A DNA stretch of 27,037 bases from a virus. Its lineage: Duplodnaviria > Caudoviricetes. Positions 1-27,037 of this stretch are shown here, piece by piece; position 1 is the first letter of the stretch, and each line of letters begins with the position of its first letter. A model generated the notes under the pieces. That model worked only from the letters and a program-made list of their open reading frames with translations. It was not told where the DNA came from and searched no databases. The stretch is taken from positions 1-27,037 of IMG/VR virus record IMGVR_UViG_3300012664_000222. One strand, 5' to 3'. The position numbers were made by a program, and so were the translations under genes.

Positions 1-278
1 TTGACCCAGTCGTCCCACATGCCCGGACGGCCCGCGTAGACCATGGACTCGCGCAGATGTTCCTCTTGCTGCTTGAGCTGCTCCAGCGCCATGAACTCTT
101 CCATGTCGGAGCGTTCTGCACCGCCTGCCGCTTTCTTGGTGGCCTTCTCTTGAATCTTGGCCTTGTTGTCAAAATAATCGAAGACGCGACCGCCGAGCGC
201 GGACAGCTCCTTGCCATTGGCAAGAGCCGCCTTTATGACGTTAAAAGCCGCGTTTGCGGCGGCGAGTTCCGCAAGCAT
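1..278 (-). CDS. Conserved phage hypothetical protein, runs off the left edge (MLAELAAANAAFNVIKAALANGKELS...GRPGMWDDWV)
   Basis: Hand-translated from ATG at 278; open to the window edge, so absent from the ORF track; co-oriented with the late operon. Confidence 0.75.
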   Translation of the reverse strand, partial: MLAELAAANAAFNVIKAALANGKELSALGGRVFDYFDNKAKIQEKATKKAAGGAERSDMEEFMALEQLKQQEEHLRESMVYAGRPGMWDDWV

Positions 279-304
279 GCGTCACCGTTTATCAGTACGC
301 CACA

Positions 305-553
305 TTACAGCAGGGCTGCAGGGGTGGCAGCCTTCAGTGCTTCTGGGGTTTGCGCATTCAGAATTGCTGGGTCTTGCGTGGCGTCGCGCAGGGCTTGTTT
401 TTTGGCAGCAACTTCGGCCTGTTTCACGGAATCCCCGGACTCAATGGCTCGCATCATCTGGGTGTCAAGCGCCGCCAGAAGCGGTTGTCGTTCGGTGCGG
501 ATCATGTCTTTTTTGATCTCGACCGCTTTTTGCATGTTGATTGTGATGGGCAT
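305..553 (-). CDS. Putative tail fibre assembly/chaperone protein (second of pair; MPITINMQKAVEIKK...)
   Basis: ATG at 553 lies 2 nt after the upstream stop; R..R.PLL..LD...A.E...KKQALRDAT pattern typical of tail-fibre assembly chaperones; downstream of a fibre gene. Confidence 0.65.
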   Translation of the reverse strand: MPITINMQKAVEIKKDMIRTERQPLLAALDTQMMRAIESGDSVKQAEVAAKKQALRDATQDPAILNAQTPEALKAATPAALL

Positions 554-555
554 GC

Positions 556-747
556 TTACTCCAGAGTCCAAGCGTTTCGGAAAGTGCGGTCAGCAGGGAT
601 TTCGCTCACATCAACAATTTGGTAAGCGGTGCCCGGCGGCACATCCTTGGCAGCAATTTGTTCAATCGTAAGCCCGCAATCTGGTGCAGGCACAATGACA
701 GCCACGCCGCCGTCGTTGGTTTGGTAAATGATTCGTTTATCGCTCAT
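556..747 (-). CDS. Putative tail fibre assembly protein (first of pair; MSDKRIIYQTNDGGVAVIVP...DRTFRNAW)
   Basis: ATG at 747 with AAGGAG RBS; immediately follows fibre gene; start corrected from the ORF track (918). Confidence 0.65.
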   Translation of the reverse strand: MSDKRIIYQTNDGGVAVIVPAPDCGLTIEQIAAKDVPPGTAYQIVDVSEIPADRTFRNAWTLE

Positions 748-770
748 GAGAATCTCCTTTGGGGAATGGT

Positions 771-2321
771 TTAACTGAAGACGGAAACACTCACCGTGTC
801 GGCATCCGAGGCACCGCCAGTCGTAGTGCCCGTAACAACCTGAAGACTTGATGCCAGCAGCGTCTTTGGGGCGATAAATACACCCGGATTTGTCTGGGTA
901 TCTACACGCCGAGAGCAAAAAGGCGCGTAGTTCGCATCGGGCATGTTCGCCGAAAAATTAACCGTATAGTCACCGGTCCCATTGTCCGTGATCGAAGTCA
1001 CGTTACCAGAATCACGAATGGCCACAGTGCCCGTGCCGTCGAAGTTCACCCACGCTCTGGCTAAATACCCCGGCGCAGACCCGTCTGGCAAGGGCACGTT
1101 GGCAGAGCCCAACGTAATGGACGAGACTGCCAGCGTGTTAGTGCTTGGGTTGTATGTAAAGTCTGCGGTTGTGGTGTCCATGAGCAACGAGTAATCACCC
1201 TCAACACCCGTAGTGGTGCCTGTGAATGGGACCTTGTATTTAAAGTTTCCCGCAGTTGTGCTTACGTGCACAGCGGTGGCCGTGACGTTGTTGGCCGTCA
1301 GTGTATCGGCCGTGATGTTGTTCACATTCAGCGTATTGGTGCTGGGGTTGTACGTGAAGGTCCCAGTGCTGTCTTGCAGCAGGCCATAGTTCCCGGTTGT
1401 GCTGGCTGTTGTGTTGGCAAATGGGATTTTGAACGCGCTGCTTGTAGCGGAAGTTGTTACCGTTGCGTTTGTGGCCGTTGTGGCCGTGCCGTCAAGATCG
1501 CCCACAATATTGTTTACGGTAAGCGTGGCGGTGAAAGGGTTGTATGTAAAAGTAGACCCCGGTTCGATCACAAGGCCGTATTGCCCCGCAGTGCTTGCGG
1601 TCGTACTTGTGTACGGAACTTTTAACGCTAAGTCAGGCGTAGACGCGCCCATGTTCACGGAATTTGAGTACCCCGAGTAGGTAGCAAAGCCTGCGTTGGT
1701 TGCGGTGGTTGCGTTGGTGGCGTTTGTTACTGCGGTGCTGCCAATCTGCGTAACAATGTCCGATGCAGAGGCCACGCTCAAAGCGGAGGAGCCGTTGCCC
1801 CGCAGCAGGCCCCCGGACGTGAACGAAGATGCCCCAGTTCCGCCATCGGCCACAGCCAAATCGGTAGCCAGCGTCAGGGATGACAGGTGGTTGTTCTGGA
1901 ACACAAAGTTGGTTCCGTCGGACCACACGGTGACGGTCTTGCCCGCAGGGATTGCCACACCCGTACCCGCCGCAGTTGTGTTACCAATCACGGTCGAGTT
2001 GTAGATCGTGGCGGTGTAGCTGCTGGCGTTGTAGATGGTGTACTGCTTGGAGGCAGGGGGAGCATACACGGCGAAGTTGGCACCCGTCGAGGTGGTCAGA
2101 GCGAGGTTTGCGTGCACGGACTGGTTGAGCGCCGCAGTGGCGGAGCCGCCGTTGATGTACGTCAGGGCTTGGTTGGCGGAAGCCACGGCCACAGAGATGT
2201 AACCAGCGATTGCCTGCTCGATCACATACGACAAGTTTGTGTTGGTCGTAGTCCCCCACGTACCGGCTTGGTCGCCGGTCGTGATGAGTTCGATCCGAAG
2301 GTCTGGTGAATAGCTGCTCAT
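771..2321 (-). CDS. Tail fibre protein 2 (516 aa)
   Basis: T/G/A/S/N-rich; three internal VP(F/Y)...FTYNP repeats; C-terminal ARAWVNFDGTGT...YTVNF tip domain; followed by chaperone genes. Confidence 0.8.
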   Translation of the reverse strand: MSSYSPDLRIELITTGDQAGTWGTTTNTNLSYVIEQAIAGYISVAVASANQALTYINGGSATAALNQSVHANLALTTSTGANFAVYAPPASKQYTIYNASSYTATIYNSTVIGNTTAAGTGVAIPAGKTVTVWSDGTNFVFQNNHLSSLTLATDLAVADGGTGASSFTSGGLLRGNGSSALSVASASDIVTQIGSTAVTNATNATTATNAGFATYSGYSNSVNMGASTPDLALKVPYTSTTASTAGQYGLVIEPGSTFTYNPFTATLTVNNIVGDLDGTATTATNATVTTSATSSAFKIPFANTTASTTGNYGLLQDSTGTFTYNPSTNTLNVNNITADTLTANNVTATAVHVSTTAGNFKYKVPFTGTTTGVEGDYSLLMDTTTADFTYNPSTNTLAVSSITLGSANVPLPDGSAPGYLARAWVNFDGTGTVAIRDSGNVTSITDNGTGDYTVNFSANMPDANYAPFCSRRVDTQTNPGVFIAPKTLLASSLQVVTGTTTGGASDADTVSVSVFS

Positions 2322-2346
2322 GGTGTGATCCTTGGTTGCCCGAATT

Positions 2347-2451
2347 TTACGCTTTAGGTGCTAACGCTGCTTTAATTTCTGCTGGCGTTGTTGCGGCGTC
2401 TACAGCGGCCTGCATGCTTGCGTCCGTTTGGTAGATGATTCGTTTGGTCAT
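2347..2451 (-). pseudogene. 34-codon internally deleted remnant of a fibre-chaperone gene pair (MTKRIIYQTDASMQAAVDAATTPAEIKAALAPKA)
   Basis: N-terminus KRIIYQT is identical to that of 556..747; C-terminus (AAVDAATTPAEIKAA) resembles the end of 305..553 (AILNAQTPEALKAA); same position after a fibre gene. Confidence 0.7.
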
Positions 2452-2460
2452 GTCTTTACC

Positions 2461-5433
2461 TTATCTAAAAACTGCCATATGTATCAGGCTCATGTCTGCC
2501 AACGCGCCTGCGTTTACGCCCGCCGAGAAGTTGCGAGTAAGAACGCCTACACCGGCTGTGGTTTGCGTACCGAACTGCGACGACCGCACGGTGACTGAGG
2601 TGCCTTCGTTGGCCACAGACAGCGCGACGTAGTTAGTGTCTGGCATGGCTGTTGTGAAGTTCACGGTATACGTTCCTGTGCCGCCATCGGTGATACTGGA
2701 CACGTTCCCGCTGGCGCGGATCGCTACGGTGCCTGTGCCGTTGAAGTTCACCCATGCCCGCGCACTGTACGAAGGGGCGCTTCCGCTTGCTGTGCTGAGC
2801 GCTGTAGCAGTAATAGCGCTAACTGCATTTGTGGCGGACGCTGCGTTTCCTGTACATGACCCGGAGGACCCGGAGACATTCCCAAGGACGTTCCCGACAA
2901 TGTTAGCGTACACATTTCCTACCGTTAGTACGTTGGAGCTTGGGTTGTAGGTGAAAGCAGCCGTCGAGTCCTGCAGCAGGCTGTAATTTCCGGTGGTGGC
3001 TACAGTTGATGCCGCAAACGGAATTACAAAAGCATTGCTTCCAGAGGTTGTTGTTACTGTAACGCCTGTGGCAACCGTGGCCGTGGTGGCTGTAGTGGCC
3101 GAAGACGCTGTACCCGTCAGGTTGGCAGTGATCGTACCCGCGCTGAAGTTGCCAGAGCCATCCCGCGCCACAACCTTGCCTGCTGTGTTTATCGGGGTGG
3201 CATCAACAGCCAACGTGCCGGTCGTTGTGATCGTGCCGCCAGTCAGGTAGGAGCCTGCCGCCACCGAAGTGACCGAACCGTTGCCCGTACCAGCGCCGAG
3301 GTTTGCCCGCGCAGTTGCCGCGTCAGTCGCACCGGTGCCTCCGTTGACGATTGCCAAAGTCCCGCTGATGTGTGTTGTCAGACCGATCTTGCCCCAAGCA
3401 GGGGCGGTGCCCACGCCGCCCGACAGCAGCGCGTTGCCGGAGGCTACACTCGCCAGCTTGTTGAGAAGTGTTGTCGTGCCCGCGTACAGCAAGTCGCCCA
3501 CAGCATAGGAAGACTGGCCAGTGCCGCCGAAAAGAGCAGCAACAGTGCCGCCATTCCAAGTCCCAGCAGCAAGAGTGCCGACGCCAGTAATCCCAGTGTA
3601 CGATCCGTTAAGACGCGCAACAGGGAGCGTTCCTGATGTGATGTTTGCTGCATTGGTTGTGTCCGTTGTTGCTGATGGTGCCAAACCCGAAACGTCCGCA
3701 GCAGCAATAGTGCCCCATGCGGGGGCTGCAGAAGCTGCACCGGTACCGGTCTGCACCAAGAAGGTTTTGGTTGTCGTGGTGTTGCCCGCCAGCTTGGCGA
3801 TTGTGTTGGCGGCAGACGAGTACAGCAGGTCGCCCAACGTGTAGGTTGTGAGCCCCGTACCGCCGTTTGTTGTTGGCAGGGTGCCAGACACCGCACCCGA
3901 CTGGTTCAAGGCAACTGCGTTCCACTCGACGTTTGTACCTCCGGCGTTCATCACCAAAGACTTGTACCCAGCGCCCGCAGCCAGCCGCCCCCATGTGTCA
4001 GTGCCCGAGCCGTACAGCAGATCGCCTGTTGCGACTGTGTTTGTGCCAGTTCCGCCATTGGTTGCGGCCACCACACCAGTAAGCGAAAGCGTGTTGCCCG
4101 TCAAGTTCAGTGGGGCAACGACGTTGTAGCTCGGCACTTGGCTGAACTCGGTGAACGAGATGGCTGTTGTGCCGAACACAATAATGTCTGTGTTATTGCA
4201 GATAAAGGCAAAATAGCCGAGCGTAGCGCCGCTCTGAACAAAAAAGTAGTCCCCACCACCAAGAGAGTTTGGGTCGCCTTCTGAGGACGTATCAGTGTCG
4301 GCCGAGCGGGTCAATACCCAGTTTGCTGCGCCACTTCCGACGGTTGTGACGACGTACACGCCGTTCTGTGTGCCTGTGGACTGTTGCCAGACAAGAACAC
4401 GGTCGTTCGTAGCCAAAGCCACACCATCAACGGAGAGCGCGACCTGTGTGCCGGAGTTGGTCAGGGTAGCCCCCACGCCCAAAGTGCCGTTGTTGTAAGT
4501 TGCTGTCAGGTTGCCTGTGGTGGCCACAAGCACAGGCTCGTGAACGTGGAAGCCGTTGGAGGTGGCGTTGTCCACGTACTGCTTTGTGGCAGCCTGCAGG
4601 GCCAACGTCGGGTCTGCGTCCAGCAGCACGGTGGACTGAAACTCCGCAGCGCCTGTGATGGTGGCTGTGCCCGCCACGGAAATGTCGCTGGCCAGCTCCA
4701 CGCTCTGGTCGGCTCCTTTGATCCGCACGGCCTCGTTGGCTGTGTCCACACCGCCCGCGAACAGCACAACGTCTTTACTGGCCGTCTGGTTGCCGATGAA
4801 GAAGTCGTCCCCGTCATGAAACACGTAGCCAGAACCGGGCGTGAACAGGGGGTAGTCAACCGACGAGTAGTTTGAGCTGTTGAGGCCCATGTCGGTGAAG
4901 TTGGTGAAGCCGTCTGTCGTGGCATCGTTGTACACCACAAAGTCAGCGGAAGCGGAGGAGCCGTCGCTTTGGTTCAGGTTGTACACCTGCCCGAACGAGT
5001 CCACGTTACCCACAAACTTGCCCAGCTCGGCCTCAAGAGAAGGGTTGACCGTGACGCCTTGGCCCAACACTGTGATGGGGCCGCCGTCAATGAGCGTCTG
5101 GCCATCGGGTTCTTCGTAAATCGCACGTTCGGCTGGGTATGTGACAAACACATCCTTAGCCCCAACTGAGAAGTTAACCAGTGTCCCCGCGTTGCTGGAC
5201 TCGAACACCACATCCCGCGACAAGTACCATGTGCCTGCAACCTGCGTAACAGTGCCCTTACCGACTTCCCACTCACTACCAGACTGCAGGGCAATCGTGT
5301 AGTACGTGATGTTTCCGTCACCAATGGCGCTGAAATCTTGATAGCCTGTTGCGGCGACGCCGAGCGTTGCCGCCCCCGTGCCGGTAACGCCAGAAGAAAC
5401 TTTTACTCGGTCTTTTAAAACAATGCTGGCCAT
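2461..5433 (-). CDS. Tail fibre protein 1 (990 aa)
   Basis: N-terminal LKDRVK..TGTG anchor-like region, ATKQYVD motif, repeated GGTG...GDLLY units, C-terminal ARAWVNFNGTGT tip domain. Confidence 0.85.
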   Translation of the reverse strand: MASIVLKDRVKVSSGVTGTGAATLGVAATGYQDFSAIGDGNITYYTIALQSGSEWEVGKGTVTQVAGTWYLSRDVVFESSNAGTLVNFSVGAKDVFVTYPAERAIYEEPDGQTLIDGGPITVLGQGVTVNPSLEAELGKFVGNVDSFGQVYNLNQSDGSSASADFVVYNDATTDGFTNFTDMGLNSSNYSSVDYPLFTPGSGYVFHDGDDFFIGNQTASKDVVLFAGGVDTANEAVRIKGADQSVELASDISVAGTATITGAAEFQSTVLLDADPTLALQAATKQYVDNATSNGFHVHEPVLVATTGNLTATYNNGTLGVGATLTNSGTQVALSVDGVALATNDRVLVWQQSTGTQNGVYVVTTVGSGAANWVLTRSADTDTSSEGDPNSLGGGDYFFVQSGATLGYFAFICNNTDIIVFGTTAISFTEFSQVPSYNVVAPLNLTGNTLSLTGVVAATNGGTGTNTVATGDLLYGSGTDTWGRLAAGAGYKSLVMNAGGTNVEWNAVALNQSGAVSGTLPTTNGGTGLTTYTLGDLLYSSAANTIAKLAGNTTTTKTFLVQTGTGAASAAPAWGTIAAADVSGLAPSATTDTTNAANITSGTLPVARLNGSYTGITGVGTLAAGTWNGGTVAALFGGTGQSSYAVGDLLYAGTTTLLNKLASVASGNALLSGGVGTAPAWGKIGLTTHISGTLAIVNGGTGATDAATARANLGAGTGNGSVTSVAAGSYLTGGTITTTGTLAVDATPINTAGKVVARDGSGNFSAGTITANLTGTASSATTATTATVATGVTVTTTSGSNAFVIPFAASTVATTGNYSLLQDSTAAFTYNPSSNVLTVGNVYANIVGNVLGNVSGSSGSCTGNAASATNAVSAITATALSTASGSAPSYSARAWVNFNGTGTVAIRASGNVSSITDGGTGTYTVNFTTAMPDTNYVALSVANEGTSVTVRSSQFGTQTTAGVGVLTRNFSAGVNAGALADMSLIHMAVFR

Positions 5434-5442
5434 TTGTGCCTC

Positions 5443-6123
5443 TTATGACTGCGTTTTCACGGGGTTCCATGGGGCGCTCTGACTAGCATCAGTAACCCCC
5501 CAAGCATTTGCTTGGCTGGCATTGACGGCAGACCAAGCCGACGACTGGCTGGCATTTATTGTGCCCCATGTTGAAGCCTGACTGTCGTTGACCCCACCCC
5601 AACTGCCTGATTGCGAGTCGTTGATGGTCTCCCAAAGGAAGCCGCCAATGATTTGGTCGATGGCCGTGGCACTACCGGTGATGGTAGCGAAAAACACAGC
5701 GCTTGCCAAGAACGTGTCTACGATACCTACTTCCTCAAGCACCTGTGCATTAAACACGGAAGCGGCAACCGACACACTCGAATCGCCAAAAACCGAGTCC
5801 TCGACCTGCACGGCAAAATCGACGCTTGTGGCTATATCGTCTGAAGCTGCAGCGGACTCGTCAAGCGATGTGTTGAAAATGGCTGCAAGCGACAAGTCTG
5901 CTGTCGCTGCTGCAGTTTCGTCGGCGGTAGCGCTAAACGTAGAGGCGACAACCTGCGCAACATCTGCGCCAACCACAGTATCCGCCTGAGTTGCAAGGAA
6001 CGCCGCAAATGCCGAAACAAACTGGGATGCGGCCGCCGCCTCATCAAGGATGGCGTCGTATGCTACGCCAAACTCACCAGTTGCCCCCAGTGGGGCCGCA
6101 GACAGTGGCGCGAACCCGAGCAC
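5443..6123 (-). CDS. Virion structural protein, Ala/Ser/Asp-rich with C-terminal 11-aa Trp repeats
   Basis: 226 aa, MLGFAPLS..PL start, located between tail genes. Confidence 0.65.
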   Translation of the reverse strand: MLGFAPLSAAPLGATGEFGVAYDAILDEAAAASQFVSAFAAFLATQADTVVGADVAQVVASTFSATADETAAATADLSLAAIFNTSLDESAAASDDIATSVDFAVQVEDSVFGDSSVSVAASVFNAQVLEEVGIVDTFLASAVFFATITGSATAIDQIIGGFLWETINDSQSGSWGGVNDSQASTWGTINASQSSAWSAVNASQANAWGVTDASQSAPWNPVKTQS

Positions 6124-6135
6124 TGGGAGTGGCCT

Positions 6136-6714
6136 TTAAGCTGCGTCGAGGCTGAAGGTGTATGTGACGTTCAGCGTGTCACCAGACACCACAGTGCGGT
6201 CGCCGGGAGACTGGAAGTCCGCCTCAGAGAACAACACACCGGAAGTGCCGCTGGCCACTGTGCACAGGAACGCCCCAGCTACCACGCCCCCAGCGCCTGT
6301 GATTGAAAAAGACGACGGCGAAGCGCTGTTGCTGATGACGGATGGATCAGCCGTGGATGCCGTACCAAACGTGATGGCCTTGCGGGAACCCGAGTAGTCG
6401 GTGTATTCAGTCCAACCAGCGTGAGAAGCAAGTGTGTCGGCCGCAGCGTACGCGGTGCCGGAACCGGGGCCAGCCACCAAACCGAGGTAGAACGCGGCCG
6501 TGTAGGTTGAACCCTTGAAATACTGGGTGTTCATGTCCTGCAGGCCCTCGTTGACCACGAGGTTGTGCATGCTGTCTTCCCACTTCATGTTGCCGTCTTT
6601 GTCGAGGCACTGAACGTGGTACACGCCGCCACCCTGAGCGGCAGAACCAAAACCTGTTTTTGCAACCAAGCCTGCGGATGCAGCATCACCGGACTGCGCT
6701 TTTTCGTTGAACAT
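6136..6714 (-). CDS. Putative tail/fibre-associated structural protein (192 aa)
   Basis: NLVVNEG and GDTLNVTY motifs, beta-rich, in tail cluster. Confidence 0.65.
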   Translation of the reverse strand: MFNEKAQSGDAASAGLVAKTGFGSAAQGGGVYHVQCLDKDGNMKWEDSMHNLVVNEGLQDMNTQYFKGSTYTAAFYLGLVAGPGSGTAYAAADTLASHAGWTEYTDYSGSRKAITFGTASTADPSVISNSASPSSFSITGAGGVVAGAFLCTVASGTSGVLFSEADFQSPGDRTVVSGDTLNVTYTFSLDAA

Positions 6715-6725
6715 CTCAAACCCCT

Positions 6726-7142
6726 TCAGGAGATACGGATCAGCGCACTGGTCGCTGTGTTGGCGGGCATCTGCACCGTGAATGTTGTCGTGGCGGTTTT
6801 ATCCGACCCGAAGTCCAACACCGCAATAGCCTTGTTGCTCTTGCTGGCATTGTAAATGAGGGCACCACGCGCTGTGAATACGGCTGGGTCCCATGACGGG
6901 TCGGCAAAGTCCACGTACGCTGTGGTGCCAGAAGTCAGCACCGTCACACCAGTCAGCGTCTCTCCACCCGCCGTGTAACCGGTACCCGAGGTCTCGCCCG
7001 TTGTGGTGTACACAGTGGTGGCTGCGCCAAGGCTGGCCGTGGCCAAGTACAGCGCCATCTTGATCTCGTCCGTCTCAAGGTCGTGCACCCCAAGCAGGAT
7101 GTCCTGCTTGAAGCTCGTGGTGAGTGTTTGCTCAAACGCCAT
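6726..7142 (-). CDS. Putative tail/fibre-associated structural protein (138 aa)
   Basis: TSFKQDIL.G.H, GYTAGG and ARGALIYN..VLDFG.DK motifs; tight operon spacing. Confidence 0.7.
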   Translation of the reverse strand: MAFEQTLTTSFKQDILLGVHDLETDEIKMALYLATASLGAATTVYTTTGETSGTGYTAGGETLTGVTVLTSGTTAYVDFADPSWDPAVFTARGALIYNASKSNKAIAVLDFGSDKTATTTFTVQMPANTATSALIRIS

Positions 7143-7143
7143 A

Positions 7144-7818
7144 TCAGTTCACCGGTTGTCTGTATTGGCCAGAACGGTACGCGTCCTGACGCTCCATGCC
7201 ATCGCCCAGACGTTTTGCCAGACCCAAGGCTTCGGTGTACTTGGTGTTGTACAACTGAACCATGTCGGCTTCGCCCTTCATGAACGTAACCGCCTCAACC
7301 AGTGCGCCGTACAGCAGCACGGAGTCAAAGTTGTCACCCAACCAAGTCTCGCCAGCAGTGACGATCGACTCGGGGTAGTAGTAATAGTGCAGCTCAACAG
7401 AGTACACAGCGCCGGGCGTTGGGCCAAGAATCAACGACAGCTCGTTCAGGATGACGGGCGTTGCATCGTTCGTGGTTGTGGGGCCGAACAGCGCGTAGTA
7501 TTTGGGGATGCCGGTGCTCGTCGGAGTTGGGTACGCCTGACGGATGAAGTTGACATCCTTGTTGAGCAAGAACTCGTACGCGCCCGTGCTGTCAATGACC
7601 GCCAAGGAGTACACCGCCAAGAAATCTTGCGGGGTGGACAGGTATTTGTTGTTGGTCGATGTGGAGCCCGTCACGTTCTTGCGCAACGAAGGGAACTGCA
7701 CCGTGTTGTAGATACGCTGCTCCGCCTGCTTGACGAACACCGGGATGTTGTCAATGAAGTCTTGGTCGAAGTTCTGCGTGTAATCGCAGATCGCAGCGGT
7801 CAACTGGGTGTAGTTCAT
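7144..7818 (-). CDS. Putative head-tail adaptor/connector protein (224 aa)
   Basis: MNY.QL...I.DY start, G.PKYY, LGPTP, LLYGALVEA..FMKG motifs resemble podovirus adaptor-type proteins; synteny. Confidence 0.6.
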   Translation of the reverse strand: MNYTQLTAAICDYTQNFDQDFIDNIPVFVKQAEQRIYNTVQFPSLRKNVTGSTSTNNKYLSTPQDFLAVYSLAVIDSTGAYEFLLNKDVNFIRQAYPTPTSTGIPKYYALFGPTTTNDATPVILNELSLILGPTPGAVYSVELHYYYYPESIVTAGETWLGDNFDSVLLYGALVEAVTFMKGEADMVQLYNTKYTEALGLAKRLGDGMERQDAYRSGQYRQPVN

Positions 7819-7825
7819 GTTCGTA

Positions 7826-8026
7826 TCAGGCCATTGGGCCGCGAGCCATCACGCCGCGAGTAGCAGCGCCTGTGCCACGGATTTTAATGCCGGAAGTCTT
7901 GGTGCCGGGGTACTCATTGCTGTGGTTGCTTGCCACGGACACGTTTGTGTCTTGCATGTGCTTCATGGCGTTGTCTTTTTTCAACACGGCAGGTTTGGCG
8001 GATTTGGGTTGCTTGTACGTGGCCAT
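7826..8026 (-). CDS. Small basic hypothetical protein (66 aa)
   Basis: AAGGAG RBS; ends KIRGTGAATRGVMARGPMA. Confidence 0.7.
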   Translation of the reverse strand: MATYKQPKSAKPAVLKKDNAMKHMQDTNVSVASNHSNEYPGTKTSGIKIRGTGAATRGVMARGPMA

Positions 8027-8036
8027 GGCAGGCTCC

Positions 8037-8426
8037 TTATGTTGTTACGATTGTCACTTGGCCGACAGCAGTAGTCAACACCAAGTAGTTTGGGGTCAGC
8101 CCGTCGTCGTAGGCACGCGAGCCGCCGACAGGGTTCCATCCCCACTGGATGTCCCGAGAGCCGCCGGTATTGAAACCATCCGGCCCTACGCCTGCTGTGA
8201 CATACGTTGTGTCCCGACGTGGGTTGCGCACCGCTTGCGGGTCGTCCACCGGGTACATGCCAAGCTGCAACTGCGGCTGATCTGGGTCCCAGCACGAGTC
8301 GCACACAAGGATGTTGACCTGTTTGGTCTTGATGATTTCCTTGCGCAGCTCGGTCAGTTTGAACTGAAAGCCACAACGGTCGCACATGGCGATCGAGTTC
8401 TTGGCGCTGGCAAACCGGTTTCCCAT
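8037..8426 (-). CDS. Hypothetical protein with CxxC...CxxC (probable Zn-binding), 129 aa
   Basis: CDRC and CDSC motifs; abuts the upstream gene. Confidence 0.75.
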   Translation of the reverse strand: MGNRFASAKNSIAMCDRCGFQFKLTELRKEIIKTKQVNILVCDSCWDPDQPQLQLGMYPVDDPQAVRNPRRDTTYVTAGVGPDGFNTGGSRDIQWGWNPVGGSRAYDDGLTPNYLVLTTAVGQVTIVTT

Positions 8427-9125
8427 TTAGGTGCCGCTTCCGATGTACTGGCGACGGGGCACAAAACGTACCGCTGCCTTCTCCCGGTCTTCGCTGGCGG
8501 CCAAGTCCCAAGCCTCGTCGTACTGCTGCTTGAGTATGCCCAAGCGCTCTGTGCCACCGGGCACTTTCAGCGCCAAGTAGTAGGACAAGCCTGCGACCAT
8601 GCAGGGGATGAACCGGAACGGCATGTCCATGGTGTTCACACCCTCGCCCGCGTTTTGGATGCGACGCAAGCGCCAGTACACGAACGTGTAGGGCTGGCTG
8701 TCATCAGGAACTGGCCAGACGGTGATCCGGGGCGTGTTCAAGCGCTCAATCCAGACCTGAATTGGCCGGGCTTGCTGCAACTTGTTGGGGATCGTCGCGT
8801 AGGTTGAGACGCTGATCCGGGTGATGGTCAGGTCTGCCTGTGTCGCTGCGCTGCCTGAGCCCGTGCGGATGACATGCTCCAGCAGGTCGACAGTGTCTTC
8901 CGGCAGGCTGTATGTGGCCGTGCCTGCCACCAACGGGATCGAGCCTTGCTCGAACGTCCACATGTTGATGCCACGGTTGGCCCAGTCAGCAAACATCAAG
9001 TTCAACGACCGACGCGCTGTGCGCAGGTCGTAGCCCGTACGCATCTCACCGCCGACGCGCTCAAACGCTTCCTCGACGATCTCAGTGAGGTCGAGGTTGA
9101 AATTGGAGACGCCTGATGTTGCCAT
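8427..9125 (-). CDS. Putative head-completion/tail adaptor protein (232 aa)
   Basis: EEAFER.G...GYDLRTARRSLNL...WANRG, WPVPD and P.RF.PCMVAGL motifs; synteny. Confidence 0.6.
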   Translation of the reverse strand: MATSGVSNFNLDLTEIVEEAFERVGGEMRTGYDLRTARRSLNLMFADWANRGINMWTFEQGSIPLVAGTATYSLPEDTVDLLEHVIRTGSGSAATQADLTITRISVSTYATIPNKLQQARPIQVWIERLNTPRITVWPVPDDSQPYTFVYWRLRRIQNAGEGVNTMDMPFRFIPCMVAGLSYYLALKVPGGTERLGILKQQYDEAWDLAASEDREKAAVRFVPRRQYIGSGT

Positions 9126-9128
9126 GGT

Positions 9129-9275
9129 TTACTTCTTCGGTGCGCAGGCGCAGGGCTTCACAGCCCCACCGCGTTTGTACACAGTGACCTTGTTCGGATC
9201 ATCCTTGCGGGTGATCGTCTTGGCCTTTGGCATTTTGGAGGGGGCGATTGCCCCCATGCCTCGACTTGCGATCAT
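9129..9275 (-). CDS. Small basic hypothetical protein (MIASRGMGAI..., 48 aa)
   Basis: ATG at 9275 overlaps the upstream stop (ATGA). Confidence 0.6.
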   Translation of the reverse strand: MIASRGMGAIAPSKMPKAKTITRKDDPNKVTVYKRGGAVKPCACAPKK

Positions 9276-9583
9276 ACGATCTTTGCCTTTCGGGCACCGC
9301 GAGCAGCACCCCAACCGCGCACAGCACCGCCTTTGGCCAGCTTCTTGTCTTTGCCTTTAGCTTCGCGCTGCTGCAGAGATTCCGACTCTTCTTCGCGCAG
9401 GTTCTCAAGTTTGTCAGACGCGGCTTTGCGACTGGCAAAAACGTCTTTAAGACGCACGCCGGAAAACGGAGAACTCCATGAGCGGTCGGCGGGTAGACTG
9501 AGACTGTCGCGCACAGGCCCTTGCTTTTTAGCAGCCGCCGAAGCGGCCTTCAGCTCGGCAATACGGTCAGTTGTTTCAGACAT
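9272..9583 (-). CDS. Small basic hypothetical protein (MSETTDR..., 103 aa)
   Basis: AAGGAG RBS before ATG at 9583. Confidence 0.65.
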   Translation of the reverse strand: MSETTDRIAELKAASAAAKKQGPVRDSLSLPADRSWSSPFSGVRLKDVFASRKAASDKLENLREEESESLQQREAKGKDKKLAKGGAVRGWGAARGARKAKIV

Positions 9584-9593
9584 ACCCGTCTCC

Positions 9594-9986
9594 TTACTTG
9601 CAGGCTTTGCCGCCGCCAGCCATCTTGACCATGGTGCCTTTGGTCTTGCCCTTGGAGGCAATACCGTCACGGCTTGGAGCGGCGGTCTTCACCGAGCCCA
9701 TGCTGGTCATGCCACCGGACTTCAAGCCTTTGTGGGCTTTGGAAGCAGGCTTGGCTGCGTGTTTGGCCAACGCATCAGCGCCGCCTTTTTTCTTGTCCAT
9801 CATTGCGGCAAAGCCAGCGTTCATTTTTGTAGCCATAGTGTCACCACCTTCTTTGAATTTGCGGCTCTTGTCCGCAGTTGAAAAGTCTTTGCCCACGGAC
9901 TGTGGGACCCCTACCTTCTTCGCAAACGCGGGGCTGTGGGCCACGGCGTTCATGAAGTTGTGTTGCTTCTTACTCGTCGACGGCAT
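9594..9986 (-). CDS. Lys/Gly-rich basic hypothetical protein (MPSTSKKQ..., 130 aa)
   Basis: GGAG RBS before ATG at 9986; repeated hydrophobic-x-x-GG motifs. Confidence 0.7.
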   Translation of the reverse strand: MPSTSKKQHNFMNAVAHSPAFAKKVGVPQSVGKDFSTADKSRKFKEGGDTMATKMNAGFAAMMDKKKGGADALAKHAAKPASKAHKGLKSGGMTSMGSVKTAAPSRDGIASKGKTKGTMVKMAGGGKACK

Positions 9987-10167
9987 TGCCGTTTCTCCGG
10001 CCAGTCCAACCGCGCACAGTGTCGGTTTCCCAGATGCGGATACTTGTCCACACAATTGTGAATGCTGCGGCGATTGAAGGTAGCATTTCGATCAAGGTGC
10101 CCAACACCGTGAACACCGAGATGGCATCCACGACGTGCTTTGAGCTTTCAGAAAGTTCGTGTTTCAT
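9970..10167 (-). CDS. Small membrane protein, possibly holin-like (65 aa)
   Basis: Hydrophobic core VVDAISVFTVLGTLIEMLPSIAAAFTIVW; function is inference. Confidence 0.55.
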   Translation of the reverse strand: MKHELSESSKHVVDAISVFTVLGTLIEMLPSIAAAFTIVWTSIRIWETDTVRGWTGRRNGNAVDE

Positions 10168-10168
10168 A

Positions 10169-10423
10169 TCAGCACTTCCAAGCCCGAAGGCTCTTGTTGA
10201 TACGGCTGTCCGGGTCTTTGGCCGTCTTGGTGCTGGTCAGCTTTTTCTTCATGCCTTCCATGCGCGCACAAAACGAGTCACGGCGCTTGCCGCCCTCTGG
10301 CTGGGGTGCTTTCAACCCGGGCTTGCCCGGATTGGCCTTGTTGTAAGACGCACGCCCCTTTGCGTTCAGGCCGCCCTTCTCGGACTTGCCTTCCTTGCGT
10401 TGCCATGCGGGTGACTTAGCCAT
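10169..10423 (-). CDS. Small basic phage protein, DUF6321-like (84 aa)
   Basis: AWQRKEGK..GGLN.KGRASY...RRDSFCARM...SRINKSLRAW.C pattern recognised from memory. Confidence 0.65.
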   Translation of the reverse strand: MAKSPAWQRKEGKSEKGGLNAKGRASYNKANPGKPGLKAPQPEGGKRRDSFCARMEGMKKKLTSTKTAKDPDSRINKSLRAWKC

Positions 10424-10703
10424 AGAACACCGTCACGGACGCGATGTTTGTCAGCGCCGCATACACGTTTGTCGTGAACAACACACCCTGCTGAGGGATT
10501 GCCACATAGAACGAGTTGGGGTTTGAGTTCGACGGAATGTCGATCTCGATCAGCGTCGTGCCGCCGGAGCCGCCGTCTTTCAACAGAAGCGTGCCAGCCG
10601 CGCTGGCGGTTGCGCAGATCGAAAAGCCTTTGACTCGGGTTCTCTGGGCGTAAACCGTGCCGGACGCATTTACGTGCGTGGACCGTACATCACCTTGCAT
10701 CAT
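10416..10703 (-). CDS. Hypothetical virion protein (95 aa, beta-rich)
   Basis: AAAGGAG RBS before ATG at 10703. Confidence 0.7.
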   Translation of the reverse strand: MMQGDVRSTHVNASGTVYAQRTRVKGFSICATASAAGTLLLKDGGSGGTTLIEIDIPSNSNPNSFYVAIPQQGVLFTTNVYAALTNIASVTVFYG

Positions 10704-10717
10704 AACCAATCTCCTTT

Positions 10718-10737
10718 AAAACAGGGGCCGAAGCCCC
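10718..10737 (-). terminator. Rho-independent terminator-like hairpin GGGGC-UUCG-GCCCC-UGUUUU
   Basis: cUUCGg tetraloop, 5-bp GC stem, U-rich tail, just after the stop of 10747..11280. Confidence 0.65.
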
Positions 10738-10746
10738 CGAGATCAA

Positions 10747-11280
10747 TTAAGCGTCAGCGAAGGGGGTGGCAACAGAGCCGGAGCCCAGCAACACGCCAGT
10801 GACCATGTATTTGTTGGCAGACAGCACCGTCACGGTGATAGTCGAACCAGCGATACCGCCAGTGGTGGAGCCATCCAAGTTGATGACGTCGTTGGACGAA
10901 GCGGGGGCGAAGCCAGCCGTTGCGCCGGAGCTGTCGGTGTCAACCATCAGCACGGAGCCGACAAACTTGTCAGTGCCGTCAGTCTTGATGGCCAAAGCTG
11001 AAGCGGTGGTCTCAACCACAAACGTGTAGGTCGTGCCCACGTTGTTCACGGTGTTGGGGTCTTGGCCGGGGCCGGAAGTCACAGGGTTTGGTGTGACGTT
11101 GATGGTTGGCAAGGTGATGACCAAAGTGGCATCGTTCGTGCGGATCGTCTTGCCAGCGTACGTGGCGACGTCCAGAGTCACGGTGTTGGTGCCGTTTGCC
11201 AAGTTGACAACGGTGGCGGGGCCTTGAGAGATGAAGCCAGCCAACGAGCGAACTGGGCCTTGGAAGGTAGTCTGAGCCAT
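10747..11280 (-). CDS. Putative capsid-associated fibre/decoration protein (177 aa; MAQTTFQGPVRS...)
   Basis: Directly downstream of the MCP; T/G/V-rich beta composition; GAGG RBS. Confidence 0.6.
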   Translation of the reverse strand: MAQTTFQGPVRSLAGFISQGPATVVNLANGTNTVTLDVATYAGKTIRTNDATLVITLPTINVTPNPVTSGPGQDPNTVNNVGTTYTFVVETTASALAIKTDGTDKFVGSVLMVDTDSSGATAGFAPASSNDVINLDGSTTGGIAGSTITVTVLSANKYMVTGVLLGSGSVATPFADA

Positions 11281-11366
11281 GATGATTCCTCACATGCGAG
11301 TTGAGGTGCATCTGTCTGCATGTCGTCGGCCCGGAGCCGTCAGATACACCGGAAAAGTCCGGGAGT
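11281..11366 (-). ncRNA. Candidate structured cis-regulatory leader RNA
   Basis: 10-bp helix GGUGUAUCUG/CAGAUGCACC plus two 6-bp complementary pairs that could form pseudoknots, and an SD-sequestering alternative. Confidence 0.45.
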
Positions 11367-11372
11367 GGGTGC

Positions 11373-11401
11373 AATATACACCAAAAGAAAAAGGGGCACA
11401 A
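11373..11401 (-). promoter_or_regulatory. Sigma70-like promoter TTGTGC-N17-TATATT overlapping the MCP terminator
   Basis: Exact 17-nt spacer; points into the structured leader and 10747..11280. Confidence 0.45.
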
Positions 11402-11413
11402 GGCCCCTTTTTC
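11383..11413 (-). terminator. Rho-independent (potentially bidirectional) terminator after the MCP gene
   Basis: GAAAAAGGGGC-CTTGT-GCCCCTTTTTC-TTTT. Confidence 0.8.
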
Positions 11414-11444
11414 AGTGGACGGCCGGGAACCCCCGACCCGTATC

Positions 11445-12374
11445 TTAGGAGCCCGAAGAGCCCCAGATACCCAATGGATCAGACCAGCCGAACGAATAAC
11501 GCTCGCGGGCCTTGTAACGGACGTTGCCGGTGTCGAAGTCGCCGTCCATGGAAGTGGACAGAGCGGTACGCTCGAAGTGCTTCAAGCCGTTAGGCACGTC
11601 TGTGGTCAGGAACCAAGCGTTGCTGTCGGTCAAGAAGTTGTTGACGGTGTAGCCACCAGACACGGTGCCCATCTGCTTCAACGCGTTGATGTCGTTGTCA
11701 GCAGTGCCAACACGCAACTCGGTGTCAAGCAGACGCTTGGCAACGAACATCAGTGCTGGAGGGATCACAAGTTTGACTGGCTTGGCAGCGATCAACAGAC
11801 CGCGTTCGTCCACCCAAGCAGCGATCTGGATGGTGGCGTTTTCCAACGAAGTTTCGTTGAGGTCAACACCGGTGGTGGGGCTGTTGTAGTTAACGCCGCC
11901 GCCGACCAGAGGGTGGCCAACGCGAGTGCCGGAGCTGTTGTTGCCGAACAGAGACACGCCGTCGCCGCCGAGAGCGGAGCCAGCAAAGCCAGTGTTCAAC
12001 ACCGAGGCAGCTTTGACCTGCTTGGTGTAAGCCATACCACGGGCCAGAGCCTTGGTGTAGCGGGCAGACAGACTGTCGTACAGGTTGTCTTCCACAGCTT
12101 CTTCAGTGATGGAGAAGCCCAGAGCGATGGTTTCGTGGGTGTAGCGAGCAGTGAAGGCTTCCTGCGCGTTGTCGTAAGCGATGGCGGAGCCTTCGTTCTT
12201 GACAGGAGCAGCGCCAAAACCGGCCAGCTTGGTTTCTTCCTCGAACGAACGCTCAGATTTCTCTGTTTCGTACAGTTCTTTGTGTTGCTCGCCGTAACGT
12301 GCGTATTCCAGACCGAACAAAGCGTTCAGACCGGGGAGCAGCTCTTTGAGCAGTTGTGCGCGTGAAATTGCCAT
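11445..12374 (-). CDS. Major capsid protein (Mu GpT-like family, HK97 fold expected), 309 aa
   Basis: MAISRAQLLKELLPGLNALFG start, GDFDTGN.RYKARERYSFGWSDP end; AAGGAG RBS; followed by a terminator. Confidence 0.88.
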   Translation of the reverse strand: MAISRAQLLKELLPGLNALFGLEYARYGEQHKELYETEKSERSFEEETKLAGFGAAPVKNEGSAIAYDNAQEAFTARYTHETIALGFSITEEAVEDNLYDSLSARYTKALARGMAYTKQVKAASVLNTGFAGSALGGDGVSLFGNNSSGTRVGHPLVGGGVNYNSPTTGVDLNETSLENATIQIAAWVDERGLLIAAKPVKLVIPPALMFVAKRLLDTELRVGTADNDINALKQMGTVSGGYTVNNFLTDSNAWFLTTDVPNGLKHFERTALSTSMDGDFDTGNVRYKARERYSFGWSDPLGIWGSSGS

Positions 12375-12387
12375 GGTGGTTTACTCC

Positions 12388-13011
12388 TTACAGGCCAACG
12401 GCGTTGGAATAGCTGTGGTAGCCGGGGTTGATCTTCACCAACAGATCGGTGTAGGCGTCGCCCACAGTCGAAGTGATGTTGTTCGCAAAGCCGATCACGC
12501 GGAAAGCCGCAGTGGTCTGCACGGCCGAAGCGCCTGCAACCACGGAAGCAGTGGAGTTACCAGTAGTTGTGCTACCAGTTGCCACAGCGCCAGTGCTGAA
12601 GAACACGTTCGAGCCCAGCACGGTCTGTGCGCAAGTGCCAGCGGACTGGACTTGGAACACGACATCTGGATCGTCGATCACGGTCGCAGTGATCACGCCA
12701 GTCACACCTGTGGGGTAGTACTGAGACCAGATTTGCTGACCTTGGGCGTTCACGTACGAGCAGCCGGTGAACACACCAACGATACCGGTGTTGGCAGTAC
12801 CAACAGGGAAACCGTTTGTGGTTGCATCAGCGCCAGTGGCGGTAGCCACGGCCAAATAGCCAGACGCGTTCACGTACACGGGCGAGCCGTTGTAAATGTT
12901 CGACGCAGAGCCGTCAGGGTTGATCAAGAAAGTGCGGGTGCTTCCAGCGTATGGAAGGCCGCCGATCTCATTTACGGCGCGCAGGCCGTAGGGAGAAGCA
13001 GTAGATGCCAT
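12388..13011 (-). CDS. Putative capsid decoration/cement protein (207 aa)
   Basis: Directly upstream of the MCP; PYGL and GVF.GC.Y...DDPDVVFQVQ motifs. Confidence 0.6.
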   Translation of the reverse strand: MASTASPYGLRAVNEIGGLPYAGSTRTFLINPDGSASNIYNGSPVYVNASGYLAVATATGADATTNGFPVGTANTGIVGVFTGCSYVNAQGQQIWSQYYPTGVTGVITATVIDDPDVVFQVQSAGTCAQTVLGSNVFFSTGAVATGSTTTGNSTASVVAGASAVQTTAAFRVIGFANNITSTVGDAYTDLLVKINPGYHSYSNAVGL

Positions 13012-13025
13012 TTAAGGACTCCTTG

Positions 13026-13484
13026 TTACTTTGAACCAGAACCAAAACCACCGCCACGGCTTGTCGTCGACTTGCGGTCAGCGAAAAGCGGCATGCGTGG
13101 GTCATTGTTTCGCATGAAACTGTTATCAACAGATTCCATCTGGGCCTGAGCTTGTTTGGCGTAATACTCATCACGGGCTTGTGCGCGGTCACGTGGCATC
13201 TTGCAGAGCATGAGGCCGCCGATCTCGACGTTACCAGTTTTCGCATTACCCTCCAGCATCAGTTCCGGATGGTCCACCGCTTTAACCGGTTCCCAACCTT
13301 CACGCATCTTGGTAGACACGTTCGTGTTTTGGGCTTCACCAAGTACGTGCGTCGCAATCCAGCGATACACCATACCGGGCTCAGGGGTAGGGTCTGGCAG
13401 TGAACTCGGTGGTGTATACACGTACCGAGTAGATTTTTCGCGTGACACGAGGTCGCGGGGGGTCCGGGTGTTTGTTTCAGCCAT
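13026..13484 (-). CDS. Conserved head-module hypothetical protein (152 aa)
   Basis: YRWI, REGWEPV and GGLMLCK.P motifs; overlaps the scaffold stop. Confidence 0.75.
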   Translation of the reverse strand: MAETNTRTPRDLVSREKSTRYVYTPPSSLPDPTPEPGMVYRWIATHVLGEAQNTNVSTKMREGWEPVKAVDHPELMLEGNAKTGNVEIGGLMLCKMPRDRAQARDEYYAKQAQAQMESVDNSFMRNNDPRMPLFADRKSTTSRGGGFGSGSK

Positions 13485-14454
13485 TTGATTTCTCCAGTTT
13501 TGCTACTTCAGCAGCGTATTGCTGCGGGGTCAGTCCGTACTTCTTCGCCAACGCAATTTGCGTGGGTGTCAGTTGCACTTTTCGTGCGCCCGTTGAACGA
13601 GTCGCTGGGGCAACAACCGAGGTAGGTCGCTTGGAGCCATCGCCGGATTTTGGCTTGTCGTCGTCCTTGCCGAAAACTTCGGGGAACGTCGACTTCATGC
13701 GAGCATCAATGCGCTCGAAGTAATCGTCAGAGCGGGGGTCAACCCCGGAGTTGACTAGTTTTTGGTGCAGCCCTAGTGCAAAGCTGGTGACTTCCTCGTA
13801 CCCCGGTGAACCGAACCACTGGTTTTTTGCCTGCCAGCGGACAGTTTTATCGTCCAGTTCCTGACGGGGTACTTGCGTTTGTTGAGTTTGTACCTCAGTT
13901 TCGTCGATCTGTAAAGGGGTGGGCTTGAAATTTTTTGCAGCCTGCACCTTCATCTTGGCATCCATCAGGGCATCTTGTGCCGCAATGACGCCGTCTGTGT
14001 CAAACGCTTCGGTCGCTTCCTTGAGTTGGCGCTTGGCCTTCTCGACCTCGGTCTCCGCAATCTGCAACTGCGAAGCTGCGTAGTGCTCGCTGCCCGTGTT
14101 GACGTACTGCTTGAGGCGGTTGTTCTCAGCCACCATGTGCTGGGCAAGGCGCTCCAGCTCCTGCTTCTCGCGCAGCAAGGCTTCTTTGGCCCGGCGCTCG
14201 TCGTGACGGGCGTGTGTCAGCTCTTTGATGCGTTTCTTCACGCCATCAGAGTAGCTCTCGATCTCGTCGTCGGTAGGGTCGTTGACTTCCCGTTCCAGTG
14301 GCTTGCGGCCACGGTCTTTTTCCGGGGTATCGTCGACGATCTCAATCTCGACATCACTGTCGGTCGAGACGCTCACATCAAGATCAGTGCTCTGATCTTG
14401 GTTGGTAGTGGCGTTGTCTTCGTCCAGTTCGTCTGGGAATCTGTATCCAGCCAT
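13477..14454 (-). CDS. Putative capsid scaffolding protein (325 aa)
   Basis: Acidic N-terminus, coiled-coil centre, W..N.WFG motif, C-terminal LT..Q..LAKK.GL....YA; between portal and MCP. Confidence 0.7.
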   Translation of the reverse strand: MAGYRFPDELDEDNATTNQDQSTDLDVSVSTDSDVEIEIVDDTPEKDRGRKPLEREVNDPTDDEIESYSDGVKKRIKELTHARHDERRAKEALLREKQELERLAQHMVAENNRLKQYVNTGSEHYAASQLQIAETEVEKAKRQLKEATEAFDTDGVIAAQDALMDAKMKVQAAKNFKPTPLQIDETEVQTQQTQVPRQELDDKTVRWQAKNQWFGSPGYEEVTSFALGLHQKLVNSGVDPRSDDYFERIDARMKSTFPEVFGKDDDKPKSGDGSKRPTSVVAPATRSTGARKVQLTPTQIALAKKYGLTPQQYAAEVAKLEKSNG

Positions 14455-14463
14455 TTCTGCTCC

Positions 14464-14898
14464 TTATGCGCGGGTGTAGCCGCGTGGGTCTTGCACAACA
14501 CACTCAATCTGGTCGTCGTTCAGCACCCTGAACTCTTTACCAAACACCTTGAAACGCGTACCGGTGTAGGTACGCACGAGGACAAAATCACCTTCCTTGC
14601 ACCATGCACCTGATGGGAACTTGGCGGTGTCTTTGTACGCGTCTGGTCCGGCCCGAAGCACAAATAGCACCGTGGTGGCGTGCTCTTCTGCTTTCATGGT
14701 CGCGGCATCTCGAACGAGGTCGAGGCTCGTACCGGCGATCTTTTCATCGACCTCGGGCACGACGCACAGCAGCTTGTATCCGGTCGGGATAGGCAGCGCC
14801 GATGCTTTGGTTTCGTTGTCAGCCTCGGCCTCGGGGGCGTCGATGGGCTGGATGTGCTTTGGCAGGCTGATGCCCGGAGGCAGAATGATTTCACTCAT
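14464..14898 (-). CDS. groES: GroES/Cpn10-like co-chaperonin (144 aa)
   Basis: P.GYKLL, VLRAGP, CKEGDFVLV..Y.GT, EFRVLNDDQIECVV match the GroES pattern. Confidence 0.8.
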   Translation of the reverse strand: MSEIILPPGISLPKHIQPIDAPEAEADNETKASALPIPTGYKLLCVVPEVDEKIAGTSLDLVRDAATMKAEEHATTVLFVLRAGPDAYKDTAKFPSGAWCKEGDFVLVRTYTGTRFKVFGKEFRVLNDDQIECVVQDPRGYTRA

Positions 14899-15085
14899 CT
14901 GATTGCTCTACTTTCTCTACAAGGTCGAGGAGGTGACGCTCTGCAACCGCCAGACCTTGAATTAGGCCGCAGAGTTTTTGGTAATCGTCAAAGGAGCGAC
15001 ATGCCCCACCGGCCATATCGTCGGTGTAGTTGTTCATGTCGGTGCGTAATTTCTCGCGCAATACGCGTGCGAAGTCAGAGATCAT
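14891..15085 (-). CDS. Small hypothetical protein following portal (64 aa)
   Basis: Overlaps both neighbours; G....FDDYQKLCG.I.GL motif. Confidence 0.7.
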   Translation of the reverse strand: MISDFARVLREKLRTDMNNYTDDMAGGACRSFDDYQKLCGLIQGLAVAERHLLDLVEKVEQSDE

Positions 15086-17577
15086 TTGGTGGGTTTACCT
15101 CTTGGTTGTTGTGCGCTTGCACGGGCTTGCGCAGCGGCTTGCTGCTTACTTTTTGCGATGTCGATGCCCATGCGGACACCTTCACGTTCTTGGTCAGCCT
15201 GCAGCTTTTTCTCTGCTTGCTGCGCCTGCTGGCCTGCTTTGAAGCCGTCCAGCTCCATCTTGCCTTCCAGCGCCTGCTTCTTGAGCTCCAGCTCGTCAGC
15301 CTTGGTCGACGCGTCGATCTGCAGCTTCTTCTCTTTGAGCGCCAGCTCGCCTTGCTTGATCTGCAGCTCTTGCTGCTGCATCTGCACAACAGGGTCTTGC
15401 TGTTGCTGCTGGGCTTGCTGCTGAGCGGCTTTTGCTTGGCTCTGCTGGAGCACTTGCTGCGCAGCTTGGGCCATCATGCCGGACAGGGCGATCTCGATCT
15501 CGGGAGGCAACTGCTCGCCTTCGGGCGGCAAAGGCATGCCCAACTGCTGCTCGATCTGCTGGCGGTAGGCGTAGCCTGTGTGCTCGGCAATGTGCGCCAT
15601 CATGGCCGCTTGGATCATTGGTGCGCGGGGGTTCTGGCCAACCAACTGCATGATGGTGGGGTCCTGCATAGCTGACATGTGCACTTGGATGTGTGCCTGA
15701 TGGTCTTGGTACTGGAACGCCTTGAGCGGTTTGCCCTTGAGCACGTTCTGGTTCTCAGACACAGGGTCGGTCGGCTTCTGGTCTTCTTCCAGAGGCACCA
15801 ACTTGTCGGCGTTCTTGATGCCCAACACCTCCAGCATGCCACGGTGCAGCTTGGGCAGGTCGTAAATGTCGGGGGCACCTTGGGCCAACTGGATCACAGC
15901 TTGGTACTGCACCACGCGCTGCGACAGTGTGGCCGCGTTCGGGTCACTCACCGGCAGGATGTCCACGTGACGGTAGTCGCTGCGCTTGGCGCGTGGGCCT
16001 TCTTCGCCATCTGGCTCGTAGGTGTACTCCTCGGACGTGTAGTCGCGGATGATGGTGGCCAGCAACTGCAGTTCTTGCTTGAGGGTGAAGTGCACCCGGG
16101 CCTGCACGGCCGTCATGACTTTCAACTGGCGCTCAAGCAGCGCAAGAGTCGAGCCCACGGGTGCGTTCGCGCCCATGTCACTGATCTTCATGTCGGCCGT
16201 GGCGGCGAAGCGGCGGCCTTCTTCCACGATCGTGTTCAGCAGGTTGTACAGCGTGCCGCTCGGCTCTTTGTAAGGCAGAGGCAAGATGTTGTCGCGGATG
16301 TTGCCGGAGCCAACGTCCACGTCACGGAACTCGCCCGGGGCGATCGGGGTGTCGTCGCCCTTGATCCGCAGACCACGGGACTTCAGACCACCCGGCAAGT
16401 TGGACAGCGTGCCCGCGTCGATCAACTGACGCATGAGGGACGTTGCGGAGTTGGCAAAGCCGCCGATCAGGTGGAACAGGCCGAAGCCGTAGGCACCGAA
16501 GCCGGGGATGTACTGGTAGTGCACGAAGTGCTGGCGTTTGAGGCGCAGATCATCGTCTTCGTTCCAGTTGCGGCGGATGGCCAGCACGGTCTTGGTCCCG
16601 CGCAGGTACGTCACCACGTACGGCAGAGCGATGCCGGTCGGCTCGCCATCATCGTCCTTGTCGCACAGCGGGTCGCCCTTGATCACCAAGTCCACATGGC
16701 TCTCGCACAGCGTGAAGCGCTCATCGTTCAGGTCGGCAAACCCGGTTTCTTTGTCCTTGGCCTTGTTGATCTCGTCGATCGCCTTGTCCGGGGAGCCGAT
16801 GTCCACGTCGCGGTAGAAGCCCGCTTGCTGCAGCTTGATGATCTCGTTCTCGGTCTTGCGCATGATGTGCGTGACGCGGTAGCAAGTCTGGATGTCCGAG
16901 GTGCCGTAGGGCAGCACAATGTCTTCGGCGGGAATGAACACCGAGGTCTGGCGGCCGAGGTTGGGGTCGAAATACACCTTCTTGAAGGCCGAGCCGGTGG
17001 CCGGGAGGCTCCACAGCATGCGTTCGTGCTCTGGGCGGAACTCCTGCATCACCTCCGTCAACTGGAAGTTCATGTCCTCCTGCACGCGGGTGGCCGCTTC
17101 TTTCTTCTCGGGGGTCTCTTTGCCCACGATTTTTGTGCGCACAGGGCCCATGGCCGGGAAGGTCTCAGTGATCGTCTCGGACTGGAACCGCACCACTGCC
17201 TCAGTGATCATGGGGTGGAACACGCCTGACGCGCCATCCCAAGGCTCCGTGCGCTCCTCGATCTGCAGGCCGAGCAGCTTCAGACCTGTCACATACGCCT
17301 TCTCCCACTCTTTGCGGGAGTTCTTGTCGTTGTCCACGTCGCTGTCCAGATCGCTGACCATCGTGGAAATCTGGCTATCGGGCAGGTAGTCGGCCAAGTT
17401 GGCATCGAAGTCGTCGATGCTGGGCTCGCCCGGCTCGATCTCGATGTCCAGACCGTCTGCGTGGATGTTCACTGCTTCGGGGTCGATGATCTCAATCTCG
17501 ATCGGCTCTTCGGCTTGGCCAAGGGCGTCAATGCCTGTCGGCTGCTGGAAGAGGGCTTTGTCAATGTTCGTGGCCAT
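15082..17577 (-). CDS. Portal protein (831 aa) with Gln-rich coiled-coil C-terminus
   Basis: Position after the terminase; PGFGAYG.GL and RQLIDAGTL.NLPGG motifs; long helical tail as in P22-like portals. Confidence 0.85.
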   Translation of the reverse strand: MATNIDKALFQQPTGIDALGQAEEPIEIEIIDPEAVNIHADGLDIEIEPGEPSIDDFDANLADYLPDSQISTMVSDLDSDVDNDKNSRKEWEKAYVTGLKLLGLQIEERTEPWDGASGVFHPMITEAVVRFQSETITETFPAMGPVRTKIVGKETPEKKEAATRVQEDMNFQLTEVMQEFRPEHERMLWSLPATGSAFKKVYFDPNLGRQTSVFIPAEDIVLPYGTSDIQTCYRVTHIMRKTENEIIKLQQAGFYRDVDIGSPDKAIDEINKAKDKETGFADLNDERFTLCESHVDLVIKGDPLCDKDDDGEPTGIALPYVVTYLRGTKTVLAIRRNWNEDDDLRLKRQHFVHYQYIPGFGAYGFGLFHLIGGFANSATSLMRQLIDAGTLSNLPGGLKSRGLRIKGDDTPIAPGEFRDVDVGSGNIRDNILPLPYKEPSGTLYNLLNTIVEEGRRFAATADMKISDMGANAPVGSTLALLERQLKVMTAVQARVHFTLKQELQLLATIIRDYTSEEYTYEPDGEEGPRAKRSDYRHVDILPVSDPNAATLSQRVVQYQAVIQLAQGAPDIYDLPKLHRGMLEVLGIKNADKLVPLEEDQKPTDPVSENQNVLKGKPLKAFQYQDHQAHIQVHMSAMQDPTIMQLVGQNPRAPMIQAAMMAHIAEHTGYAYRQQIEQQLGMPLPPEGEQLPPEIEIALSGMMAQAAQQVLQQSQAKAAQQQAQQQQQDPVVQMQQQELQIKQGELALKEKKLQIDASTKADELELKKQALEGKMELDGFKAGQQAQQAEKKLQADQEREGVRMGIDIAKSKQQAAAQARASAQQPRGKPTK

Positions 17578-17813
17578 TATTCGGCTCCTTCACTCATGTG
17601 TTTAAGCGCTTTCAGCGCAGCGTCAGCAGCAGACCACGCTGCGTTCCAGCATGTGGTGTCCCAGTATTCTTGGCGCGCAGCGTCTTGTTTGGGGTGTAAA
17701 AACAGTTTTTGATTGTGCTTCATCAACACGTACGTCTCGTTAAACGTAAGCTGTGACAACTCAGGCCACTTTGACCATTGCTTTTTGGGGACTTTGTGTA
17801 GGTTCTTCGCCAT
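17577..17813 (-). CDS. Hypothetical protein (78 aa) inserted between terminase and portal
   Basis: AGGA RBS; fills the gap exactly; Trp/Lys-rich. Confidence 0.65.
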   Translation of the reverse strand: MAKNLHKVPKKQWSKWPELSQLTFNETYVLMKHNQKLFLHPKQDAARQEYWDTTCWNAAWSAADAALKALKHMSEGAE

Positions 17814-17821
17814 CTGTGTTC

Positions 17822-19360
17822 CTAGTAATACGCCGCCCTGCGGCGGGTGAAGGTGCGGTCGTCTTTCTCGTCTGAGTCCAGCGAGATGAAGCCGCCTTGC
17901 CTGAATCGAAGCAGCGCTTGGGTGGCCGTGTCCACGAAGTCGTCATGCTCCCCAACAGGGAACGACGCAATTTCCTCGATCACTTCCCGGGCCCAGCGCG
18001 TGTCCGGTGCCCAGACTTTACCCGAACTGAACAAATCCGCAACAGCATTCAAGCGCACCAGCTTGTCATTTCCTCGGCTGGGGCTGAACTCCTGCACGGG
18101 AATCCCCATGTTGCGCAGCTCTTGGATCAGCGGGCCGCCGGAGGCTTTCTTCTCCACAATGAACGCGTCAGGCTCCCACTCTTTGTAGTGCTTGAGCGCT
18201 GTGGCCTTGAGGTCCGGGAACGTCATGCGGTCCTTGAACGCGTCCAACAGGATCACCTGCGGCGAGTCGTTCTCCTCCTCGTTGTAGAACACGCCCCACG
18301 TCGTGCACGCGGAATAGTCGGAGTTGTTCTTCACTTCAAAGGCCGTGTCCCAGCTCTGGATCACGTAGTCGCAGCGCGGCGGGTCCTCGCCCGGCCAGAT
18401 GCGCCACATCTTCCTGCTGACGATCGCGCTGGTCTCGGCCGTGGGCTGCTGCATGTACTGGGCGTTCCAATACTTGGGGTCCAGCGCGGCTTTTGTCGAC
18501 TTGAGGGTGGCCAGCGGCCACTGCTCGGGCCACAGCGACTTCTCGTTCTCCGTGTCTTGGTTCAGGATGGCCGGAAGCTCGACGATCTCCCATGGCTCGG
18601 CCTCGGGATTCTTGGCCTGATACGTGATCAAGCGCCCAGTCAGGTCCAAGAGCGACCACCGCGTCATGATCACTATGATCGCACCGCCCGGCATCAGTCG
18701 CTGGAGCGGGCCCGTCTGGAACCACGACCACGCAGTGTCGAAAGCCAACCGGCTGTTGGTCTTCACGTCCTGCTCAGAGTGCGGATCGTCAATTACGAAC
18801 AGGTCAGCACCACGGCCAGCAAGAGCGCCGCCCACACCAGCCGCGTAATATTGACCGCCGGAGCTTGTGGACCACTTGCCCGCAGCCTTTTGGTCGTCAG
18901 CCACCATTGTTTGGGGGAAAATCTCACGGTACTCCTCCGTGTCCAGCAAGTTACGGATGCGCCGTCCGAAGTCTTCCGACAAACCGGCCGTGTGCGTGCC
19001 CATGATGATCTTTTTCTGGGGGTACTTACCCAAAAAATAGGCCGGGAAGAGGTAGGAGCTGAACTCCGACTTGCCCATACGGGGTGCGATGTTGATGATG
19101 ACACGCTTTTTTCTCCCCTCAATCACGTCCGTGAAGATTCTGGCCAGCTTCCGGTGGTGGGGCCCGATCTTGAAGCCCGGATAGACCGACGAAGCGAAGC
19201 CCAGCATGTTGTCTTGGGCCGCCGTCAGGCGTGTGCGACGCTCCCGCGCCTCCAGATCGTCGAGCAGCTCCATCTTCTCCTTGACGGACATCGTCGGCAG
19301 TGCGCGTTCGAGCGCCTCCAACTCACGCTTGGTCAGCGACGTCAGTTTCTGAAGGTTCAT
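17822..19360 (-). CDS. terL: Terminase large subunit (512 aa)
   Basis: Walker A APRMGKS, Walker B LFVIDDP, RNase H-like nuclease motifs QSWDTA and HDDFVD. Confidence 0.93.
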   Translation of the reverse strand: MNLQKLTSLTKRELEALERALPTMSVKEKMELLDDLEARERRTRLTAAQDNMLGFASSVYPGFKIGPHHRKLARIFTDVIEGRKKRVIINIAPRMGKSEFSSYLFPAYFLGKYPQKKIIMGTHTAGLSEDFGRRIRNLLDTEEYREIFPQTMVADDQKAAGKWSTSSGGQYYAAGVGGALAGRGADLFVIDDPHSEQDVKTNSRLAFDTAWSWFQTGPLQRLMPGGAIIVIMTRWSLLDLTGRLITYQAKNPEAEPWEIVELPAILNQDTENEKSLWPEQWPLATLKSTKAALDPKYWNAQYMQQPTAETSAIVSRKMWRIWPGEDPPRCDYVIQSWDTAFEVKNNSDYSACTTWGVFYNEEENDSPQVILLDAFKDRMTFPDLKATALKHYKEWEPDAFIVEKKASGGPLIQELRNMGIPVQEFSPSRGNDKLVRLNAVADLFSSGKVWAPDTRWAREVIEEIASFPVGEHDDFVDTATQALLRFRQGGFISLDSDEKDDRTFTRRRAAYY

Positions 19361-19961
19361 CTGGAGTCAGTTTGAAGGAGGAGCCGTTCTCCGGCATGTC
19401 GTCTTGGCTGGTGGCCACGTCAATGACGTCGATCACGCCCATGAACTTGGCCAACTTGTCTTTGATGCGCTGCTCGATCTCGGCGTCGGACATCTCCGCC
19501 TGCTTGACCTCGATCTTGTCGGTGAACAGGCCCACTTCCGTGACCTTGCCCAGCAGGCCGAGCGCTTTGAGTCGGATGTTGGCGTTGGGGTTTTGCGTCT
19601 CCTCCACCAGCTTGGCCACCGTGTAGCCCCTGAGCTCCTTGGCCTGCTCGATGAACTCCCAGTCGTACGCAGTCAGCATGCCGGTGATGTGCCGCACAGC
19701 TTCCGGTGTCTTGAGCTGGACCAGCGCAGCTTTTTGCTCGGCCGTGTCCGTGTTCGTGGTGATCGCGCTGAACGCCCGGCGGGCGTCGGCCTTTTCCAAT
19801 TCGTCGATGACTTCGTCGTCAGGCGGCGCGCCCAACTCCTGCAGCCAACTGGCCGTAGCCACTTGCGCAGACAAGACTTCTCCCGGCTCGGCGTCGGCCA
19901 GCTTCGTCATCATCCCGGGCGGTGATGTCTCCGGGTCAAATTGCACCAAATGATCAAACAT
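19323..19961 (-). CDS. Putative terminase small subunit (likely start MFDHLV at 19961; frame open to GTG 20051)
   Basis: First late gene, overlaps terL; RLKALGLLGK..VGLFTDKIEV motif typical of TerS C-terminal regions; start uncertain. Confidence 0.55.
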   Translation of the reverse strand: MFDHLVQFDPETSPPGMMTKLADAEPGEVLSAQVATASWLQELGAPPDDEVIDELEKADARRAFSAITTNTDTAEQKAALVQLKTPEAVRHITGMLTAYDWEFIEQAKELRGYTVAKLVEETQNPNANIRLKALGLLGKVTEVGLFTDKIEVKQAEMSDAEIEQRIKDKLAKFMGVIDVIDVATSQDDMPENGSSFKLTPDEPSETDVADQA

Positions 19962-19984
19962 GTTTGCGTAGGAGCCAAAACGGC

Positions 19985-20013
19985 TTGTGTCCTCGTTGGG
20001 CGTAATGTACACT
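19985..20013 (+). promoter_or_regulatory. Sigma70-like promoter TTGTGT-N17-TACACT driving the candidate sRNA
   Basis: 17-nt spacer; same layout as the promoter at 11373-11401. Confidence 0.45.
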
Positions 20014-20019
20014 GCTTTT

Positions 20020-20104
20020 CGACGAACGCGCAAGCGGTTGTCATTCTCCACTGGTAAGTTGTGAAATTTGTAGCCCCCGCGCCCACAAGGCCCGGGGGTT
20101 TTTT
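20020..20104 (+). ncRNA. Candidate small RNA (~85 nt)
   Basis: Promoter, GCAA-tetraloop hairpin (20021-20042), AUUCUCCA segment, terminator; no ORF inside on this strand. Confidence 0.45.
20072..20104 (+). terminator. Rho-independent terminator
   Basis: GCCCCCG-C-GCC-CACAA-GGC-C-CGGGGGT followed by a T run. Confidence 0.65.
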
Positions 20105-20116
20105 ATGGTGGCTGGG

Positions 20117-20261
20117 TGTCCAGAGTTTGACAGAGTTTCTTGGAAAATTTTATAAAATTAGTACCTCGGTAGTATGGGTCCCGGTGGGGGGTGGGTGCTT
20201 TTGGCGGTGGGGTGTGCGGAATTTGTCAAGGTTTTTACGTATTTCTGTCCAGCTTTTTACA
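20117..20261. promoter_or_regulatory. Three 16-bp palindromic boxes TGTCMA-N4-TTKACR (20117-20132, 20224-20239, 20246-20261)
   Basis: Direct reading; fourth copy at 26935-26950. Confidence 0.55.
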
Positions 20262-20378
20262 AAATACTGGTAGCGGTTGTGGAACAGTGTTCATGTCATG
20301 TCGCACCGCCGCCTCGTATAAGGCTTGATACCCCCACGGTGGGGTCTGCCGGGGCTGAATAACCCTTGTCAACCCTAT

Positions 20379-20406
20379 TTGGAAACGTGTTGTGGTACAA
20401 TATAGT
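20379..20406 (+). promoter_or_regulatory. Early-arm promoter: extended -10 TG-G-TACAAT (20393-20401)
   Basis: TGnTACAAT about 55 nt upstream of the first rightward gene; alternative TTGGAA-N16-TATAGT. Confidence 0.5.
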
Positions 20407-20456
20407 TGTTGGTTCGGGGCACTTGACTCACGACAACACCTTTAGGAGTTAGCAAC

Positions 20457-20855
20457 ATGAACACATCTATCAACACAGTCGCTGCGCGTTACGCAGCGTT
20501 CCTCAAAGCAGGCACCAGCTACGGCGAAGCCCTCAAGTCTGCCGCTGCTGAGTTCGCGGGAACACCGTGTTCCCAACTGCTGGCCGCACTGGCCAAGGTG
20601 CATGCCGCGCACTTTAAGTGCAACGTATCGTGGAGCGCATCAGGCGCGGCGCAGTTCTTTGATGGCGCAGAGTATTCACGCGACACACGCCACGACGCTG
20701 CCCGTATGTCTTGGGCTCGCAATGTGATGGTGCACTTCAAGGACGCACAACCCACAACACGTCAGCACAAGCCAGTCGATCCAGTGGCAAAGCTGGCCAA
20801 AGCGTTCGCAGGTCTGACCACTGCGCAGAAGAAGCGTTTTCTCGCAATGCTGTGA
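20457..20855 (+). CDS. Hypothetical early protein (132 aa), first gene of the rightward arm
   Basis: TAGGAG RBS; basic C-terminus. Confidence 0.75.
   Translation: MNTSINTVAARYAAFLKAGTSYGEALKSAAAEFAGTPCSQLLAALAKVHAAHFKCNVSWSASGAAQFFDGAEYSRDTRHDAARMSWARNVMVHFKDAQPTTRQHKPVDPVAKLAKAFAGLTTAQKKRFLAML
20558..20574. repeat. 17-bp palindrome copy 1 GGGAACACCGTGTTCCC (inside CDS)
   Basis: Perfect 8-1-8 inverted repeat. Confidence 0.9.
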
Positions 20856-20912
20856 GCGCGGGGTTTCGCCGCTGTTCCGTTTACTGTCAATCGGGCGTCT
20901 TGCCCTCAATCC

Positions 20913-20941
20913 CGCCCGGCACTCGCTGGGCGTTTTCTTTT
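20913..20941 (+). terminator. Rho-independent terminator abutting the next RBS
   Basis: CGCCCGGC-ACTC-GCTGGGCG-TTTTCTTTT. Confidence 0.7.
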
Positions 20942-20953
20942 GGAGAATCAACC

Positions 20954-21145
20954 ATGTCACATCGCAACCGTTACACCATCGACATCAAGACCACAGAACG
21001 TGCCAAGCTCCGCGCCCTGCGCGAGGACTTCGTGCGGCTCTCAGAGGACAAAGCCTACAAGCGCAAGGTCATCGAAGAGGCGCGAGCACGCGACGCTGCG
21101 TGGGACACATACAAGGCGGACACCCGCCAACTGCGCCTCAAATGA
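20954..21145 (+). CDS. Small basic hypothetical protein (MSHRNRY..., 63 aa)
   Basis: GGAG RBS and ATG at 20954; C-terminal part of track ORF 20711..21145. Confidence 0.7.
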   Translation: MSHRNRYTIDIKTTERAKLRALREDFVRLSEDKAYKRKVIEEARARDAAWDTYKADTRQLRLK

Positions 21146-21155
21146 CTAGGCCAAC

Positions 21156-21180
21156 TGCTGGGAACACCGTGTTCCCAGCA
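21156..21180. repeat. 17-bp palindrome copy 2 (core 21160-21176), extended to 25 bp TGCTGGGAACAC-C-GTGTTCCCAGCA
   Basis: Perfect 12-1-12 inverted repeat. Confidence 0.9.
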
Positions 21181-21284
21181 ACACGTTGTGGAGAAACTAT
21201 GCAAAAAACGCATGTCCACCTGTCCCAGCAATTTCCGTTCAATTCGGCGCTAAAGCGTATGCCTCTAACCCGCGTGGCTGCGTG

Positions 21285-21430
21285 GTTTGTCCACTTCTTG
21301 CACACATATATATACCTTTTTAGAAAATCTATTTATATATACCCCGGTTTTTTTCTTTATATATGTGCGTTTCCGTAAACAGAGATCACCCCCTTTACAC
21401 AGAGGCTTTGGGGCTATAGTTTTTTCTGCC
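21285..21430. other. AT-rich non-coding tract with TATATATACC direct repeats and a 10-bp inverted repeat; candidate origin
   Basis: Sharp local AT enrichment in an otherwise GC-rich genome. Confidence 0.35.
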
Positions 21431-21591
21431 GACCCCGTTATCTGTGCAATGCGTGGCAGAAGCAAGCAACCGTGCGGGTTTCAAGGCACCCCCATAGAAA
21501 AAAAGACGTGACACACATAACAACATATCAGGTAAAATTGAATCCGTATCTTGTTAACACCCTGTTTTCTTACCGAAAGGATGACCAAACC

Positions 21592-22602
21592 ATGCGAAAC
21601 GAAGCCCGCGTATTCCCAGAAACTACGCGTTACCAATGGGAGGGAACGACCAAGTGGACGTTCCAACAAGCCGAGCGACACATCAAAGCTGGCCTGACCG
21701 GAGCCAAAGACACGCCACGCTGGCGCTCATTCAAACAGGTATTGGATGCGTTGTACTTGCTGGCTGACGAGCGCGGCGTCAGTGCTTTCAAAGGGGACAA
21801 GCTCAAGGACTTGCTGATCGCCGCCGCCCACGACAACAAGTGGTACAGCCGCAGTAACAGCAACCTCCCCGCAGTGAACGCACCAGATGGGCACAAGGTG
21901 TGCCGCAGATGTCACACGCCCAAACCTTTGGAGTTGTTCCGCTGTGTTGCCAGTGCAGCGCAGAAAGAGCGCAACGGGTGGAACTTGAACGCGCAATACT
22001 TCACCACCTCACTGCTGTGCGACAAGTGCCGCCCAATCAAGCAGAAAGAAGTCAAGGCGTTGGAGAACCGCAAGGCTGAGAAGAACTCACCTGTTTCGAT
22101 CATTGATCTTTACCGTAAGGGCATAACAAGATCAATCGGCGCGGTGGTGGCGGTCATGCGTGCCCACACCCACGACATCGGCGGGTACAAAGACGTGAGG
22201 TTCACCAACCCCGAGGACCGCAAGTACTACGAGACCCGGATGGAATACCTGCTGCTTGCGCGCCAACGCTTGAACGACCGAATCAACGAAGGCTCCCTGA
22301 CACGTTACGGAGAAGGCGAAACGCCCCCACGAGGCGTGTGGCACGAGCTGCTGACATCTGAGGAACGGGATTGGCTGGCCACGCGGCACAGTCAAGGGTC
22401 ATGGGCTTCGGTCGGTGCAGTGCGAGGTGGCAAGGTGCCCCGTTTGTGGGATATGCCTGAGAACGAGCGCCCGATCGTGCCGCGCAGCAAGTTCACGGTG
22501 CCTGAAGTTGAGGTGCCTGCGTCCGTCATCGTGCCTGTGCCGCCTCGACCAATCTTGCCGTCTGCCGAAGAGTGGGCGAACACCCCATGGGAGGACATGT
22601 AA
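21592..22602 (+). CDS. Hypothetical protein with CxxC...CxxC zinc-ribbon (about 336 aa; start probably ATG 21592)
   Basis: CRRC and CDKC motifs; AAAGGA upstream; Pro-rich tail. Confidence 0.7.
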   Translation: MRNEARVFPETTRYQWEGTTKWTFQQAERHIKAGLTGAKDTPRWRSFKQVLDALYLLADERGVSAFKGDKLKDLLIAAAHDNKWYSRSNSNLPAVNAPDGHKVCRRCHTPKPLELFRCVASAAQKERNGWNLNAQYFTTSLLCDKCRPIKQKEVKALENRKAEKNSPVSIIDLYRKGITRSIGAVVAVMRAHTHDIGGYKDVRFTNPEDRKYYETRMEYLLLARQRLNDRINEGSLTRYGEGETPPRGVWHELLTSEERDWLATRHSQGSWASVGAVRGGKVPRLWDMPENERPIVPRSKFTVPEVEVPASVIVPVPPRPILPSAEEWANTPWEDM

Positions 22603-22639
22603 CCCCCGAGGGAACGGTCATCTTTCTTTTCTTGCATCT

Positions 22640-22656
22640 GGGAACACCGTGTTCCC
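22640..22656. repeat. 17-bp palindrome copy 3
   Basis: GGGAACACCGTGTTCCC, intergenic. Confidence 0.9.
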
Positions 22657-22707
22657 AATCCGCTGCCAGTCGGTCACTGGCACTTTCATCACTTTGGAGT
22701 ATCAACC

Positions 22708-23181
22708 ATGACAAACAACAGCAACCCCATGCCCATCACAATGGACGACAACATAACCCCACCCAACCCGTACACACCATCCCACGCCGTGCACCACTCG
22801 CTCATCGACGCACTACTGAGCCAAGTCACCAATCACATCGACATGCTGGTCGAGACCAAGTTCAACGCCATGGTGGAGAACAGACGCGCACTGCACCTCA
22901 TGGATCAGGCGCTGGAGACCCTGATCGACCAGAAGATCGACCGCGCAGTTGAGCAAGCCATGACTGAGCACGAGGTAAACACTGACCACTACAGCAAGGA
23001 CGAAGTCGAGGGCATCGCAGCAGACCAAGCACGTGAGACGCTGAGCGAGTACGCCGAGCGCCAAGAAGGCTGGGTCACGAAGGACCAAGTGAACGACCTC
23101 ATCACCGAGCACGTGGACGAAGAGCTGGACATGATCGACTGGGATGAGAAGGTCAAGGACGTGCTGCGCGAGATGCTGTAA
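22708..23181 (+). CDS. Acidic helical hypothetical protein (157 aa)
   Basis: GGAG RBS; D/E-rich C-terminal half. Confidence 0.75.
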   Translation: MTNNSNPMPITMDDNITPPNPYTPSHAVHHSLIDALLSQVTNHIDMLVETKFNAMVENRRALHLMDQALETLIDQKIDRAVEQAMTEHEVNTDHYSKDEVEGIAADQARETLSEYAERQEGWVTKDQVNDLITEHVDEELDMIDWDEKVKDVLREML

Positions 23182-23204
23182 CAACAACCACAAGGAGAAA
23201 GCAA

Positions 23205-23420
23205 ATGAGCAAACTGGTAAAACTTCCCGGCAAGGACTTGTGGGTCAACCCCGCACACGTGGTGTACGTGGAGCAGAAGACGCCGTACGAAAGGTATGCA
23301 CAGGCAGGCATGCCTCGGGTAGAAGTGTGCACCACGATGTACGGGCGCTATCGCACAGATGACGTATTCAACACAACTGCCGAGCAAGTGTCGGCGCTCA
23401 TCAACGGAGATCAACCATGA
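23205..23420 (+). CDS. Hypothetical protein (71 aa)
   Basis: AAGGAG RBS; WVNPAHVVYVE motif. Confidence 0.7.
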   Translation: MSKLVKLPGKDLWVNPAHVVYVEQKTPYERYAQAGMPRVEVCTTMYGRYRTDDVFNTTAEQVSALINGDQP

Positions 23421-23578
23421 ACCAAGGAGCAGACGCAATGACGCGCACCATCATCAAGGCGGAAGAAATCATGCGAGAGAAGTGGCACGAGATGACATCG
23501 CACGGGCAAGAGATGGTGGTGATGGTGTACACGCTGGCTGTGCTGCGACGCATAGCAGACAAGGGGATGGAGCGATGA
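23417..23578 (+). CDS. Hypothetical protein (53 aa; MNQGADAMTRTII...), not in ORF track
   Basis: GGAG RBS, ATGA overlaps with both neighbours; hand-translated. Confidence 0.6.
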   Translation: MNQGADAMTRTIIKAEEIMREKWHEMTSHGQEMVVMVYTLAVLRRIADKGMER

Positions 23579-23844
23579 AAGAGATAACCGAGCGCCACTG
23601 GCGCATGTTCCCAGCAACCAACGCGTCGGAGCACATGCGCATCCACTACATGCACCCGAACAACAGCACGTCAGCGGGTTTCGTTGAGCAACGAGAGCGC
23701 GGCTTACCGCTAAACAAAACGGTCCGTTATTTCGTGACGTGCAACAGCTCATTAACAGGCATCACGGAGCAGCCCGTCAACACGCTGCGCGAGGGTATGG
23801 ACATCATCGAGTGGCTTGTAAGAGAAAGAGGAGAAAGCAAATGA
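23575..23844 (+). CDS. Hypothetical protein (89 aa; MKEITERHW...)
   Basis: ATGA overlap start; 3' part of track ORF 23359..23844. Confidence 0.65.
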   Translation: MKEITERHWRMFPATNASEHMRIHYMHPNNSTSAGFVEQRERGLPLNKTVRYFVTCNSSLTGITEQPVNTLREGMDIIEWLVRERGESK

Positions 23845-23966
23845 CTAAGTACACCGGGCCAGCAAAGCCTATCCCTACGCACAGAGAGATCATCAGCGAC
23901 AAGGCCGAGCTCGCCATCTTTGCGCTGTTCGCCATCTTCATGGTGGCCTTTTTAATTTTGGAGTGA
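23841..23966 (+). CDS. Small membrane peptide (41 aa; MTKYTGPAKP...AIFALFAIFMVAFLILE)
   Basis: GAGGAG RBS; single hydrophobic C-terminal helix. Confidence 0.65.
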   Translation: MTKYTGPAKPIPTHREIISDKAELAIFALFAIFMVAFLILE

Positions 23967-23969
23967 GTT

Positions 23970-24260
23970 ATGAGAAACATACCCGACGAGGCGCTGACCG
24001 CAGCGCCCATAACTGTGCCGGTCAAGATCGTGTATGCCCAAGACAACAAAGCCCTGTACGAACGGTTGCAGCAGGGATGGATCGTCATCTACACCCCTGT
24101 GGAAGAACTGCGCACCAACGCAGCCAACGTGGACGAGTCACCCGCAGTCAAGAACTTGGTCAGCTACATAGCTTCGCGCAAACTACCCCGTGTGTCCGTT
24201 CGCAGGATGAGTGAGACGCGCTGGTTCGTATCAGTGGCAGAACCAAAGGAGTTGACATGA
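23970..24260 (+). CDS. Hypothetical protein (96 aa)
   Basis: GGAG RBS; operon spacing. Confidence 0.7.
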   Translation: MRNIPDEALTAAPITVPVKIVYAQDNKALYERLQQGWIVIYTPVEELRTNAANVDESPAVKNLVSYIASRKLPRVSVRRMSETRWFVSVAEPKELT

Positions 24261-24514
24261 CAGCCGAAACGAAACCCCCAATCGCCCTCACATGGGAGGA
24301 ACGACAGGCGCTGCCCGTCATACAGAAACTACTCAAGCGCAAGCCCGAGGCGTTTGAGCTACTCATGAAGGACATGACCAAGCAAGCTGCCGTCAACGTG
24401 TTGCTGAGCGCGAAGAAAGAGATGCAAGACCTGCACCTCATGGCGCAAGCAATGGTGGCCGCTGCAGCAGTCATTGTGAAGATGGATCAACCAAAGGAGA
24501 GCAACCATGACTGA
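24257..24514 (+). CDS. Hypothetical protein (85 aa)
   Basis: AAGGAG RBS; ATGA overlap. Confidence 0.7.
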   Translation: MTAETKPPIALTWEERQALPVIQKLLKRKPEAFELLMKDMTKQAAVNVLLSAKKEMQDLHLMAQAMVAAAAVIVKMDQPKESNHD

Positions 24515-25196
24515 CATCGAAACCGAGACAGAACAGACCGAGTTCACATACGAGGAGCTCAACCCCAAGGCACAAGAGAAGGCGCTTGCGTGGTTCGGTG
24601 AATCGCTGGACTACGAATGGTGGGACTGCACGTATGCCAACGCCAAGGAAGATGGCAAGGTCAAGGGCTTCGACATCGAGGACATACGCTTCTCAGGCTT
24701 CTGGTCACAAGGCGATGGTGCATCGTGGACGGGCGAGGTAGACATCAAGCAGTTCCTTGAGCACCACTTGAAGGAAGACCACCCCGACTACAGCCGGTAC
24801 TTCGTGCTGCAAGCCATCATCAACGAGGGCAACGACTGGGTCGAGCGCCGCGTCAACGTCAGCAGGTACGGGTTTCATTACGTGCACTCGAACACCATGC
24901 GCCTCGACGGGATGGACTACGGTGGCGTGGACAACCTCGACGAGAACGACGAGGAGCGCTTGCAACAGGACGGTCCACTGCAACGCGCCGACATCTACCA
25001 ACTGTGGAAAGGCATCGACGGCGAGAGGCTACTGGCCGATCTGTGTGAGTGGATCATCGGGGAGGCACGTGCGTTCGCAGACAAAATCTACAAAGACCTT
25101 GAGGCTGAGCATGACGACCTCACCAGTGAGGAGTCATTACTATCGGCTGCGTACGCCAACGGGTGGCGCTTCGACGAGGATGGCGTCCTTGTATAA
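24507..25196 (+). CDS. Acidic protein with FSGFWSQGDGA motif (family often auto-labelled antitoxin of toxin-antitoxin stability system; function unproven)
   Basis: EL...A.EKA.AW, FSGFWSQGDGA.W.G, Y.DLE.E.D.LTS and AN...F.E.G motifs, recognised from memory. Confidence 0.65.
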   Translation: MTDIETETEQTEFTYEELNPKAQEKALAWFGESLDYEWWDCTYANAKEDGKVKGFDIEDIRFSGFWSQGDGASWTGEVDIKQFLEHHLKEDHPDYSRYFVLQAIINEGNDWVERRVNVSRYGFHYVHSNTMRLDGMDYGGVDNLDENDEERLQQDGPLQRADIYQLWKGIDGERLLADLCEWIIGEARAFADKIYKDLEAEHDDLTSEESLLSAAYANGWRFDEDGVLV

Positions 25197-25217
25197 GGAA
25201 CAGTCATCATTCTTTTC

Positions 25218-25234
25218 GGGAACAACGTGTTCCC
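25218..25234. repeat. 17-bp palindrome copy 4 GGGAACAACGTGTTCCC (one mismatch)
   Basis: Intergenic, just upstream of the next RBS. Confidence 0.85.
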
Positions 25235-25252
25235 GTTTTTAGGAGAAACAAA

Positions 25253-25498
25253 ATGAAACCAAGCGAGTGGGTCCTGTCTGCGCCGACCATCCTGACGGTG
25301 GCGGGTTTGGACTTCGTTGTGCACAACAACGGGCACCACATCATCATCGACCACGGCGGGCACAAGTACCACCTTTGGCCCAGCACAGGCACGTGGGGTG
25401 TCTCCGGCGTCAACAATTTCAAGAAGCACCCGGCATCGCGCAAGCATCCCGGCGTACGAGGGCTCGTGCGCTTTCTCAACGACATCGTCGTCATTTAA
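25253..25498 (+). CDS. Hypothetical protein (81 aa; MKPSEWVLS...HNNG.H...LWPSTGTW)
   Basis: TAGGAG RBS, ATG 25253. Confidence 0.7.
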   Translation: MKPSEWVLSAPTILTVAGLDFVVHNNGHHIIIDHGGHKYHLWPSTGTWGVSGVNNFKKHPASRKHPGVRGLVRFLNDIVVI

Positions 25499-25519
25499 CC
25501 AACCAAAGGAGTTTCAACC

Positions 25520-25945
25520 ATGGGTTACAGATCAGACGTGGCTTACGCCACTCACTTCGACACCACCGCGCATCGAGATAACTCCACCACGCCCATGCAC
25601 GCCACGAACGACGAGCCCACCTACTCGCTCATGCACGCCAAGAACGACGAGCACACCAACACAGCGCTCAGCGAAGTTGAGTACAAGTACGGCGCACACC
25701 CGATCATCACCTTCAATCAAGAGGGGTGGAAGTGGTACGACTCGTATCCAGAAGTGCAAGCACACCACGCATTGATGCGCGAAGCCGAGAAGCTTTTCGG
25801 TGCCGAGTGGCGCTTCGTGCGCGTAGGGGAAGACGTCAACGACGTGGAGGTTTTGGAGAGCGACACCACCGTGTGCGAGTTGTATGAGTACGTAGACCCC
25901 GTCAACAGCATCCGCGTAGACTTTCCTGCACCAGACGCCGAGTAA
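25520..25945 (+). CDS. Acidic hypothetical protein (141 aa; MGYRSDV...WKWYDSY...FVRVGED..D.E)
   Basis: Strong RBS; contains a 36-bp tandem duplication. Confidence 0.75.
   Translation: MGYRSDVAYATHFDTTAHRDNSTTPMHATNDEPTYSLMHAKNDEHTNTALSEVEYKYGAHPIITFNQEGWKWYDSYPEVQAHHALMREAEKLFGAEWRFVRVGEDVNDVEVLESDTTVCELYEYVDPVNSIRVDFPAPDAE
25590..25661 (+). repeat. 36-bp imperfect tandem duplication (31/36 identical)
   Basis: 25590-25625 versus 25626-25661. Confidence 0.85.
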
Positions 25946-25975
25946 TTTTCATCACCAACCAAAGGAGTTTCAACC

Positions 25976-26917
25976 ATGTTCTCATCATCCATTCATCACT
26001 TGCCCTCAGTCGGCAGCTACGCATCAGCGCACGCGATCTTCACCAAGACCGCGAAACCATTCACACGCAGCGGCCAGTGGCACGACAACCAACGCCCACT
26101 CAAGGACACGCGCTCGCACCACTATCGGCTGGAGCAAGGACCTGACGCTGAGTACTACGACGTCATGCTGTACCGCACAGCCATGGCAAGGTTCTACGCA
26201 CCAACACCAGAAGGACGGCGCGAGATGTACATCTCACACGACAGCAACATGTCCAAGCAGTTCATGCGCAGCGTCACACACCACAGCAACTTCATGACAA
26301 TGCGCTCCACAGACCTGCTGGAGGTTGCCGTGCCTATCCCTAACATGCACACCATCCACGACAAGGGCACGGGGTTCAGCGCCAGCTTGTGGTTCGACCC
26401 ACTCAACAGGCTCGACGTGGACAAGTCAGCACACACGCCGATGTTTACCCATCGCACAAACCCCGCCGACAAAGCCTTGGTGCAACAAGTGCGGGAGAGA
26501 TGCGAGCCATACATCACGCTGGCCTGCATGCGCCTGCCCGAGTTCGCCAGCAACATGTTCATCAACCAAGAACTGCTAGTGCCATTCAAGGGCGGCGTGG
26601 AAGTGCTGTTCTCCGGGCGCATGGCGATCAGACGAATGACAGACGGCGATGAGGTGGGTCAAGAGTTCATCAACGCGTTCATGACGCTGGCCGAGAAGGT
26701 CTACGACTACGAAGCCACCAAGCTGAGCTTCAAACAAGGGGCACTCACGGGCGATGACATTGCACAACACGTTACAGAGAAGGTTCTGGCTGACGGGTTG
26801 TGGAGAGTGATCGTGCGTGAGACCCCGCAGCTACGCCGCAAGTCAGAGGCTGTGCCGCTGCCCCAGTTCATGGCGGCAGGCAAGTACCCCAAGACCACGG
26901 CCACGCCGCACCGATAA
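25976..26917 (+). CDS. Hypothetical protein (313 aa)
   Basis: Strong RBS; long ORF; no recognisable motif. Confidence 0.8.
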   Translation: MFSSSIHHLPSVGSYASAHAIFTKTAKPFTRSGQWHDNQRPLKDTRSHHYRLEQGPDAEYYDVMLYRTAMARFYAPTPEGRREMYISHDSNMSKQFMRSVTHHSNFMTMRSTDLLEVAVPIPNMHTIHDKGTGFSASLWFDPLNRLDVDKSAHTPMFTHRTNPADKALVQQVRERCEPYITLACMRLPEFASNMFINQELLVPFKGGVEVLFSGRMAIRRMTDGDEVGQEFINAFMTLAEKVYDYEATKLSFKQGALTGDDIAQHVTEKVLADGLWRVIVRETPQLRRKSEAVPLPQFMAAGKYPKTTATPHR

Positions 26918-26933
26918 ATTTCACAGAAAGGAG

Positions 26934-26963
26934 TTGTCAAACACTGGACATTTACGATACACT
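26934..26963 (+). promoter_or_regulatory. Candidate promoter TTGTCA-N18-TACACT overlapped by the 16-bp box TGTCAAACACTGGACA (26935-26950)
   Basis: Intergenic, upstream of palindrome copy 5 and the RBS/ATG at 27033. Confidence 0.45.
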
Positions 26964-26979
26964 ATCGAAACCACAAGTC

Positions 26980-26996
26980 GGGAACACGGTGTTCCC
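26980..26996. repeat. 17-bp palindrome copy 5 GGGAACACGGTGTTCCC (inverted orientation)
   Basis: Perfect 8-1-8 inverted repeat. Confidence 0.9.
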
Positions 26997-27037
26997 GCAA
27001 ACCTTTTCTTTCATCACTAGGAGTTTTCAATCATGAA

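Follow-up and report, generated by a model that had tools for sequence, protein, structure and literature searches.

The window, by which we mean the whole stretch of 27,037 nt that was analysed, is a 27-kb linear virus record estimated to be about 44% complete. According to Pfam and PHROG its minus strand carries the terminase, the portal, GroES, a Mu-gpT-like major capsid protein, adaptors and fibres; the GroES-like co-chaperonin gene (14464-14898, minus strand) sits between the portal and capsid modules, as in HTVC023P-type phages. In its capsid protein the window shares 62% identity with the pelagiphages HTVC023P and HTVC027P and 54% with the Roseobacter phages CRP-901 and CRP-902, and the gene order flanking the capsid gene is the same. 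PDB sequence searches with the capsid protein and with the protein encoded downstream of it gave no significant match. The capsid stop codon is separated by 164 nt from an ORF of 177 aa (10747-11280), and this gap contains an 85-base element on the minus strand, for which we predict five helices that make up a three-way junction and two pseudoknots. The features are as follows.

11445..12374, minus strand: major capsid protein gene, upstream of the RNA (Pfam PF25209, E 3.5e-13; PF10124 Mu-like gpT, E 8.1e-5; phrog_371 major head protein)
11387..11413, minus strand: predicted intrinsic-terminator-like hairpin ending the capsid transcript (terminator scan and recurrence in relatives)
11373..11401, minus strand: sigma-70-like promoter candidate, -35 at 11396-11401, 17-nt spacer, -10 at 11373-11378 (8 of 12 consensus matches)
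11358..11363, minus strand: 5' strand of P1 (pseudoknot 1), pairing with 11330-11335 (swapped-partner control and covariation)
11341..11350, minus strand: 5' strand of P2, pairing with 11305-11314 (double changes at 10 of 10 pairs; 9 of 9 tested pairs significant)
11340 and 11337-11339/11327-11329, minus strand: a junction A, then P3, whose loop holds the 3' strand of P1 at 11330-11335 (middle pair of P3 significant)
11326, 11325/11316, 11318-11323 and 11315, minus strand: junction A, lone C-G pair, 5' strand of P4, junction A (pair tally over 209 junctions)
11305..11314, minus strand: 3' strand of P2 (covariation)
11292-11297, minus strand: 3' strand of P4 (pseudoknot 2), in the loop of the probable helix P5 (11298-11300/11289-11291); 5 of 6 P4 pairs significant
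11288..11291, minus strand: Shine-Dalgarno (SD) GAGG (from the sequence)
10747..11280, minus strand: predicted capsid decoration/spike protein, 177 aa, N-terminal arm and beta-sandwich knob (structure model and fold match)

The first-pass annotation had described a 10-bp helix enclosing two segments, each with a perfect 6-nt partner outside it. Our computed coordinates agree with it entirely, both for the helix (11341-11350 with 11305-11314, one U-G pair) and for the outside partners (11330-11335 with 11358-11363, and 11318-11323 with 11292-11297, the latter directly 5' of the SD). Among 5000 dinucleotide shuffles, none contained a 10-bp helix with two perfect 6-nt partners outside it; a helix with one partner was seen in 4 and a helix alone in 57. 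The nested fold energy is ordinary (z = -0.22), which is to be expected where pseudoknots cannot be scored. To the first reading we add a conserved P3 of 3 bp, the lone C-G pair and a probable P5 stem of 3 bp that holds the SD, which in the window forms the 3' side of that stem. P2 ends 24 nt upstream of the AUG.

Relatives were collected from IMG/VR without use of the RNA, 80 loci via the downstream protein and 80 via the capsid protein; a further 240 loci came from two pattern scans and carry a bias at the fixed letters of the pattern. Repeated leaders were counted once, and 26 of the 160 protein-selected loci were left unscored, 3 because they lie close to a contig end and 23 because no ORF fits the arm pattern. 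This gave 107 distinct leaders in front of an arm-bearing ORF. A gapless score is passed by 95 of them, one of which (L043) is false on reading, as the motif is lacking; the 12 that fail it do carry the motif on reading, with a bulge or a shifted junction. The motif is carried by 106 of the 107 leaders on reading and by 94 of the 107 by script, and each of nine junction positions is kept in 92 to 95 of the 95 leaders.

For the covariation analysis, 57 non-redundant window-type RNAs (below 90% identity) were aligned with MAFFT on sequence alone, after L310, L320, L321 and L396 had been reassigned from the window class to the start-codon class; L263 was left out of a further step. In this alignment 84.2% of cells pair, as against 61.5% in shuffled alignments, and 0 of 500 shuffles reach that value; slid controls give at most 44% pairing. 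Double changes are found at all 10 pairs of P2 and at the middle pair of P3 (UA 37, AU 14, GC 4, CG 2). Because MAFFT misregisters the 5' strand of P1 and the 3' strand of P4, these were re-anchored by best complement. Such a procedure leans towards pairing, so the swapped-partner control matters here: P1 with at least 5 Watson-Crick pairs occurs in 99% of 83 long-form RNAs, compared with 32% after swapping of partners and 3% after shuffling, and P4 in 66% of the 83, compared with 22%. Under a null that keeps the tree, with junction-anchored strands, 17 of 24 pairs pass E 0.05, namely 9 of 9 tested pairs of P2, the middle pair of P3, 2 of the 4 variable pairs of P1 and 5 of the 6 pairs of P4. 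Hence all three helices of the first reading covary. The same test found no significant tertiary covariation outside the helices (best E 1.4).

The C that follows the second junction A pairs with the G that precedes the third, and the core is therefore a three-way junction with one A per strand. Over 209 junctions this lone pair is C-G in 206 (a number inflated by the pattern-selected loci), U-A in 3 and mismatched in none. Once it is recognised, the three As are the only invariant unpaired bases, and there is no invariant unpaired G, C or U. P5 has at least 3 pairs in 41 of the 57 RNAs (swapped partners: mean 25%, maximum 40%). Its pairs, at E 0.1 to 1.6, do not reach significance once the tree is taken into account, and we therefore regard it as probable rather than shown; if it does form, P4 would be a loop-loop kiss. 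There is one subfamily where the SD lies 3' of P5. Linker lengths are narrow, 15 to 17 nt in 51 of 57.

Two competing hairpins had also been pointed out in the first-pass annotation. The hairpin at the 5' end, CCGGA-CUUU-UCCGG, can form in 24 of the 57 window-type RNAs (swapped-partner control: mean 18%, maximum 28%) and in 0 of the 26 RNAs of a second class; it is thus a trait of a subfamily, and these counts rule it out as a family-wide switch. The hairpin CCUCA/UGAGG, said to hide the SD, is present in the nested minimum-energy fold of the window, whereas the relatives favour another register, in which CUC/GAG closes the hexamer 11292-11297. Among the relatives we found no family-wide alternative structure that could serve as an ON state.

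Wherever the motif occurs, P4 is in the initiation region. In the window class its 5' start is 14 to 24 nt before the AUG, while in the other two classes it falls on the AUG and codon 2; the third class (26 RNAs) combines P1 and a long P2 with a P4 paired on the AUG. At the level of sequence comparison, we consider the P1 to P4 pairings, the fixed link to the decoration gene and the location of P4 in the initiation region to be demonstrated.

It had been stated in the first-pass annotation that the element could not be assigned to a known family. It is true that Rfam 15 has no match on the motif, either at the gathering score or at E 10, where the weak matches all rest on the terminator. Nor does the covariance model of RF03012 (cut-off 49 bits) find anything in the window, be it with the gathering threshold or with E 10, and it scores above the cut-off in 0 of 40 related records. 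However, the junction core and the gene slot are common to the window and to the orphan Mu-gpT-DE motif, RF03012, which reportedly stems from the Weinberg 2017 survey and is typed 'Gene; sRNA' in Rfam. Part of the RF03012 consensus was exposed by weak matches, and a pattern made from it fetched real members, 13 of 14 tested loci scoring above the RF03012 cut-off. The likeness consists of a core of P2, A, C-N-G stem, AC, 7-9 nt, GA and P2, of the slot, which follows the Mu-gpT-like capsid gene and a -10-like box, and of a downstream ORF with the same N-terminal arm, 8 protein body families being common to both. There are also differences. In RF03012, P2 is short and the SD serves as its 3' strand, P3 is a long hairpin, P1 is missing and P4 lies on the AUG and codon 2. 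In window-type RNAs, P2 has 10 bp, P3 has 3 bp with the P1 pseudoknot as its cap, and P4, together with P5, is located upstream of the SD. The window shows the junction core A-CNG...CNG-AC...GA and the gene slot, and it does not show the outer helix on the SD with a long inner hairpin. The two forms, long and compact, were not found together in any one of the genomes searched. Models of one form score weakly on the other: our window-class model, R1, correctly locates 3 of 13 RF03012 loci, with E 0.2 to 0.6, and does not find the compact RNAs of CRP-901 and CRP-902. For this reason it is the core and slot in common, and not a cross-model score, on which we base homology to RF03012, and the window is filed as a variant of RF03012, not as a member. 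Judged by its sequence, the long form is a larger, uncatalogued variant of the orphan Mu-gpT-DE motif.

The comparison also adds to what is catalogued for RF03012 itself. In RF03012-type RNAs the loop that corresponds to P4 pairs with the AUG and codon 2, and 65 of 66 such pairings end at +4 to +6. A G-C/C-G swap in it (47 and 17 of 65) tracks Ala versus Gly at residue 2, with E 0.03 and 4 independent double changes. The Rfam model stops at the AUG, and its structure line lacks this start-codon pseudoknot. Given where P4 is placed in each of the three classes, all three architectures cover the initiation site. As a separate observation, in 41 of 65 RNAs the outer helix of RF03012 is longer by three pairs, which lie beyond an SD adenine that bulges out (L414:3496-3560 and other members of the A2 alignment). 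The only paper on Mu-gpT-DE found in our literature search is that on CaCoFold, where the portion that treats RF03012 reports two extra covariations, of loop and non-Watson-Crick types, and not new pseudoknots (PMC7657543). No description of the long form was found; the Weinberg 2017 supplement and the Fremin 2023 alignments, which lay outside the search, may contain one. The term 'gpT' does not occur in the accessible portion of the Weinberg 2017 main text, and 6 of the candidates tabulated by Fremin 2023 overlap RF03012.

The element, described in the first-pass annotation as lying 'downstream of the capsid gene', does not belong to that gene; it forms the 5' leader of the gene that follows, and a promoter-like site of its own precedes it. 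Among 115 protein-selected loci there are 22 where the capsid gene is followed by other ORFs before the RNA is reached, and in these the RNA keeps its place at the decoration gene. A strict -35/-10 pattern is present in 13 of these 22, and on reading all of them have a TTG hexamer that precedes a TA hexamer by 16 to 17 nt. Since the RNA and the promoter-like site travel with the downstream gene, the element is a 5' leader. The inserted ORFs (L004, L006, L053, L119 and others) include GIY-YIG endonucleases, over the cut-off in L053 and weak in L006, as well as several ORFs without an assignment, and the stretch that links the capsid stop codon to the leader has the look of a hotspot for insertions.

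In the window the terminator scan finds 2 terminator-like sites where 1.9 are expected, so that for the hairpin at the capsid gene it is position and recurrence that carry weight, not the count. The -35-like hexamer 11396-11401 is in the loop of this hairpin, hence terminator and promoter overlap. The promoter scan made no call at 11373..11401 because only 8 of 12 consensus positions match. The -10-like box ends 9 nt before P1, from which we infer a transcription start at about 11366, with P1 at about +1. For the three classes in turn, 37 of 55, 18 of 25 and 59 of 65 RNAs have a TAnnnT box ahead of the first helix, as raw, uncontrolled counts, and in most window-type and compact RNAs the first helix follows the -10-like box by some 6 to 9 nt. 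A -35 box is not clearly enriched overall (10 versus 6 of 55). The terminator scan finds no terminator between the RNA and the downstream ORF. All 23 RNA runs listed consist of assembled contigs, the best RNA-labelled run having 0.22 of the words; at 80% likeness, contigs from four RNA runs include pieces of relatives that lie over the leader in some cases, and they carry no starts, ends or levels.

The window-class model finds exactly one copy in 19 of the 26 genomes searched; three genomes that carry the compact form give no match to it. The long form is present in the cultured pelagiphage HTVC023P, in DSL-LC04 and in a Manatee Spring genome, and it is present in divergent form in HTVC027P (E about 1e-4) and in 023Pt_psg01 (relaxed scan only). 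In both of the latter (L410:3963-4062 and L413 before 4029, respectively) P3 is shortened, and in 023Pt_psg01 the lone pair is U-A. CRP-901 and CRP-902 have the compact form. The core is common to phages of SAR11, Roseobacter and freshwater hosts. The motif was not found in Pag-Yong1, Alcaligenes phage QDWS535 or Caulobacter phage RW; given that relatives of the Pag-Yong1 type, with a capsid protein 71% identical, do without it, the motif is dispensable. The Pag-Yong1 leader (L411:3420-3525) has a strong nested fold of -47.5 kcal/mol and, by eye, an 8-bp complement to the SD region; it is possibly a replacement control element. In GTDB, where 38 of 64 parts were scanned with the pattern of one subfamily, there were 120 matches, 6 of them with a full P2 and all 6 before the phage arm, and no cellular copy or context was seen among the 120. 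Two true copies, with the decoration gene (L487 and L494), are on contigs binned in freshwater betaproteobacterial MAGs, one of them Fluviibacter; other copies are binned in Verrucomicrobia and Acidibacter, which makes the assignment of hosts unsafe.

The downstream protein has no family in Pfam or PHROG. Its structure model has a pLDDT of 80.5, low for the first 20 residues, and among the fold matches the Pa223 capsid spike 9NY6_C comes first (Z 10.3, with an rmsd of 2.2 over 98 residues; Foldseek E 9e-5), with which tailspike and baseplate domains tie within 1 Z. The top folds are spike and tailspike domains. The likeness to Pa223 gp52 is confined to the C-terminal knob, where 13% of residues are identical, and the window protein lacks the triple beta-helix. 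In Pa223 the N-terminal segment by itself anchors the spike to the capsid, according to the relevant portion of the report (10.1101/2025.06.11.659172). The gene in the same slot is annotated as a cement protein in DSL-LC04 and as a minor capsid protein in Pag-Yong1, and HTVC023P gp41, which is 49% identical to the window protein, is preceded by a full long-form RNA. The 220 complete downstream ORFs range in length from 62 to 301 aa; they make up 27 body families and have only the arm in common; 8 of the 27 families occur behind both long and compact RNAs, and RNAs 80 to 91% identical to that of the window precede unrelated protein bodies. The constant arm is roughly 16 residues long and not arginine-rich. 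A Met stands exactly 7 residues before a conserved Gly in 220 of 220 ORFs, where the pattern allowed 5 to 8, although the conservation of the arm is partly by construction, since the ORFs were picked by an arm pattern. By analogy the arm would bind the capsid. A complex prediction with three capsid subunits and a 40-residue arm scored 0.00, which speaks neither for nor against this.

Given that the doubly knotted pairing is kept across related aquatic phages and that the fold reaches up to the ribosome-binding site, the leader likely controls the amount of protein made. The first-pass annotation had proposed a translational switch or protein-binding RNA; the double pseudoknot is real and its position would allow it to influence how the virion gene behind it is translated, and to this extent the proposal holds. 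That the leader switches, or that it sets the stoichiometry of the virion protein, remains a suggestion drawn from the sequence. The explanation we prefer, with moderate confidence, is that of a protein-gated translational operator, which would shut the ribosome-binding site when unassembled decoration protein binds. Transcription would start at the adjacent promoter, with P1 beginning at about +1; P4 would then dock onto the P5 hairpin that holds the SD, and initiation would be blocked in this OFF state. A protein would gate the docking of P4, and the nature of this trigger is the weakest part of the scheme. Since the protein bodies vary freely and only the arm is constant, the ligand should be the arm or else a conserved capsid or scaffold protein. 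The arm would be free to bind the leader once the capsid sites are filled. In our opinion the decoration arm is a possible trigger, to be held tentatively, and another phage protein is somewhat less probable than that. It is a speculative thought, and on balance an unlikely one, that the three-way junction mimics the capsid docking site, so that the 16-residue arm binds its own leader when capsid sites run out. Several points go against an operator: P5, which buries the SD in the window, fails the tree-aware test; the downstream protein has a predicted spike/knob fold and not a known RNA-binding one, and its arm is not arginine-rich; no family-wide ON structure was found among the relatives; the motif is dispensable in relatives such as Pag-Yong1; and the -35 box is not clearly enriched.

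A simpler possibility is that no ligand is needed, the fold merely setting a fixed low rate of initiation and pairing the first bases of the message as a shield for the 5' end. The short distance from the -10-like box to the first helix in most window-type and compact RNAs suits such a damper, the three As left as the only invariant unpaired bases are typical of architecture, and Pag-Yong1, without the motif, still has a strongly folded leader. On the other hand, a plain hairpin would suffice for this purpose. Nine near-invariant junction bases, kept at 92 to 95 of 95 and across otherwise different architectures, are not obviously needed by a fixed damper, and neither are linkers as tight as 15 to 17 nt in 51 of 57. 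We consider it rather unlikely, though the most serious competitor of the operator. A riboswitch, in which a small molecule or ion at the junction docks P4 over the ribosome-binding site, seems to us improbable. The size, the own promoter, the two pseudoknots and the final helix at the SD do resemble translational riboswitches such as SAM-II, preQ1 and cobalamin class II, and the core is common to phages of quite different hosts. But a metabolite pocket usually has an invariant unpaired G, C or U, of which there is none here, the regulated gene is structural, and the 6 GTDB matches with a full P2 (of 120, in 38 of 64 parts) all precede the same phage arm. Moreover, riboswitches are described as rare in phage genomes in the pertinent portion of PMC5473149. 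No known aptamer class is matched in Rfam 15. With a structural gene, no cellular copy in the GTDB parts scanned and a 5' competing hairpin that is not family-wide, we would no longer call the element 'riboswitch-like'.

Two further explanations take the RNA to act in its own right. The three-way junction and complementary loops recall phi29 pRNA, which has both, and one might imagine a packaging-RNA-like structural RNA whose loops pair between molecules and which acts in head assembly; its own promoter-like site beside the capsid gene would be in line with that. However, no terminator separates the RNA from the ORF, P4 uses the start codon itself in two classes, and the fixed linker lengths fit pairing inside one molecule, which makes this explanation quite improbable. 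Hardly credible, in our view, is a self-cleaving ribozyme that processes read-through capsid transcripts. HDV-like ribozymes are also small double-pseudoknot RNAs that begin at a 5' helix. They have an invariant catalytic C in the strand before the 3' side of P2, whereas among our 57 RNAs the base just ahead of the conserved GA is an A in 51 and a C in 6; their P1 3' strand follows P3, whereas here it is inside the P3 loop. Besides, there is no Rfam ribozyme match even at E 10, and the promoter-like site already provides a 5' end.

A protein-gated operator of the kind we prefer would have known parallels. Feedback by surplus product through a pseudoknot is described for T4 gene 32 (in the section devoted to it in PMC3014915) and for rpsO (uS15) and the alpha operon (uS4) (in the corresponding section of PMC10931766). 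As in the window, the pseudoknotted leader is at or over the initiation site, and in those three systems the product is needed in fixed proportion to a partner. They differ in that their repressors are nucleic-acid-binding proteins, while the window product is a predicted capsid spike, and there is no homology of sequence or structure between the leaders. The P22 scaffolding protein, whose autoregulation was reportedly described by Wyckoff and Casjens in 1985, offers a likeness of another sort, being a phage head protein that is reported to limit its own synthesis when unassembled, though of another protein class. We know of no RNA structure of the window kind for it. In the view of a 2010 review, as far as its section on gene 32 goes, that pseudoknot is possibly the only case of viral autoregulation through a pseudoknot (PMC3014915); a capsid-protein case would extend it beyond gene 32. 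HTVC023P-type phages, which carry the family, are reported, in the part of the source that concerns them, to be the most abundant known marine viral group (10.1101/2019.12.14.876532). If true, an arm-binding junction would be a peptide-sensing translational switch in one of the most abundant phage groups of oceans and lakes, and it would give Mu-gpT-DE a function.

The orphan 'sRNA' RF03012 becomes a testable cis-regulatory family with three interchangeable architectures, and a start-codon pseudoknot is revealed that the Rfam structure line lacks. Both forms have cultured carriers (HTVC023P and DSL-LC04 for the long form, CRP-901 and CRP-902 for the compact one), and probing and reporter tests are therefore direct. 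As a minor observation, a short helix on the SD of the second post-capsid gene at L161:1501-1525 has a weak RF03012 score of 19.9 bits; it may be an unrelated SD-sequestering hairpin.
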